This document shows positions 1 to 64,000 of a DNA stretch of 64,000 nucleotides, piece after piece. Location of the stretch: positions 124,001-188,000 of IMG/VR virus record IMGVR_UViG_3300042558_004148. The stretch is one strand, 5' to 3'. The notes beneath the pieces are model-generated. The model was not told the origin of the DNA and made no database searches. It saw nothing but the letters and a program-made list of their open reading frames with translations. Every line of letters begins with the position of its first letter. Position 1 is the first letter of the stretch. The translations under genes were made by a program, and so were the position numbers.

Positions 1-291
1 CCTAAAGGATCAAGTAAAGAGGAGAAAAGTTCAAATAAGTTTACTAAGGACGAACTAAAAGCTAAAAAGACTGAAATCCTTAATAAATGGGAAAGGGATA
101 ATATTGGTGATAAAAAAGTTACCGATGCTGATGCTGAAAAGTTCTATAAATCTGGAGTGATCAAGGGTAAAAAATACTTCGGGAAGGATTTTGATCCAGC
201 AAACCCTAAGAATAAGGAAGAGGAAATGTACGCCGATTATATGAATGGTATAATGGAGAGGTATTATAAAAAGACAAGCAATGCACAATAA
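1..291 (+). CDS. hypothetical protein, 3' part (runs off the window)
   Basis: Frame 1 is open from base 1 to TAA at 289-291 (PKGSSKEEK...KTSNAQ*) and overlaps the next ATG; not in the ORF track. Confidence 0.6.
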   Translation, partial: PKGSSKEEKSSNKFTKDELKAKKTEILNKWERDNIGDKKVTDADAEKFYKSGVIKGKKYFGKDFDPANPKNKEEEMYADYMNGIMERYYKKTSNAQ

Positions 292-1204
292 AACGCTATC
301 ATTTAATAACTTTGTAATTTTATTAGAGGGTGGTGCCGCTATTAAAACATCTAGAAGAATAAGGGAGGATGAGTTTGAAGAAACACTAGCCTCAATAAAG
401 AGCATATTGTTGCCGATTATTGGTGTAAATCCCAATTCATCTGCTGGTGAATACATCGTTATTGGAAGCATAGGGAAAAAGAAAAATCCAGATGATACAT
501 CGGGTGATCTTGATCTTGGACTTGATTCTAATTTATTCAATGTGCCACTAAAGGAGGTATCTGGATATATTTATTCGATATTAAGTGGATCGGAAGAGCT
601 AACAAGCAAATTGGGATTCGAACCTGAAATAAATTATTTGAAGGGACTAAATATAGTAAGTATAGGATGGCCTATAAACGGTGATCAAACTAACGGAATT
701 GTACAGCTTGATTTAATACCCGTTGCTGATATGGAATGGGCAAAGTTTATCTACTATTCACCTGACTACAAAACATCTGAAAGTAAATATAAATCAGCTC
801 ATAGAAACTGGTTACTTGCTGCTATATTAGCAATACGTAGAATGGTATTGGATGTTAACGATGCTGGAGAAGTTATGGATTATGATTCACCTGTGCTGAT
901 ATTAAGCGATGGTTTATATTGGCATACTAAATCATACAGAGGCAAACTAAAACCTAGATTAAAGAATGCTGCCAAGATAAGCGGAAGCGAGAGATTTATA
1001 ACTAGAGATCCTCAGGAATTTATAGACTTTGCATTGGGTACAGGTTATTCAATCAATGACGTTAAAACATTCGAAAAGTTATACCAGATTATAGATTCAC
1101 CTAGTTTTGAACTTTATGATAAGGTTGGCGAAATAGAGGAAAAGTTCCTCGAATATATTACTAGAGCAAATTTAGAGAGGCCCTCCGAAATAAAAAGAGC
1201 TTAA
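281..1204 (+). CDS. Pol-beta-superfamily nucleotidyltransferase with N-terminal capsid-targeting-like motif
   Basis: GS..DxD signature (VIGSIGKK...SGDLDL) plus third Asp (VQLDLI); N-terminus KTLSFNNFVILLE. Confidence 0.65.
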   Translation: MHNKTLSFNNFVILLEGGAAIKTSRRIREDEFEETLASIKSILLPIIGVNPNSSAGEYIVIGSIGKKKNPDDTSGDLDLGLDSNLFNVPLKEVSGYIYSILSGSEELTSKLGFEPEINYLKGLNIVSIGWPINGDQTNGIVQLDLIPVADMEWAKFIYYSPDYKTSESKYKSAHRNWLLAAILAIRRMVLDVNDAGEVMDYDSPVLILSDGLYWHTKSYRGKLKPRLKNAAKISGSERFITRDPQEFIDFALGTGYSINDVKTFEKLYQIIDSPSFELYDKVGEIEEKFLEYITRANLERPSEIKRA

Positions 1205-1240
1205 TCTTATATAAATATAAAGATAAAATTAAAATTAAAT

Positions 1241-3322
1241 ATGTCTGGAATTAGCCACTTATATGATATTTACCATAAGAAAGGAAAAGAGTTTATTGAT
1301 AATCTCTTTAGTACTTATGTAACTGTTAATGAAAAAATGGATGGATCTGCTTTTGTTTTCGAAAGAGATGCTAACGATGGTAAATTTGTATTCTATAAGA
1401 GAGATCAGAGAAATCCGATAACAATGGTTGATAGAACCCTTATGAAATATTATGAGAAGCCTATCCAGTATATAGAATCTTTGAGTCCACACACAATAAG
1501 TAAAATCCCAAGAGGATGGAAATTTGGATTGGAATATTTTGCTAATAATAAGCCAGTCGAGATTGCTTACGATAGAATGCCAAAGAATAATCTTATATTG
1601 TCTTACGTTAGTCCTAAGGACTCTAAGCCTTCCAATAATTTTATAAATGACAAGGAGAAATTAGATACCTGGGCAGATCTTTTAGGAGTTGAGAGACCCC
1701 CGATTATTTTTCAAGGATATCTTAGTGAGGATCAGAAAGAAAAAATATCAGATTTTCTACGAACACCATTCGATGATTTGGTATCTGAGTATAAGACTAA
1801 GAGTTTTGTTAGGTATATCATAGGTGTACTAAATCCGGAAGCCAAGGAAAGCGCATTAAACGACGACCTTGATAAGGCCATAGAAGGAATAGTTTTTAAG
1901 TTTGGTGACGAGAAAGGTGAAGGTGAGACTGTTGTGTCAAAGATGGTAGATCCAGTATTTACCGAAATGGCAAAAAATAAAACCAAATTAAAGATTGAAA
2001 ATAAACCTAGTGATTTTCTGGGACTTACTGTTCTGGATGTTATGAATTTTATATTGGAATCTGGGGTTGATTCGTTTAGAATCGATGGAGATTCAGAAGA
2101 TGAGAGGTATATTTCGTTTGTTTCTGATGTATTTTCTAAATTCCTAGACGACTATGGCTATAAATATAAAGGTGCGGATTTTCAGGAACCTGATTATTTA
2201 AAGAAGGACGAATTCAGACTAAACAAGGAACTAATAAGAGATAGAAGAGTACTTAGCTATCTTGAGCAGGATGATTCATATGAATCATTATTTAAGTTAA
2301 TATTGAATTCTTTTAGAAAAATAAAGAAAAGAGCGGGTGGAATAATTACTGCTGGTATAATAAACCAGTTCAATATGCTGGTCTCTGATATACAAAAGGA
2401 AGTAGATAGAAAACAGACCCCAAAAATACAAGAATCCCAATCAGTCCCATCATTTTTTGATTTTAGAAAATCTAATATGTCAACCAAGAAAGTTGATTAT
2501 GTTACGTCTGAGAGTGAAAATGATGATCATAAGGACGATCACTTCTTTTCTTATAATGATTTTATATCAACATTGGAAACTATAGACACCAAGGAAAAGC
2601 CCGATGCTGAACCAATAGAAGAAAAAGATAAATCAGCCGAAAAGAAAGACAAAGAATTGCAGAAAGTAAATTTAATTGTTGGAAGATTTCAACCTTTCCA
2701 TAAAGGTCATCTTAAGATGGCTAATGACCTATTTAAAAAGAATAATCTGCCTTCGATAATAGCAGTAGTTCATCCTGGACATAATAAATCTGGTAAATCT
2801 CCATTTGATACTGATCTAGTTGATAAGTATATGGAATCAGTGGTTAGAGAGAATTCTAAAACTATATCCGGATATTTCATGGTAGATCGAGGATTACTCG
2901 GAATTATATACGGTAAAGCTAAACAGATGGGATACCTTCCCAAATATATAGGATGTGGTGATGATAGAACAGAAGATTACAAGAAGCAAGCAGAATATCT
3001 TAAGAAAGCTGGCGGTGATTTTCCTGATGATATAGAGATCATAGAGACTCCTAGAATCACCAGCGGATCGGAAGTTAGAGATATGATTGATGCGGAGGAT
3101 TTTGTAGCTTTTAAGAAGCTTGTTCCCCCATCAGTAGCATCGTTTTATCAGCAGTTAGTTTCTTCTAAGAAAGGAACCGGCGTTAATGAAGGTTTATCTG
3201 ACGATGAATTATCTGATTCTGAAAAAACGGATAAAACAGAAGTTATTAATTATCTGAATGAATATGGCGATGAGAAAACCATAGATGAGGTTAATAAAGA
3301 AATTAAAAATAACGAAGAATAA
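1241..3322 (+). CDS. fusion of RNA/DNA-ligase-type covalent nucleotidyltransferase and HIGH-family (cytidylyltransferase/NMNAT-like) domain
   Basis: Ligase motifs I EKMDG, III GLEYF, IV EGIVFK, V KMVD; C-terminal GRFQPFHKGH (HxGH) and TSGSEVR; acidic linker between the domains. Confidence 0.7.
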   Translation: MSGISHLYDIYHKKGKEFIDNLFSTYVTVNEKMDGSAFVFERDANDGKFVFYKRDQRNPITMVDRTLMKYYEKPIQYIESLSPHTISKIPRGWKFGLEYFANNKPVEIAYDRMPKNNLILSYVSPKDSKPSNNFINDKEKLDTWADLLGVERPPIIFQGYLSEDQKEKISDFLRTPFDDLVSEYKTKSFVRYIIGVLNPEAKESALNDDLDKAIEGIVFKFGDEKGEGETVVSKMVDPVFTEMAKNKTKLKIENKPSDFLGLTVLDVMNFILESGVDSFRIDGDSEDERYISFVSDVFSKFLDDYGYKYKGADFQEPDYLKKDEFRLNKELIRDRRVLSYLEQDDSYESLFKLILNSFRKIKKRAGGIITAGIINQFNMLVSDIQKEVDRKQTPKIQESQSVPSFFDFRKSNMSTKKVDYVTSESENDDHKDDHFFSYNDFISTLETIDTKEKPDAEPIEEKDKSAEKKDKELQKVNLIVGRFQPFHKGHLKMANDLFKKNNLPSIIAVVHPGHNKSGKSPFDTDLVDKYMESVVRENSKTISGYFMVDRGLLGIIYGKAKQMGYLPKYIGCGDDRTEDYKKQAEYLKKAGGDFPDDIEIIETPRITSGSEVRDMIDAEDFVAFKKLVPPSVASFYQQLVSSKKGTGVNEGLSDDELSDSEKTDKTEVINYLNEYGDEKTIDEVNKEIKNNEE

Positions 3323-3323
3323 A

Positions 3324-3863
3324 ATGACAAAAATTGCAACTTTCGGACAATTTGTAAGTAATATGAATGAGTCTGATGGATTTGGTACTTCCCCATTTCT
3401 AATGAAAAAAAACGGGGATTTATATCATTATTTCTTTAATCTTGATATGGAGAATGAAGAGGTTAGAGGATTCCACCTCATAATCGGGAAATATTCGGAT
3501 CATGGTAATATAGAAGGTGCTAAGAATTCGTATGGTGTACTAACATTAAATGAAATTTCACCGGAAGTAATAGAGGATATCGCTGTAGATAAGGAAGATA
3601 TCCCACAGACAGATAAGAATAAATTTAAGATGGGATCTAACGAGCTATCTAGGCTAATGGAGTATGTTTATAAATGTGTTACTGATTACTTGGAGCTTAA
3701 TTCAAAGGTAACTAGAATATATGACGAGATTCAAGATAATCTCCAGTATGAGGGTAAAGGTACATATATGGAATACATGAAATCTATGTCGGTTTCACAA
3801 TTAGGCGGAAATTGGTCAGTTCAGGAAGGATCTGATAAGAATTCAGTTATTCTTAGCAGATAA
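3324..3863 (+). CDS. hypothetical protein with capsid-targeting-like N-terminus
   Basis: ATG at 3324 right after the upstream stop; MTKIATFGQFVSNMNES. Confidence 0.6.
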   Translation: MTKIATFGQFVSNMNESDGFGTSPFLMKKNGDLYHYFFNLDMENEEVRGFHLIIGKYSDHGNIEGAKNSYGVLTLNEISPEVIEDIAVDKEDIPQTDKNKFKMGSNELSRLMEYVYKCVTDYLELNSKVTRIYDEIQDNLQYEGKGTYMEYMKSMSVSQLGGNWSVQEGSDKNSVILSR

Positions 3864-3914
3864 GGAAACATTTATTAAAAAGTTTATATAATTAATAATT
3901 AAAATAAATACAAA

Positions 3915-4094
3915 ATGGAAAAATTCGAACAAATTAAAGCTCTTATCGAGCAAACACAAGGTGATGTTGAAAAATTCGCATCTAAAGGAAACGGAGCAGC
4001 TGGTACTAGAGTTAGACAAGCTATGCAAGAACTTAAAAAACTTGCACAGGACTTAAGAGTTGAAGTACAGGAAGCAAAAAACAACAAAGCGTAA
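3915..4094 (+). CDS. histone H1-like (Hc1-family) small DNA-binding protein
   Basis: 59-aa ORF missed by the track: MEKFEQIK...KFASKGNGAAGTRVRQAMQELKKLAQDLR; GNxAAGTRxR motif typical of Hc1-like proteins. Confidence 0.8.
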   Translation: MEKFEQIKALIEQTQGDVEKFASKGNGAAGTRVRQAMQELKKLAQDLRVEVQEAKNNKA

Positions 4095-4119
4095 TTTTAA
4101 TCTCTAAAAAGAAAATCAA

Positions 4120-4356
4120 ATGAGTTACTATTTAGTAAAAGTAAATTTCGAGTCTGGTGAAGTTAATAAAGCAGGCGACCCAATGTACAAAAAATCCCAA
4201 TTCTTAGTTGCTGGAGAATCTATCATCGAGGTAGAAAAGAAAGTTGCTGAGTATATGGATGGAACCGTTGGAGGATTTGAAACCTTCCAGATCAATAAAA
4301 CTTTGATCGAAGCGGTTATATACGATAAAGACAAATATGAAGAAGAACTCCTCTAA
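4120..4356 (+). CDS. DUF4494-like protein
   Basis: YYLVKVNF...K..FLV...S..E.E.K pattern resembles the Bacteroidota DUF4494 family. Confidence 0.55.
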   Translation: MSYYLVKVNFESGEVNKAGDPMYKKSQFLVAGESIIEVEKKVAEYMDGTVGGFETFQINKTLIEAVIYDKDKYEEELL

Positions 4357-4588
4357 ATCTGCAGAAACTAGTTTCTATGCACCACCACAATCACCAATAG
4401 CTATACAGCCTGGAGATACCGGATTTGTTACGGTTGGTAAACAATATAACAGATTCATATGGACGTTTGGAGACTGGAAGAATCAGAAGAAGAGGATAAT
4501 AAATCCCGATACCAATTGGGATTTAGATTCTAAGCCCATTACTCAAAAAGAATGGAATAAAAAACAAAAAGACCTATTTTTAAAGTAG
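4337..4588 (+). CDS. hypothetical protein
   Basis: ORF overlapping the upstream gene and ending in a terminator. Confidence 0.5.
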   Translation: MKKNSSKSAETSFYAPPQSPIAIQPGDTGFVTVGKQYNRFIWTFGDWKNQKKRIINPDTNWDLDSKPITQKEWNKKQKDLFLK

Positions 4589-4600
4589 GTCTTTTTTTTT
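4566..4600 (+). terminator. intrinsic terminator
   Basis: AAAAAGACCTA...TAGGTCTTTTT stem followed by a T-run. Confidence 0.75.
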
Positions 4601-4630
4601 GATATATAGTCTGTAAAAAAATTAATAATT

Positions 4631-4984
4631 ATGCCATCATCGAGTGTAGCACAACAGAGATTAATGGGGCAGGCTTATGCTGTTAGAATAGGTGAACTTA
4701 AACCAGCAGACATAGACCCTAAATATAGAAAAGCGATAGTAGATCTTTCTAAAAGAATGACCGAGAAAGAGCTGAAAGCTTATGCATCAACAAAATATAA
4801 AAATCTACCAGATCACGTTGACGAGGATCTAGCTATAGTAACATCACCGAAAATACCGGATTTCTATCCTGGCGGACCAGCCAAGATAATGCCATTTTTG
4901 GATCCTGACTCAAAACAAAAATCCAAAGGTAAGAAGAACCTCCAGAATTTGAAGGATTATAGAGATTGGATTTCCTCTAAGTAA
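4631..4984 (+). CDS. DUF3008-like protein
   Basis: MPSxSxAQQRxMG..A...G..K and MTEKELxxYASTKxKxLPxHV pattern; GATATATA at 4601. Confidence 0.6.
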   Translation: MPSSSVAQQRLMGQAYAVRIGELKPADIDPKYRKAIVDLSKRMTEKELKAYASTKYKNLPDHVDEDLAIVTSPKIPDFYPGGPAKIMPFLDPDSKQKSKGKKNLQNLKDYRDWISSK

Positions 4985-5012
4985 TATATGATATAGCAGT
5001 TCAGATCACACA

Positions 5013-6875
5013 ATGGCTAATAAAATAAAATATAGCGGCTCCTCGCAATCTAATACAATTAAGAAGGGAAATATCCTGATTGGTATAAATAATGTCGATT
5101 ACGCACCAACCTCATCTACTGGTTTCTGGAACGGTATAACTCCAACATATGGTGGATATACGATATATCTAAATAAGACATCCAATGGACCATCGATTTA
5201 TGTTGCTTCCAATGACGCACAATTAATAGATTTAACTAATAAAATCGCGGGTACATCATATACCACGGTGGTGCAGTGTCTTAATTATTTTTCGTCGCAA
5301 TCGGATAGAGTTGTTCTGAATTTCGATTATGAGAATATATTAACGAGCGGGATGGTATTAAATCTGGATTCTGGTTTTTCAGTATCATATCCAACCTCAG
5401 GAACAACAATCTATGACATAAGCTCGGGTAATAATAATGCAACATTGGTAAATGGTATCTCATTTAACCCAAATGGGTCATCGTTTGATGGAGGTGGAAG
5501 TTTAACCTTCGATGGTGTTGACGATCGTGTGGATTTCTATGCACCGAATCTATCTGGTACCGCCAGTGTCGAGATGTGGTGTAAAATAGGATCAGATTAT
5601 AGTAATAGGATGTTCATGGGATGGCAATATTACGACGTATATACTGCGGGTGGATCAATTGGGTATAATACTGGGAATGGTGATGTCTATGGAATATCTC
5701 AATCCACTGTTAACTCATTGGGTATCGTTAACGAATGGGCTCATTATATATTTGAATTTAGGAGTGATGTTGCATATACAAATAATAAGATATATGTTAA
5801 TGGAGTTTCACAGACATTAAGTCAACAGTACTCCGGTGAAGCATCAGGTAACAGAAACTTTAATAGCGGCTACGGTAAGATTGCAACTTGGGGAGGTGGA
5901 GGATATAATATGATCATGGAATGTGCAGTTTTTAGAGTTTATAATAGATCACTAACACAATCAGAGATAACCCAGAATTATAATTCGCAAAAGGGAAGAT
6001 TCCAAAATTTTTATACCAATGGTAACTTTAAATTTTTAACTTCAGGAGGTGCACTCCAGAATTATTCTGGTGGATCTACTAATAGTACGACGACCCTTCC
6101 TGGATATAGTTACTCGTTGCAACTCCCTCAGACACAGTATGGGACATTTACTAGTGATACACCAGTTCAGGTTGATACAACAAAAAAATATAAGGTGACA
6201 GTTAAAAATAGGACTCTCACTAAGGGTGGGCCGGGAGATAATATACTTTCTGGAGGTTATACCGGATTCATGACACTTGATTCAAGCTACAGGTTCATTG
6301 ATCTGAGAATGTGTGGGGGAATTGCTAATACAACTTTGACTAGAAATTTGGTTGCTGGTGATTCATATGCATATGTTTCCAGTGTAAATAATCAATGGGT
6401 AGGTCCAGGTAATACCTATTACTTCAGACATTTTATGATGTACCCACCATCACATCCAGAATTTAATAAACCTTGGGAATATACTAGGATAGGTTATGGT
6501 GATGTGGATCTCTATTATAACGAGATAACTGATATTGGTGGAGGTGAATTGAGATTTAGATTTGCTGATTCTAATAATAATTGGGTTTCTTTCCCTGACA
6601 TAGGTTATCCCACACCAGCTGGTACACCAGTAATGAATGGTGTTGCTGGTGGAACATATAATTATGTATTCTATCCAACAGAAGCTCCTTTTGGTAGCTG
6701 GGGAACACACGAGAGTGGTGTATTTACTGGGGAAAACCGAAATAGCGGTTTGCCTTTTAGATATGGAACAAAATATGTCATGTTTTTGCATTTGATAAAT
6801 TATGCGGTACCTGGTGGAACATCTCCTCTACCAATTATGCTATTTGGTGACATAACATTGGAGGAAGTAAAATAG
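5013..6875 (+). CDS. LamG/concanavalin-A-like domain virion protein (fibre or decoration)
   Basis: LNLDSG...SYP..GT..YDIS...N.TLVNG...FDGVDD...YNRSL...EI.QNYN LamG signature; Gly/Asn/Thr/Ser rich. Confidence 0.75.
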   Translation: MANKIKYSGSSQSNTIKKGNILIGINNVDYAPTSSTGFWNGITPTYGGYTIYLNKTSNGPSIYVASNDAQLIDLTNKIAGTSYTTVVQCLNYFSSQSDRVVLNFDYENILTSGMVLNLDSGFSVSYPTSGTTIYDISSGNNNATLVNGISFNPNGSSFDGGGSLTFDGVDDRVDFYAPNLSGTASVEMWCKIGSDYSNRMFMGWQYYDVYTAGGSIGYNTGNGDVYGISQSTVNSLGIVNEWAHYIFEFRSDVAYTNNKIYVNGVSQTLSQQYSGEASGNRNFNSGYGKIATWGGGGYNMIMECAVFRVYNRSLTQSEITQNYNSQKGRFQNFYTNGNFKFLTSGGALQNYSGGSTNSTTTLPGYSYSLQLPQTQYGTFTSDTPVQVDTTKKYKVTVKNRTLTKGGPGDNILSGGYTGFMTLDSSYRFIDLRMCGGIANTTLTRNLVAGDSYAYVSSVNNQWVGPGNTYYFRHFMMYPPSHPEFNKPWEYTRIGYGDVDLYYNEITDIGGGELRFRFADSNNNWVSFPDIGYPTPAGTPVMNGVAGGTYNYVFYPTEAPFGSWGTHESGVFTGENRNSGLPFRYGTKYVMFLHLINYAVPGGTSPLPIMLFGDITLEEVK

Positions 6876-6882
6876 TGATAAT

Positions 6883-7116
6883 ATGATGAAATCTATAATT
6901 TTTAAAGTATACGAATTGGATAAGGTTGATTTTAATGAGGTTATACAAACTCCGGAGACATTAATTTATAGTGTAAATCAGGATAAAACATACGTTAGTT
7001 GGACCACTGTTGAAAATCCCGATTTTATTTCCACCATGGAAAGCGCTGAGGGTCCATATGATCAGAATCAATTATTAGGAATCACTGAGGGATATGAATG
7101 GCTATTAATCGTTTAG
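6883..7116 (+). CDS. small partner protein of LamG cassette 1
   Basis: Paralog of 9465..9743 (IF.V.EL..DF..V..T..T...SV.Q.KT.V.W...EGPY...EW). Confidence 0.6.
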   Translation: MMKSIIFKVYELDKVDFNEVIQTPETLIYSVNQDKTYVSWTTVENPDFISTMESAEGPYDQNQLLGITEGYEWLLIV

Positions 7117-7160
7117 TTATTTTATAATCGATTTTTAAATAAAACTAAATAAAATAAAAA

Positions 7161-9446
7161 ATGCCAAATTCAATAAAACATTCAACAACTGGTGATACAC
7201 AGTCATTAAAGAAGGGGAATTTCTTTTTTGGTGTGGGTGACGTTGGTAAGGGACCTTCAAGTTCATCTGGTCACTATAATGGAGTAACGCCGATGTCGGG
7301 TGGATACACCATTTATTCATATAACGTAAATGAAACATCCAAGATAAGCTTTCACACTGCGAACAGCGATCTTGAGCTAATATCATACACCAATATTATA
7401 TCAGGTCAGGGTTTCACTACAGCAGTACAATGTTTAAACTGGTATGCAACTCAAACAAATTATGCGTGTGTTAATAAAAATTACGAAGGAATAATTACTG
7501 ATGGTTTGGTCTTTAATGTTGATGCTGGGTTTATACCATCATATCCAACTAACGGCACTGGCTGGTATGATATATCACATAACGGAAATAATGCAACCCT
7601 TGTAAATGGACCGGCTTTTAGTTCCTTGAATGGCGGGTCTATAGTATTCGATGGAGCTGATGATGTTGTTAGTACTAATCTCGTTCAAACATTTACTAAT
7701 GAGCTTACTGTTGATACCTGGTATAGAGGAACTAAAACAACAAGGAATCACTTATGGAATTTCTACGGTAGTAATCTGAACTGTAATTTTAATGATTCAG
7801 GATATAGTCTTTGGATGTATTGGGAGGGTAACGGAGGTAATAGGATCTGGTGGACCTCTCCAAATTTTACTGACGGTAATATACACCATCTAGTATTTAG
7901 ACATTCGGGAAGCGTCAATCAAATTTATTTGGATGGTCAATTATTAACACCAAACCAAACAGCAGGCACGCAAACATTTTCCGGTGTTGGCGGTAGCGGT
8001 TATGATTTAGCTTCGCTTGGACCATTTGGTGGAAATATATATTCCAATAGAGTTTATAGTAGAGCATTATCATCATCAGAAATATTGCAAAACTACAACG
8101 CAGGATTAGCAAGATTTAACACCGCTAATATCGTAAAAAATAATTTGATGTTAAATCTTGATGCGTCCAATGCTATTTCATATCCAACGACTGGTACGAA
8201 GTGGAATGATTTGAGTGGATATGGAAATGTTGGTACATTAGCAAATGGACCAACATTTAACTCCACAACTAGGTCTATCGTATTTGATGGAGCTGATGAC
8301 TACGTATCAGATGGATCATCAACTTATGATATTACAAATCAATTCACAGTGGAAGTTTTATGTAACCCCACTCAAGAATATAATGGAATGTTTAATTTTG
8401 TAGGTCCTAATGGGTCTGATAGAGGAATGATGGCACATTGGCCTTGGGGTGGTGATTATGGATATTTCGATATCACCAATACTTCTAATGCATTTTTTAG
8501 ATGGTATAAAGCAGGTGCCGGAATATTAAACGTAAGAGCATTATATCACTTTATCTTAAACCCTAACGGTCAGGTGGTGGTAAAACAAAACAATCAGATA
8601 ATGACTCCATCCGGTACAGATACTTTTACTGGGAATGTTTCGCTGGGTTCATATAACACTATAGGTGCGTTTAGTTCAGCACAACTTCCCTGGAAAGGAG
8701 AGATGTCTAAATTTAGGGTCTATAATAGGGCATTAACCGATGCAGAGACTACTCAAAACTACTATGGTTCACCTATAATAACGGATGGTTTAATTATGGC
8801 GTTAGATGCTGGTAATTTCGTGTCTTATCCAGGATCAGGAACTACATGGAAAGATTTAACAACTAATGGTACTAATGGTACCTTAACAAACGGAACCACA
8901 TTTAATAGTTCAGATGGTGGAAGTATCGTGTTTGATGGGACTGACGATTATATGGTTGTACCTACATTTTCTAATAAACCAACAACCGCAATTACTTGCG
9001 AAAGTTGGATAAAACCAACTAAACTAACGGTTTCAGGAACGATAAGGGGCGGTGCGATATCTTCATCTAATAGTATGTATTTAGGTATCATTGATTCAAC
9101 GGATGGCGGTAATACGTTCTCAATGCATTGGGCAAACCAAACTAACAATAGTAGGGTATCTAATTGGAATGGTAGTATACCAAACAATTCTTGGTCTTAC
9201 TTAGTTGGTACTTATGACGGCACTATGGCAAGAGCATATCTTAATGGTGTTGAGATATGGTCAACCCCACAAACAGGTACGATACCCGATGCAACTTATT
9301 ATGTTGGAACTTATGGTGGTAGTGTTGTAGATGGGACTCATAATTTTAATGGACATATCCCAATTGCAAGAATATATAACCGAGCGTTAACCCCACAAGA
9401 AATATCACAAAACTATAATGCAGCCAAATCAAGATTTGGTTTATAA
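7161..9446 (+). CDS. triple-LamG domain virion protein
   Basis: Three repeats of (L/V)DA...SYP..G..W.D...NG.TL.NG..F...IVFDG.DD...Y(N/S)RAL...E..QNY; N-terminal ~110 aa shared with 5013..6875. Confidence 0.8.
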   Translation: MPNSIKHSTTGDTQSLKKGNFFFGVGDVGKGPSSSSGHYNGVTPMSGGYTIYSYNVNETSKISFHTANSDLELISYTNIISGQGFTTAVQCLNWYATQTNYACVNKNYEGIITDGLVFNVDAGFIPSYPTNGTGWYDISHNGNNATLVNGPAFSSLNGGSIVFDGADDVVSTNLVQTFTNELTVDTWYRGTKTTRNHLWNFYGSNLNCNFNDSGYSLWMYWEGNGGNRIWWTSPNFTDGNIHHLVFRHSGSVNQIYLDGQLLTPNQTAGTQTFSGVGGSGYDLASLGPFGGNIYSNRVYSRALSSSEILQNYNAGLARFNTANIVKNNLMLNLDASNAISYPTTGTKWNDLSGYGNVGTLANGPTFNSTTRSIVFDGADDYVSDGSSTYDITNQFTVEVLCNPTQEYNGMFNFVGPNGSDRGMMAHWPWGGDYGYFDITNTSNAFFRWYKAGAGILNVRALYHFILNPNGQVVVKQNNQIMTPSGTDTFTGNVSLGSYNTIGAFSSAQLPWKGEMSKFRVYNRALTDAETTQNYYGSPIITDGLIMALDAGNFVSYPGSGTTWKDLTTNGTNGTLTNGTTFNSSDGGSIVFDGTDDYMVVPTFSNKPTTAITCESWIKPTKLTVSGTIRGGAISSSNSMYLGIIDSTDGGNTFSMHWANQTNNSRVSNWNGSIPNNSWSYLVGTYDGTMARAYLNGVEIWSTPQTGTIPDATYYVGTYGGSVVDGTHNFNGHIPIARIYNRALTPQEISQNYNAAKSRFGL

Positions 9447-9464
9447 TAAAAAATATATAATAAT

Positions 9465-9743
9465 ATGGAAACACAAGTACAAGAATACGACAACAGAGAA
9501 TTTATGATTTTCAATGTAAGTGAATTGAATGAAATCGATTTCACTCAAGTTTTAGAAACATCAGCAGATACGGTTAGAAAATCTGTGGACCAAACAAAGA
9601 CATTTGTTAAGTGGGATGGTGTAATGCCAGAATGTGTAAGTAACCTAAATACAAAGGAAGGTCCTTATACATATGATGAAATTTTAATAATTTTGGCAAC
9701 ACCGGAATGGACCGATCCAAATCCACCGATGATGACTGCATAA
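9465..9743 (+). CDS. small partner protein of LamG cassette 2
   Basis: Paralog of 6883..7116. Confidence 0.6.
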   Translation: METQVQEYDNREFMIFNVSELNEIDFTQVLETSADTVRKSVDQTKTFVKWDGVMPECVSNLNTKEGPYTYDEILIILATPEWTDPNPPMMTA

Positions 9744-9773
9744 TCGACCAAATTATAGTTAGATATATAGATC

Positions 9774-10187
9774 ATGAGAAACATCAAGAGTTTTAAAGAC
9801 TATAATCCCAATGATGAATATAGGGTAGATTCAAGGAGGTCATTAGATCTTGATAGGGTAAGAAGAACCAAGGAATATAGAAGATTAATAAATCTTGGAT
9901 TTTCTGAGGAAACATCTGACCAGCAGGCTCTTAATAACACCATGAAGTTCGTAAGAACTAAACATAAGCAGAGGGAGAAGGGTCACAGTGATGTTTTTTA
10001 TACGATACATCCATCCGGAACAGTTAGAAGATATAATCCCATAAAATCCGATGATGTTCCACAGGGTAACGGTAACGATATAAAGAAATATATAATACCA
10101 TTCAGAAAATCATCAGATTATAAAAAGGCTCTAGATTACCTATGGCAATATATAAAGAGAAAAGAAGATAACGAAGACTTTAGATAA
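9774..10187 (+). CDS. hypothetical protein with capsid-targeting-like N-terminus
   Basis: MRNIKSFKDY; GATATATA at 9762-9769, only 4 nt before the ATG. Confidence 0.6.
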   Translation: MRNIKSFKDYNPNDEYRVDSRRSLDLDRVRRTKEYRRLINLGFSEETSDQQALNNTMKFVRTKHKQREKGHSDVFYTIHPSGTVRRYNPIKSDDVPQGNGNDIKKYIIPFRKSSDYKKALDYLWQYIKRKEDNEDFR

Positions 10188-10189
10188 CT

Positions 10190-10420
10190 ATGTGCGACTG
10201 TGGAGATCCTAGTATAAATCTAGGCAATATTAAAAAGGATCATTCGAAGGAGATTAGTCAAATACTTAATAAATGGGTATTGGATAACCTTGATCGAAAA
10301 TTACTAATACAGGAACCTATATATGATGGTTACCAAGATATAATAGGTTACATAACTAAAAACGAGAAGGGAAATATAGTCAGAATATTTTCGCATAATA
10401 TAAAAATAATATTAGATTAA
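10190..10420 (+). CDS. hypothetical protein
   Basis: Tightly packed ORF in operon. Confidence 0.5.
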   Translation: MCDCGDPSINLGNIKKDHSKEISQILNKWVLDNLDRKLLIQEPIYDGYQDIIGYITKNEKGNIVRIFSHNIKIILD

Positions 10421-10422
10421 AT

Positions 10423-10872
10423 ATGGTTTACCCGGATTTTAAGTCACATATAGGAGAATCAAGATGCTTAGTTTGCATGGATGATGAAAAAGATTCGATA
10501 GAAGAGGCACTAAATAGTTGCGATGAATCATGTTATGAGTGTTTAATGGAGTGCATGAATAAATGGCTGAATGAGAATTCTTACTGCGTCGAAAAATGGC
10601 AGCTAAAGGAATATTTAAAAAATAAAGGCTGTGAGATATCCGAAGACATGGACGGGGGTGGATTAGCAACCCTGGGTGATGTTGGCGGGATGGGAAATCC
10701 GGCAACACCAACTAACGATGGAACAAATGCTGGATTTTATAATCCGAATAACGTTGGATCTGGTGATAAATTTCCTTCTCTTACTGTGGGTACTGCAGCA
10801 GCAAACAAGAGAAAGAAAGTCATGAAGAAACTAAAATCATACCTGGAGTTTTCTAATAGAAATAAAAAATGA
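10423..10872 (+). CDS. hypothetical Cys-rich protein
   Basis: Several Cys in the N-half, Gly-rich middle, C-terminal KLKSYLEF motif. Confidence 0.55.
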   Translation: MVYPDFKSHIGESRCLVCMDDEKDSIEEALNSCDESCYECLMECMNKWLNENSYCVEKWQLKEYLKNKGCEISEDMDGGGLATLGDVGGMGNPATPTNDGTNAGFYNPNNVGSGDKFPSLTVGTAAANKRKKVMKKLKSYLEFSNRNKK

Positions 10873-10905
10873 CATTTCGTCAATTGGTAAACAATAAAAA
10901 TACCA

Positions 10906-10933
10906 GAAAGGTGACTTTTAGTCATCTTTTTTT
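10906..10933 (+). terminator. intrinsic terminator
   Basis: GAAAGGTGACT-ttt-AGTCATCTTTT then T-run. Confidence 0.65.
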
Positions 10934-10980
10934 GTATGGAGCGATTTTTGAAATAATTATATAAAAAATAATAATAAATT

Positions 10981-11367
10981 ATGAACACAAACCGATTCAG
11001 AACCATCTTCCCGATTATTAATTCGAATAATCTGACTGACTCCATATTGGACTCAATGTTTAATCAGAAACTTGATGATAAAAAATACGAGGTGTCAGAT
11101 AATGAAGATCTTGGATGGTTACTTAAATTACCCCTACCAGGTATAGAAAAGAGCGATATTAATATAGAAACTACAAACAAAAATTCTATTAAGATATCAA
11201 TCATCAACGGTAATACATGGGTTAAAAAATCAGATAGGCTTTTCACGCTACCTGATAACGCTGATAGTAATAATATATCAGCTGATTTTAAAAATGGTGT
11301 ATTGGTTATAGATATTCCTAAGATTAAGATTAAGAATCCAGATTCCAAGAAGATTACAATAAAATAA
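10981..11367 (+). CDS. small heat shock protein (Hsp20/alpha-crystallin)
   Basis: LPGIEKSDINI...FTLPDNAD...ISADFKNGVLVIDIPK. Confidence 0.9.
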   Translation: MNTNRFRTIFPIINSNNLTDSILDSMFNQKLDDKKYEVSDNEDLGWLLKLPLPGIEKSDINIETTNKNSIKISIINGNTWVKKSDRLFTLPDNADSNNISADFKNGVLVIDIPKIKIKNPDSKKITIK

Positions 11368-11376
11368 TAAGCTATA

Positions 11377-12066
11377 TTATAAGTTTATTAACATCTCTAT
11401 TAATCTGGGACATGGGTAAATATCATCACGATCCATTCTAACATTAGAGTGTGACCATATTCCAGGATAACCCTCAAGAGCTTTTTTATTTATTTCGAAC
11501 GCTAAATTTGCATCGGATAATGAAAGAAGCTCTTTTTTTATTCCCTTAGATAAATCTATATCGAATTTATTACTAAGTTCCAATATAAGTATTCTTAATG
11601 ATTCTATTTGTGAATCCGTGTATGCTTGATAATATAGATTGCCTCTAAATGGATTATCAAGAGTGGTTACTAGACTTTCGTCAATTTCAACTCTACTATT
11701 GGTATAAAATCTGCCCTCTTTGGATCTAATTAGTGGTCCATAGTTGCATAATTCTATAGCTATGCTTTTTTGATTGATGAAGGTGTTATTTTTAGATTTT
11801 ATCCCTAGATGGTGTGACCAATATTTAGGATCGAATGATTCGTATATTTCCCCGTTATATAAATCTGAGGTTCCCATCGAACTTAATCCACCAATAACAT
11901 ATGATTTTGCGCTTCTAACCTTGCTACCACCTGTTGTCTCTTGTCTATCCCACGATTTAATAGTCCAATCGGGTCTATATGCTCCATTGGAGTGGTGAAG
12001 ATATATTGAATCCTTGGGTGTTTGCGTGGCAAAGAATTCGTCTGTTTGTAGGTGCTTTATGTTCAT
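11377..12066 (-). CDS. N-acetylmuramoyl-L-alanine amidase (Amidase_2)
   Basis: IYLHHS, WSHHLG, SIAIELCN, YTDSQIESL, WSHSNVR..R.DIYP zinc-amidase motifs; GATATATA on the minus strand at 12073-12080. Confidence 0.85.
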   Translation of the reverse strand: MNIKHLQTDEFFATQTPKDSIYLHHSNGAYRPDWTIKSWDRQETTGGSKVRSAKSYVIGGLSSMGTSDLYNGEIYESFDPKYWSHHLGIKSKNNTFINQKSIAIELCNYGPLIRSKEGRFYTNSRVEIDESLVTTLDNPFRGNLYYQAYTDSQIESLRILILELSNKFDIDLSKGIKKELLSLSDANLAFEINKKALEGYPGIWSHSNVRMDRDDIYPCPRLIEMLINL

Positions 12067-12101
12067 ATCAATTATATATCAAATGAATATGATAATAATA
12101 T

Positions 12102-12132
12102 TTTTTTATTTCGTGGATTTTATCTATTTTTG
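12102..12132 (+). promoter_or_regulatory. Bacteroidota-type (-7 TAnnTTTG) early promoter
   Basis: T-run, CG at 12112-12113, 11 nt spacer, TATTTTTG at 12125-12132; same spacing at five other loci. Confidence 0.6.
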
Positions 12133-12136
12133 CTAA

Positions 12137-12529
12137 ATGGAAAGAGAAATTTTAATACAGGAGGAATATCTGGATTCACCATGGAAAATTATGGTTTGTT
12201 GCATATTATTGAATCAAACAAATAATAAACAGGTAAGACCGATTTTAAGCTCCGTATTTGATTTAATTCCAGATCCCATATCTACTATTGGATGTGATCC
12301 TTTGGATCTAGCAGCGGTCATAAAATGTACCGGATTTCAGAATATAAAGGCAAAGAGAATAATACAATTAAGTCAGAAATGGATATCTGGATTTACTGAC
12401 GTTAATGATTTACCTGGTATAGGTGTTTATGGTAGGGAATCCTGGGAAATATTCGTTAATAATAATATTTCAATAACACCAACCGATAAAAAATTAGCTA
12501 GATATATCAGTGATGTAACTGGATGCTAG
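12137..12529 (+). CDS. MBD4-like HhH-GPD DNA glycosylase (G:T/G:U mismatch)
   Basis: PWKIMVCCILLNQT, LPGIGVYGRESWEIF and PTDKKLARY align with the MBD4 glycosylase domain (PWKLLI..IFLNRT, LHGIGKYGNDSYRIF, PEDHKLNKY); no FeS cluster. Confidence 0.8.
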   Translation: MEREILIQEEYLDSPWKIMVCCILLNQTNNKQVRPILSSVFDLIPDPISTIGCDPLDLAAVIKCTGFQNIKAKRIIQLSQKWISGFTDVNDLPGIGVYGRESWEIFVNNNISITPTDKKLARYISDVTGC

Positions 12530-12831
12530 TTATTTTTTTTCGAACTTTTCTCGTTAAATGCCCCTTTGATATATTCAGCTACATCGGAGCCAGTTTTTTT
12601 ACCTTCCGATAGGAAATTATTAAATTCCTCTGATTTACCTTCGTTGTCTAGAAATTCATGGAAATACGAAGCTTCGTACATTGCATCCACCACTTCCGGT
12701 AAGGGTTGGTGTGCTGGTGTATAATTTCTGGAATTTACTCTTGGTGCATATTCGTTACCTGGAACATCAACGCTACCCGGAGCATCCAGCCATTCATTAA
12801 CACAATCTTTAAAGTTTTTGATATTTTTCAT
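12526..12831 (-). CDS. hypothetical protein with capsid-targeting-like N-terminus
   Basis: MKNIKNFKDCVNE; GATATATA on the minus strand at 12838-12845. Confidence 0.6.
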   Translation of the reverse strand: MKNIKNFKDCVNEWLDAPGSVDVPGNEYAPRVNSRNYTPAHQPLPEVVDAMYEASYFHEFLDNEGKSEEFNNFLSEGKKTGSDVAEYIKGAFNEKSSKKNN

Positions 12832-12906
12832 ATATTTTATATATCCGTACGGAACATAATTTTATTTCAGGATAAAACATTATAAAGAACCAGAAAAATA
12901 TAGTGA

Positions 12907-14307
12907 ATGATAATTGATATCGAAAACAAAGGATCATATTTAAAAGTCTCTCATTTCGGAGAAGAAGGCGAATTAGCATTTCTTAATGTACCAATAGCTG
13001 AAGATCAAAGATATAATTGGGAAAAGTGCGGTCCAAATGATCCCAAAAGGGATAAGGAATGGACTGATTGGACAGGTTTACCTGTAAGAAAAGCTAAGAC
13101 TGAAAGATACGATAAGTATCGAATGGCTCAGATATTAATAGAAGCACCCGAGGAATTAACTAAGCCATTATGGGAATTTCAAGAGCCTAAGAAATACTTT
13201 GTCGATATTGAGGTTGAGATAACTGAAGACATGGCAGCGGCATTGGATACAGAAAATGCTAGAAATCGTGTTTTATCAATAGGTATAGCTACCGATAAGA
13301 ATAAGATTATAGTTCTTGGATTAGATCCATTGACACCTGAACAACAAGCTAGCATATACAAGAAAACCAACGACTATTTTGCAAAAACTGGTGATACCTG
13401 GACTTTTAAATACAAACAGTTTGAAAGCGAGTATGACATGATGTACACATTCTTTAGAGAGCTTGGACCTAAAATGCCAGTTATAACTGGATGGAACTGG
13501 CTCGGATATGACTGGCCTTATTTAATGAACAGGGCAAAGAGACTTGGTATAGATCCAAAGATTATTTCACCTGGTAATTATTTAATAGGCAAAGCACAGT
13601 TACCTATGCACTTACTTATGTTTGACTACTTGGAAATCTACAAAAAATGGGATCGAGTAATCAAAATAAAGGAAAGTAATAGACTTGATTACGTTGCTGA
13701 AAAAGCAGCAGGATTTAAAAAGGTTGAATATAACGGAACACTTAGAGATTTATACCAATCCAATTTCGAAGACTTTATTTTCTATAACGCTGTCGATTGC
13801 GCACTTGTTCATTACATAGATCAGAAACTTAAAACAATGCAAACTTTCTTTAAGATTGCGATGATCTCGGGGGTGGAGATAAACAGATGTCTTTCACCAG
13901 TATGGTCAACGGAAGTTATGATGCTTAGAAAATTTCTTGATAGGAAACAGGTTTTTGTTGTTGAGAGAAAGGAAGAGGTTCATGTTAAGTTTGCTGGAGG
14001 ATACGTTAAGGAACCAATCAAGGGTCTGCATGAATGGATAGCATGCTACGATTTTGCTTCACTTTACCCTAATGCCATGGTTCAATGGGGGATTTCACCA
14101 GAAATATACAAGGGAAAAAATCTATCAAATCCCAGCGAGGATTGGGTGAAAACTGCATCCGGAGCATATTTTGGATCAGATGAAGAAAATCCAATTCTAA
14201 GAACGATCATTAAAGATCTATACTCCAGAAGGAGAAAAACAAAAGACAGAATGCTTGAGCTGGAGCTGGAAATAGACCAACTAAAAAAAGTTTTAGATAA
14301 AGAATAA
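12907..14307 (+). CDS. family-B DNA polymerase, N-terminal subunit (3'-5' exonuclease + motif A)
   Basis: ExoI VDIEVE, ExoII GWNWLGYDWPY, ExoIII YNAVD, GGYVKEP, motif A YDFASLYPN; ends in the fingers helix without motifs B or C. Confidence 0.9.
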   Translation: MIIDIENKGSYLKVSHFGEEGELAFLNVPIAEDQRYNWEKCGPNDPKRDKEWTDWTGLPVRKAKTERYDKYRMAQILIEAPEELTKPLWEFQEPKKYFVDIEVEITEDMAAALDTENARNRVLSIGIATDKNKIIVLGLDPLTPEQQASIYKKTNDYFAKTGDTWTFKYKQFESEYDMMYTFFRELGPKMPVITGWNWLGYDWPYLMNRAKRLGIDPKIISPGNYLIGKAQLPMHLLMFDYLEIYKKWDRVIKIKESNRLDYVAEKAAGFKKVEYNGTLRDLYQSNFEDFIFYNAVDCALVHYIDQKLKTMQTFFKIAMISGVEINRCLSPVWSTEVMMLRKFLDRKQVFVVERKEEVHVKFAGGYVKEPIKGLHEWIACYDFASLYPNAMVQWGISPEIYKGKNLSNPSEDWVKTASGAYFGSDEENPILRTIIKDLYSRRRKTKDRMLELELEIDQLKKVLDKE

Positions 14308-14405
14308 AAATTAACGAAGATTGGGTGAGGATAGGAAAAATCAGATGATATATAAAAACCTGGTGGAGCTAATCTAGACAATAAACCTAGTCAAAAATCA
14401 CAATT

Positions 14406-14885
14406 ATGGCAAATACAGACAATGAATGCAAAGATCTTCTCGTTGAGAATGACTACGTAAAGTCCACAAACCACCTGGATAAATTAATGACCCTTCAGAA
14501 GAGGACACAGGAGGGAGTTTATGGATACGATTTCAGTAACATGACTCTCGGTGAGATTAAAGATTTTTGGCTTTGGAATACCAGAGCTATTGATGATGAG
14601 GTCTCAGAAGCATACGATGCTTTAGGTGGTGTTTCTAATGATGGTGTAAATTCAATAGGAAATGCAGTTTGGAAACCTTGGAAAAGCAATCATAAGAAAG
14701 CTTATGAGATGAAAATCTCTGATCTTTCGGATGATGATCAAAAGGAGCTTAAGATGGAATTGGTTGACATCCAACATTTTATCTTTAATCTTATGATCTC
14801 AGTAGGCATGACAGCGGAGGAGCTTTACAATTACTACATTTCAAAAAACAAGGAGAATATCCGAAGACAAGAAAACAATTACTAA
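14406..14885 (+). CDS. T4 gp56-type dCTP/dUTP pyrophosphatase (dimeric all-alpha)
   Basis: NEC..L, IDDE..E...LG..S, AVWKPWK, ELVDI.HF..N....GM.AEE....Y..KNK.N..RQ.N.Y closely follow T4 gp56. Confidence 0.85.
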   Translation: MANTDNECKDLLVENDYVKSTNHLDKLMTLQKRTQEGVYGYDFSNMTLGEIKDFWLWNTRAIDDEVSEAYDALGGVSNDGVNSIGNAVWKPWKSNHKKAYEMKISDLSDDDQKELKMELVDIQHFIFNLMISVGMTAEELYNYYISKNKENIRRQENNY

Positions 14886-14894
14886 AAAGAAATA

Positions 14895-15878
14895 ATGGAA
14901 AATTTATACTCGTTACCTGAACCGATATTACAGGAAAATCCAAATAGATTCGTTCTATTCCCTATAGAACATCATGACATATGGAACATGTACAAACAAC
15001 AAGAAGCTTCCATATGGACTGCCGAAGAGATAGATTTAGCTCAGGATCTAAATGACTGGAGAAACAAGCTTACTGATGATGAAAGATATTTTGTTAAGAA
15101 TGTATTAGCTTTCTTTGCGGCATCCGATGGTATAGTTAATGAAAATTTGGCAGAGAATTTTGTTAGCGAGGTTCAATATACGGAGGCTAAATTTTTCTAC
15201 GGATTCCAGATAATGATGGAGAATATACATTCCGAAACATATTCGCTACTTATAGACACATACATTCAGGACAAGGACGAAAAAGACCATCTGTTCAAAG
15301 CTATCGATACAATTGATGCAGTTAAGAAAAAAGCTCAATGGGCTTTAAAATGGATAGATTCCCCACACTTTCAGGAAAGACTAGTAGCATTTGCTGCTGT
15401 TGAGGGTATATTTTTTAGCGGATCTTTCTGCTCTATCTTTTGGCTTAAGAAAAGAGGATTGATGCCTGGATTATCTTTCTCTAATGAACTTATATCTAGA
15501 GACGAAGGTTTACATTGCGATTTTGCTGTGATGTTACATAACAATCACCTAGCAAATAAGGTTTCTGAGGAAAGAATAAAAGAGATTATTACCAGTGCGC
15601 TAGAAATAGAAAAGGAATTCATTACTGAATCGTTGCCAGTTAGACTAATTGGTATGAATTCGGATTTAATGAAACAGTATCTTGAATTTGTTGCTGATAG
15701 ATTACTTGTTGAATTGGGATGCTCCAAGGTCTATAATTCTGAAAATCCATTTGACTTCATGGCAAACATTTCTTTGCAGGGTAAAACAAACTTTTTTGAG
15801 AAAAGAGTTGGAGAATATCAAAAATCTGGTGTTATGAATAAATCGGAGGATGCTTTTGGGTTTGATGCCGAATTTTAA
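14895..15878 (+). CDS. nrdB: class Ia ribonucleotide reductase beta subunit
   Basis: [47 protein letters not shown]. Confidence 0.97.
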
Positions 15879-15900
15879 AATTAAAAATAATAGATAATAA

Positions 15901-18390
15901 ATGCTTGTAATTAAGAGAGATGGTTCGAAGGAGCCGGTGAGATTTGAAAAAGTTTCAAATAGAATAAAAAAAATGACTTACGGGTTAAATCCTGATTATG
16001 TAGATGCAACAGAAATCGCTCAGAAGGTGATATCAGGTATCTATGATGGTATAACAACACAAGAGCTTGATAACCTAGCTGCTGAAACTGCAGCATCATT
16101 AATACCGAAACATCCGGACTATTCGATATTGGCTTCAAGAATTGCAGTATCTAGGCTACATAAGGTAACTAAAAAGAAATTTTCTGAGACCATACATGAT
16201 CTTTATAATTATATAGATCCTGAAACTAATGAGCCAGCTGGATTAATTAATGATGAAACGTATAATGCCGTAATTAAATACAAGCAGAAATTCGACGGCG
16301 CTATTATACACGAGAGAGATTTTGATTTTGAGTATTTCGGATTTAAAACTTTAGAAAAAAGTTATTTATTGAAGATGTATGGTCAGGTGGCTGAAAGTCC
16401 ACAACATATGTATATGAGAGTTGCAGTAGGAATATGGGGAGATGATATTAAGAACGCACTTAAAACTTATGAGCTGTTATCAAATCATATGATGACACAT
16501 GCAACACCTACATTATTTAATGCCGGAACAAAGAAACCACAACTATCATCTTGTTTCCTTCTTATGATGTCGGATGACTCCATACCTGGTATTTATAAAA
16601 CATTAACTGATGTTGCTATAATTTCTCAAAATGCAGGTGGTATCGGATTAGCAATACACAACGTTAGAAGTACGGGTTCTTATATCAAAGGAACTAATGG
16701 TACATCGAATGGTATTGTTCCGATGCTTAAGGTATTTAACGAAACCGCTAGATATGTTGATCAGGGTGGAGGAAAAAGAAAGGGGTCATTTGCTATGTAC
16801 ATGGAGCCATGGCATGCTGATATTGAGGATTTCTTGGATCTTAGAAAAAATACAGGTAAGGAAGAGATTAGAGCTAGAGATTTATTCCTTGCACTTTGGA
16901 CACCTGACCTATTTATGAAAAGAGTTGAAGAGGATGGACAATGGTCATTGTTTTCTCCATCTGATGTTCAAGGTCTTTGGGAATTATATGGTGATGAATT
17001 CGAGGATGCCTATGTTAAATATGAGACTTCGGGAAAAGCTAGAAAAGTAATGAAAGCTAGAGAGCTTTGGAGTAAAATTATCGATGCTCAAACTGAAACC
17101 GGTACACCATATATGATGTACAAGGATGCAGCTAATAAAAAATCAAATCAGAAAAATTTAGGTACGATTAAAAGTTCTAATCTTTGTACTGAGATTCTTG
17201 AATATACTGATAAGGACGAACAGGCTGTTTGTAATTTGGCTTCCATCCCCGTTAATAAATTTTTAAGATCAACAGATAACAGAACAGCCAAAATAGCTAG
17301 AGGTAAATGTGAAGTTGATCATAAAGCATTATATGATGTTGCTTATCAAACAACGATGAATCTTAATAAGGTTATAGATGTTAACTATTACCCGACACCG
17401 GAAACAAAAAGATCTAATATGAGACATAGACCGATAGGTATCGGTATTCAGGGTCTTGCTGATCTCTTTGCTATTGTTGGTATTCCTTTTACCTCACCTG
17501 AGGCTAAAAGAATTAACGAGGAAATATTTGAAACAATTTATTTTGCTTCGATGACAGCTTCCATGGATCTTGCTAAGAAAGATGGTAAGTACGAAACTTT
17601 CGATGGCTCTCCATTAAGTAAAGGTGAATTCCAATTTAACTTATGGGGCTTCAACGATTCGGATCTTTCAGGAAGATGGGATTGGACCAAGCTAAGAAAA
17701 GATGTTATGAAAAACGGGGCTAGGAATTCATTGTTATTAGCACCTATGCCAACAGCATCCACAGCACAAATTATGGGTAACAACGAGGCATTTGAACCAT
17801 TTACATCAAATATCTATACAAGAAGAACATTAAGCGGTGAATTTGTTATTATAAATAAACACCTAGTTAAAGATCTGATTGCTTTAGATCTTTGGGGAGA
17901 AGATATGAAGAATATGATCATTTTACATAAGGGATCGGTTCAGAATATAGCGCAAATCCCTGAATCTATAAGAGAAACATATAAAACTGTTTGGGAGATA
18001 AGACAGAAAGATCTTATTGATATGTCTGCTGACAGAGGTAAATTTATATGTCAATCCCAATCACTTAATTTATTTATAGAGAATGTTAATTCTGCTAAAT
18101 TAACTGCAGCTCATTTCCATTCATGGAAGATTGGACTTAAAACGGGGATGTATTATCTAAGAACAAAATCAGCTGTTGATGCAATTGCTGGATTGGGTGT
18201 AGATTTATCTAAGGCTAAGACCACAACAAGTAACGAAGCAGCATCACAACAGAGAGAAATAGCAAAAGAATCTATCTCAGCATCAATTGGTATGTCTAGT
18301 GAGGAATTAAGTAGGGCAGCGGAGGAAGCTACCGCAGGGATTACATGCAGCTTAGATAATCCTGAGGATTGTGAAATGTGTGGATCATAA
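15901..18390 (+). CDS. nrdA: class Ia ribonucleotide reductase alpha subunit with ATP cone
   Basis: VIKRDG ATP cone, [37 protein letters not shown]-terminal CEMC. Confidence 0.97.
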
Positions 18391-18405
18391 AAATAAATTA
18401 AACTA

Positions 18406-19035
18406 ATGGAATCTAAAATAAAAGCATTTAACGAATTTTTAAACGAAAGAGAACTTCCGGATAATCAGGGTAAAATCCTGGTTATTTTGGGAGCTCCCGG
18501 ATCAGGGAAGGGAACTCTATCAAAGGAACTAAATAAGGAATATGGTATACATCATATTTCAACCGGAGATCTTATTAGAAATTCAGACGATCCGGAATTA
18601 AAAAAAATAATATCAGGAGGCAACTTTATATCTGATGATATGATGGTAAAGATGCTAAGAGGTGAACTTAAAAAATTAGATCCTTCCAATGGAATTATTT
18701 TTGACGGATTTCCTAGAAATCTTAAGCAATCAAAAAAATTAGATTCAATCCTGGGAAAAATGGGGCTCGGTCTAAACCATGCCATATTTCTAGATCTGCC
18801 GGAGGATATCTCGAAGGAAAGAATTAGAGAAAGAGCTAAGAAGGAAAATAGAAAGGATGATGGTAGCGACGAGATAATAGATAAGAGATTCGAGGAATAT
18901 AATGATAAAACTTTACCTTTGTTGGACTTCTATAAGAAGAGCAGAAAATTAATTACAATAGATGCTAACACCGGGAGAGAAGGAGTCTTAAAATCAGTAG
19001 CTAAAAAACTAGGACTTAAAAAGCCAAAAAAATAA
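18406..19035 (+). CDS. adk: adenylate kinase (short LID) with capsid-targeting-like N-terminal extension
   Basis: GAPGSGKGT P-loop, HISTGDLIR, FDGFPR, R.DD; extension MESKIKAFNEFLNE. Confidence 0.9.
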   Translation: MESKIKAFNEFLNERELPDNQGKILVILGAPGSGKGTLSKELNKEYGIHHISTGDLIRNSDDPELKKIISGGNFISDDMMVKMLRGELKKLDPSNGIIFDGFPRNLKQSKKLDSILGKMGLGLNHAIFLDLPEDISKERIRERAKKENRKDDGSDEIIDKRFEEYNDKTLPLLDFYKKSRKLITIDANTGREGVLKSVAKKLGLKKPKK

Positions 19036-19039
19036 TTAT

Positions 19040-19684
19040 ATGAGAGATACTAGCGAAAAATTTGTTAGATCTCTTAAAGAGAAATTAGAAAAAAATAAAA
19101 ATCTGGAGAAGCTAAGGAGAAATATACTTGGAGATTCTCTGGATTTTATTTCTTATATGATAAGGAATTCTAATGATATCGAAATAAGAGAAATAAGAAA
19201 TTACGAAACCAGCGAGATATCATGTTTAATAAACCTATATAGTGATTCCGATGATTTAATATCATCCATCAGCAATATGCTATTATCCAAAAATCTTAGC
19301 TATAAGAAAAAGGAATTAAATCAGAAGAAAAGCCTATTTTTAGTTAATCTGGGGGAGAATATAATATCATCCGGTAAAAAAGATAATTGGTGCTTCCTTG
19401 AATTTGACTTTAAGGGAAAACATATATTTGATGTCAAGATAACTATAATGGATGATCCATTATCATATTCAATATACGATAAAAATTATTTTAGAGTTGA
19501 TTTTTGGATTTGCGAGGATCTCGACATTAAAAAATATGATATACAATTAAGATCAGCAAACAGGGATAAAAATAAATTAATAGTTCATATAGAACCAAAT
19601 TATAAAGCAACCCTATTTTTTGATGGCGTTGGTGAAATTGAGAAAATAAATATTTCCAAGAAAAAGGGAGAAAAAATAAACTAA
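19040..19684 (+). CDS. hypothetical protein
   Basis: ORF in operon, no recognisable motif. Confidence 0.55.
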   Translation: MRDTSEKFVRSLKEKLEKNKNLEKLRRNILGDSLDFISYMIRNSNDIEIREIRNYETSEISCLINLYSDSDDLISSISNMLLSKNLSYKKKELNQKKSLFLVNLGENIISSGKKDNWCFLEFDFKGKHIFDVKITIMDDPLSYSIYDKNYFRVDFWICEDLDIKKYDIQLRSANRDKNKLIVHIEPNYKATLFFDGVGEIEKINISKKKGEKIN

Positions 19685-19711
19685 GACACTATAACTACTA
19701 AATTATAATCA

Positions 19712-20986
19712 ATGACAAACAATAAGAATAAAAAGAAGCAATCTATGCCGATTAAGATGTCGGTTCCTATGAACATTCTACCCAAATCAAATCTGAAGCA
19801 AACAATATCATTATGTTTGGTTATGATTGTGAAAGACGAGGAAGACACCATGGAAAGGTGTTTGAAGGCTGTTGCACCTTATATAAAATATTGGGTAATA
19901 GTTGACACCGGATCAACTGACAAGACGAAGGAAGTTATTAAAACCACGATGGATTCGTTGGGTATTGAAGGGGAATTGCACGAGAGACCATGGGTAAACT
20001 TTGAGGTAAATAGAACTGAAAGTTTAAATTTGGCTAAAGATAAGTGTGACTATAGATGGATAATCGATGCGGATGATACTTTTTTTCCTGATACACCAGG
20101 AGTAAATCCATTTGCTGGATTGGACACACAAGCGGATTGCTATCAGCTTCTATATAAACTAAATGCTCTACAATATAACAGAGCACAGATAGTCAGATCA
20201 AACCAGAATTGGGTGTATCGAGGGGTTCTTCATGAGTATCTATTTCTTGATGAAGATAAGAAGGAAGTTCTGCAGTCTCCAATAAGAGGATGCCACGTTA
20301 TTGCTGATATTTCTCCACTTAAAAGAGCTGGTTCACTAGAGGAAAAATATTCAAATGATGCCAAGATATTGGAAGAAGCATTGATAAAAGAGCCGGGTAA
20401 CGAAAGATATATGTTTTATTTAGCACAGAGTTATAGAGATTCTGAACAGCTAGATAAAGCTATAGAAGCATATCAGAAGAGAATAGATATGGGTGGATGG
20501 GAAGAAGAGGTTTACTATTCCAAATATATGATAGCCAAGATAAGCGAGAAAAAGGGTAAACCAGATAACGAGCTTTCAGAATTATATTCCAAAGCATGGG
20601 AATATAGGCCATCCAGATTAGAGTGTGTTTTCCATACCATGAGAAAGCTTAGAGATCAGGGAAGACATCTTGTTGCATTTGCTTATGGTGATGTAGCTAT
20701 AAAAACTAAAGGAACATCGGATATTCTTTTTATTGAGCCTGAAATTTGGCAATGGAGACTTTTGGATGAATATTCACTGGCTGCTTATTATATAGGTAAC
20801 CCAGAAATTGCTATGGAAAAAACATCAGCTATTTTAAGTGCTCCTTTCTTTAAGGATATAGCACCAGCTGAACAAGCTAGGCTTAAGAAAAATATGGATT
20901 TCTATAAGAAAGGATCGGAGGAAAAATCCAAAAAGCTACAGATGATGCAACAGATGCAAAAAGCACAGGATAGCAGAAAGGTATAG
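19712..20986 (+). CDS. GT2-family glycosyltransferase with TPR repeats
   Basis: LCLVMIVKDEE, VDTGSTD, IIDADD (DxD), GVLHEY, then TPR-like FYLAQSY helices. Confidence 0.85.
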   Translation: MTNNKNKKKQSMPIKMSVPMNILPKSNLKQTISLCLVMIVKDEEDTMERCLKAVAPYIKYWVIVDTGSTDKTKEVIKTTMDSLGIEGELHERPWVNFEVNRTESLNLAKDKCDYRWIIDADDTFFPDTPGVNPFAGLDTQADCYQLLYKLNALQYNRAQIVRSNQNWVYRGVLHEYLFLDEDKKEVLQSPIRGCHVIADISPLKRAGSLEEKYSNDAKILEEALIKEPGNERYMFYLAQSYRDSEQLDKAIEAYQKRIDMGGWEEEVYYSKYMIAKISEKKGKPDNELSELYSKAWEYRPSRLECVFHTMRKLRDQGRHLVAFAYGDVAIKTKGTSDILFIEPEIWQWRLLDEYSLAAYYIGNPEIAMEKTSAILSAPFFKDIAPAEQARLKKNMDFYKKGSEEKSKKLQMMQQMQKAQDSRKV

Positions 20987-21017
20987 TGATATATAGAGAA
21001 AATAATTAGAAAGTAAA

Positions 21018-21569
21018 ATGAAACATCTTTTAGAATTTGATTCTTATTCTCCTATGGATGAAGCCGAGGTAAAAGCAGGAGTTCCAGTATATAACGAGGA
21101 TGAGTTCAATAAAAATACCAGTGCTAAACCAGCTATGGTCGTTAAAGTTCCTGAAATTATATCAGTTTTAAATAAATTTATTGCTGATCAGGAAAGTGGT
21201 GAAGTTGAAAAAATCGTAGTTCTAGCTGAGATTCCATCGCAAGGTAAAAATGCACCTAAGTATGTTCTTGATGATGCAGCAGCTGAAAGAGAAAGACAAA
21301 TACAAAGAAAAACCGCTATCTACGGAAGTAGAACGGAGAGATCTGATAGACCTGAAGACGACGAGCAAACAGATGCAATCAACATATTTGTTGATTCCGA
21401 GTTTATAGTAAAGGGAGTTATTAATAAATTAGGTAAAGATTATATTTTAGGTATCCCAGAATCTAAGAAAAAGAAAGCTGAATCTAGTAAAGAAATGATG
21501 GACTATTACACTGTTGAAATTGAACCTAGACAAGTATTTGAAATATTCTTCTCTCCTAAGGGAATGTAA
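21018..21569 (+). CDS. hypothetical protein with capsid-targeting-like N-terminus
   Basis: MKHLLEFDSY...DE; GATATATA at 20988-20995. Confidence 0.6.
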   Translation: MKHLLEFDSYSPMDEAEVKAGVPVYNEDEFNKNTSAKPAMVVKVPEIISVLNKFIADQESGEVEKIVVLAEIPSQGKNAPKYVLDDAAAERERQIQRKTAIYGSRTERSDRPEDDEQTDAINIFVDSEFIVKGVINKLGKDYILGIPESKKKKAESSKEMMDYYTVEIEPRQVFEIFFSPKGM

Positions 21570-21590
21570 TAAAAATCAACAATATAACGA

Positions 21591-21624
21591 AATCCCCAAT
21601 AATTTTTTATTATTGGGGATTTTT
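21591..21624 (+). terminator. intrinsic terminator
   Basis: AATCCCCAATAA...TTATTGGGGATT plus T-run. Confidence 0.75.
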
Positions 21625-21677
21625 ATTGAAATTAAATTGTGTAGGTGTGATATAAAATTAAAGTAAATTTCATATAC

Positions 21678-23459
21678 ATGAGCAAAGTTAATAAATCAAT
21701 AGAGGTTCTTACTGATTTCGAGCATATTATTAAGAGACCGACTATGTACGTCGGTTCGGTTAAAAAAAGCGACGAAGTGCTTCCTATTATAGGGGATGGC
21801 TTTATAAAATCAGTCACCAAGGAGCACTCCATAGGTATGTATAAACTCTTCGATGAGGTTTTTGCAAACTCGGTTGATGAGGCCAAGAGAATGCAATCAC
21901 CGATGAAGAAGATTACTGTTGAGATTAATAGCAAGGAAAATATGATGTCCATAACCGATTCGGGTGACGGATTTACTAATGGTTCAGTTATTAATAAGAA
22001 GAGTAAATTAAGCAATATAGAAACTGCGGTATCTATGCTTAGAGCTGGTTCTAATTTCGACAACGATTCAATAGACGAATCAATTGTCGGAACCAATGGT
22101 ATGGGAGTCAGTTTGGTTAACGCTTTATCTGTAATGTTTGAGATTGAAACTACAAACAGTAATGAAACCTATACGCAAACTTGGAAAAATTTTATAGCTT
22201 CCAAAGCAGATGTAAAAAGTAAGGTGAAGAGTAAGTCTACTGGTACTAGAGTTACCTTTATACCAAATGGATCGGTGTTTGATAAGTCCCAATGGGACTA
22301 TTCGACAATAAAATCATATCTCTGTCTGAAAAAGAGAGTATTGGAGTCGGAAGAAAAAACATCCAATCTGAAGATAGAATTTATATGGGATGGTAAGACT
22401 GAATTAGTTCAATCAGGTTTAAATCCTGATTGGTCAGCAAAAACTCCGATAGGCGAGCTTCTTATATGGGAGAAGAAACAGGACTCCGGCTCATTCTCTT
22501 TTGTTAATAGTGCTATATGTACTGGTATACATCAAAAGATCGTATACGATAAAATAAACAATGAATTGGACGATTCATTGGGGCATCACTTCTACGACAG
22601 CTTACTTATATTAAATCTTTCACCAAAGATAGTTAGATTCGGAGATCAGAATAAAACAAAATTTGTTTCCAAGAGAGAGGAAGTCGAACCAACGATAATA
22701 AGAAACTTTGATTCTCAACTTAATAAATTTTTTAGAAGTGAAACTTTTAAAAAAATTAAGAAAGCGGTAGATGATAGAAAAAAAGATACAGCACTAAAAA
22801 AAATTAGGAAAGAAAAAAAATCAATTAAGATAAAACATTCCAATAAATATTTTCCACCAACCTCGGGAAAAGCGGAAAATTTATTTATAGTTGAGGGACT
22901 AAGTGCGATGGGATCAATCTTACAAAAAAGAGATTCTAAGAAGGATGGTGTTTATGCGCTTAAAGGTAAAATTAAGAATGCCAGAAGTCTTGGGGATCTT
23001 TCTGATAACAGGGAGATTTTGGAACTTATGCAAATCTTAAATCTTGATCCTGAAGGTCCCGCATTAAATTGTCCATTCGATAAAGTTGTTATTGCAACGG
23101 ACCAGGATCCAGACGGAGCACATATAACATCCTTGTTAATAAATCTTTTCTATTCCTGGTTTCCCTGGATGGTTAAGCAAGGGAGAATACATTTCCTTGA
23201 AACCCCTCTGGTAACTGTTGGCGATAGAACTAAGAAATATTATTATTCATTAGACGAATTTAAGAAAGCTTCCAATAGAGGAGGAGCGGTTAGATACCTT
23301 AAGGGACTTGGTTCTCTTTCGATGGATGACTGGGATTATGTAATGAAAAACAAAAGAATAATAGCGCTGAAGGAGGATACACATACAAAGAAAAATCTGG
23401 AGATGGCCTTTGGTAAATCCGCGCAAGAAAGGAAAAAATGGTTAAGTAACCCATTATAA
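21678..23459 (+). CDS. type IIA DNA topoisomerase, ATPase/TOPRIM subunit (T4 gp39+60-like)
   Basis: EHIIKRPTMYVGS, DEVFANSVDE, GTNGMG, VEGLSA, LKGKIKN, TDQDPDGAHI, YLKGLGS. Confidence 0.93.
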   Translation: MSKVNKSIEVLTDFEHIIKRPTMYVGSVKKSDEVLPIIGDGFIKSVTKEHSIGMYKLFDEVFANSVDEAKRMQSPMKKITVEINSKENMMSITDSGDGFTNGSVINKKSKLSNIETAVSMLRAGSNFDNDSIDESIVGTNGMGVSLVNALSVMFEIETTNSNETYTQTWKNFIASKADVKSKVKSKSTGTRVTFIPNGSVFDKSQWDYSTIKSYLCLKKRVLESEEKTSNLKIEFIWDGKTELVQSGLNPDWSAKTPIGELLIWEKKQDSGSFSFVNSAICTGIHQKIVYDKINNELDDSLGHHFYDSLLILNLSPKIVRFGDQNKTKFVSKREEVEPTIIRNFDSQLNKFFRSETFKKIKKAVDDRKKDTALKKIRKEKKSIKIKHSNKYFPPTSGKAENLFIVEGLSAMGSILQKRDSKKDGVYALKGKIKNARSLGDLSDNREILELMQILNLDPEGPALNCPFDKVVIATDQDPDGAHITSLLINLFYSWFPWMVKQGRIHFLETPLVTVGDRTKKYYYSLDEFKKASNRGGAVRYLKGLGSLSMDDWDYVMKNKRIIALKEDTHTKKNLEMAFGKSAQERKKWLSNPL

Positions 23460-23460
23460 T

Positions 23461-23490
23461 TTTTCATTCCGCATTAATTTATTAATCTTG
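23461..23490 (+). promoter_or_regulatory. Bacteroidota-type early promoter
   Basis: TTTT...CCG-N11-TAATCTTG upstream of uvsE. Confidence 0.55.
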
Positions 23491-23505
23491 TAAAAAAAAT
23501 AAGAT

Positions 23506-24420
23506 ATGGATAGAAAGTATGGTTACTGCTGTATAAACATGACTCTAGCTGAAAGCAAGGAGAAAGTTACCACCAATAGAGGAATGGTCAAAAAAACATT
23601 TTTGGAGAGAGGAATAGATTATGTTTCTGATCTTGCTCTTTTAAATGTCAGAGATCTAAAAAAAATTATTGAATGGAACCATTCTAATTCTATATTCATG
23701 TACAGGATGTCCAGTGACATATTCCCGTGGTGCTCAGAATATGAAATATCCGAATTAAAGGATTATCCGGAGATCAAAGATATTCTTAAGGAATGCGGTG
23801 ATCTTGCTAAGAAATTTGATCAGAGAATAACTTTTCACCCATCACCATATGGTGTGCTTGCATCTGAAAGACCAGACGTTGTAATAAAAGCAATTAAGGA
23901 ATTATCGCAGCATGGTGAAATAATGGATATGATGGGTCTGGATAGATCCGTTTATTATCCTATAAACATCCACGTAAATACAACGAAACCAGATAAGGAA
24001 AGCGCAGCTAATAGATTCTGTGATAATTTTTCGTTATTGCCAGATTCTGTTAAGAGTAGACTTGTCGTGGAAGTTGACGATAAAAAATCCCAGTATACAT
24101 CGGTGGATCTATTTAATATGGTCCATTCGAAAATAGGAATACCTGTTACTTTCGATTATCTACACAATGAATGTAATAAACCAGATAATATGACGGAAGC
24201 CCAATCTTTATCTGTTTGTTTATCCACATGGCCGGAGGGTATACCAGCAATAACACACTACTCCGATTCAAGAAGATTAAACGAGGATTCTACAGCCAGA
24301 GAGGTTGCACATTCTGATTGGATTTGGAAAGCACCCGAAACATACGGATTAAACTTTGATATAGAGTTTGAAGTAAAGATGAAAGAAAGGGCTTTATTAA
24401 AATACCTAAATCAAATATAA
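23506..24420 (+). CDS. uvsE: UV DNA damage endonuclease
   Basis: GYCCIN, YRMSSDIFPW, RITFHP, INIH, RLVVEVDD, TFDYLH, HYS, AHSD, EVKMKE. Confidence 0.92.
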   Translation: MDRKYGYCCINMTLAESKEKVTTNRGMVKKTFLERGIDYVSDLALLNVRDLKKIIEWNHSNSIFMYRMSSDIFPWCSEYEISELKDYPEIKDILKECGDLAKKFDQRITFHPSPYGVLASERPDVVIKAIKELSQHGEIMDMMGLDRSVYYPINIHVNTTKPDKESAANRFCDNFSLLPDSVKSRLVVEVDDKKSQYTSVDLFNMVHSKIGIPVTFDYLHNECNKPDNMTEAQSLSVCLSTWPEGIPAITHYSDSRRLNEDSTAREVAHSDWIWKAPETYGLNFDIEFEVKMKERALLKYLNQI

Positions 24421-24425
24421 TTTTT

Positions 24426-24656
24426 ATGAAAAATAGTCAAGAGATAGAAGATTTCGAATCGCTACTAGCATCACAGGAAAATTCAAATATTAAATATAAC
24501 GTTGATACAGATATGGAGTCATTGGTTAAATATGACTACCTGATCGAAGTTTACGGTAAAGATTTGGTTGACTCCGTGGTTTATAAGAAGAATGATTTAT
24601 TTGATCCTGAATATTATAAGACTGTATTACTGGAATTAGAAAATAGAGGAATGTAA
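24426..24656 (+). CDS. hypothetical protein
   Basis: Packed ORF. Confidence 0.5.
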   Translation: MKNSQEIEDFESLLASQENSNIKYNVDTDMESLVKYDYLIEVYGKDLVDSVVYKKNDLFDPEYYKTVLLELENRGM

Positions 24657-25018
24657 TGTTTAAGGAGGAAGATAATAATCTAGAAAGTGGATATCCCATA
24701 GATAAACATCCACAGTATTCTATATTAAGAAAGCATATAGAAAGATCCGTACAAGATCTATTTTTAATTTCACTAAGAAATCAAAATAGTGATATTTTTT
24801 ATGTTTTCGAAAAAGAAGAACAGATAGATGCATTTCTTGAAAGAATGCTTAAGTATTGGGAAAAATACGAGAAGTACGAAACTTGCCAGGAAATAGTTAA
24901 GCTTGGGAAGAAGTTGAAGAAGAAGTGGAAAACCAGAGAATCAAATCCGGAAACAGCCGGCGAGATAAGAATAAAAGATATATTTAGATCAACATTTGAT
25001 GACGAAAGATTACTATAG
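24656..25018 (+). CDS. hypothetical protein with UVR-like motif
   Basis: [17 protein letters not shown] resembles the UvrB/UvrC (UVR) helix pair. Confidence 0.5.
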
Positions 25019-26018
25019 AATATTAGATGTATCTAAAGATGCTACAGCGGATGATATAAAAAAGGCATATCGTAAATTAGCTATCAAGTACCACCCAGAT
25101 AAAACTGGGAATGATAAGGTGGCGGAAGAAAAATTTAAGGAGATATCGGAAGCCTATGAGATATTATCCGACCCAGCAAAAAGATCGTCTCACGACAGAC
25201 CACCATTCAGTGGATTCTGGGACGGAAGTAATCCATACCAGACTGGTGATTTTTCATCATTCTTTACGGCACAGCAAAGACAGAGCGAACCAAGGGTACA
25301 TAAGGGTAGAAACATTAGCATTTATGTTTCTGTTACTCTGGAGGAAATGATGACGGGAACTAGCAAAAAAGTAAAGATAACAAGGAAGACTCAATGTAGG
25401 GATTGCTCCGGAACCGGCGCAGAAAATGCGGATCTACAAAAATGTAATGAATGTGGTGGTATAGGTAAGGTTAATAGAACTGTACATCATGCATTCGGTG
25501 AGGTTGTTATGCAGGAAGACTGTAAATATTGCTATGGCTCGGGAACAAGGTCTAAATCGAATTGTAAATCATGCTTTGGTTCTGGTACAATAAGGAGAGA
25601 AGAGGAGATTGACGTAAACATACCGAAGGGATCTATTTCCGGAGTCTCTTATTTAATAGTCGGTAAAGGAGACTGGGAAAAATCTCCATCCAACCCAGGT
25701 GATTTGGTAATAAACGTAGAGGAATATTTACATCCGATTTATACCAGGGATGGCATAAATCTAATTCACGAAAAAAAGGTTTCTTTTAAGGATCTTTGCG
25801 TTGGAATAGAAGCTGAAATTCCTAACTTAAAAGGATCCAATTGGAGAATAAAAATACCTGCAGGATCTTCTCCTGGTAGGCTATTCAGATTACCTGGAAA
25901 GGGAATACCCGAATTTAATGGATTTGGTAGCGGTGATATACTCGTTAAATTAAACCTAAATGTTCCTAAGGATCTCACCGAGGAACAAATAGAAGCATTA
26001 GAAAACTTTAAAGATTAA
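24999..26018 (+). CDS. dnaJ: DnaJ chaperone
   Basis: J-domain DYY..L...[13 protein letters not shown]; four CxxCxGxG repeats; C-terminal GDL domain. Confidence 0.95.
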
Positions 26019-26021
26019 AAT

Positions 26022-26333
26022 ATGGAAATGATATTATTATTCCTTTTTATAGGATGGACCTTTGCAACTACCATAGTTAATGGATCTATTTTTGATAGAA
26101 TTAGAAATTGGCTGCTAGTTAGAATTCCGCTATTAGGTAAACTTTTTTCTTGCATAAGATGCCTTAGTTTCTGGACTGGATTATTCATATTTGGTATGCT
26201 TACCAAATATGACTATATACACGAAATTTTTGGACTGCCATTATATTTCAATTTTATAATATATCCATTTATACAGAGTGGGGTTTCAGTAATTATCGAA
26301 TCATTCGTTATATTTCTTAGAAAATCAAATTAA
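26022..26333 (+). CDS. DUF1360-like membrane protein
   Basis: Three hydrophobic segments; IFD.IR and L.SC..C.SFW motif. Confidence 0.6.
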   Translation: MEMILLFLFIGWTFATTIVNGSIFDRIRNWLLVRIPLLGKLFSCIRCLSFWTGLFIFGMLTKYDYIHEIFGLPLYFNFIIYPFIQSGVSVIIESFVIFLRKSN

Positions 26334-26409
26334 AATTAGTGTAGATGTGGAAATAAAGACCATAGCAGCACTATAAATTAGAAATCATATAAAACCAAGT
26401 ACAAGCAAG

Positions 26410-27804
26410 ATGAATAAGAATTTGAGCATATCTGATCAAATAAACACACAATACAGAACATATGCGCTGTATGTTTTACAAAGCAGAGGTATACCTAATT
26501 TCTATGATGGACTTACTCCGGTTCAGAGATTGATCCTGGAAAACTCACCTTCCCGATTTAATAAAACTGTGGGTCTTGTTGGTGAAGTCATTAAAACCGG
26601 ATTATATCACCATGGGGATTCTTCTTTAGCAGGTGCCATCTCAAAATTGGCGAGACCTTTTGGATGTGCATATGGTATATTGGAAGGAGATGGATATTTT
26701 GGATCTCCAGTTAATCCAAGTCCAGCCGCTCCGAGATATACATCGGTTAGAATCAACAGTAAAATTAAAGATATACTTTCCAAAAATTCCGACCTAAACG
26801 AAAAGAATGAGGAGGGTGGACATGATTGGATTCATACTGAAGTCCCATTGGGATTACTTACTCACGTGGTTGGTATTGCAGTTGGATACAGAAGTAATAT
26901 ACTTCCCAGAAAGTTTGAGGATATAATCGAATATCTACAGGGAACACCAAAGTTACTAAAACCTTACTTCAAGGACTTTACTGGGAAGATCAGTAAATAT
27001 ATGGGTGAAGAAAATACGTGGCTTATAGAAAGCTCGTTTGTAGCAGACCCAAACAAAAAAACAATTACCATAGCGGATCTTCCGCCAGTGATGAGGTACG
27101 ATAGTTTCATTAATAAACTGGACGATAAACTTGAAAGACTCGGATTTGATTATAGAATAGAAAACAGATCACAGAGTAAATGTGAGCTGGTTGTTTCACT
27201 AAGAGGAATCACACCCGATAATTTTAAGTATGTTTGTGAGGTAGTATCCAAGATATGTAAGATCATAGTTAAGGAGGACGTTATTCTTATTAAGGACGGG
27301 AATGTAATGGAATTTGGTTCGGTGAAAGAATATCTAGATCATTTCAAGGAGCATCTCGAATTGGTTAAACTGAAGAGATTATTAAGAGACGAATCTGATT
27401 ATTCTAGAGAGCTTACTTTCTTAGAGGCAAAATTAAAGTTTCTTAATTTTATGATAACCAAAAAAAGAACAAATCCCGAGATTATTAAATTTTTGGATGA
27501 ATTTGAATCGTGGATTTCTTCACGACTTGGTAAAATAGAATTGGTTAAATTATCAGTTGAACATATAAAACAAACTGAGAACGAAATAGCTGAACTTAAG
27601 AAAAAAATTATACAGGTCAGAAAAGAAATAAAAGAACAGGACAAGATCTATAAGACTATGTGTAAGGAAGTTCTTAAACTTGAAAAAACTAGACATAAGA
27701 AAATCATAAATTCTTTATTTGAACCTGAACAATCCAATGGTATTGAAATATTCCAGGTGGAAGAAGAAGAAATTGAAATTAAGCAGGAAGAGGACGAAAT
27801 TTAA
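26410..27804 (+). CDS. type IIA DNA topoisomerase, breakage-reunion subunit (gp52/GyrA-like)
   Basis: RGIPNFYDGLTPVQR, YHHGDSS, AAPRYT catalytic Tyr, GIAVGY. Confidence 0.92.
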   Translation: MNKNLSISDQINTQYRTYALYVLQSRGIPNFYDGLTPVQRLILENSPSRFNKTVGLVGEVIKTGLYHHGDSSLAGAISKLARPFGCAYGILEGDGYFGSPVNPSPAAPRYTSVRINSKIKDILSKNSDLNEKNEEGGHDWIHTEVPLGLLTHVVGIAVGYRSNILPRKFEDIIEYLQGTPKLLKPYFKDFTGKISKYMGEENTWLIESSFVADPNKKTITIADLPPVMRYDSFINKLDDKLERLGFDYRIENRSQSKCELVVSLRGITPDNFKYVCEVVSKICKIIVKEDVILIKDGNVMEFGSVKEYLDHFKEHLELVKLKRLLRDESDYSRELTFLEAKLKFLNFMITKKRTNPEIIKFLDEFESWISSRLGKIELVKLSVEHIKQTENEIAELKKKIIQVRKEIKEQDKIYKTMCKEVLKLEKTRHKKIINSLFEPEQSNGIEIFQVEEEEIEIKQEEDEI

Positions 27805-27842
27805 AATAAAAAGAGAACTAGAACTATTAAATAAATAAAATA

Positions 27843-28616
27843 ATGAAATTAAGAATTACGAGCATACCGAATTTAATTGCTTTCCTTAAGAGATTGAAAG
27901 CTGTAGACAAGAGTGTAATATTAGAAATAACCGACGATATGGTTTTTTCCAAGGTTCATACTCCGGATAAATCAATCATGAAATATTCTAGCGTAAAGAT
28001 AGGGGATGTTTTAGAGGGAGATATTGATTGGAAAGGATTAAAGACAGACAGAGTTAAAATAGGTATTATAGATGCTACCAGATTAATGGATGCATTTAAG
28101 CACTTTAGACCTGAAGAAGAGGTATTTTTGGAACTTGTAACAGACCAAGTGGACGGATCTTGCGTAGCGACGGAGGTAAAATTAGTATCTGCATCACTTA
28201 ATATCAAATTAAGATGCGCTGATCTGAATTTATTATCATATATCGAGGATAAGATACTTTCTCTTGTTCACAGTAAGGAAGATTATTTAGTTAATTTTAA
28301 AATATACCAATCTGATTTTACCACGGTACTTTCACTATGTGGATTGGAAAATAACTCGGAGGAGATACTTTCATTCCAGATAAGTGATAAGAATGCGCAT
28401 GCTGTAGGTGATTCTTTCAACTATAAGTTAAACATAGGTGCATCCGAAATATTATTTCATGATGACTCAATTAACAAGGTGGAGCCAAACGTGTACAAGA
28501 ATCAACTATCACACATGGAGGCTGAAACATGCCAGGTTTATGTACATGAGAACAGATTTGTTTTATTCTCTGAACAATCATCAACTTCGATAGCAATCGG
28601 ATTGGTAGAAAAATAA
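27843..28616 (+). CDS. putative DNA sliding clamp
   Basis: 257 aa alternating alpha/beta pattern; directly upstream of the PolB C-subunit, which ends in a clamp-binding-like INALF. Confidence 0.5.
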   Translation: MKLRITSIPNLIAFLKRLKAVDKSVILEITDDMVFSKVHTPDKSIMKYSSVKIGDVLEGDIDWKGLKTDRVKIGIIDATRLMDAFKHFRPEEEVFLELVTDQVDGSCVATEVKLVSASLNIKLRCADLNLLSYIEDKILSLVHSKEDYLVNFKIYQSDFTTVLSLCGLENNSEEILSFQISDKNAHAVGDSFNYKLNIGASEILFHDDSINKVEPNVYKNQLSHMEAETCQVYVHENRFVLFSEQSSTSIAIGLVEK

Positions 28617-28621
28617 TATAA

Positions 28622-29770
28622 ATGAGTCCAGAAGAAAAAATAGAGATTAAGAAAAAGATAGAGAGACTTACCTCACTTAAGAATGAACTTAAGAATGAGG
28701 AGCAGGCTATCAAGTTAACCATGAACTCCATCTATGGAGCGATTGGTAATAACTGGTTTATTTGCTTCAATACTGACGTTGCCGAATCAGTAACTCTGCA
28801 GGGACAGGACTTAATTAAGTATTCTGAAAAGATACTCGACAAGTATTTTCATGAACATTGGCATCTAGATACAGAATTACACGAGAGATTAGGTATTACT
28901 AAGGTAAAGAAAGTTGTAAAACCCTTGGTTGTATATGGTGACACTGATTCGAATTATGTGACCTTTCAGGAGGTTGTAGATTCCTGTGATTACCAGGGGG
29001 AGGACAAGGATCTTATTATTAAAATCAATGAATATAGATTAAATGAGTATCTTAGAAAGTGCTTTGATATTTACTCCAAAAAATGGAACACCACGAACTA
29101 TCAGGATTTTGAGTTAGAAACTCTTTCATATAACGGTATATTTTTGGGTAAGAAAAAATATGTAGTGAACCTAGCATATGATTCTGGACTTCATATGGAT
29201 CCACTTCAACAACTCAAGTTCACTGGGGTTGAAATGATTAAAGGCGGTACCCCTCCATTCGTTAGAGAAAAATTAATATATCTAACTAAATTTATATTCT
29301 CCAAAGGTAGGTCATTTGACATAAGAGAATTTGTTAAGGAGCTTAAAACCATCAAGAAGGAATTTAAAACTCAGGAGCCCAAGAATATATCGGCATCAGT
29401 TAATATAAACAATTATGAAAAGTTTATATTAAATGATACTACCGGATTCGAGGTTTCGAAGGGATGCCCGATTCACGTAAGAGCTTCAGGATATCATAAT
29501 TATTTACTAAATGCATCAAAATACAAAAGTAAATATTCACTCATAAGAAGCTCTGAAAAAATAAATTACTATTTTGTTAAAGTTAAATCAATATCGGAGA
29601 ATAACGTTTTTGCTTACCCGCAGGGAACTTATCCATACGAATTTGCTCCACCTATTGATTATGATGAGCAATTTACAAAGACCATACTCGATCCGATAAA
29701 CAGATTCATAGAGGTCATGGGATATAATAGGATAAGTCCAAATTTATTCATGATAAACGCACTATTTTAA
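28622..29770 (+). CDS. family-B DNA polymerase, C-terminal subunit (motifs B, C and thumb)
   Basis: KLTMNSIYG, VTLQGQ, YGDTDS, KKKY, GVE, PIHVRAS; C-terminal INALF resembles the T4 gp43 clamp peptide. Confidence 0.92.
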   Translation: MSPEEKIEIKKKIERLTSLKNELKNEEQAIKLTMNSIYGAIGNNWFICFNTDVAESVTLQGQDLIKYSEKILDKYFHEHWHLDTELHERLGITKVKKVVKPLVVYGDTDSNYVTFQEVVDSCDYQGEDKDLIIKINEYRLNEYLRKCFDIYSKKWNTTNYQDFELETLSYNGIFLGKKKYVVNLAYDSGLHMDPLQQLKFTGVEMIKGGTPPFVREKLIYLTKFIFSKGRSFDIREFVKELKTIKKEFKTQEPKNISASVNINNYEKFILNDTTGFEVSKGCPIHVRASGYHNYLLNASKYKSKYSLIRSSEKINYYFVKVKSISENNVFAYPQGTYPYEFAPPIDYDEQFTKTILDPINRFIEVMGYNRISPNLFMINALF

Positions 29771-29958
29771 TGAGCTTTAATAAAAGATTTTTACCCGAGG
29801 TGGATGTACTTGAAAAAAGAAGGGAACAGTATGATAATGATCTTGATTTCTTTAATTCGATTGTAGGAAAGGCTGATTGCTTTATAGGATCGGAGGAATC
29901 TATAGAATATCTGGACAGATTGGAAAAAAAGCTCTTTGGTGATGAAGAAGAAAAATAG
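29770..29958 (+). CDS. hypothetical protein
   Basis: MSFNKRFL small ORF, stop/start overlap. Confidence 0.5.
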   Translation: MSFNKRFLPEVDVLEKRREQYDNDLDFFNSIVGKADCFIGSEESIEYLDRLEKKLFGDEEEK

Positions 29959-30241
29959 CATTGAGATAAATTTTAATCCAGTGGACGATAATATTTTCTA
30001 TGATTACTATAACGAATATAGAACGCTGATGATCCACGAGGCGGAAGGTATACTTAGTAATAAACCAAGTTACATCCTACATACTCCAATACCCATACAG
30101 GATAAGATTGCCAGAATATCAGATCTCTTGGATTTTTTTGTACTTGAAAATGAACAAGATATTGTGGATGATCTAATTATGACTAGAAATTCGATAAAAA
30201 TCAAGATGTTCATCAACCTGCAGATTAATGAATTAATTTAA
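29936..30241 (+). CDS. hypothetical protein
   Basis: Packed ORF. Confidence 0.45.
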   Translation: MVMKKKNSIEINFNPVDDNIFYDYYNEYRTLMIHEAEGILSNKPSYILHTPIPIQDKIARISDLLDFFVLENEQDIVDDLIMTRNSIKIKMFINLQINELI

Positions 30242-30305
30242 GAAAGTCCAATTATAGATCTAATTGATCTTGATATATAGATGGTAAAATAATTAATATT
30301 AATTG

Positions 30306-31766
30306 ATGTTATTAAATAAGAAGGTATTAAATTTCGTTTCTTTCTTGAATGAATCAAAGACTGACGGAATAAAGGTTATAGTTCTTACTGGGAATGTAAA
30401 GGGTAGTAAAACATCTGAATCATTCAAGGAAGAATGTGAAAAAATGGGAGCTGAATGTCACGTTGTTGATGTGAACGAAGCTGTATTGGAAGCCGTGTAT
30501 AACGGACATCTTATAAAGATGGACGGAGAACAGATTCTGATAGATCCAAATTCGACTGTGATTGTTCCGCGAAGAGGTGTATTGGAAAATTCACACACTA
30601 AGCAAATATTGCTATCTTTGGAGGAAGCAAGGTATTTTACAGTAAATAGCTTGGAATCGATGGAGGTTTGCGAAAATAAATTCATTACATCGAAGATAAT
30701 GGAAGAGCATGGATTACCTGTTCCTAAATATGCTCTAGTACCCAACGAGGATGCACTTGATAGAGCACTTGAAGAGATTGGTGGTAAATTCCCGGTTATA
30801 ATGAAATTATTATCAGGAACACAAGGAATCGGAGTTTCTATAGTTGATTCCTATGCATCTTTAAAATCTGTATATCAAACAATCAGAAAACTTGATGATA
30901 CAAATGAGATATTGATACAGGAGAAAATTGATTCAAAATCTGATTTAAGAATTCAGGTAATAACCAAAAAAATAGATCCACTAAATCCAACTAAAGACAA
31001 TTGTATTATACTGGGATCTATGAAAAGGGATGCTGTTGATAAGGACTTTAGAACTAATTACTCTTTAGGTGGAAGCGTTTCTAAATACGAAATAGACGAT
31101 GAACTAGTAGATATCGCATGCAGAGCAGCTAATGCAGTAGGATGTCATTGGTGTGGAGTTGATATTATGATTGATAGTAAGACTAAAAAGCCTTACATTC
31201 TGGAAGTTAATTCATCCCCCGGTACTGAGGGTATATCTAAAGCTATAGGTAAACCGATTGTGGAGGATGTTCTTGATTATATACTAAACAAAGACAACTG
31301 GTCACAATCTGACCTTGAAATAGGATATCTCGAAACATTAACAGTTCCTGGAATTGGTAGAATGGTTGCTAAGTTTGATACTGGTAACGGTGCTAGATCT
31401 TGCACATTACATGCAGACGAAGTAGAAGAGCTGGATGGAAAATTAGTTTGGCAGGTTGGTAAGAAAAAATTTGTCAATGAAATAATTGAATATTCGGATG
31501 CTGAAGTTGGTAGGGACGTACACACAAGACCAGTTATAGAAATTGATTTAGTTTTTAATAATGTAACTGTACCTAAAGTAAAGGTATCTCCCGTTGATAG
31601 AACAGAGAAGAGCACACCGTTTTTAGCAAATAGAGCATTTATGAGAAAACTTGGATTAGTAGTTAATCCAGATAAAGCTTTCGTAGTAAGTGGTGAGCTA
31701 GAAGATAAATATAGTGCAGGATCATCTAAGGGTGAAGCCCATGCAGGAATAGAATTTGAAAAATAA
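30306..31766 (+). CDS. RimK-family ATP-grasp ligase fused to a RimB-like retropepsin protease
   Basis: ENKF, FPVIMK..GTQGIGV, IQE.I, DFRTNYSLGG, GVDIM, LEVNSSPG; C-terminal AKFDTGN...S..LHA...RPVI...DR....PFL.NR; N-terminus KVLNFVSFLNES; GATATATA at 30272. Confidence 0.88.
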   Translation: MLLNKKVLNFVSFLNESKTDGIKVIVLTGNVKGSKTSESFKEECEKMGAECHVVDVNEAVLEAVYNGHLIKMDGEQILIDPNSTVIVPRRGVLENSHTKQILLSLEEARYFTVNSLESMEVCENKFITSKIMEEHGLPVPKYALVPNEDALDRALEEIGGKFPVIMKLLSGTQGIGVSIVDSYASLKSVYQTIRKLDDTNEILIQEKIDSKSDLRIQVITKKIDPLNPTKDNCIILGSMKRDAVDKDFRTNYSLGGSVSKYEIDDELVDIACRAANAVGCHWCGVDIMIDSKTKKPYILEVNSSPGTEGISKAIGKPIVEDVLDYILNKDNWSQSDLEIGYLETLTVPGIGRMVAKFDTGNGARSCTLHADEVEELDGKLVWQVGKKKFVNEIIEYSDAEVGRDVHTRPVIEIDLVFNNVTVPKVKVSPVDRTEKSTPFLANRAFMRKLGLVVNPDKAFVVSGELEDKYSAGSSKGEAHAGIEFEK

Positions 31767-31776
31767 TATAATATAA

Positions 31777-32004
31777 ATGGAAAATTTAAAAGAGTTTGGT
31801 AGTGTTGATATACAACCTATGCACGAGTCTTCTCAGGACGAAAAAACTGAAAAAATACAGGTACTTCTTTCCAAAGAGGATCTAACCGATTTAAGTAGAA
31901 AAATCTCGAAAGAAGCATTGGCAAAAGGTGAAGCACCTGTATCAATTTCTCATTATGTAAGAATACTTATTAGAAGAAATCTTGGTAAAACTACCTCTGA
32001 TTAA
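31777..32004 (+). CDS. ribbon-helix-helix-like small protein
   Basis: KIQVLLS...L......VSISHYVRILIRR pattern. Confidence 0.45.
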   Translation: MENLKEFGSVDIQPMHESSQDEKTEKIQVLLSKEDLTDLSRKISKEALAKGEAPVSISHYVRILIRRNLGKTTSD

Positions 32005-32342
32005 TTTCTAAAGAAATCCTCAAATGATAATACTCTATTCGAATCAACGGATGGAGTATTTTTTTGATCATCGGAATCATCTTCTGTGTCTTCTTCAGAA
32101 TCATCAGATGTAAAATCTGAATCCTCTTCGGAAGAATCATATGATTCCTCATCGTTCGAGGTATAATCAGAATCATCATCAGATGTAACTTCAGCCTCTT
32201 CGTTATCTTCTAAAGGATCTGTGTCATCAAATGATTCTTCGTTGTCCCATGAGCCAGCGCCATCTAATTGGCCTTCCTCTTGGTTTAATCTGTTCTCTGT
32301 TTCCTGCGATTCAGATTCTTGTGGATTAAATTCTGTTTCCAT
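32001..32342 (-). CDS. highly acidic low-complexity protein with C-terminal VLSFEDF motif
   Basis: D/E/S rich; GATATATA on the minus strand at 32367-32374. Confidence 0.6.
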   Translation of the reverse strand: METEFNPQESESQETENRLNQEEGQLDGAGSWDNEESFDDTDPLEDNEEAEVTSDDDSDYTSNDEESYDSSEEDSDFTSDDSEEDTEDDSDDQKNTPSVDSNRVLSFEDFFRN

Positions 32343-32376
32343 TTTTAAATTTTAAAATTAGTTAAATATATATCAC

Positions 32377-32697
32377 ATGAAAAAAATACTAGAATTTGAA
32401 GATTTTTTAGAGAATGATCTTGAATTAGACGAAGCTCAGAAAGCAATGCTTAGAGATTGGATCACTAAATATGAGAAATACTTTAATTTCCATGATAGTG
32501 GTAGTTTTATCGATTCCATAGACGATATAACTAATGATGCAATAGCACAATTAGGCATAGATAAGAGTAAGCATGATGCTGTCCAGAGTTACCTTGAAAG
32601 CCTATATGATCTCTCCGATGGCATATCAGTTATAATGGCTCCCGGAATAGAATTTCAATATACGAACATAGACCAGGTTCAGAGATTCCAATATTAA
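32377..32697 (+). CDS. hypothetical protein with capsid-targeting-like N-terminus
   Basis: MKKILEFEDFLE; AATATATA at 32365. Confidence 0.6.
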   Translation: MKKILEFEDFLENDLELDEAQKAMLRDWITKYEKYFNFHDSGSFIDSIDDITNDAIAQLGIDKSKHDAVQSYLESLYDLSDGISVIMAPGIEFQYTNIDQVQRFQY

Positions 32698-32753
32698 TTA
32701 TATTTTTATTGAAATAATTGCATTTTTTTATGTATAATTATTAAATATTTTTA

Positions 32754-33674
32754 ATGAATAAAATTGAGGCAGTGTATGTGGATTGGCATGCACCCAGAAA
32801 ATTCAGAGGAGCATCTTCACCGGTTAAAAAACCATGGGAGATTGCATTAATAATTAGAAGTACATATTTTGCTAGGGAAGCAAATTCCTGGTCTCCTGTT
32901 TTATATTGTGACGAAATAACATATGCGTATTACGATAAGATAGGACTTCTTGACCACTTCGATAAAGTTTATCCGATATTACCTCTTACTGATATAGGTT
33001 TCGATCCGAATATATTTTGGGCTGGTGCTAAATTTATAGCAATGAAAAATTGCGATTCGCCGTTTGTAATGATGGATTTGGATGCAGAAATTCGTTTTGA
33101 AGTAGATCTTTCCGCTTATGATGCATTTTTCACACATTATGAGGGTATTATTCCCGGAGATATTAAATTTTATCCGGATCCTGAATATCTTGATACTGAT
33201 GGATTTTTTAAAGAAAGATATTCTTTTGAATGGGGTGAAAAAGCTTTCAATACATGTATTTTCCATATTAAGGATCTTATATTAGCAAAGGAATACGCAA
33301 ATGCAGCTCTAGATTTTATGTATGGTGTTAGCTCAGTTAATCCAGCATTTGAAAAAGTACCGTATATACTTTTAGCTGAACAGAGATTCGTGTATGAATT
33401 CTGTAAAATAAAGAATTTGAAAGTCGGTACTCTAATAAAAGGAGAGTATATACCAACCAACTATATGCACGGAGTTGATTCCTTCATTAATTCAGATTTA
33501 GCTGAGATTGGCGAGAAAGGATTTTTGCATGTTTGGGGATATAAAAGCAATCTAAATGGTAACGATGAGGAAGCGGAAAGCTTTTTTGGTAATCTTATTT
33601 CGACAGCACCTCAACTAAGTAAGCATATAGTTAATTCGGTTTCTCTAAATACTGAATTAACTTTGGATAAATAG
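32754..33674 (+). CDS. putative GT-A fold sugar transferase (DUF6734-like)
   Basis: LYCD, FWAGAK, PFVMMDLD (DxD), FNTCI, LAEQ, HVWG. Confidence 0.5.
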   Translation: MNKIEAVYVDWHAPRKFRGASSPVKKPWEIALIIRSTYFAREANSWSPVLYCDEITYAYYDKIGLLDHFDKVYPILPLTDIGFDPNIFWAGAKFIAMKNCDSPFVMMDLDAEIRFEVDLSAYDAFFTHYEGIIPGDIKFYPDPEYLDTDGFFKERYSFEWGEKAFNTCIFHIKDLILAKEYANAALDFMYGVSSVNPAFEKVPYILLAEQRFVYEFCKIKNLKVGTLIKGEYIPTNYMHGVDSFINSDLAEIGEKGFLHVWGYKSNLNGNDEEAESFFGNLISTAPQLSKHIVNSVSLNTELTLDK

Positions 33675-33761
33675 TTAACTTCCAATCAAACAATATTCGC
33701 AATAAATATTTATTTTTGTGAAGTGAAACATTTAGAGATTCAAGTACTTTAAATAATATAT

Positions 33762-34218
33762 GGGGCTGACCAGGTATTGATTGGCAGCATTAGTTCTTTG
33801 AGACGCAGGCAGAGTTAGTATCGGAAACTCTTTAATAACCTATACAAAGCTTTAAACGGCAAAACAAATGTTTGGGAAGCGATCAACTCGTTTGGTGCTC
33901 CCGTATCTCAAGTTGAGTTCGCAGTAGCGGCTTAATTGTCGGGTCTCAGTTACCTAGGAACAGAAATCTGAAAGCGGGAAAAAGGGTTAATAGTACCACA
34001 AATCGATGAGCATCAGTAACCCTGAGCGAAAGCGACAGTCCACGGAGAAATCTAAGGAGCGCTGTTAATGTGATTCAAATGGAAGATTAGTTCACGATAA
34101 ACCGAACCATTTAATAAGGGAATCGTAAATTTTGTTTATTTAGAAAAATAAACTAAGCCTGTGAATGAGTCCTTAGGGTTAACTGAGCAAGACTAGGGTT
34201 CGATTCCCTACAGCTCCA
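33762..34218 (+). ncRNA. ssrA: tmRNA (about 457 nt), CCA not encoded
   Basis: GGGGCTG/CAGCTCC-A Ala acceptor stem with G3:U; T-arm TAGGG-TTCGATT-CCCTA; internal tag ORF 33858-33935 GKTNVWEAINSFGAPVSQVEFAVAA*. Confidence 0.93.
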
Positions 34219-34230
34219 CTGACGCGATTT

Positions 34231-34269
34231 TGTACTTTAGTTTGGATATATAATCTAAACTAAAGTATA
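34231..34269 (+). promoter_or_regulatory. hairpin with GATATATA promoter at its apex, upstream of the homing endonuclease
   Basis: TGTACTTTAGTTTGGA / TCTAAACTAAAGTATA 16-bp stem; GATATATA at 34245-34252; ATG at 34273. Confidence 0.7.
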
Positions 34270-34272
34270 GAA

Positions 34273-35115
34273 ATGGCAAGAAAGGAACATAAATACCACT
34301 ACATCTACAAAATAACTTGCACCAGAACCAAAAGATATTATATTGGAATGCACTCAACCGATAAACTAAATGATGGTTATATGGGCGGAGGAAAAAGAAT
34401 AAGAAATTCGATAAGAAGACATGGCAAGGAAGCACACACTAAGGAGATTTTGGAATATTTCAATGACAGGGAATCATTAAGAAACAGAGAGATTGTATTA
34501 GTTAATGAAGATCTATTGAATGATCCGATGTGTATGAATTTACAACCAGGAGGTGGAGGAGGAATAATAAACGAAAAACATCTGAAGGATTTTTGCCAGG
34601 CTGGAAATAAAGCATTCGTCGAGAAATTAAAGGATGATGTCTATATGAATAGATTCATCGAGTGTACAAAAGAGGGAAGAAAAAAGGCAGTTGCTAAAGC
34701 CAAAGAACTCTATGAAAATGGTACATACAGACTGGACACTTTTAAAGACCGAACGCATACACCCGAAACGATTTTAAAAATGAAGGAAGCAAAGAAATTT
34801 CATGGATCCGGTGATAAAAATTCCCAGTTTGGAAAAAAATGGATAAAAAATTCAGAAACTATGGAATGCATAAAGATAGATGCATCCGAATATGAAAATT
34901 ATATAGTTCTGGGATGGGAAAGCGGGAGATTCCCAAGTTCAGCTGGATTAACTGTTAAATTAACAGAATCCCAGATTAGCGAAATAAAAACTATGCTATC
35001 CGATAATATTATGGTATCTGAAATAGCTAAGAATTTCCAAACATCGGTAACAACGATCAGAAAAATAAAACGTGGAGATACTTGGAGACATGTTAATATA
35101 GAAGGGCTGGAATAA
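34273..35115 (+). CDS. free-standing GIY-YIG homing endonuclease (Seg-like, NUMOD3 + HTH)
   Basis: YIYKIT...YYIGMH, YMGGG, F..RTHTPETILKM NUMOD3-like, C-terminal HTH. Confidence 0.85.
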   Translation: MARKEHKYHYIYKITCTRTKRYYIGMHSTDKLNDGYMGGGKRIRNSIRRHGKEAHTKEILEYFNDRESLRNREIVLVNEDLLNDPMCMNLQPGGGGGIINEKHLKDFCQAGNKAFVEKLKDDVYMNRFIECTKEGRKKAVAKAKELYENGTYRLDTFKDRTHTPETILKMKEAKKFHGSGDKNSQFGKKWIKNSETMECIKIDASEYENYIVLGWESGRFPSSAGLTVKLTESQISEIKTMLSDNIMVSEIAKNFQTSVTTIRKIKRGDTWRHVNIEGLE

Positions 35116-35118
35116 TGT

Positions 35119-35146
35119 CCTATTTTCGATGAGAATAGGCTTTTTT
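35119..35146 (+). terminator. intrinsic terminator
   Basis: CCTATTTTC-gat-GAGAATAGG plus T6. Confidence 0.6.
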
Positions 35147-35195
35147 ATTGAAACTTTATTTTATAAAGATATATAATTTTAAAATAAATTTATAC

Positions 35196-35543
35196 ATGGA
35201 AAACATTATTATCTCAATCTTTGGAGTTATCTTATTATTTGTTATAGCTATTTTTGCTACAAATTGGAAAGAAAAGAAAGAAGATCAAAAAATTGATACC
35301 TCTATCAGAACTAAAAAAACATCATCTAATGTTAATTCATCTGGAGCAACTTCAGGATCGGGCGGAAAAGGTTATATCGGAACTATCGATAAGAACTCAG
35401 AAAAAGTAAAGCCGAAGAAAAAAACACCTAAAGCGAAGGCATCTAAACCTGAATTTCCGATCACTGACAATAAACCAAAACCAGGAGCTAAAAGAGGTAG
35501 AAAACCTAAAAAAGATAAAGGTAACGATCTATTATTAAGCTAA
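35196..35543 (+). CDS. membrane-anchored Lys/Pro-rich protein
   Basis: N-terminal TM helix, basic tail with KRGRKPK (AT-hook-like). Confidence 0.55.
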   Translation: MENIIISIFGVILLFVIAIFATNWKEKKEDQKIDTSIRTKKTSSNVNSSGATSGSGGKGYIGTIDKNSEKVKPKKKTPKAKASKPEFPITDNKPKPGAKRGRKPKKDKGNDLLLS

Positions 35544-35561
35544 TATAAATATACAGCATTC

Positions 35562-35594
35562 AAATCCCAATCTTCTCAGATTGGGATTTTTTTT
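35562..35594 (+). terminator. intrinsic terminator
   Basis: AAATCCCAATCT/AGATTGGGATTT plus T-run. Confidence 0.75.
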
Positions 35595-35601
35595 GATTTT
35601 A

Positions 35602-35633
35602 TTTTTTTGTCCCGTAATTTTTACTTAACTTTG
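35602..35633 (+). promoter_or_regulatory. Bacteroidota-type early promoter
   Basis: TTTTTTGTCCCG-N11-TAACTTTG. Confidence 0.65.
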
Positions 35634-35653
35634 TATAAATTAAAAAAAAAGAT

Positions 35654-36106
35654 ATGAACCTTAGAAGATTGAAGAAAAGAATGAGTCTAAATTTCGTTAG
35701 ATTCTCTAGAATAGCCACTGGGAGATCCTCGGAGATTAAGCATAGGAGAAGCAAGAACGAGAGAATGATTATCAGAATTGTTAGATCAGTCATTAATGTA
35801 CCCGATAGTAGGGTATATTATTCACCTAAGAGTTCTAGATTTTTTCTGCATACGAAGGATCGGAGATATATTATATCAATGGATTCAGAATCCATTAGGA
35901 TAACGAATCATCATTTCTTTTTCAATAGTGATCTTAGAAGCAGTGTTTCGGATGAGCTGATGGGTCTTGCATTTTCCAGAATCGAGGAGGATATGATAAA
36001 ACTGGAATCTGCATCTATCTTTAATGAGAACATATTTCTTAATGAGGTTTATTCATCGATTAAGGAAAATAGTGAGATAATGGTCGGAATGCCGGTAGAA
36101 GAATAA
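35654..36106 (+). CDS. hypothetical protein
   Basis: ORF downstream of promoter. Confidence 0.55.
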   Translation: MNLRRLKKRMSLNFVRFSRIATGRSSEIKHRRSKNERMIIRIVRSVINVPDSRVYYSPKSSRFFLHTKDRRYIISMDSESIRITNHHFFFNSDLRSSVSDELMGLAFSRIEEDMIKLESASIFNENIFLNEVYSSIKENSEIMVGMPVEE

Positions 36107-36122
36107 AAATAAAAAGCAGTGA

Positions 36123-36500
36123 ATGAGAATAGCGGTAATAGCACACGATAACAAGAAGGCAGATATGGTTGCATTCGTAATGAAGCGACTGGATTTCTTT
36201 TCAAAAATTGAAATTGTAGCAACTGGAACTACAGGAACACACATAGAACATGCGGGTTTAGATGTAGATCTAAAAAAATCAGGACCTCAAGGAGGTGATG
36301 CACAAATTGCAGCTGAACTTGTGGAGGGAAAGATCGATATGATATTATTTTTCATAGATCCATTAACATCCCATGCACATGAAGTTGACGTACAAATGTT
36401 ATTAAGATTGTGTAATGTGTATAATATACCGATTGCTACAAACTACTCCACTGCTGATCTTCTAATAAGATCAATCAAAAATAACAAATCGCAGGAATGA
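36123..36500 (+). CDS. mgsA: methylglyoxal synthase
   Basis: IAVIAHDNKK, ATGTTG, SGPQGGDAQI, DPL...HEVDV..LLR.C.V.NIPIATN. Confidence 0.93.
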   Translation: MRIAVIAHDNKKADMVAFVMKRLDFFSKIEIVATGTTGTHIEHAGLDVDLKKSGPQGGDAQIAAELVEGKIDMILFFIDPLTSHAHEVDVQMLLRLCNVYNIPIATNYSTADLLIRSIKNNKSQE

Positions 36501-37153
36501 GAATAATTTTTATATCAGATACACACACCCAACATCATGAGCTCGATTCACACTTGGACTCATTATATTTGGAGGACAATAACAGCATACTAGTACACTG
36601 TGGTGATATCTCATCAAGAGGTAGAGGATATGAAGTTGAGGATTTTTTTATCTGGTATGATTCATTACCTTTTAAAAATAAGATAATGATCGCGGGTAAC
36701 CATGATTTTCTTTTTGAGAAAAATCCAGATGCAGCCAAAAATCTACTGGATGAATACGGAAAATCAATAATTTACTTGGAGGACAGTGGTGTAGAAATAG
36801 AAGGCGTTAAATTCTGGGGAAGCCCAGTAACCCCTTGGTTTTATGACTGGGCATTTAATAGAAGAGAGGATATACAGAATCATTGGGATCTTATACCTGA
36901 AGACACAAACGTTCTAATAACTCATGGCCCACCATTCGGTATTCTCGATGTTACATATAGGGAGAGAATGCATGTTGGCTGCCCATTATTGAGAAGCAAA
37001 ATAGAAACTCTGAAAGACCTTAAAATTAGCGCTTTTGGGCATATACACGAGGCTTTCGGTACTGATAATATAAATGATGTTCATTATGTTAATGCGAGCT
37101 TTGTAACGCTTAGATATGACCCGTTAAACCATCCCATCGTAATAGATTTATAA
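36497..37153 (+). CDS. calcineurin-like metallophosphoesterase
   Basis: SDTH, HCGD, AGNHD, THGPP, FGHIHE. Confidence 0.9.
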   Translation: MRIIFISDTHTQHHELDSHLDSLYLEDNNSILVHCGDISSRGRGYEVEDFFIWYDSLPFKNKIMIAGNHDFLFEKNPDAAKNLLDEYGKSIIYLEDSGVEIEGVKFWGSPVTPWFYDWAFNRREDIQNHWDLIPEDTNVLITHGPPFGILDVTYRERMHVGCPLLRSKIETLKDLKISAFGHIHEAFGTDNINDVHYVNASFVTLRYDPLNHPIVIDL

Positions 37154-37223
37154 AAATTACATTTTTTTTATTTGTTTATGAAATATAATCAACCAAATGT
37201 GATAGAATTAATAAACCAAATAA

Positions 37224-38003
37224 ATGAAGACTTTTTATAAACCCTCGGTAGCAATCAAATGGACTAAGGACCGATTGAAAGATTATGGCTACACAGTAAA
37301 AACAGAGAAATGGCAAGGTATAGATTCGCCAGATGATATGTGGGAGGTGATGAATCACTCTTTCCAATTTTTTATACCTCATACTCTGGAAGAACTTGTA
37401 AGCGAGGTTAAACCGAATCTTCCCTGGGCAGATGACCATTTCAGGGAAAGAGTAGGTGGTCTTCCGTTAAATCCTCCACCCTCTCATGAATGGTGGCCCT
37501 TTTCTCAGAAGAATAATGAACAGTTCGGCGGAAACACACAATTTTCTCATACGTATCCTGAAAGAATATGGCCGAAAAATTCTGGGCCAGACGGGGATTC
37601 AGTACATTTGGAGGGTATCAGATTTAAGTATGGCGATCTTGGTGACGTTGTTAATCTATTGGAAAAAGAACCTTATACTAGACAAGCATTCTTACCGATT
37701 TGGTTCCCTGAAGATACCGGAACCGTACATGGGGAAAGGGTACCATGCACCATAGGATATCAATTTATGAGGAGAGGGGATCATTTCCATATGGTTTATT
37801 ATATAAGATCCTGTGATTATATTAGGCATTTTAGAGACGACGTTTATATGGCTTGCAGAAAGCTTATGTGGATTCTTGATATATTGAAGGAAAGAAATCC
37901 TGATCTGTGGGGAAATGTTACACCCGGATATTTCGCCATGCACATAACTTCCCTGCATTGTTTTAATAGCGAGAAGACAGTTTTAAAAATGAATAATAAA
38001 TAA
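37224..38003 (+). CDS. divergent thymidylate-synthase-family enzyme with dCMP-type Asp (putative cytosine nucleotide modifier)
   Basis: TYPER, TRQA, catalytic VPC, RSCDYIRHFRDD (Asp where ThyA has Asn), SLHCF. Confidence 0.75.
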   Translation: MKTFYKPSVAIKWTKDRLKDYGYTVKTEKWQGIDSPDDMWEVMNHSFQFFIPHTLEELVSEVKPNLPWADDHFRERVGGLPLNPPPSHEWWPFSQKNNEQFGGNTQFSHTYPERIWPKNSGPDGDSVHLEGIRFKYGDLGDVVNLLEKEPYTRQAFLPIWFPEDTGTVHGERVPCTIGYQFMRRGDHFHMVYYIRSCDYIRHFRDDVYMACRKLMWILDILKERNPDLWGNVTPGYFAMHITSLHCFNSEKTVLKMNNK

Positions 38004-38004
38004 T

Positions 38005-38163
38005 ATGGAAAAGTGTATAAAAGATTGCTTAAGAGCTATAGAAAAAACCTATCCAAATAATTATGAGTATGGAAGTAAAATGAGAATTTTTATGGATTAC
38101 ATAAAGGAGGAAAGAACAGAAGAAGAAATTTTAATTTTTACCGAAACACTTAATAAAAAATAG
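38005..38163 (+). CDS. small hypothetical protein
   Basis: 52-aa ORF fills the gap exactly; not in the track. Confidence 0.45.
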   Translation: MEKCIKDCLRAIEKTYPNNYEYGSKMRIFMDYIKEERTEEEILIFTETLNKK

Positions 38164-38166
38164 ATT

Positions 38167-38457
38167 ATGAGTCAAGAAATGAACCCATCAAAAGCATACT
38201 TTAAGCTAATTAAAGAACCTACGGAATCGATGGCTGAATATTACGTTAAGATGTTTAGAAGAAATCAGATGAAGTTTATAAGAAGATCAAGTTTAGATGT
38301 TGATCACTTAGGATCCGAATTTTCATACGAAGGTCTTAATCTAAAAATTCTTGGTGCATCTGATACTAGCACCATGGTGGTTAAGGATATAGATAATGAT
38401 AAATACTATCTTATACACTCCGACATAGTTACCAATTCAATCTTAATAAACAATTAG
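38167..38457 (+). CDS. hypothetical protein
   Basis: Packed ORF. Confidence 0.5.
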   Translation: MSQEMNPSKAYFKLIKEPTESMAEYYVKMFRRNQMKFIRRSSLDVDHLGSEFSYEGLNLKILGASDTSTMVVKDIDNDKYYLIHSDIVTNSILINN

Positions 38458-38460
38458 GCC

Positions 38461-38682
38461 TTGATTGAATATATTATAAAGACTGATAATCCTGAGATTC
38501 ACATACAGGTATGTGAAATAATATCCATAATGGGTGTTACAATAATCGATGATAAATTCGGCGAATCTGAGGATGGATTTTATGGTTATTTTAGATTGAA
38601 CGGTAACGAGGATTCATTTGAGATACTTTCAGAATTTCCAAATGTTGTCCTGGAGCTTCCAAAGGATAAAATACTGAGATAA
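38461..38682 (+). CDS. hypothetical protein
   Basis: TTG-start ORF in operon. Confidence 0.45.
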   Translation: MIEYIIKTDNPEIHIQVCEIISIMGVTIIDDKFGESEDGFYGYFRLNGNEDSFEILSEFPNVVLELPKDKILR

Positions 38683-38767
38683 AATAATATATCAACTTTA
38701 TTTAGATCACTTCTTCATATCCGACATGATATATAGTTAGGATATTCTTTTGATTGGGCAAAACCAA

Positions 38768-39163
38768 ATGATTATCATGGAGGAAAATAACAACATTAGT
38801 CAGACACTTCTGATGAAGCAAATTTTAGACGAGATTTCTAGATTGAAGTCCACGATGCCTAATGGTGAGTTAAAACACCTACAGGATGCAGTCGAGGGAC
38901 TTAGACTAGATCAAAAATCCTTGAAGGAGGATGTTTCTGATATAAAGAAGAAATTACTTGATCCAGATACTGGTGTTATCGTTAAGGTTAACGAGAACAC
39001 CAAGTTTAGGGTACAAGAGGAAAGTAGATATGAGGACTATTTGCAATTTAACGTTGATCTTAATGATCTTAAGAAATGGCAAAGCGGAATAAATAAAGCA
39101 ATGTGGATTATATTCACTGCTATAGCTGCTATTGCTCTTAAGGTTATATTCGGTGTTGGATAA
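38768..39163 (+). CDS. coiled-coil protein with C-terminal TM helix (holin- or XhlA-like)
   Basis: Heptad pattern then WIIFTAIAAIALKVIFG; GATATATA at 38728. Confidence 0.5.
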   Translation: MIIMEENNNISQTLLMKQILDEISRLKSTMPNGELKHLQDAVEGLRLDQKSLKEDVSDIKKKLLDPDTGVIVKVNENTKFRVQEESRYEDYLQFNVDLNDLKKWQSGINKAMWIIFTAIAAIALKVIFGVG

Positions 39164-39184
39164 CACTAATTAAAAACTATTTTT

Positions 39185-39481
39185 ATGGAATCCTGGTTTT
39201 TTAAAGATATAATTGGTTCTAAATCTGAAAGTAGATCACTTCTAGGTGATGCGATTTACGAGAAAGTAAAAGAAGCGATATTGGATAATTATGATAGGAT
39301 AGAAATATTTACTCTCCTATCCAAATCTAGTCACGAATCACCTATTTCTGGGATCACATTTAGTCTCGATAACAAGCAATTTTATTTATTTTTAGAAAAT
39401 TATCTGAAAGTTTGCGAGGATAGAGAGGAGTATGAAAAGTGCAGGGAAATATTGGATCTCACTGAACTAATAACTGGATGA
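39185..39481 (+). CDS. UVR-like motif protein
   Basis: C-terminal YLKVCEDREEYEKCREILDL. Confidence 0.5.
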   Translation: MESWFFKDIIGSKSESRSLLGDAIYEKVKEAILDNYDRIEIFTLLSKSSHESPISGITFSLDNKQFYLFLENYLKVCEDREEYEKCREILDLTELITG

Positions 39482-39678
39482 TACCTATGAAAGTGGCAGA
39501 TATTCAGAAATATGACGACAATTTATCAAGATACTCATTGATAGTAAGAGGAGTAATAAAATCCAGTGATGAGATAGTAGATTGTATAAGAATTTTTGAA
39601 TACTTTGAGGATTATGAAAAATGTAAGCATCTAAGGGATATATTACTTAATAGTAAAGATGGAGAAAAAATTAGATAG
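39478..39678 (+). CDS. UVR-like motif protein
   Basis: CIRIFEYFEDYEKCKHLRDIL. Confidence 0.5.
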   Translation: MIPMKVADIQKYDDNLSRYSLIVRGVIKSSDEIVDCIRIFEYFEDYEKCKHLRDILLNSKDGEKIR

Positions 39679-39895
39679 ACAGATTTTTGAGAATGCCCTT
39701 AGTAGCATGGTAAAATATGGTAGCATAAGTATTATGAGCGAACGCATATATTACAGGAGAGAATTGCTTAAAAAGTCAATGCTGGCTTACTATGAATCAA
39801 CTGAAGAGTTTGAAAAATGTAGATATCTCGTATGGTTTTTTAATTCGGTTGAGATCGATAATCAGGTAGGAGCTACTGGTGAATATGTGGAATAA
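39659..39895 (+). CDS. UVR-like motif protein
   Basis: MLAYYESTEEFEKCRYL. Confidence 0.5.
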   Translation: MEKKLDRQIFENALSSMVKYGSISIMSERIYYRRELLKKSMLAYYESTEEFEKCRYLVWFFNSVEIDNQVGATGEYVE

Positions 39896-39997
39896 TCCTC
39901 ATATAATGTGGATAAAAATAGTAATTATGGGTTTCTTTTTGAAACCTTTATTTTTGTTGGTGGTATAAAACATAACCAACAAAAAGTAAATAGATTA

Positions 39998-41575
39998 ATG
40001 AAATTTTCAGAACTTACTGCAGAACAAATCTTTGAAATTTCGGAAATATATTGGAATAGAAAGGCTTCTTGGGACGAACGAATGAAGCAACTAAGTCAAT
40101 ATCTTGGAAAATCCGAAAGAACAGTTCAGAGTTGGATCTCCAAATTAGGGATCACAGAAAAATCGATACAAGAATCACCACAACTCATAAAAGCCAAAGA
40201 GAGGAAATTCGATAAGAAGAAAAAAAGATTTATCATAACTTGGGCTCAAAATGACACCCCTGTTCATGATGTATTCTTTTCAAATCTTGAAGAATATGCT
40301 AATTTCATTGGAGCTGATATACACGTAATAGCGGGTAGATACAAAAATCCAACTTCAGTATTTTCTGATAAGAAATATGATACTTGGGCCCCTAGAATAG
40401 AACCATTCCTGGATGCGAATAGACATGAGGTTCATAAACATATGTGGATTATGTCTGATGTGAAGATACAGCCAACAGCTGTTGATCCAATGACTGGACT
40501 ACAAGGTATGAGCGGAGTTAATTCATGCGTATTTGGATCTCCAAAGGTACACATGGAAACCATTCCTGTACTAGAGGGTAATCTTCCGAAGATGATGATG
40601 ACCACTGGAGCATGTACGGTTAAAAATTATACAGATTCAAAATCTGGAAAGAAAGGAGAATTCCACCACACTCTAGGGTTTGTTGTTGTTGAGATAAAGG
40701 ATTCAAAAATATTCTTTGCAAGACAAGTAACAGCAACGGACGACGGTGATTTCCACGATCTTTATCATTCGGTTAAATATAATCCTGATAGTAACATTAG
40801 TGAGGTTACTAGGATAACTAAAATACCAGCAGCGATATTAGGGGATTTACACTACGGTCAACATGATCCGGAAGTTATAAAGAAAACATTGGAGCTTTTT
40901 AGTAACTTAGAACCTGAAAATGTAGTTTTGCATGATGTTTTTGATGGACTTTCAATAAATCATCACGAATCAAACGATCCATTTATACAGTATCATAGAG
41001 AAATGGACGGTACAAATTCTCTAAGAAAGGAAATAGATGCAATGCTAATTGGTCTGGAGGATTTCGAGAAATATAACGTTACTATAGTTAGAAGTAACCA
41101 TGATGATTTCTTAGATAGATGGCTTAAAAACACAGATTGGAGAAAAGCAAGTACGCTGAAGAATTCCATAGAATATATGGAATTTAGTGCATTGCTATTA
41201 AAAGGTGAGGCACCTAAGGGGATTATACCGCATCTTATAAATAAAAGATTTCCTACATTCAAAACATTAGACCGAAGTGATAGCTTCGTTATAAATGGAT
41301 GGGAATTAGGACAGCACGGGGACATAGGATCAAATGGATCCAGAGGTTCACTTCTGCAATTCAGAAAGCTAAACACTAAAATAGTAGTTGGTCACTACCA
41401 CTCACCCGGTAGAAAGGATGGTGCTTTAGCTGTCGGTACATCAACCAAACTTAGAGTTAATTATAATCTAGGCCCTAGTGGATGGTTACAATCACACGTT
41501 ATAGTTCATGCTGATGGTAAGGCTCAACACATAAATTTCATTAAAGGTGAATTCACCACTATAAAACTCAAATAA
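39998..41575 (+). CDS. T5 A1-like protein (HTH + calcineurin-like nuclease/phosphoesterase)
   Basis: KRFIIT.AQN.T..H, TTG..T.KNY...K.G.K.E.HH, GDLH, HDVFD...NHH, SNHD, HG..G.NGSRG, GHYHS, YN.G.S.W match phage T5 A1; start placed after the promoter at 39941-39968. Confidence 0.8.
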   Translation: MKFSELTAEQIFEISEIYWNRKASWDERMKQLSQYLGKSERTVQSWISKLGITEKSIQESPQLIKAKERKFDKKKKRFIITWAQNDTPVHDVFFSNLEEYANFIGADIHVIAGRYKNPTSVFSDKKYDTWAPRIEPFLDANRHEVHKHMWIMSDVKIQPTAVDPMTGLQGMSGVNSCVFGSPKVHMETIPVLEGNLPKMMMTTGACTVKNYTDSKSGKKGEFHHTLGFVVVEIKDSKIFFARQVTATDDGDFHDLYHSVKYNPDSNISEVTRITKIPAAILGDLHYGQHDPEVIKKTLELFSNLEPENVVLHDVFDGLSINHHESNDPFIQYHREMDGTNSLRKEIDAMLIGLEDFEKYNVTIVRSNHDDFLDRWLKNTDWRKASTLKNSIEYMEFSALLLKGEAPKGIIPHLINKRFPTFKTLDRSDSFVINGWELGQHGDIGSNGSRGSLLQFRKLNTKIVVGHYHSPGRKDGALAVGTSTKLRVNYNLGPSGWLQSHVIVHADGKAQHINFIKGEFTTIKLK

Positions 41576-42153
41576 TGATGGATATTAGCAGTTATAAATT
41601 TATTGCGGGGGTTGACGAAGTTGGACGCGGGGGACTTAGTGGACCTGTAGTTGCAGCCGCTGTTATATTGCCAGCGGATTTTCATGACAGCCGGATTAAG
41701 GACAGTAAAACTATCAAAAGTCTAAAGAAGCGAGAGGAGCTGGAGCTATTAATAAAGGATAATGCAATATCTTGGGGTATTGGAGCAGCATCTCCGCAGG
41801 AAATAGATCAGATGAACATTTTACAAGCCACATTCTTAGCTATGAAAAGAGCTATTGATGCATGCTCACATAAGCCAGATTTTCTTTATATTGATGGTGA
41901 TAGATTTCCTGGTCATCAGGGAATACCTTATGAATGCGTCATTAAAGGTGATTCTAAAATCTTTAGTATCTCAGCTGCGTCGATATTAGCTAAAGTCCAT
42001 AGGGACAAGCTGATGAGAGAATTAGATTCACAGTACCCAAAATATCTATGGTCAAGAAATGTAGGATATGGAACAGCTGATCATATTAAGGCCATCAGGG
42101 AGACTGGAATAACCAAACATCACAGAAAAACATTTTGTCAAAATTTTATTTAA
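41575..42153 (+). CDS. rnhB: ribonuclease HII
   Basis: AGVDEVGRG..SGPVVAAAV, DSK, IDG, KGD..I.SISAASILAKV.RD, GYGT..H. Confidence 0.95.
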   Translation: MMDISSYKFIAGVDEVGRGGLSGPVVAAAVILPADFHDSRIKDSKTIKSLKKREELELLIKDNAISWGIGAASPQEIDQMNILQATFLAMKRAIDACSHKPDFLYIDGDRFPGHQGIPYECVIKGDSKIFSISAASILAKVHRDKLMRELDSQYPKYLWSRNVGYGTADHIKAIRETGITKHHRKTFCQNFI

Positions 42154-42159
42154 TAAATC

Positions 42160-42522
42160 ATGGAAAATAAAGAATTAGATGTAAACATCAATCCTCTAAC
42201 GGGGGAAGTTATTATCGATCCAGTAATGGATGAATCTGAGGAGATGGAAATCCTTGGTATAGAGGAATTTGATAGAGCCGAGTGGGTTTGCCAATTCGAC
42301 GAGGAAGATCCAATAGTTATAGCATGGAGCAATGACAAGACTGAACCTGGAGAATTATCATTCGTGCTAAAAGCAAGGTCGGATTCTAGTTTAATCTTTC
42401 AATCTGGAGATGGTCAGAAAACTTTTAGATTGTTCGCTAGAAGAATGCCAGATGAGAGAAGATCTGAACTTGATCAACACGAAGAAACTGAAAGAAAACT
42501 GAGAGAAGAAAATAATCTTTAA
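42160..42522 (+). CDS. hypothetical acidic protein
   Basis: Packed ORF. Confidence 0.55.
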   Translation: MENKELDVNINPLTGEVIIDPVMDESEEMEILGIEEFDRAEWVCQFDEEDPIVIAWSNDKTEPGELSFVLKARSDSSLIFQSGDGQKTFRLFARRMPDERRSELDQHEETERKLREENNL

Positions 42523-42525
42523 GAA

Positions 42526-43584
42526 ATGCAACCTAAACAACCAAAGTTTGATTTTAATGACATCCTAATTTCACCTGCTATCATAACTGATATCAGTACC
42601 AGAAAGCAGGTGAATGTTCTATACGATGATGAATATCTTCCTATATTTACTGCTCCAATGGACACGGTAGTATCTAGTGAAAATAAGGATTTCTTTTTCA
42701 GAAACGGTATCAAGGTCGTAATGCCAAGAACTGAAAAGCTGGGTAATGTTATCGTAACATCCCATGATTTATTTAGATCTGTGGGAATGGATGAATTTGA
42801 ATCGATATTTCTTGGAGAAATTTCTATAGAAGGAGGTCCTTTTTACATGTTGATTGATATAGCGAATGGACATATGAACAAGCTACTTGATATAACAAGG
42901 AGAGCAAAGGAGCAGTATGGAAATTCCATGATATTAATGGTTGGTAATATAGCACATCCGGAAACTTATAGGCTTTTCTCGTCAGCTGGAGCTGATTACA
43001 TTAGAATTGGTATAGGTAATGGGGCTGGTTGCTTAACAACAGTCCAGACTGGAGTTGGCTATCCCATGGCATCGCTAATTAAGGAATGCTATGATGTAAG
43101 CTGCACCATAGACAATCCAGCAAAGATTGTTGCTGATGGTGGATTTAAAAACTACTCCGATATTATAAAGGCGCTAGCATTAGGTGCTGATTATGTTATG
43201 TTGGGATCAATACTGAATAAAGCTTTAGAAAGTTGCGGTGAAACCTATCTTAGTAATAGAAGTATCAATTATGATAGTAAAGTAAACCAATATTCTGTTG
43301 ACACGGAGAACCTATTTAAAAACGGTGCTAAGATGTTTAAAAATTTTAGAGGGATGAGTACCAAGGAGGCACAGACCGCTATGGGTAAATCTATATTAAA
43401 GACCAGTGAGGGAGTTACTAGGGTGCAGGAGGTTGAATATACGATATCAGGATGGACAGATAACTTCAAAAGTTATCTAAGTTCTGCAATGAGCTATTCT
43501 AATGCAACAACACTGGAAGACTTTATAGGTAAAGCCGAATGGAATATGATAACCGTGAATTCATATGACAGGTTCAAAAAATAA
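42526..43584 (+). CDS. IMP dehydrogenase / GMP reductase family protein (no CBS domains)
   Basis: APMDTV, IDIANGH, GIGNGAGCLT catalytic Cys, ADGG, VMLGS, FRGMS, SEG. Confidence 0.88.
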   Translation: MQPKQPKFDFNDILISPAIITDISTRKQVNVLYDDEYLPIFTAPMDTVVSSENKDFFFRNGIKVVMPRTEKLGNVIVTSHDLFRSVGMDEFESIFLGEISIEGGPFYMLIDIANGHMNKLLDITRRAKEQYGNSMILMVGNIAHPETYRLFSSAGADYIRIGIGNGAGCLTTVQTGVGYPMASLIKECYDVSCTIDNPAKIVADGGFKNYSDIIKALALGADYVMLGSILNKALESCGETYLSNRSINYDSKVNQYSVDTENLFKNGAKMFKNFRGMSTKEAQTAMGKSILKTSEGVTRVQEVEYTISGWTDNFKSYLSSAMSYSNATTLEDFIGKAEWNMITVNSYDRFKK

Positions 43585-43620
43585 AAACTTTTTTTGGTAT
43601 ATAGTTAAAAAAATAACAAA

Positions 43621-44070
43621 ATGAAATCTAATTATCTACTAACTATAGAGTTAATATCAAAAAACAAATTCACTAAAGGTGAAATAGAGGGAATAAAGGA
43701 TATCTTAGATCTTGGTGTTGATAACACCCCATTTAGATCTATTTTTAACGATAGTCTTTCAATCAATTTTAATAGCTATCTTGAAGTTTATGCGGAGGAT
43801 ATAATATTTGATGCTGATGTACAGGAAGAACTTGGTAATTTAATTGAAAATATAGATTCGATTATACCAGGTGGATGGGAAAACGATTCCAAGATAGAAT
43901 GGGTAAGTGAATATCAACACACATCTTCTGTTTGGTACAAGGATGGTCAGAAATGGATCAACGTTATCAAGGAAAATGATAGAGGAATATTAGGAGAAGA
44001 TGAAGAATGGAATGAAGAACTTGATGACCATGGTTACGGTTCGGATTTCGATGACGATGAATGGAACTAA
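43621..44070 (+). CDS. hypothetical acidic protein
   Basis: ORF after GGTATATA variant promoter. Confidence 0.55.
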   Translation: MKSNYLLTIELISKNKFTKGEIEGIKDILDLGVDNTPFRSIFNDSLSINFNSYLEVYAEDIIFDADVQEELGNLIENIDSIIPGGWENDSKIEWVSEYQHTSSVWYKDGQKWINVIKENDRGILGEDEEWNEELDDHGYGSDFDDDEWN

Positions 44071-44094
44071 TTTTTTAATTAGGATATATAATTT

Positions 44095-44176
44095 AAGGGT
44101 GCCTTTCGTGCTTAGTGTCCCGGGTCAGAGTGGCCTTAGAATTGTTCATGTATAATGAGCAGTGATGGGATTTTAA
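44095..44176 (+). ncRNA. candidate structured 5' leader RNA (three-way junction plus long-range pairing arm)
   Basis: GC-rich island after GATATATA (44083-44090): P1 44112-44122/44166-44176, P2 44123-44127/44131-44135, P3 44141-44149/44155-44163; 44095-44108 complementary to 45064-45077. Confidence 0.55.
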
Positions 44177-44193
44177 AAAATAAAAAAGGTAAA

Positions 44194-45048
44194 ATGAAAA
44201 CAAACAAAACAATGCAGGGGCTAAATTCTCCTGAAGCTTGGGTAGCCGTAGCCAGCAATAGACAAAAAATATACGGAGCAAACGAGGATCTGGTTTACCT
44301 TGACGATAACCAGGAATTTCAGATTGAGTTATTTAATCCAACATCTGAAAAATACCTAGCTAAAATTTATCTTAATGATAAATTGATTAGCAACACTGGC
44401 TTAGTTCTTAAGCCGGGACAGAGATACTTCCTTGATAGATACCTGGACGAAAAGAAGAAATTCTTATTTTCAACCTATGAGGTAGATTCGTCTGATGAAG
44501 TAAAGGCTGCAATCAGAAATAATGGTAAGGTTAAGGTTGAGTTCTTTAAGGAGATACCAGTATTCAATAATCCGATCTCTATTAATACCGGGACTGCAAT
44601 ATTCACCCAATATCCAACAAATCCGTGGTACGGTGGAAGCTGGGGTGGAAGTTTTGGCGGGAATGTTTATTGTGGTACAACACTATCCGGTACAACGGGT
44701 ACAACTTTTACCACGACCTCTGCCGCTAATAATAACATATCTTTTACATCATCTCTTTCCTCAGGGAATACCGCTTATTATAGCTCTCCTGTAGCTGGAT
44801 CTGCTAATGTATCAGGAACTTTAGAAACCGGTATGGTAGAGAAGGGAAGTAAATCGGATCAGTCTTTTGGTAATGATAGCGGATCTTATTCTCTGTACAG
44901 CTCATACACTAGTGAATATCAAATATTACCAAGATCCACTAAGCCAGTAGAGGTATCTGAAATCAGATCATACTGCACAGGCTGTGGAACAAGAATGAAA
45001 AAGAAAACATGGAAATTCTGTCCAAACTGCGGAGAATCCATGGAATAA
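44194..45048 (+). CDS. zinc-ribbon domain protein (beta-rich N-domain, low-complexity linker, CxxC...CxxC)
   Basis: EFQIELFNPT...GLVLKPGQRYFLDRY, ETG.VEKG..S.QSF, YCTGCG...KFCPNCG; ATG at 44194 follows an A-rich initiation region. Confidence 0.7.
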   Translation: MKTNKTMQGLNSPEAWVAVASNRQKIYGANEDLVYLDDNQEFQIELFNPTSEKYLAKIYLNDKLISNTGLVLKPGQRYFLDRYLDEKKKFLFSTYEVDSSDEVKAAIRNNGKVKVEFFKEIPVFNNPISINTGTAIFTQYPTNPWYGGSWGGSFGGNVYCGTTLSGTTGTTFTTTSAANNNISFTSSLSSGNTAYYSSPVAGSANVSGTLETGMVEKGSKSDQSFGNDSGSYSLYSSYTSEYQILPRSTKPVEVSEIRSYCTGCGTRMKKKTWKFCPNCGESME

Positions 45049-45063
45049 TAAATTAATTTAATT

Positions 45064-45077
45064 CGGAAGGCACCCTT
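45064..45077 (+). repeat. 3' arm of a 14-bp inverted repeat flanking the zinc-ribbon gene
   Basis: CGGAAGGCACCCTT pairs with AAGGGTGCCTTTCG (44095-44108): 13 Watson-Crick pairs and one G:U. Confidence 0.8.
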
Positions 45078-45146
45078 TTATTCAACCGAATATAAAATTA
45101 TAATATAGGGTTAATACTGATGATATATAGGCTAAAACAATTTTAA

Positions 45147-45746
45147 ATGAAAGCCAAAACGTTATTATTATTAACCCTATTATTTTCAACCAATCTTTTA
45201 TTTTCTCAGGTTCTTAGGGATTCGGTTAAAGTTAAAACTGATATCTATGAGGTTATCTACAGTGAGAAGCTGGAGCAACCAAGATTCATAAAATATGATG
45301 TGCTATGTCCCACTGGAACAGCATCTAGAGCTGGTATGGACTTCTATACCAACGACAGTATAAAAACCTCAGACAATCTGGATTATGTCAAAAATCTGTA
45401 CGATAAAGGACATCTAGCACCCGCTGCTGATTTTAATTGTACCAAAGACATGCTTAAGAAGACATTCAGTTACCTCAATTGCGCATTACAGGATCAATAC
45501 CTTAACAGAGGAGTTTGGCGAATCCTTGAAGAATATGAAAGAGAATTAGCTAAAAGCAGTAAAGTTACAGTGACAATAGAATTAGTATTTACCGCAAAAT
45601 CTAAGAAGCTACCAACAGGAGCCACTGTTCCCGACGGATTTTATAAGACGATATACGTCGAAAAAACCAAAAAAGTGTATAAATACTATTTTCCCAACAT
45701 AAAACCAACCAAACTCAAATATAGCGACTACTTATTAGGAAACTAA
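45147..45746 (+). CDS. secreted DNA/RNA non-specific endonuclease (NucA/EndoG-type)
   Basis: Signal peptide; YDKGHLAPAAD, TFSYLN..LQ...LNRGVWR.LE, VPDGFYK; GATATATA at 45122. Confidence 0.9.
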   Translation: MKAKTLLLLTLLFSTNLLFSQVLRDSVKVKTDIYEVIYSEKLEQPRFIKYDVLCPTGTASRAGMDFYTNDSIKTSDNLDYVKNLYDKGHLAPAADFNCTKDMLKKTFSYLNCALQDQYLNRGVWRILEEYERELAKSSKVTVTIELVFTAKSKKLPTGATVPDGFYKTIYVEKTKKVYKYYFPNIKPTKLKYSDYLLGN

Positions 45747-45782
45747 TATGGTATACCGATATATAATAAAAAAAGAAAACCT

Positions 45783-46223
45783 ATGAATAAAATAGCTTCA
45801 TTCGAAGATTTTAAAAAATCAAAAGCTGCACCTTCTATTAAGGAGGAGCATGGAGAAGAACATGGTGGTGATCCACAACATTATATGTTCTTTCAGAATC
45901 TTGCATCTATCAAACATTATATTGATGAGATTCTTAAAATGGAACCAGAGCAAGTTGATAACATGCTGAAAAATGGGCATGATTGGGCAGCTGATCATAT
46001 CGCTACATCTAAAGATGATATTCAGGAAGTTGCTGAGTGGATTAGAAATGAAATGGAAAATCCAGGTCACGAGGAGGAAAGCGGAGACGACGAACTAGCT
46101 GAACCTGAGGTAGATAATATCATCGTTAATATCGAGGGTGAAGATGATGATAAGGAAGATGAAGAAGAGGAAGACGACGATGAAGATGAAGATGATGACG
46201 AAGAGGAGGAAGAAGAAGCTTAA
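45783..46223 (+). CDS. acidic-tail protein with capsid-targeting-like N-terminus
   Basis: MNKIASFEDF; GHDWAADHI core; poly-D/E tail; GATATATA at 45758. Confidence 0.65.
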   Translation: MNKIASFEDFKKSKAAPSIKEEHGEEHGGDPQHYMFFQNLASIKHYIDEILKMEPEQVDNMLKNGHDWAADHIATSKDDIQEVAEWIRNEMENPGHEEESGDDELAEPEVDNIIVNIEGEDDDKEDEEEEDDDEDEDDDEEEEEEA

Positions 46224-46237
46224 TCTTTAAAAAATAT

Positions 46238-46274
46238 AAAAAAGGCCGATATCAATCAGATTTCGGCCTTTTTT
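46238..46274 (+). terminator. intrinsic terminator
   Basis: AAAAAAGGCCGA...TCGGCCTTTTTT. Confidence 0.75.
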
Positions 46275-46322
46275 GTGAAACTAATTAGAGCAAACCGTAT
46301 ATGATTTTAAAATTAATATACC

Positions 46323-46958
46323 ATGGAAGTAAATTTCTCCGATTCGTTTGCAAAGAGCCTTAAGAGGTTAACATGGCACGAAAGTAAATTATATAAAACG
46401 TATTCGGTATTTCGCTATGATATACCAAGATTTATCAGGAATGTTTGGAGGTTTAGAAAACCACTGATGAATCACTACTGGTGGGACCATCATTCAACTC
46501 TGGAATTTGTAAGAATCTCATTGGATCATATGTCAGTTAATCTCGAAGAGAAAGGATTGGAAATAGATAAACCTAGAATGAAAAAGGTTAATGCCATGAG
46601 AAGAGCTTCACAGATCATTCAAAATTACAACGAGGACAATTACATAGAGATGGCCGAGGCAGAGCTTGGCGAAATTATACATCATCCATGGGAATTCGAA
46701 GACGTTGAAGGAAAGCCTGGGCTTAGTAGATTGGTTGATAAGGATACTGAAGAGGAAAAAATTCATAATAGAAAAGTTTATGATAGAACCAGGGAGATCT
46801 CTGAGGCTGAATGGAAGGAGCTTTGGATCATATTCAGTGGACAAAATCATGATGAATATAAGGAAATATACGAAAAATTAAATGAGGAGGAAAAGAAAGA
46901 AGAAAACCACTACTACAATTGGTTTGACGGAACCGATATGCGAGGATGGTGGGATTAA
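46323..46958 (+). CDS. hypothetical protein
   Basis: ORF after GAAAC-type promoter; ends GWWD. Confidence 0.6.
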   Translation: MEVNFSDSFAKSLKRLTWHESKLYKTYSVFRYDIPRFIRNVWRFRKPLMNHYWWDHHSTLEFVRISLDHMSVNLEEKGLEIDKPRMKKVNAMRRASQIIQNYNEDNYIEMAEAELGEIIHHPWEFEDVEGKPGLSRLVDKDTEEEKIHNRKVYDRTREISEAEWKELWIIFSGQNHDEYKEIYEKLNEEEKKEENHYYNWFDGTDMRGWWD

Positions 46959-47571
46959 TCCTACCAAAATAAAGCATTCGGAAAAGAGCATACAGAAACT
47001 TCTCGAGAGCAGATTTGATATAAGTAACATTAAATTCGTTGTTTCAAATCTCTACCTATTTAGACATAATTGGGAAAGCGATTTTCTGGTGGTCCAGAGA
47101 AATTCTGGATATTGCTATGAGATAGAGATCAAAATAAGTAGAGCGGATTTCCTTAATGACTCTAAAAAAGTCGATAAACATTCTATATTGAAAGACGGTA
47201 CATACCTGGTTAAGAAATATAAATACCGATGGGATAAGGAACTTAATAAAAGTGTTAGCGAACATAATTTCATACCTACAGAATGGAAATTTAGACCTAA
47301 TAAATTTTATTATTGTGTACCCGAGGGACTTATTAAACCAGAGGAAGTTCCTGAATATGCCGGACTTATGTACGTTAATGAGTTTGGTGTAACTACAGTA
47401 AAGGAGCCAAAATTTATTCATAAGGAAAAGCTAGCTCTAGAAAAGCCTCTATGTGATAAATTTTATTATTATTGGAGGAATGAGAAAAATAATAACATCT
47501 CGCTAATAAAGGAGATTGCTAAATTCAAAAATGAAATTGGTATCCTTAACGAGAAGCTAAATAAAAATTGA
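46882..47571 (+). CDS. PD-(D/E)XK nuclease-like (MmcB-like) protein; start uncertain
   Basis: ESDFL...YEIEIKISRADF..D, PNKFYYCVP, PEYAGL. Confidence 0.65.
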   Translation: MRRKRKKKTTTTIGLTEPICEDGGINPTKIKHSEKSIQKLLESRFDISNIKFVVSNLYLFRHNWESDFLVVQRNSGYCYEIEIKISRADFLNDSKKVDKHSILKDGTYLVKKYKYRWDKELNKSVSEHNFIPTEWKFRPNKFYYCVPEGLIKPEEVPEYAGLMYVNEFGVTTVKEPKFIHKEKLALEKPLCDKFYYYWRNEKNNNISLIKEIAKFKNEIGILNEKLNKN

Positions 47572-47574
47572 TAT

Positions 47575-47988
47575 ATGGAAGATTCAATAATGGAGAGATA
47601 CGTTTCGTTTATATGCGAAGAAATACCAGGATCGATGAAAGTCCGTATATCACCTCCACCGCCAAAAGATGATGGTACATTGGGATATAACATAATGCCT
47701 AAAATTGGACCCTGGGTAAATCGTAATGTCGGAATTGAGATTATAGAGAAATACACCAGATCAGCTAAAATAAGACTGTCTTTTGATTCATATACCGACG
47801 AATCAATATATTACATGTCCAGAAGGAAAGGACCAGAAACTATATTGGATGAGATCCATAATAAGATAGTAAAAATAGTGAATGTTAGATTCAAGGAAGA
47901 AGACAGAACTGAAGATATTAGAGAAGAATACTCAAAGTTATCTGGTATTTTTGAAAAAATGAAAATAAAAAATAATAAAGATCAGTAG
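47575..47988 (+). CDS. hypothetical protein
   Basis: Packed ORF. Confidence 0.5.
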   Translation: MEDSIMERYVSFICEEIPGSMKVRISPPPPKDDGTLGYNIMPKIGPWVNRNVGIEIIEKYTRSAKIRLSFDSYTDESIYYMSRRKGPETILDEIHNKIVKIVNVRFKEEDRTEDIREEYSKLSGIFEKMKIKNNKDQ

Positions 47989-47990
47989 AT

Positions 47991-48218
47991 ATGAAAAAGA
48001 CAAGAGTAATAGCAGCCTTAAAAGCTCAGGCATTAGCAGACAGAGAAAAAGCATTAATGGCTTTAGATTTATTGGAGAACCAGGCAGTTGGTATCGGAGA
48101 TCATACAGCGAATGATTTTTTAAAGGATGCCACTGAATCATTACAGTTATTAGCGGAAGCTGAGGATAGACTGGATATGATCAAAAAGTATTTTAGCGGT
48201 GGTGAATCTTCTTCCTAA
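47991..48218 (+). CDS. hypothetical helical-hairpin protein
   Basis: Two helices around VGIGDH. Confidence 0.55.
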   Translation: MKKTRVIAALKAQALADREKALMALDLLENQAVGIGDHTANDFLKDATESLQLLAEAEDRLDMIKKYFSGGESSS

Positions 48219-48222
48219 AAAT

Positions 48223-48435
48223 ATGGGGACGTTCATTAAAAAAACTATTTGTAAGATTCGTGGACATAAATATTCCTATAATTTTGGATGGATGCCAACC
48301 AAATGTACATGCAAGAGATGCGGGATGAAATGGAAGACCGTTAATAATCCAGAGTACATTCCAGGTAAATCAAATCCACTAGAGATTGATATTTATACAT
48401 GGGTAGAGGATGATCAAAATAGTGTCAATGAGTGA
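48223..48435 (+). CDS. small Cys/His zinc-finger-like protein
   Basis: ICKIRGHKY...CKRCG. Confidence 0.5.
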   Translation: MGTFIKKTICKIRGHKYSYNFGWMPTKCTCKRCGMKWKTVNNPEYIPGKSNPLEIDIYTWVEDDQNSVNE

Positions 48436-48580
48436 AATAAACCTAGTTGAGGAGGAATTATGGGATCACTACAGTGGATTACCAAATCCTCTATGGTATC
48501 AATACAAAAAAGAATTGGTCAATGAAGAGGATGATACAAGTGATAGTCCTGATTTGGGAAATGATGTTAAAGAGATTTAA
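48428..48580 (+). CDS. small hypothetical protein
   Basis: 50-aa ORF MSEINLVEEELWDHYSGLPNP... fills the gap; not in the track. Confidence 0.45.
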   Translation: MSEINLVEEELWDHYSGLPNPLWYQYKKELVNEEDDTSDSPDLGNDVKEI

Positions 48581-48598
48581 ACGAAGAAAGAAAAGTAT

Positions 48599-48793
48599 AT
48601 GGGAATTGTAAATAAAATAAAGGAGCATGTTCGTGTTTTATTTTCGGTGGAAGATTCAAATTATGATTTTGTGTCTGTTCTTAATGATGAGAGTGGCTAT
48701 GAATTTATTAGCTGCGAAAGAATTGAAAATGTAACTAATTCTAGCTGGCCTAAATGGTCAATTATTATAAACTATAAAAGATATAAGAAATGA
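48599..48793 (+). CDS. hypothetical protein
   Basis: Packed ORF. Confidence 0.4.
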   Translation: MGIVNKIKEHVRVLFSVEDSNYDFVSVLNDESGYEFISCERIENVTNSSWPKWSIIINYKRYKK

Positions 48794-50010
48794 ATAGGTT
48801 GGACAAACAATACCAAGAACTCCTACAGGATATTCTCGATAATGGGGTAACAAAAGGTGATAGAACCGGAACTGGAACAATCTCAGTATTCGGAAGACAA
48901 ATCAGACACAAAATGTCAGAAGGATTCCCTTTACTTACAACCAAAAAAATGCCATGGAAAACAATCGTAACAGAATTACTTTGGTTCTTACGCGGTGATA
49001 CAAACATCAAATTCCTTGTTGATAATAATTGTCATATTTGGGATGGTGATGCTTATAAGAATTATAAATTAAAAGCAGAGGGTTCTTCCACTTATAGTAA
49101 AATGTCAGAAAAAGAATTTATTCAATGGATTAAAATGGATAAAGCATTTGCTGCAGAATGGGGAGAATTAGGTCCAATTTATGGTAGGCAGTGGAGACAA
49201 TGGGGAGGATTACAAGATTTAACAGATGACAGTAAACCTATCTATTTAGACCAAATCCAAAATCTAATTAACGATCTTAAAACAAACCCAGATTCTAGAC
49301 GATTAATGGTTAATGCTTGGAATGTTGGAGAATTAGACCAAATGGTTTTACCACCTTGTCATTATGGGTTTCAAGTTTATACAAGAGAGTTGAGTTTGAA
49401 TGAAAGAGGTGAATTGTTTAGAAAAACATATCCAAACAAATCCGTTGATGACTTCAAACCAAATGGAATGGAAATACAATCAATGACACACCAATTAGAC
49501 ACGAGATACACTAATGCAAATATTCCAAAAAGAACAATCTCTCTAATATGGAATCAACGTTCAGTAGATACATTCTTAGGTTTACCCTTTAACATTGCTT
49601 CTTATGGTTTGTTATTAGAAATCATTGCTAGGGAAGTTAACATGGTTCCTGATGAATTGATTGGAAATCTTGGTGATGTTCACTTATATTCAAATCATAT
49701 TGAACAAGCAGAGGAACAGATTGGACGAGATTTAACTGATGAGGAGAGATATAATATTTGGTTTAATAATAATTACGAAACAGGAATGGAAAGATATTTT
49801 AATCCAAATGATTTACCGGATTTTGATAATGACTATTATACTTCAACGCCAAAAAGAACAAGAGAACCATATCTATTACCCACATTACAAATCATGGATT
49901 ATGATTCGGGACTTACAATCTTAGGAAGCATGGAAAACTGGGGATCTGATGATTTTGTTATCAAAAACTATCAATCACATACCGCAATTAAAGCACCCTT
50001 AAGTAACTAA
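48790..50010 (+). CDS. thyA: thymidylate synthase (canonical, with insertions)
   Basis: DRTGTGT, FPLLTTK, ELLWFLRG, GPIYGRQWR, DSRR, LPPCH, QRSVDTFLGLPFN, DVHLY. Confidence 0.96.
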   Translation: MNRLDKQYQELLQDILDNGVTKGDRTGTGTISVFGRQIRHKMSEGFPLLTTKKMPWKTIVTELLWFLRGDTNIKFLVDNNCHIWDGDAYKNYKLKAEGSSTYSKMSEKEFIQWIKMDKAFAAEWGELGPIYGRQWRQWGGLQDLTDDSKPIYLDQIQNLINDLKTNPDSRRLMVNAWNVGELDQMVLPPCHYGFQVYTRELSLNERGELFRKTYPNKSVDDFKPNGMEIQSMTHQLDTRYTNANIPKRTISLIWNQRSVDTFLGLPFNIASYGLLLEIIAREVNMVPDELIGNLGDVHLYSNHIEQAEEQIGRDLTDEERYNIWFNNNYETGMERYFNPNDLPDFDNDYYTSTPKRTREPYLLPTLQIMDYDSGLTILGSMENWGSDDFVIKNYQSHTAIKAPLSN

Positions 50011-50024
50011 AAATAATATAGCAT

Positions 50025-50246
50025 ATGAGCGTAGAAGAAACCATGGAGCTTGTTTTGAAATCATCAAATTCCAATCCATATAGTGGTAGATTATCAAAAT
50101 TGGATAACTATATAGCAGCAATTGAATTATCGGAGCTCTGTAAACATTTTGCTAAAAAAGGACAAATTGAAGAAGCCATGAATTTGGATGCAGCTCATTG
50201 GGACGAAGTTATTGGTAGACTTAAATCACAACAAATAAAAATATAA
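50025..50246 (+). CDS. hypothetical protein
   Basis: Packed ORF. Confidence 0.5.
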   Translation: MSVEETMELVLKSSNSNPYSGRLSKLDNYIAAIELSELCKHFAKKGQIEEAMNLDAAHWDEVIGRLKSQQIKI

Positions 50247-50249
50247 GCA

Positions 50250-50642
50250 ATGGCACAAAAGATGGCAAAATATTATAATGAAGAAATAAGGGAATTAATA
50301 AGAGAATCGATTAAGACTAAATCTGCTGGTAATAAAAAATCAGATTTCGGTAAATTTAGTACCGATGTGAGATTAAACGAAAAATACTACAAAGGTAACA
50401 AGGGATGGGAAATATCAGAAAGCCCTAATAACAAAATCGTAGAGGATAAGTCTAGCAAGGATTCGATATTAAATCATCTTTTTATCTATGATATTACTAC
50501 GAAATTGGTTTTATTAGGTACTGAATTATTAGGCTCTGCTATAAAAAATGTTTATAAAAGTATCAGAAACTCGGAAGCTAAACCATCAAATATACAATTG
50601 AATAAATTAGAGGAAGTTAAATCTGCTATAAAAACAAAATAA
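50250..50642 (+). CDS. hypothetical protein
   Basis: Packed ORF. Confidence 0.5.
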   Translation: MAQKMAKYYNEEIRELIRESIKTKSAGNKKSDFGKFSTDVRLNEKYYKGNKGWEISESPNNKIVEDKSSKDSILNHLFIYDITTKLVLLGTELLGSAIKNVYKSIRNSEAKPSNIQLNKLEEVKSAIKTK

Positions 50643-50643
50643 T

Positions 50644-51090
50644 ATGATACTGGACATTTTTAAGAAAAAAAAATCAGTTGGATCATCCGGAGAGATGGAA
50701 GAGATAGCATCCGTAATAAAAACTAAAATACCAAAAAATCATAAACATGATACACCTACATTCATTAAGAGTAATACAATAGGTGGTCAGTTTAATGACA
50801 TGCCCATTGGTGACCGCAAAAACTTTAGTTGTAGCTCCGGATTTAAGAGTATGTCATGTAATATAGGAATTAGAAATTCCTGCTCAAGTTATATTGGGGT
50901 TCCTAGCGAAATAAAGGCCAAATTACTACGACACCCAATAATAATAATTGACAGCAAGGACGTAATAGATTTACCCGGATTTAGTTATATAGGAAATTCC
51001 ATGGCTGATGGTAATTCAATGTACCACTACATTAACGGTGATCTGAAACAACTGATAAAAATGGGATATAATTATGAGGAATTAATCTAA
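50644..51090 (+). CDS. hypothetical protein
   Basis: Packed ORF. Confidence 0.5.
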   Translation: MILDIFKKKKSVGSSGEMEEIASVIKTKIPKNHKHDTPTFIKSNTIGGQFNDMPIGDRKNFSCSSGFKSMSCNIGIRNSCSSYIGVPSEIKAKLLRHPIIIIDSKDVIDLPGFSYIGNSMADGNSMYHYINGDLKQLIKMGYNYEELI

Positions 51091-51096
51091 AGAATC

Positions 51097-51225
51097 ATGA
51101 AATTTATAAAATCTTTAAATTGGCAGGCAATAATAGTTTGGATAGTGATATTCTCAATAAGTTATCTACTTGGTAGATTATGGATAGCTCCACTGTTTAA
51201 ATTTATATCGGATAGTATAAATTAA
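51097..51225 (+). CDS. small single-TM peptide
   Basis: 42-aa ORF MKFIKSLNWQAIIVWIVIFSISYLLG...; not in the track. Confidence 0.45.
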   Translation: MKFIKSLNWQAIIVWIVIFSISYLLGRLWIAPLFKFISDSIN

Positions 51226-51440
51226 TATTGATTTCTATCAGGAAACATCGGATCAGGAAGTATTTCATGATCCTTTTTATTTTTTAGATATTCCATCGCG
51301 GTTCTACCTAATTGCTCCTCAAATGAAGGAAGACTATAGTCCAAATTACATGATCCCTCTGAACTTGAATTTGAGATACCAGGATTCATGGCTTCCAACC
51401 TTTTTATTATATGATCTAAATATTCCTTACTTGGCTTCAT
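51222..51440 (-). CDS. hypothetical protein
   Basis: GATATATA on the minus strand at 51445-51452, just upstream. Confidence 0.5.
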   Translation of the reverse strand: MKPSKEYLDHIIKRLEAMNPGISNSSSEGSCNLDYSLPSFEEQLGRTAMEYLKNKKDHEILPDPMFPDRNQY

Positions 51441-51455
51441 TTATTATATATCCAA

Positions 51456-51487
51456 TTTTTTTATACCGTATCTAATGATTATATTTG
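51456..51487 (+). promoter_or_regulatory. Bacteroidota-type early promoter
   Basis: TTTTTTTATACCG-N11-TATATTTG. Confidence 0.65.
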
Positions 51488-51550
51488 CATACTAATAAAT
51501 AGGAAAGCGAAACAAAAACTATAAAGTCCCTTTAATAATAAAAAGATAAC

Positions 51551-52021
51551 ATGGAATATTCCAGATTTGCAGAGATTATATTAAGACTCAAAAAACAGCA
51601 AGAAAAATCTGATGCAGCTTATAAATTGAAGATAGATCTGATAGACTTTAATGACGATCTAAATCGTATAATAGATATACTGATCAGAGAGGTTTATGGT
51701 GACGAAGGATATGATTGGTTTAGTTGGTTTTGTTACGAGAGTGACTTTGGAGAGAAAGATTGGAGTCTATTTCCATGCTATAAAATGATCGATGGTAAGA
51801 TGGTTAAGATCCATGAGGAAGGGGAAATAAGATATGGAGCAAGTGACGAGGATGGGAATCCAATATGTCATTCAGTCGAATCCACATGGGAGTATCTCGA
51901 GACAAATTATTCGAATAACAAAAAGAAAACAAATAAACCAAAGAAAGGTGAATCCATATGGGAAGACCTTGCTAAGGATTTTGGAACAGATAATAAAAAC
52001 AAAGGAAAGAAAGATGAATAA
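51551..52021 (+). CDS. hypothetical protein
   Basis: DWFSWFCYESDFG motif, common in phage early genes. Confidence 0.55.
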   Translation: MEYSRFAEIILRLKKQQEKSDAAYKLKIDLIDFNDDLNRIIDILIREVYGDEGYDWFSWFCYESDFGEKDWSLFPCYKMIDGKMVKIHEEGEIRYGASDEDGNPICHSVESTWEYLETNYSNNKKKTNKPKKGESIWEDLAKDFGTDNKNKGKKDE

Positions 52022-52289
52022 GACTCTAACTATTTTTTTAATCACTATCTCTACTGTGGCATATTCACAAAGGAGAGAAACACCTCAAGCACCAGTAAAG
52101 TTTGCTGATTTTGCATATGCAACCGAATCTAGGGACACGCTCTTCCTTGCGGAGAATGATCCAAGTTCCATCAATACGATGAAGGTCTGGAATGCTGATC
52201 CCGAATGGAACGGAACAAATCCGGTTATTATTATGATACCGCAGGTTGATCTTGACAGAAAAAAGAAGGCTCTTTTGCCAAAATATTAA
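52014..52289 (+). CDS. secreted hypothetical protein
   Basis: Signal peptide MNKTLTIFLITISTVAYS-Q. Confidence 0.5.
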   Translation: MNKTLTIFLITISTVAYSQRRETPQAPVKFADFAYATESRDTLFLAENDPSSINTMKVWNADPEWNGTNPVIIMIPQVDLDRKKKALLPKY

Positions 52290-53297
52290 ATGAGAAAGAT
52301 AATAGAAGATCTTATATTAACCAACAGAAGGATTAAAATAATAAAAAAGAAAGATATGCTAGAAAACAGATACCTATCAGATGATGAATTAAGACATCCC
52401 CATGAGGAGGAGGAGACGGAAAAAATTAATTTTCATCAATGGTCAATAGTTGGCGATGGAAGCTTCTTACCTTCACCAGAAACTGTCAGAGCTCTAAAGC
52501 CTGGATTATATGAACCCCAATATAATAACAGATCTGGTGAATGGGCGATAAGAAGACAGCAGATAAACACCGATGAGCTATACGAATTGCCAACTAAGGA
52601 GATTGCAGTAATTCTAAATGATCTTAAAAGCTTCTGGGAAAGAAGAGAGACATATTCTAAATATAAGCTGATGCACAAAAGAGGAATTCTTTTATATGGA
52701 GATCCTGGAGCGGGTAAATCAGGTATACTGCAGCTGTGTATGAAACACATCATCGAGGAGCTTAGCGGTTTAGTTATTAATATAAAAGACGAGGATACAG
52801 TTAGAGGTTATTTAGATCTTGTCCCTAAATTAAGACAAATCGAACCAATCAGACCGATTGTAGTTATTATTGAGGATATTGATTCAATCGCAGGAGAAAG
52901 CAGCTACATCACTTCACAGCTTCTTAATATGCTGGATGGTATTAAACAGATAGAAAATGTTGTTTATATTGCAACAACTAATTACCCAGAAAAATTGGAA
53001 GAGCGTATTACAAATCGTCCATCAAGATTTGATAGAAGATATTATATTGCTCCACCAAGTAATGAGGTAAGAAAAGCATATCTGGAAAGAAAACTTGGTG
53101 AGGATGCTAAAGTTGATATTGAGAGATGGGTTTCTGATACAGATGGAATGTCGATGTCACACCTTAAGGAGCTATTCATTTCAGTATTCCTTCTGGATGT
53201 AGCATATGACGATGCTATAGACCATCTTAAGGAGATGAAGAAAAAACCTAGAGGTAAAGGTCAGAAGAGCGTTGGTTTTGGTAATTCATCAAATTAA
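52290..53297 (+). CDS. AAA+ ATPase
   Basis: Walker A GDPGAGKS, Walker B IIEDID, TTNYPE.L, RPSRFD. Confidence 0.9.
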   Translation: MRKIIEDLILTNRRIKIIKKKDMLENRYLSDDELRHPHEEEETEKINFHQWSIVGDGSFLPSPETVRALKPGLYEPQYNNRSGEWAIRRQQINTDELYELPTKEIAVILNDLKSFWERRETYSKYKLMHKRGILLYGDPGAGKSGILQLCMKHIIEELSGLVINIKDEDTVRGYLDLVPKLRQIEPIRPIVVIIEDIDSIAGESSYITSQLLNMLDGIKQIENVVYIATTNYPEKLEERITNRPSRFDRRYYIAPPSNEVRKAYLERKLGEDAKVDIERWVSDTDGMSMSHLKELFISVFLLDVAYDDAIDHLKEMKKKPRGKGQKSVGFGNSSN

Positions 53298-53303
53298 TCT
53301 GAG

Positions 53304-53633
53304 ATGAGCGGGGGAGCATTTGATTATAATCAATATAAGATAGGCTATATAGCTGATCAGATAGAACATGAGATTGAAAGAAGCGGAAGACCTAAGACTC
53401 AGGAGGAGATAAAGGACGATTTTAGAGATCCTAGTTGGTACGAAAAGTACCCGGAGGATCTAAACCATTACCAATATCCCGATGACGTCATAAACGAGTT
53501 TAAAAATGCCGTTAAAGCGCTTAGAATAGCGGAAGTCTATGCTCAAAGAGTTGATTGGCTGCTAAGCGGAGACGATGGAGAAGAAAGTTTTAGAACTAGA
53601 CTTTATGAGGAGTTAAATAAATTAGAAAAATAG
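53304..53633 (+). CDS. hypothetical protein
   Basis: MSGGAFDY...DWLLSGDDGEESF, a phage-type small protein. Confidence 0.6.
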   Translation: MSGGAFDYNQYKIGYIADQIEHEIERSGRPKTQEEIKDDFRDPSWYEKYPEDLNHYQYPDDVINEFKNAVKALRIAEVYAQRVDWLLSGDDGEESFRTRLYEELNKLEK

Positions 53634-53637
53634 AAAT

Positions 53638-53901
53638 ATGAAAAAAGTATTAGCAATCGCTTTAGTAGCTATCACATTAGCTTCATGCACAGAAAATGCT
53701 CGAGTAAAATCTTGGGGCGGAGAAGGTACAATCAATTTACCCAAAGGACAAAAATTAGTTACCATCACTTGGAAAGAAACTCAAGTTTGGTATTTAACAC
53801 GTCCGATGAATTCAACAGATAAAGCAGAAACTTACAAATTCCAGGAGGAATCAAGTCTTGGTGTAATGGAAGGAACATATAATATCGTTGAGACCAAATA
53901 A
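53638..53901 (+). CDS. lipoprotein
   Basis: Lipobox LASC after a hydrophobic signal. Confidence 0.7.
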   Translation: MKKVLAIALVAITLASCTENARVKSWGGEGTINLPKGQKLVTITWKETQVWYLTRPMNSTDKAETYKFQEESSLGVMEGTYNIVETK

Positions 53902-53910
53902 ATTACTAAT

Positions 53911-54168
53911 ATGAAAACTCACACAAGGGGTAATATCATAGTGGAAGACATCAAGATTGGTGATATACACTATGAATATGAATACGGGGTAGGTATTAAA
54001 TGTGAGGTGATAAGCTTGCCTGAATTGAATGCTGAGGGACAATATGAGTGGAAGAGCAAAAATATTAATAGTGGAAAAGTGATAGATTATTTAGTTGATC
54101 CTAAATACTCACATTACTCGGCTAATCTATACGATTACGAGGCTTATAAAGTTAATACTTATCTATGA
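53911..54168 (+). CDS. hypothetical protein
   Basis: Packed ORF. Confidence 0.5.
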   Translation: MKTHTRGNIIVEDIKIGDIHYEYEYGVGIKCEVISLPELNAEGQYEWKSKNINSGKVIDYLVDPKYSHYSANLYDYEAYKVNTYL

Positions 54169-54800
54169 TGAAGAATAAAGGAATATTATGGAACAAGCAC
54201 GGGTGGATAATTGAATATACCACCTATGGAGGTCCTGGAAAGGAATCAATAAGATCCGTTGTTCTTATTGATTCAGACAAGTCAGATCATAGATTATTGG
54301 AATTGGAGGGCAAGGAAGTTTCATTCTACCACTTAAAGATTAATCCATTAGGAAGACAGGTAGATCCTTTTGATTTAACGCAGAATCAATCTGGATGCAA
54401 ATGGGTTGCTAGAATAGAATTTAGTGAAACCATCCCTGTCATTGATGAGCCGGTTAAGAATAAAAAATCCAGAGAATATATTCTATGTGCTGCGATCTGG
54501 TACAAAGACATTACTCTGAAAAAAGAAATTCCACAAGTTCTACCAAAGAATTGCGATAGAGGTTTGGTGGTGTTAGGGCATAGGCACGGACAGGCTATGT
54601 GGACCATGAGCTGTCTAACCGGACTAAGAAGTGTTGAAAATGCTGAAGATGGTGTTGGAGAACATGAGCAGGGATTCCTAACGAATACAAATAGATTTGT
54701 TGGACGTGAGGAAGCACTGGAAATTGCGATTAGAGAAGATCAAGTTATGGATCACAATGAAATCAGAGGAGATAGATTATTCTCCGAGGACCTATATTAA
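54165..54800 (+). CDS. hypothetical protein
   Basis: C-half CAAI...GHRH...QGFLT..NRFV.REEA motif. Confidence 0.55.
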   Translation: MMKNKGILWNKHGWIIEYTTYGGPGKESIRSVVLIDSDKSDHRLLELEGKEVSFYHLKINPLGRQVDPFDLTQNQSGCKWVARIEFSETIPVIDEPVKNKKSREYILCAAIWYKDITLKKEIPQVLPKNCDRGLVVLGHRHGQAMWTMSCLTGLRSVENAEDGVGEHEQGFLTNTNRFVGREEALEIAIREDQVMDHNEIRGDRLFSEDLY

Positions 54801-54811
54801 TATTAAATGTT

Positions 54812-55381
54812 ATGAAAATTTTGTTCCTGGATAATGACGGAGTAATATGTCTTCATAATAATTGGGGAGGCAGAACGAAAAAGTGGTCTAAATATAGATC
54901 GGCTAATCCTGAGAGTAGTCCAAATTTAAAAGATGCACCAGTCGAAATCCGTTTTGATGATTTTGATAAAAAAGCAATCAAGATTCTAAATGAGATACTT
55001 CAGGAGACCGGTGCTGAAATTGTTGTGAGCTCGGATTGGAAACTTCATGCAACACTAGAGGAGCTTGGTGATTACTATGAAGCACAGGGTATTATTAAAA
55101 GACCCATTGCAATTACACCAAATTTGGATGAATTTGATCCAAATGCCAACGACCTGTTTGTGTGGAAATGGTGGTTGGAAAAAAAGAGAATATTGGAGAT
55201 CCAGGAGTATCTTGAAAAAAATCCCGATATAACACATTGGGTTGCTATCGACGATCTTAATATGAGTCCAGGAGCAAACGGTGGATATGGGTTAGAAAAC
55301 TTTGTTCTAACACCAAGATCGACTGAAGGAATTAAACAATTGGGAATTAAAGAAAAAATAAATAATTTTTTAACTAAATAA
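54812..55381 (+). CDS. HAD-family phosphatase (Swiss-Army-Knife RNA-repair type)
   Basis: FLDNDGV, IVVSSDW, EI..YL, WVAIDD. Confidence 0.8.
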   Translation: MKILFLDNDGVICLHNNWGGRTKKWSKYRSANPESSPNLKDAPVEIRFDDFDKKAIKILNEILQETGAEIVVSSDWKLHATLEELGDYYEAQGIIKRPIAITPNLDEFDPNANDLFVWKWWLEKKRILEIQEYLEKNPDITHWVAIDDLNMSPGANGGYGLENFVLTPRSTEGIKQLGIKEKINNFLTK

Positions 55382-55390
55382 TAATAAATA

Positions 55391-56131
55391 ATGATTAAAT
55401 TTTTAAAAAGAGTCTTGAGACTCAATCGAGCATTGAAAGAAGAAAATGCTCTTTTTGGTACGCCTTCATCGAATGATGGACTAGACGAAACTTTCCTGTT
55501 TGACTTTAAAAATTACAGCTCCGGATACAGAGGCGGAACCGGAATAAATACATTTCTGACCGTCGGATCATCCTTATCTAGTGATGATAGCAAAGACTCC
55601 GAACCTGTATCTAAGAAAATAGCAATGAAGCCAATTGATATCTTGGGTGAATTGGAAACTATACCAACTCCTTGGACTATGGCTAATCTAGATGACAAAA
55701 TCGAAGTTCTTAAATACAAGAGAGATTTGATCACTCAAAAGTATTCACGCAGAGAAGTAGAAGCTCTAATCGAAAGACTAGAAAACCGTAAGAAGTATGA
55801 CAAATTCCACGCTTTTTTCAACGGTTTTCAAAACACTACTGACGAGAAGATTGATGTCTTACTAGAAAAGTATGATGTAGTCATGAACACTTCGGATCTA
55901 TTTGTCCCAGAATTTCCAGATGATGCTATACAGACCATGAAAAGCTACACTGATAATATGATGAAGCTTTGTAAAAAGAAGCCAGTATTCTATGTTATTG
56001 CTGAACCTGATAAATTTAGAAAAGCATATGAAAAAAGGGATCCTATTTTATTAGTACAGAGTCCATTTGGATTTTATTGGCAAATTTTGGGTGCCTGGGA
56101 TAAAGAAATGATGCTTTTGAGCGAACTGTAA
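55391..56131 (+). CDS. hypothetical protein
   Basis: Long ORF with C-terminal DPILLVQSPFG..W.ILGAWD. Confidence 0.6.
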   Translation: MIKFLKRVLRLNRALKEENALFGTPSSNDGLDETFLFDFKNYSSGYRGGTGINTFLTVGSSLSSDDSKDSEPVSKKIAMKPIDILGELETIPTPWTMANLDDKIEVLKYKRDLITQKYSRREVEALIERLENRKKYDKFHAFFNGFQNTTDEKIDVLLEKYDVVMNTSDLFVPEFPDDAIQTMKSYTDNMMKLCKKKPVFYVIAEPDKFRKAYEKRDPILLVQSPFGFYWQILGAWDKEMMLLSEL

Positions 56132-56154
56132 TTAAATAAACTGATATATACTGC

Positions 56155-57564
56155 ATGGAAAAAGTATATAATTTTAATCAGTTTTCAAAACTGTACGAAT
56201 CGCAATCTTCTAATTTACAAAATATTATAATTGGAGATTCTCTAACCCCGCTAATTGCTAAGAATTCTATTGATGTGGATATTTTAGGTCCGGTTGGATC
56301 TGAAGCTAACTTATGGAAATCCGGTGTTAATACAGAATGGCTTAAAAAAGCTGTTGCTAAATTTCCAACAACACAATCCATCAAGAATGTAGTAATAAAA
56401 ATTGGTACTAATAGCGGATTTAGTATCAGGGATGACGTGAGAGGTCTATTTATAGAGCTAAGAAGGGCATTCCCAGAAGCCAAATTCTTTGTGGTACAGG
56501 GATCTTGGGGATGGGGGAATAACAAGAATGTTACTGCTGCCAAAGTGAAAGCTTATTATGAGCTTTTCTCTAAAGAGGGAGCAACGGTAATAGAACCGCC
56601 AGTTGGATATTCACCAACATCTGCAAAGGCACATAGTGAAACTCAAGCAATTAAGGAGATCGGTAAGAATTTAGACCTTGCTATACAGGAGAGTGTAAAT
56701 AATTCAATTTTGGAAACCCCGACACTGACAGATTCAGAGATAATTGTAAGAAAGGGTGATCCATATAAATATAAGGTTGTTAATGATCATTGGTTAGCTA
56801 AGAGAGACGACCAGTCAAGATGGTATGAAATTACAGGTAAGGATTTCAAACCAGGATTTCAGGTATCCATAAATATTCTAGATTCAGAAAATCCAACGCT
56901 TAGATCAAACGTTGCACCAAAGAGAGAAAATAGAATTAAATCAGGAGAGGTTAACAAGGATATTGAAACTGACGAAACATTTCTACCACTAGGTCTCGGT
57001 GCTGATCCAGAAAAGATAGATCCTAGAATTGCAGAAAAATATAATTTCCATATAATCCCGGACGGTAAAAAAACTAATTACAGGAGTGCTCAGTTTCCTC
57101 TTGATATCATGAGGAACGTTTATACTAAATATAACGTTAAAAACGTAATTAGGTTAAATGATGATGGGAAGGATGGTAAACATCTACCTCTTCAGAGATC
57201 AGTTTCAATAGAAAAAGAGATGGAATTATGCAAAGAAATAGGATGCGATTTCTATAAGCTCTCGCCAACGGAAGATCAGGATAAGATAAATGAATTATTA
57301 TCCAAGGGAAACACACTAATACATTGTGCACATGGATCTGATAGAACTGGAGGATCTGTTGGGGGATATCTATATAAAACTAAATTAAATCCAGAATTAT
57401 CTACCACTGAAAATATATGGAAATATACAACCCAATATAATGATTGGAATAGCATCGTTACTAAGAATCCGGATGATTTTTTGGATGATGTTTATTTGAA
57501 ACAAGCTCAGAAATTCGGAGTAAAAGATATAGAGGATGCAAAAAGACTCGCTAAACTAAATTAA
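56155..57564 (+). CDS. SGNH-like domain + protein-tyrosine/dual-specificity phosphatase fusion with capsid-targeting-like N-terminus
   Basis: IIIGDSL and IGTN (SGNH blocks); YRSAQ and IHCAHGSDRTG (CX5R); MEKVYNFNQFSKLYES; GATATATA at 56143. Confidence 0.75.
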   Translation: MEKVYNFNQFSKLYESQSSNLQNIIIGDSLTPLIAKNSIDVDILGPVGSEANLWKSGVNTEWLKKAVAKFPTTQSIKNVVIKIGTNSGFSIRDDVRGLFIELRRAFPEAKFFVVQGSWGWGNNKNVTAAKVKAYYELFSKEGATVIEPPVGYSPTSAKAHSETQAIKEIGKNLDLAIQESVNNSILETPTLTDSEIIVRKGDPYKYKVVNDHWLAKRDDQSRWYEITGKDFKPGFQVSINILDSENPTLRSNVAPKRENRIKSGEVNKDIETDETFLPLGLGADPEKIDPRIAEKYNFHIIPDGKKTNYRSAQFPLDIMRNVYTKYNVKNVIRLNDDGKDGKHLPLQRSVSIEKEMELCKEIGCDFYKLSPTEDQDKINELLSKGNTLIHCAHGSDRTGGSVGGYLYKTKLNPELSTTENIWKYTTQYNDWNSIVTKNPDDFLDDVYLKQAQKFGVKDIEDAKRLAKLN

Positions 57565-57569
57565 TAAAT

Positions 57570-57857
57570 ATGAAATTAGAAGTAATTGATTTTTATGCTG
57601 AATGGTGTGGACCATGTAAAGCAATGGCTCCAGCTTTCGAGAGCTTAAAAAGTGAATATCCGGAAGGAAATGATAGTGGTGTAGTTATTACTAAGCTTAA
57701 TGTTGATGAACATCAGGAAGTTGCTCAGAAATACTCCGTTAGAAATATACCAACCTTGGTTTACCTTAAAGATGGTGTTGAGGTACATCGAGTATCGGGA
57801 ATGCAAACTAAATCTGCTATGGATACAAAAATCAAAGAGATTTTAGCGGAAGCTTAA
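57570..57857 (+). CDS. trxA: thioredoxin
   Basis: DFYAEWCGPCK, VRNIPT. Confidence 0.93.
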   Translation: MKLEVIDFYAEWCGPCKAMAPAFESLKSEYPEGNDSGVVITKLNVDEHQEVAQKYSVRNIPTLVYLKDGVEVHRVSGMQTKSAMDTKIKEILAEA

Positions 57858-57875
57858 TATTTTCAAATATCAAAT

Positions 57876-57906
57876 AAAAAGGACACTAATATTAGTGTCC
57901 TTTTTT
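57876..57906. terminator. bidirectional terminator
   Basis: AAAAAGGACACTAAT/ATTAGTGTCCTTTTT between convergent genes. Confidence 0.8.
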
Positions 57907-57921
57907 GTATCCGGCATTTAA

Positions 57922-58062
57922 TTACCTTCCCTGACCTTTATAAGCTTTCTTATAATTCTTGGAGCTCTTATTTTTGGAAGTACCGCTCTTAGAGTGTCTG
58001 TCACAAGATGTGTTTGTTTTTTTAACAAACGAAACTGCTGATTGTGTTTTTGCCTTTGCCAT
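57922..58062 (-). CDS. small basic protein ending YKGQGR
   Basis: 46-aa ORF MAKAKTQ...KNYKKAYKGQGR missed by the track; AATATATA on the minus strand at 58091-58098. Confidence 0.65.
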   Translation of the reverse strand: MAKAKTQSAVSFVKKTNTSCDRHSKSGTSKNKSSKNYKKAYKGQGR

Positions 58063-58116
58063 TACGGGTTAATATTTTTTGAATTTTATCTATATATTTT
58101 TTTGATATAAAGTTTT

Positions 58117-58689
58117 TTAACTCTTTCTCCTAAAATTCATACTGATTACAATACGTTGTTCATTGCTGAAATTCTTTGTGACGTAATGCGGCAGGGTGCT
58201 ATCAAACATCGCAAATTTACCGGCTTCAGCTACAATCTCTTTATGACATGTTCTGTATGGGTTAATCTGATATTGAAATACTAGATTTCCACTGTCTTTG
58301 GGAACCTGAATCCAAATAGCAGCACTTACGTGAGCTCCTCCCTCATAGTTATCCTGTGTCTCGTGGGAATGCAGATTTGTAGATTCATTGTGATTGTGGA
58401 TAACAGCCCAGAATGCGGAATTTGGATCCTGACCCTCCTGATTTTGCCAACAAAGTTCTATTTCCTCTCCAAACGAAGAAAACCACTCGTTACAGAGGAC
58501 TTGTACTATCCCCTGTACCTGTGGTGTAAAATTTATTCTGATATCCTCATACCTTATATTAGTAATATCCTTTGACATGTTTCTCCCCTCTTTATGGTTT
58601 GATAATATCATTTCTACGAGGGGATTTAGATCCTCTTGTAAATGGCCTATAAGATATTCAGTTTTTGTAAGAGTAATTACTTCTGACAT
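58117..58689 (-). CDS. putative 2OG-Fe(II) oxygenase
   Basis: W....HSH, G.LVF, FDS.LPHYV..N....RIVISMNF. Confidence 0.75.
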   Translation of the reverse strand: MSEVITLTKTEYLIGHLQEDLNPLVEMILSNHKEGRNMSKDITNIRYEDIRINFTPQVQGIVQVLCNEWFSSFGEEIELCWQNQEGQDPNSAFWAVIHNHNESTNLHSHETQDNYEGGAHVSAAIWIQVPKDSGNLVFQYQINPYRTCHKEIVAEAGKFAMFDSTLPHYVTKNFSNEQRIVISMNFRRKS

Positions 58690-58692
58690 AGA

Positions 58693-59595
58693 TTACCATT
58701 TAAAAGCTTTCTTGAATCCTTTATCTATTTGGTTTCCTGCGTCTTTAAATGCATTATCAGCTTCTCTTGCTAATCTCTCGGTTTCTCTGGCTGCAGCATC
58801 AGCTTCTTCCTGAGCAGCTCTAGCTTGTCTGTCAAATTCTTCCTGAGCTTCTCTAGCTAATCTTTCAGTTTCTCTTTGAGCTTCTGCAGCTTGTTCTGCT
58901 AATACCCTATCAGCCTCATCAGCTAATCTTTTTGCTTCTGCAGCTTGTTCTTCAGCTAATTTTTGTGCTGCAGCGGCATCTTCTGCTATTTGATTTGTAT
59001 CAATACTAACGCTTAGGTCAACATCAACACCAAGTAGTACTGCTACTTCACCGCTAACTCCGATTGTTGCAACTCCATCAACATAAGTAGCTTCGCCACC
59101 TCCACCGATTCCAACTTGTTCACCAACTGATACTCCTGCACCGGCTGTAACTGAACCTTCTCTTAAATCTAATGTTCCTTCTCCATCTACACCAGCCGCT
59201 GATCCCGCTGATACGCTTCCATTTGCTACTACACCTTCATCACCTGCTCTTACTTCAAGTTCAGCTTCGTTTCCTGTTTTAACATAAGCATCTACTGTAC
59301 CACTAGCACCAAATCCTTCAGCATTAGCTTGACCATCTACTGTAATATGAGCTTCAGTCGTATCTGAATAACTTGCTTCCACATAAACGTTATTACCATC
59401 TAAACCACCCTCAACAGATGCTTCAGTTCCGGTTTTAACAGATGCTTCAATACCGATTGAGGCATTTTCATCTCCTGTTGATACTCCTGCAGATGCAGTT
59501 GTTGTAGTATCAATCGATGCACCGCCTGAAGTTCCATCTGAGTGGGTTTCAGCCGATTGATTGTTTTCAAAATTTGTGTTTGTTTCTGTTGACAT
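58693..59595 (-). CDS. Gly/Ala/Val-rich beta-repeat protein with repeated acidic coiled-coil tail
   Basis: Alternating small/hydrophobic strands, then EQAAEA and RETERLAREA repeats. Confidence 0.6.
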   Translation of the reverse strand: MSTETNTNFENNQSAETHSDGTSGGASIDTTTTASAGVSTGDENASIGIEASVKTGTEASVEGGLDGNNVYVEASYSDTTEAHITVDGQANAEGFGASGTVDAYVKTGNEAELEVRAGDEGVVANGSVSAGSAAGVDGEGTLDLREGSVTAGAGVSVGEQVGIGGGGEATYVDGVATIGVSGEVAVLLGVDVDLSVSIDTNQIAEDAAAAQKLAEEQAAEAKRLADEADRVLAEQAAEAQRETERLAREAQEEFDRQARAAQEEADAAARETERLAREADNAFKDAGNQIDKGFKKAFKW

Positions 59596-59611
59596 AATTT
59601 ATTTTTTATTT

Positions 59612-59902
59612 TTATTTTAATTCGTTTATTGCATCCTCAGCATACTTGTCCCTCTGGTCCTCCAGATATTTAATCCTGTCTAGCATAATGGATTTATCCT
59701 CCTTGTTAGTCTGTTCAATATAGGCTTTCTGCTCTTCATATAATTTCTGCCAATATGCTACTCGCTCTTCCATCATTCTACCTTGATACCAAATAACACC
59801 TATCATGAGTACTATGGTAAATGATTGTTCTTTTAGTTTAGATAGAAATACGTCGGCGAATCCTGATATATTCGAATTGCCATTTGTTTCTTTTGCTTCC
59901 AT
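59612..59902 (-). CDS. single-TM coiled-coil protein (holin-like, lysis cassette)
   Basis: FTIVLMIGVIWY TM segment; immediately downstream of the endolysin. Confidence 0.45.
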   Translation of the reverse strand: MEAKETNGNSNISGFADVFLSKLKEQSFTIVLMIGVIWYQGRMMEERVAYWQKLYEEQKAYIEQTNKEDKSIMLDRIKYLEDQRDKYAEDAINELK

Positions 59903-59947
59903 ATTCTTAATATTTTAGATATTTGAAAATTATATATTATAATAAGT

Positions 59948-59976
59948 AAAAAGGCCCGGGGATAACCGAGCCTTTT
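59948..59976 (-). terminator. intrinsic terminator
   Basis: AAAAGGC.CGG...CCG.GCCTTTT stem after the endolysin. Confidence 0.65.
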
Positions 59977-59996
59977 GGTGTTATTTGTTATTCAAA

Positions 59997-60818
59997 TTAT
60001 TTTAAAAGAGAATAATACTCTTTGAAGTGCTTAATTCTATCAGCTAAGCCAATTGTACCTCCATTAACTCTTTTAGTAACTGAGGTAACAACAGCATCAG
60101 TAGCTCCTTGATCACAAATAGACCAAAGTTTATTGTTGTTGAAGAACCAAGCTGCAGAAGCCAATGGATATTTAGTTGAAACTAAATCTGGATTTGCTAA
60201 GATATCATCATCAACGAATTTATCGAATGAAGTGTAATTAGCTTTACCTGTTAATTGGATATAACCTCTACCTCTAAATTTAAAACCTTCTTTAGAAGCT
60301 TCGTCACCGTTACCCATTCTTCCACCATAAACTCTTGCAGCAATCTTTTCAGGTTGTCTTGCATAAGATTCATTAAGTGTACCTGGGAAATATTTTGGAA
60401 AAATCTTTTTAAGACCATCCGCAGAGTAGTTAAGGTTTTCACTAACTGCTTTAAATCCGCCAGATTCATGACCACACTGAGCTAAAAAGTGAGCAAGTCT
60501 TAGTACATTACTAATCCCAAATTTTGAAGCAGTAGCAGGAATTTGTGCAATAACTGCATCAGGAATATGACCTTTAAGAGCTGCCAATTTAAAATCAGAA
60601 GCAGGTATAGCAACTGGAGCAGCAGCAACTGGAGCAGCACCAAATAATTTAGTCCATGTTCCATCACCAACAACGCCATCAGCAGTTAATCCATTAGCTG
60701 CTTGCCATGCTTTAACCTTAGCTTCAGTACCCGGACCGAAAGCTCCATCAGCAGCTAATCCTAATTTAGCTTGGAGTTTTTTTACGTCTTCTCCTTTAGA
60801 CCCATTCTTTAATAACAT
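59997..60818 (-). CDS. endolysin: PG_binding_1 domain + GH19 (chitinase-like) muramidase
   Basis: LKNGSKGEDVKKLQ...DG.FGPGT; AHFLAQCGHESGGF, ENLNYS, RGRGYIQLTG, VNGGTIGL.DR. Confidence 0.93.
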   Translation of the reverse strand: MLLKNGSKGEDVKKLQAKLGLAADGAFGPGTEAKVKAWQAANGLTADGVVGDGTWTKLFGAAPVAAAPVAIPASDFKLAALKGHIPDAVIAQIPATASKFGISNVLRLAHFLAQCGHESGGFKAVSENLNYSADGLKKIFPKYFPGTLNESYARQPEKIAARVYGGRMGNGDEASKEGFKFRGRGYIQLTGKANYTSFDKFVDDDILANPDLVSTKYPLASAAWFFNNNKLWSICDQGATDAVVTSVTKRVNGGTIGLADRIKHFKEYYSLLK

Positions 60819-60872
60819 ATTAGTTTTGGTTTTTTATTTTATATATTCCCATAACCAAAAAAAATACGTACA

Positions 60873-60904
60873 TTTTTTTGTTCCGTAATCATAAATTACA
60901 TTTG
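60873..60904 (+). promoter_or_regulatory. Bacteroidota-type early promoter
   Basis: TTTTTTTGTTCCG-N11-TACATTTG. Confidence 0.65.
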
Positions 60905-60923
60905 CATGAAAATAAAAAGACGT

Positions 60924-61283
60924 ATGAAAAAAATAATGCCTTTATTGATCCTGGTTATTGCTATTTCCAGTTGTAATAATGTTGAATATCCGATGTATCA
61001 ATATGGTGAGGAATCTGAAATTCCTGATTCACTGAGAGTGAAATATGCAGAGTGGGTTACGGAGACAGTTAAAGCCTCCAATAACAACATGACCGGTGGT
61101 GATTATGAGGATCCGGAGGATGTTGTTGCACAGGTTGAGATTACTGGTCATAATATATTCTCTGTTAAAGTGGAAGGAATGCACGTTACTAATTGTGCCG
61201 AATGTATGTGGGAATTCGTCCCAGTATATAAAATGACACCCCGACAGATTTCAATTTTTAAAAAACTAAAGGAACAAAGATAA
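60924..61283 (+). CDS. lipoprotein
   Basis: MKKIMPLLILVIAISSC lipobox. Confidence 0.65.
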   Translation: MKKIMPLLILVIAISSCNNVEYPMYQYGEESEIPDSLRVKYAEWVTETVKASNNNMTGGDYEDPEDVVAQVEITGHNIFSVKVEGMHVTNCAECMWEFVPVYKMTPRQISIFKKLKEQR

Positions 61284-61302
61284 TATATCGAATATAAATA
61301 AT

Positions 61303-61995
61303 ATGAAATACTTATCAATAGACATCGAGACCACCGGACTTAATCCGGAAAAAAATGAAATCCTATCAATCGGAGTTATTGTAGAGGATACAAACAACAA
61401 GCTTCCATTTGAGGACATCCCAAAATTCCACGTTGCAATTAAAAGGGAAGAAATCACTGGATCCCCATTTGCTATCAATATGAATAAGGATCTCATCGAG
61501 GCTATAGTTCATTATCAGGAGGCAGAATCACTGGATGAAAAGAATGATTTGGTTCATATGACCGGTATGCAATTTTTAAATGAAAGCGATGTTGCTGATG
61601 CCCTATTTAGATTCCTGTATGATAATGGAATGGTTAAAAAGGAAGATACCAGCGGATGGAGCCATGCGCAAACTGGTGAGCATTTTAGAATCATTAACGG
61701 CAAGTCATATCCGGTATTAAAATCTAACATGAATCCTGTCTCTCTAAATGTAGCAGGTAAAAACTTTGGTACATTTGATAAATTGTTTATCGAGAAACTT
61801 CCGAGATGGAAACAAATATTCAGAATTAAGCAAAGAATTATTGATCCATCGATATTATTTACCAATTGGATCGAGGATGATTCATTGCCTTCATTAAATC
61901 AATGTAAGCAGAGAGCTAAGATAGATGGAGCAGTTACTCATAATGCTTTGGAAGATGCATGGGATGTTGTAGAATTACTACGAACACAGTATTAG
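61303..61995 (+). CDS. DEDDh 3'-5' exonuclease
   Basis: IDIETTGL, AGKN...FD, HNALEDA. Confidence 0.88.
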   Translation: MKYLSIDIETTGLNPEKNEILSIGVIVEDTNNKLPFEDIPKFHVAIKREEITGSPFAINMNKDLIEAIVHYQEAESLDEKNDLVHMTGMQFLNESDVADALFRFLYDNGMVKKEDTSGWSHAQTGEHFRIINGKSYPVLKSNMNPVSLNVAGKNFGTFDKLFIEKLPRWKQIFRIKQRIIDPSILFTNWIEDDSLPSLNQCKQRAKIDGAVTHNALEDAWDVVELLRTQY

Positions 61996-62107
61996 TATAA
62001 GCTAAAATAAAAGCTTTTAGTGACGTCTTTTATTTTTACTGATGTAGATGCATTAAAATGTATTTAATCCGGTAGGGATAAAAAAAATCAATAAAAAATC
62101 AATAAAA

Positions 62108-62139
62108 TTTTTTTATCCCGAGTTGTGGTCTTATATTTG
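62108..62139 (+). promoter_or_regulatory. Bacteroidota-type early promoter
   Basis: TTTTTTTATCCCG-N11-TATATTTG. Confidence 0.7.
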
Positions 62140-62172
62140 TAATGTATTTAAAAACAAAAACAATTAAGAGAT

Positions 62173-62694
62173 ATGAAAAAGTTAATCGCAATCGCAGTTT
62201 TAATTATCGCATCGGTAACAACTGCACAGGTAAATGCTCAATCTAAAGAAACAGCATTTGAAAAAGAATTAATTAAATTCGTAGATAGCACAGTTAGTGC
62301 ATCAGGTAAAAATCTTACAAAGCTAGATAGATTTAAGGAAGGATGCTATACCCACGTGAAAGTAAAAAAATTCGGGGAAGCAGATACGCCATATAGTAGA
62401 TCTAAAGCACCTAGTCACAATATATTTAGCTACACCGCAGATAGTGAAGGTAATGGGAATATTAATCCGGAAAAATATGGTATTGAATTGGTTGAAAAAA
62501 CATATGCTTCACGAATCTCTAAGATATTAAATGATCCAGCAAATATTGAAGCGGGTTATGATTCATATTACTTCACAATTGTAACAATAAAAGGCTCTTA
62601 CTACTTAGTTTTTGCAATGGGATATTTAGATCCAGTAGACACGGACGAAAGAATGAATGCAGAATTTAATAAGTCAATGGAAACTACAAATTAG
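62173..62694 (+). CDS. secreted hypothetical protein
   Basis: Signal peptide MKKLIAIAVLIIASVTTAQVNA-Q. Confidence 0.6.
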   Translation: MKKLIAIAVLIIASVTTAQVNAQSKETAFEKELIKFVDSTVSASGKNLTKLDRFKEGCYTHVKVKKFGEADTPYSRSKAPSHNIFSYTADSEGNGNINPEKYGIELVEKTYASRISKILNDPANIEAGYDSYYFTIVTIKGSYYLVFAMGYLDPVDTDERMNAEFNKSMETTN

Positions 62695-62702
62695 AATCCA
62701 TA

Positions 62703-62754
62703 TAAAAACAAAAAACCCTAGATAAAATATTATCTAGGGTTTTTTTGTTTTTTA
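62703..62754. terminator. bidirectional terminator
   Basis: AAAAAACCCTAGATAA/TTATCTAGGGTTTTTT between convergent genes. Confidence 0.8.
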
Positions 62755-62762
62755 TGTTACGA

Positions 62763-63956
62763 TTAAGCTATAACGCTAGAATTTAATTGAATTACTGCCT
62801 GAGCTATAATGATTTTATCAGCCTTGTTTGAATCTTCAGATGCCATATAAACTAATTCAGGAGTTGTTTTATCAACTGGTGCTAAATATTCACCCTCAAC
62901 ATTAAGTGTAACTCTTCTCCAGGTCTTTCTGTCTTCAGTACTTGCTTTTGGTTGAATGTCTAATTTATCAGAAACCTTAACATCAGCAGCCTTGAAAGAG
63001 GTAGTTGATTTAATATAATCAGCAACCGCTTGAGCTCTTTCTTTACAAAGTGCTTCGTTTCTAGCTTTATCACCTTCTTGTGATGCACCACCAGTAACAG
63101 TAATACTATTAGCTGAAGCAACGTTACCTAGTGCTGCTAATATTGCAGCTTTACCTTCTTCTTTAAGAACTGATTTATTAACATCAAAAAGAGTGTTATC
63201 ATCCTGAATAACGATAGGTTTTAATGTTTCTGCAGTTGTTGTTTTTTGTCTTACGAACTGTATAATCTCCCTAGATTCATATTCAACACCACCTTGTGGA
63301 ACGATCTTAACAGGGTAATAGAAATAGTATTGTACAGATACATCTGATGAACCTTTTCTATCGGCAGGCTGTGGCTCGCTAACGAATCCAGATGGTGTCT
63401 TTAATAATTGATTCTTAACTGGACTATCATATCTCCACACTTTAGCGTCAAGTTTAGCTTGATTATCTACAATAAGGTATTGATTAACTGGACCTGATCC
63501 CGAAAGGAAATCACCATCATTTTTCTCACCTGATGTGAATTTCTTTTTACCGCTATCGTAATATGGATCCTTAAATCCACCAATATTTTTTAGGTTTAAT
63601 TTGGCTAAATATTGGGCAAACCCTATTCTTTTACCCGATCCATCAAGAACTGAACCACCCAAAAGATTCTTATATTCAAATTCTTGTAGATCGAAATCGA
63701 TGCTAGAAATCTCAGTTGCATCGGTTCTTGTCATATCTGATAGACAGCTACTAATACGACCCAAAGGTATTGCTTGTGAATAATTACCCTGATTAATTAC
63801 TTCCTCGATAGCACCTAATGCCTTTCTTCCTTTAGCATCCAGACCTTCAGCAGCTAATGCTGTTTTAAGTTCAGTGAAATCGCTTACTTTTAATCCTTCA
63901 TTAATAGCAAATTTTAAGAACTCGCTAAAGCTCTCGAATACTGGTTTATTTTCCAT
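62763..63956 (-). CDS. OmpA-C-like peptidoglycan-binding domain protein with capsid-targeting-like N-terminus
   Basis: LFDVNKSVLK...ITVTGGAS.EG...RN..L...RAQAVADY...RRV; no signal peptide; MENKPVFESFSEFLKFAINE; GATATATA on the minus strand at 63987-63994. Confidence 0.7.
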   Translation of the reverse strand: MENKPVFESFSEFLKFAINEGLKVSDFTELKTALAAEGLDAKGRKALGAIEEVINQGNYSQAIPLGRISSCLSDMTRTDATEISSIDFDLQEFEYKNLLGGSVLDGSGKRIGFAQYLAKLNLKNIGGFKDPYYDSGKKKFTSGEKNDGDFLSGSGPVNQYLIVDNQAKLDAKVWRYDSPVKNQLLKTPSGFVSEPQPADRKGSSDVSVQYYFYYPVKIVPQGGVEYESREIIQFVRQKTTTAETLKPIVIQDDNTLFDVNKSVLKEEGKAAILAALGNVASANSITVTGGASQEGDKARNEALCKERAQAVADYIKSTTSFKAADVKVSDKLDIQPKASTEDRKTWRRVTLNVEGEYLAPVDKTTPELVYMASEDSNKADKIIIAQAVIQLNSSVIA

Positions 63957-64000
63957 TATATTATTGTTTTTATTTTTATTATTTATTATATATCTACTCC

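What the first reader, a model, noticed from the sequence alone, without database searches (positions are those of the whole stretch)
44083..45077. Gene enclosed by a 14-bp 5'-3' panhandle plus a three-way-junction leader: candidate new RNA element
Seen: right after GATATATA (44083-44090) comes AAGGGTGCCTTTCG (44095-44108). Its complement CGGAAGGCACCCTT (45064-45077, one G:U) lies 15 nt after the stop of the zinc-ribbon ORF, about 950 nt away, followed by TT. Between the 5' arm and the ATG is a GC-rich fold: P1 TTAG-GTCCCG/TGGGAT-TTAA, P2 GGTCA/TGGCC, P3 ATTGTTCAT/ATGAGCAGT, with several G:U pairs that point to RNA rather than DNA structure. No ordinary terminator hairpin follows the gene, and I saw no such arms around any other gene. 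GCCTTT in the 5' arm could alternatively pair with AAAGGT just before the ATG. Inference: a self-closed mRNA (stabilised, processed or circularised, or translated only when full-length), possibly bound by its own zinc-ribbon product, forming an uncharacterised RNA-protein module.
Basis: partly seen in the sequence, partly recalled or inferred. Interest (0 to 1): 0.8.

Follow-up and report, generated by a model that had tools for sequence, protein, structure and literature searches.

The report
Self-closing phage mRNA with structured leader
A gene found in many huge bacteriophages makes an mRNA whose very first bases pair with bases just after its stop codon, behind a conserved three-armed RNA fold that is in no RNA database; both features have been kept by compensating mutations, so this looks like a real, undescribed way of controlling one phage gene.

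Summary
The arms (44095-44108 / 45064-45077, 13 of 14 complementary, the mismatch a U:G) are the strongest gene-flanking complementarity among 111 ORFs in the window. Their 9-mer core occurs nowhere else in the 218 kb record.

The decisive evidence is comparative:
- **Arms:** in 49 of 60 distinct homologous loci from other huge phages (36-100% protein identity), the segment right after the promoter is complementary to a segment 5-17 nt after the stop codon. The arm sequences differ completely between clades.
- **Leader:** the three-way junction (44110-44178) has 20 pairs, 17 with compensatory changes and conserved G:U pairs. It matches no Rfam family and occurs once per genome, always upstream of this gene. 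A weaker match lies upstream of the homolog in Prevotella megaphage Lak-B1.
- **Third partner:** a gene-specific box just before the ATG (AAAGGT here, AGTTAA elsewhere) is also complementary to the 5' arm and changes with it.

Best reading: an RNA switch in which the 5' end pairs either with the pre-ATG box or, once made, with the 3' arm. This closes the mRNA, protects its 5' end and licenses translation of complete transcripts. The structure is well supported. The function is inferred. Binding by the zinc-ribbon protein was not tested.

The parts
44083..44092 (+). Promoter-like element GATATATAAT, which contains TATAAT at 44087-44092. It places the transcription start at about the first bases of the 5' arm.
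   Evidence: GATATATA occurs 17 times in the window against 8.7 expected. It lies directly upstream of three consecutive genes (44083, 45122, 45758). It is conserved upstream of the 5' arm in the window's clade. Other clades have TTGACA-16/17-TATATT at the same place. The transcription start is inferred, not mapped.
44095..44108 (+). 5' arm AAGGGTGCCTTTCG. It pairs with the 3' arm. Its GCCTTT (44101-44106) can pair instead with the pre-ATG box.
   Evidence: verify the sequence and the match. Cognate complementarity is conserved in 49/60 loci. The predicted probability that it pairs with the 3' arm in the full-length RNA is 0.95.
44110..44178 (+). Conserved three-way-junction leader RNA. P1 is 44112-44121 / 44167-44176, P2 is 44122-44126 / 44132-44136, P3 is 44141-44149 / 44155-44163. 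The junction sequence is TTAGA-ATTG.
   Evidence: RNAalifold predicts 20 pairs, 17 of them compensatory. 96.7% of cells are paired, against 35-52% in shifted controls. Covariance model R1 hits here at 59.8 bits, E 1.8e-13, and once per genome.
44179..44193 (+). A-rich linker containing the pre-ATG box AAAGGT (44185-44190), the alternative partner of the 5' arm.
   Evidence: It forms the closing helix of the leader's minimum-energy fold. The box is gene-specific: only 1-2 of 75 ORFs in the window have a Shine-Dalgarno-like box. It changes together with the 5' arm across clades.
44194..45048 (+). ORF of 284 aa. The model shows an Ig-like beta-sandwich (about residues 14-120), a disordered G/S/T-rich linker (123-209) and a C-terminal zinc ribbon (about 258-282). 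Function unknown. It is conserved in huge phages.
   Evidence: There are 1659 homologs with E <= 1e-3. Pfam gives only zinc-ribbon matches. The AlphaFold model has mean pLDDT 55, rising to 70-84 in the N-terminal domain. PDB gives no informative match.
45064..45077 (+). 3' arm CGGAAGGCACCCTT, 15 nt after the stop codon. It is complementary to the 5' arm and carries the same AAGG core as the pre-ATG box.
   Evidence: In the 49 scored loci the 3' arm starts 5-17 nt (median 11) after the stop codon.
45061..45091 (+). Possible weak local hairpin, ATTCGG (45061-45066) with CCGAAT (45086-45091), holding the rest of the 3' arm in its loop. It competes with the long-range pairing. Weakly supported.
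   Evidence: It can be read directly from the sequence, and similar stems are visible in some relatives. RNAalifold finds no consensus local structure across the clade.

Best explanation
This is a cis-acting RNA structure of a monocistronic phage mRNA, built from four elements.

1. A 5'-terminal segment (the 5' arm) that starts at about the transcription start.
2. A conserved three-way-junction leader.
3. A short gene-specific box a few bases before the ATG that can pair with the 5' arm.
4. A longer copy of that box 5-17 nt after the stop codon (the 3' arm).

Proposed mechanism. While the RNA is being made, the 5' arm pairs with the pre-ATG box. This closes a helix around the three-way junction and partly occludes the start region. 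When the 3' arm is transcribed, its longer complementarity takes over the 5' arm. The mRNA then closes on itself: its 5' end is buried in a helix, hidden from 5'-end-dependent RNases, and the start region is freed. Only complete transcripts would therefore be stable and well translated.

What is shown and what is inferred. Shown by computation: the pairings, their conservation and covariation, their fixed positions, and their thermodynamic dominance. Inferred: the transcript ends, the order of folding, and the consequences for stability and translation.
For: **Arms**
- 49 of 60 distinct loci exceed the 99th percentile of shuffled controls, and 31 exceed every one of 1200 shuffles. The mean score is 26.0 for cognate pairs, 15.9 for non-cognate pairs and 14.0 for shuffles.
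- Arm sequences differ completely between clades: GGTGCC type, GGAAAGAGCC, TTGAAGACGGTTTCCTT, GACCTTGTGGTT, GGAACCTC, and nnnGTTAACTC.
- Anchoring on the invariant GTTAAC gives the flanking pairs CG12/TA4/AT2, GC10/AT7 and TA15/AT4.
- The window differs from its nearest relatives by a compensatory G-C versus A-T pair.

**Positions**
- In the loci scored, the 5' arm core begins from 2 nt inside to 16 nt after a -10-like element.
- The 3' arm begins 5-17 nt after the stop codon. In 26 of 49 loci it lies before a canonical terminator.

**Folding**
- In 14 of 14 diverse full-length mRNAs of about 1 kb, the partition function gives P(5' arm: 3' arm) of 0.88-1.00.

**Leader**
- 17 of 20 pairs are compensatory, 96.7% of cells are paired, and G:U pairs are conserved, so the structure is RNA of the + strand.
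- The covariance model R1 finds it once in the 218 kb record, once in the complete 373 kb genome, and in held-out loci always upstream of the gene. In Lak-B1 it hits at 26.7 bits.

**Third partner**
- The box/arm combinations are CCTTT/AAAGG, TTAACT/AGTTAA, TTTCCTT/AAGGAAA and CCTC/GAGG.
- The box is not a generic ribosome-binding signal: AAGG-like boxes precede only 1-2 of 75 ORFs in the window, and AGTTAA precedes 0 of 62 other ORFs in its clade.
- In leader-only folds the arm pairs with the start region more than shuffled arms do in 39 of 49 loci. In the window this is 7.3 versus 2.1 nt, and the start region is 0.51 unpaired versus 0.81. In the full-length RNA it is 0.83 unpaired.
- In L077 and L087 an A-to-G change in the 5' arm gives a G:U pair with both partners.

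**Strain conservation**
- A strain about 93% identical has no differences across 44047-44150, against 113 differences in 1750 nt overall.
Against: - No transcript ends or RNA structure data exist. Public runs gave assembled contigs only.
- The arms are mostly perfect Watson-Crick, so they do not by themselves prove RNA rather than DNA. G:U versus A:C counts are 13 versus 7 without gaps and 12 versus 12 with gaps that run into AT-rich flanks. My own reading of the helix cores gives about 12 versus 3-5.
- Equilibrium folding of RNAs truncated at the stop codon shows only a small loss of start-site accessibility (0.83 to 0.76 in the window). It shows almost no arm-to-box pairing in the GTTAAC clade. 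The licensing step therefore depends on co-transcriptional kinetics that were not modelled.
- About 8-11 loci lack clear arms. At least two of these (L038, L041) reflect a wrongly chosen start codon rather than absence. L042 and L043 have a local 5' hairpin instead. That fits 5'-end protection but not licensing of full-length transcripts.
Confidence: 0.6

Rival explanations
1. The closure exists only to protect the mRNA. The 5' end is buried in a duplex next to the 3' end, shielding the RNA from 5'-end-dependent RNases (RNase E, J or Y, or RppH), as in B. subtilis hbs. The complementarity to the pre-ATG box would have no switching role.
For: - The arm begins at about the predicted transcription start and is always inside the transcription unit.
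- L042 and L043 replace it with a local 5'-terminal hairpin.
- At equilibrium, start-site accessibility barely changes between full-length and truncated RNA.
- There is a precedent: a 14-bp 5'/3'-UTR interaction in hbs mRNA modulates RNase Y cleavage (PMC5737220).
Against: - It does not explain why a distant partner is kept when a local hairpin would do.
- It does not explain why a gene-specific box complementary to the 5' arm sits just before the ATG and changes with it in genomes that otherwise lack such boxes.
Confidence: 0.2
2. The long-range duplex is a processing or 3'-end-forming signal. It would be either an RNase III site that cuts the gene out of a longer transcript, or the two halves of a long-range terminator stem followed by a U-run. 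This would apply especially in the window's clade, which lacks an ordinary terminator.
For: - The 22 scored loci of the window's clade have no canonical terminator after the 3' arm, whereas other clades do (26/49). RNAalifold finds no consensus local 3' hairpin in this clade.
- Arms in this clade are long, 23-24 bp with bulges in L015, L021 and L028.
- In the window, L015, L018, L026 and L073 the 3' arm is followed directly by a T-run.
Against: - The window's own duplex is only 14 bp, or 19 with mismatches. Arms of 10-12 bp in the clades that have terminators are too short for RNase III by the usual rule of about 20 bp (established knowledge, not tested here).
- Several members of the clade have no T-run after the arm.
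- No RNA ends were observed.
Confidence: 0.1
3. The arms act as DNA. They would be inverted repeats for site-specific inversion of the gene, or a pair of operator sites for one DNA-binding protein. The complementarity would then be a by-product of two inverted copies of one protein-binding site.
For: - The arms are nearly perfect Watson-Crick and their cores are partly palindromic (GTTAAC; AAAGG-TG-CCTTT).
- Two inverted copies of one binding site would also co-vary as reverse complements.
- The G:U over A:C excess in the arms is only modest.
Against: - Neither the 218 kb record nor the complete 373 kb genome of the same phage encodes a serine or tyrosine recombinase.
- In every locus inspected, the promoter-like element lies upstream of the gene and any terminator downstream, so no inverted form was seen. 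The four runs laid, three RNA-labelled and one DNA, showed no strand-changing joints, though these were contigs only.
- The arms differ by conserved 1-nt bulges and range from 10 to 24 bp.
- The arms always lie inside the transcription unit, between promoter and ORF and between stop codon and terminator.
- They directly adjoin a leader that is clearly RNA.
- A third, partial copy sits at the start codon.
- The element is single-copy per genome, so it is not a transposon.
Confidence: 0.07
4. The arm match in this window is a chance inverted repeat and only the leader is functional.
For: Exact 11-12-mer inverted matches within 2 kb are common in this AT-rich window. With up to 3 mismatches, the pattern finds no more matches than shuffles do.
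Against: - The gene is the top outlier among 111 ORFs.
- The 9-mer is unique to these two sites in 218 kb.
- The same relationship, with different sequences, holds in 49/60 homologous loci.
Confidence: 0.03

Closest known systems
B. subtilis hbs mRNA 5'/3'-UTR interaction (Braun, Durand and Condon 2017, PMC5737220)
   Same: Both have a long-range duplex of about 14 bp between the 5' UTR and the 3' UTR of a monocistronic mRNA. In hbs it modulates access of ribonucleases to the leader and links stability to translation.
   Different: hbs is a single bacterial gene studied experimentally. Here the pairing is conserved with full turnover of arm sequence across a large family of phage genes. It is combined with a conserved three-way-junction leader and a third partner at the start codon. 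No nuclease data exist for it.
hok/sok-type type I toxin mRNAs (fbi-tac fold-back; also aapA1 and tisB classes). Cited from established knowledge, not tested here.
   Same: In both, a 5'-terminal element has two alternative partners, one at the 3' end of the same mRNA and one in the leader. The choice between them sets translatability.
   Different: In hok the 5'-3' pairing keeps the full-length mRNA inert and 3' trimming activates it. Here the predicted polarity is the reverse: closure frees the start site. The product is a 284-aa Ig-like/zinc-ribbon protein, not a small membrane toxin, and no antisense RNA is evident.
S. aureus icaR mRNA 5'-3' UTR pairing (Ruiz de los Mozos et al. 2013, PMC3868564)
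   Same: Both involve base pairing between the UTRs of one bacterial mRNA that controls translation.
   Different: In icaR the 3' UTR carries an anti-SD motif that pairs with the ribosome-binding site and represses translation, and it recruits RNase III. Here the 3' arm has the same sense as the pre-ATG box, so it cannot pair with that box. It competes with it for the 5' arm.
Long-range anti-SD-like sequences that pair with the ribosome-binding site (Gill et al. 2025 preprint, PMC12697547)
   Same: Both show that a sequence complementary to the start region, placed far away in the same mRNA, can repress expression. This makes an unsequestered 5' arm a plausible repressor.
   Different: That work concerns incidental, generally disfavoured sequences in B. 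subtilis genes. Here the complementary element is conserved and has its own dedicated decoy.
Flanking processing stems of rRNA precursors and phage T7 RNase III sites (established knowledge)
   Same: In both, sequences on either side of a functional RNA pair over a long distance.
   Different: Those stems are at least about 20 bp and are cleaved. The window's duplex is 14 bp, many relatives have 10-12 bp, and no cleavage evidence exists.

Membership tests
Any Rfam 15 family (riboswitches, leaders, sRNAs) | Match to a curated covariance model at or above its gathering score | tested here: not met
   The whole-window scan found only a tmRNA elsewhere. A permissive scan of 44040-44240 gave only chance-level hits: CRISPR-DR48 at 19.2 bits against a gathering score of 50, and SNORD15 at 9.9 against 75.
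5'/3'-UTR interacting mRNAs (hbs type) | Complementary segments in the 5' UTR and 3' UTR of the same transcript | tested here: met
   Found by computation. The arms lie between the promoter and ORF and between the stop codon and terminator, are conserved and covarying, and have a predicted pairing probability of 0.88-1.00.
5'/3'-UTR interacting mRNAs (hbs type) | The interaction changes RNase cleavage or mRNA half-life | not testable with these tools
   Requires experiments. No raw RNA reads were available.
Type I toxin mRNA with fold-back inhibition (hok type) | A small toxic peptide ORF and a cis-encoded antisense RNA | tested here: not met
   The ORF is 284 aa, a soluble-looking Ig-like domain plus a zinc ribbon. 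No antisense RNA gene or Rfam hit was found.
icaR-type repression | The 3' UTR element is complementary to the ribosome-binding region | tested here: not met
   The 3' arm (AAGG core) has the same sense as the pre-ATG box AAAGGT. Both are complementary to the 5' arm, not to each other.
Intrinsic terminator | A local G+C-rich hairpin followed by a U-run directly after the gene | tested here: not met
   None is found after the gene in the window or in the 22 scored loci of its clade, and there is no consensus local structure. Other clades do have one, downstream of the 3' arm (26/49).
RNase III processing stem | A continuous duplex of about 20 bp or more | tested here: inconclusive
   The window has 14 bp, or 19 nt at 84%. 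Some relatives have 23-24 bp with bulges and many have 10-12 bp. Cleavage cannot be tested here.
Invertible DNA segment (Hin/Gin/Cin or tyrosine-recombinase switches) | A recombinase gene, and both orientations present in populations | tested here: not met
   PF00239 and PF00589 give no match in the 218 kb record or in the complete 373 kb genome. Every locus inspected has the same promoter-gene-terminator order. The four runs laid showed no strand-changing joints, but these were contigs only, so rare forms would be missed.
Transposon or MITE with terminal inverted repeats | Multiple copies with conserved terminal repeats | tested here: not met
   The arm core occurs only at these two sites in 218 kb. 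There is one leader per genome. Arm sequences differ between lineages while the enclosed gene is orthologous.

The most novel reading that the evidence does not exclude
The mRNA works as a true closed loop. In the window's clade, which has no ordinary terminator, the transcript's own 5' end supplies the upstream half of the helix that forms or defines the 3' end. The closure also places the stop codon, only 5-17 nt from the duplex, next to the start region, so that terminating ribosomes re-initiate. That would be a prokaryotic counterpart of the eukaryotic closed-loop mRNA. The three-way junction would serve as the docking site for a regulator, possibly the zinc-ribbon product itself.
Probability: 0.12. 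Interest if true: 0.9.

Novelty: new variant of a known kind. Interest (0 to 1): 0.72.

Why it matters
Long-range pairing between the two ends of a bacterial or phage mRNA is known from a handful of individually studied genes (hbs, icaR, hok-type toxins). Comparative evidence for it is rarely this broad. Here one gene family of huge phages, from lake-water phages to a weaker match in the gut Lak megaphages, keeps the pairing while the arm sequences turn over completely. It adds a new structured leader motif and a third, competing partner at the start codon.

If the model holds, it gives a natural three-part RNA device that ties stability and translation to completion of the transcript. It would also be a clean system for testing how 5'-3' communication works in prokaryotic mRNAs. 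Finally, it flags an unknown but widely conserved huge-phage protein whose dosage evidently matters.

Tried and rejected
- **Rfam.** Neither the gathering-threshold scan nor the permissive scan found a family for the leader.
- **tRNA scan.** It found nothing.
- **Arm statistics within the window.** The k-mer and mismatch searches show that the match alone is not significant, so I turned to homologous loci.
- **RNAduplex on long flanks.** It over-extended the helices and timed out once. I replaced it with short windows and gapless scoring.
- **G:U versus A:C counts in the arms, as a strand test.** The result was inconclusive: 13 versus 7 without gaps, 12 versus 12 with gaps that run into AT-rich flanks.
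- **Public reads.** Only Logan contigs were available, and the RNA-labelled libraries look like DNA. They showed no transcript ends and no joints, so they are uninformative for both RNA ends and DNA inversion.
- **A consensus local 3' hairpin or terminator in the window's clade.** RNAalifold predicted no pairs, so the loop-presentation idea has only anecdotal support.
- **Protein function.**
  - Pfam, PHROGs, PDB sequence search and Foldseek against PDB gave only a generic Ig-like fold and a zinc ribbon.
  - The ESM Atlas gave only viral hypothetical proteins.
  - BFVD matched uncharacterised proteins of giant viruses and nudiviruses.
- **Recombinase search for the inversion rival.** It found none.
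- **Panhandle in Lak-B1.** I saw only a weak 8-bp AT-rich complementarity and do not count it.
Full report
**1. What is in the window**

The window is part of a 218 kb IMG/VR phage record. Near-identical contigs of 343-373 kb exist. One of them, 373,467 bp with direct terminal repeats, is rated complete. The DNA comes from lake-water metagenomes.

- GATATATA at 44083-44090.
- 5' arm AAGGGTGCCTTTCG at 44095-44108.
- 3' arm CGGAAGGCACCCTT at 45064-45077, which is 15 nt after the TAA stop at 45046-45048 and is followed by TTTTATT.

The arms are 13/14 complementary, and the mismatch is a U:G on the + strand. The ORF most likely starts at ATG 44194 and encodes 284 aa. The upstream in-frame ATG at 44155 lies inside stem P3.

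**2. Is it more than chance?**

The arm match alone would not be convincing. The window has 101 exact 11-mer inverted matches at 0.2-2 kb spacing, and the pattern search with up to 3 mismatches is no better than shuffles.

Three further results change that:
- The core AAGGGTGCC occurs only at these two sites in the whole 218 kb record.
- I scored all 111 ORFs of at least 70 aa for upstream/downstream complementarity. This gene is a clear outlier: score 33, next best 24, mean 16.1, sd 3.1.
- The leader folds more stably than shuffles (-27.2 kcal/mol, z = -2.75).

**3. Comparative evidence for the 5'-3' pairing**

The protein family is large, with 1659 homologs at E <= 1e-3, many on contigs of 100-430 kb. 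I collected 89 loci from viral contigs.

The nearest relatives (58-61% protein identity) have longer arms, for example TGTATTGAAAGGTGCCTTTC with GAAAGGCACCTTTTCAATACA. They differ from the window by a compensatory change, GGGTGCC:GGCACCC versus AGGTGCC:GGCACCT.

More distant clades have entirely different arms at the same two positions:
- GGAAAGAGCC with GGCTCTTTCC.
- TTGAAGACGGTTTCCTT with AAGGAAACGTCTTCAA.
- GACCTTGTGGTT with AACCACAAGGTC.
- GGAACCTCAC with GTGAGGTTCC.
- A large clade of the form nnnGTTAACTC with GAGTTAACnnn.

A test that does not depend on choosing the helices gave these results:
- 49 of 60 distinct loci exceed the 99th percentile of shuffled 3' flanks.
- 31 exceed the maximum of 1200 shuffles.
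- Cognate pairs score 26.0 on average, non-cognate pairs 15.9 and shuffles 14.0.

Anchoring on the invariant GTTAAC, the adjacent positions pair as CG12/TA4/AT2, GC10/AT7 and TA15/AT4.

Positions are fixed across the 49 scored loci:
- The arm core starts from 2 nt inside to 16 nt after a -10-like element. That element is TTGACA-16/17-TATATT in the GTTAAC clade and GATATATAA in the window's clade.
- The 5' arm ends 76-95 nt before the ATG.
- The 3' arm starts 5-17 nt (median 11) after the stop codon.
- In 26 of 49 loci the 3' arm lies upstream of a canonical terminator.

Partition-function folding of 14 diverse full-length mRNAs of about 1 kb gives a probability of 0.88-1.00 that the two arms pair with each other. 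In the window it is 0.95.

**4. The leader is a new conserved RNA structure**

An alignment of 54 leaders gives a three-way junction of 20 pairs, 17 of them with compensatory changes. The pair counts are as follows:
- 96.7% of cells are paired, against 35-52% when partners are shifted by 1-3 columns.
- The covariation score is 0.651, against at most 0.21 in the shifted controls.
- None of 500 shuffles reaches the observed values.
- Several pairs are conserved as G:U, for example in 48, 44 and 48 of 53 sequences. This marks the structure as RNA of the + strand.

A covariance model of the junction (R1) gives these results:
- It hits the window at 44110-44178 with 59.8 bits.
- It hits once in the 218 kb record and once in the complete 373 kb genome.
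- It hits loci held out of the model, always just upstream of the gene.
- It hits at 26.7 bits upstream of the homolog in Prevotella megaphage Lak-B1.

No Rfam family matches. A strain about 93% identical shows no differences over 44047-44150, against 113 differences in 1750 nt overall.

**5. A third partner**

The 5' arm is also complementary to a short box 4-12 nt before the ATG, and this box changes together with the arm:
- CCTTT with AAAGG.
- TTAACT with AGTTAA.
- TTTCCTT with AAGGAAA.
- CCTC with GAGG.
- CTCGT with ACGAG.

The box is not a generic ribosome-binding signal. Only 1-2 of 75 ORFs in the window have an AAGG-, AGGA- or GAGG-like box. AGTTAA precedes none of 62 other ORFs in the GTTAAC-clade loci.

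The 3' arm is therefore a longer copy of the pre-ATG box. In L077 and L087 an A-to-G change in the 5' arm gives a G:U pair with both partners.

In leader-only folds the arm pairs with the start region more than shuffled arms do in 39 of 49 loci. In the window this is 7.3 versus 2.1 nt, with the start region 0.51 unpaired versus 0.81. In the full-length RNA the start region is 0.83 unpaired and the arm-to-box pairing probability is 0.00.

One caveat applies. Equilibrium folds of RNAs truncated at the stop codon show only small changes, because the arm finds other partners in the ORF. The switch therefore rests on co-transcriptional folding, which I did not model.

**6. Rivals**

- **DNA-level inverted repeats.** Two inverted copies of one protein-binding site would also co-vary, and the arms are mostly perfect Watson-Crick. 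G:U versus A:C counts do not decide it: 13 versus 7, or 12 versus 12 when AT-rich flanks are included. The points against this reading are:
  - There is no serine or tyrosine recombinase in the record or in the complete genome.
  - No locus is in the inverted orientation, and the four runs laid showed no strand-changing joints, though these were contigs only.
  - The arms carry conserved bulges and their lengths range from 10 to 24 bp.
  - The arms always lie inside the transcription unit.
  - They adjoin a leader that is unambiguously RNA.
  - A third partial copy sits at the start codon.
- **A processing or termination role.** In the window's clade the 22 scored loci lack a canonical terminator and have no consensus local 3' hairpin. 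Their arms are up to 24 bp, and some are followed by a T-run. The duplex could help form the 3' end or be an RNase III site there. I could not test this.
- **Protection only.** L042 and L043 have a local 5'-terminal hairpin in place of the long-range pairing, which favours a 5'-end-protection component.

**7. The protein**

The AlphaFold model has mean pLDDT 55, with 70-84 in the N-terminal domain. It shows an Ig-like beta-sandwich (about residues 14-120, plus a strand at 238-246), a disordered G/S/T-rich linker (123-209) and a C-terminal zinc ribbon.

Pfam, PHROGs, PDB sequence search and Foldseek against PDB give nothing specific. BFVD shows resemblance to uncharacterised proteins of giant viruses and nudiviruses. 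Nothing bears on whether the protein binds its own leader.

**8. Comparison with known systems**

The closest known cases are these:
- The 14-bp 5'/3'-UTR interaction of B. subtilis hbs mRNA (PMC5737220).
- The icaR 5'-3' UTR pairing in S. aureus (PMC3868564).
- The fold-back logic of hok-type toxin mRNAs (established knowledge).
- The finding that distant sequences complementary to the start region repress expression (PMC12697547).

This element works like those systems but belongs to none of them. The 3' arm cannot pair with the start region, so it is not icaR-like. The predicted polarity is the opposite of hok, and the product is not a small toxin.

I rate it a new variant of a known kind. 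Long-range UTR pairing is known. The new features are the breadth of conservation, the three-partner arrangement and the leader motif.

**9. Verdict**

- The structural interpretation is supported, with about 0.85 confidence that the pairing is real and selected at the RNA level.
- The functional model, 5'-end protection plus licensing of complete transcripts, is the best inference, at about 0.4 for the licensing step specifically.
- The protein-binding idea is untested.

Noticed in passing
window 33762-34221 (+): A phage-encoded tmRNA gene (Rfam RF00023, 64.3 bits, E 8.9e-23). ARAGORN did not report it.
   Followed up: no
window 45105-45116 / 45169-45180: A perfect 12-bp inverted repeat, ATAGGGTTAATA with TATTAACCCTAT. 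It encloses the next gene's GATATATA motif (45122) and its start codon (45147) and is followed by TATTTT. That gene encodes a DNA/RNA non-specific endonuclease with a hydrophobic N-terminus. The repeat could mask the gene's start on read-through transcripts or act as a large-loop terminator.
   Followed up: no
window, 17 sites including 44083, 45122 and 45758: GATATATA is about twofold enriched (17 copies against 8.7 expected), mostly on the + strand. It lies directly upstream of three consecutive genes. It is probably a phage promoter element.
   Followed up: partly
whole window (ORF starts): Genes of this phage almost never have a Shine-Dalgarno-like box (1-2 of 75 ORFs), and their leaders are A/T-rich. 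This suggests a host that does not rely on SD pairing, for example Bacteroidota.
   Followed up: partly
L094 (Prevotella phage Lak-B1, MK250020.1) 1299-1368 and 1400-2310: Lak-B1 carries a homolog of the gene with an in-frame TAG (L094 1466-1468), consistent with stop-codon recoding. It has a weaker copy of the leader motif (26.7 bits) and an ordinary terminator after the gene. No convincing 5'-3' arms were seen.
   Followed up: partly
window 44194-45045 (protein model): Foldseek against predicted viral structures matches uncharacterised proteins of giant viruses, nudiviruses and iridoviruses (E 1e-5 to 1e-6). This hints at a fold shared across very different viruses.
   Followed up: no
L041 / L045, just upstream of the leader: A tRNA-like 3' end (GGTTCGAATCCTGTCC...) lies immediately upstream of the leader in these relatives.
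   Followed up: no
window 41575-43584: The neighbouring genes are an RNase HII-like ORF (41575-42153, identified by eye from the sequence) and an IMP dehydrogenase/GMP reductase-family protein (42526-43584, PF00478, E 1e-37).
   Followed up: no
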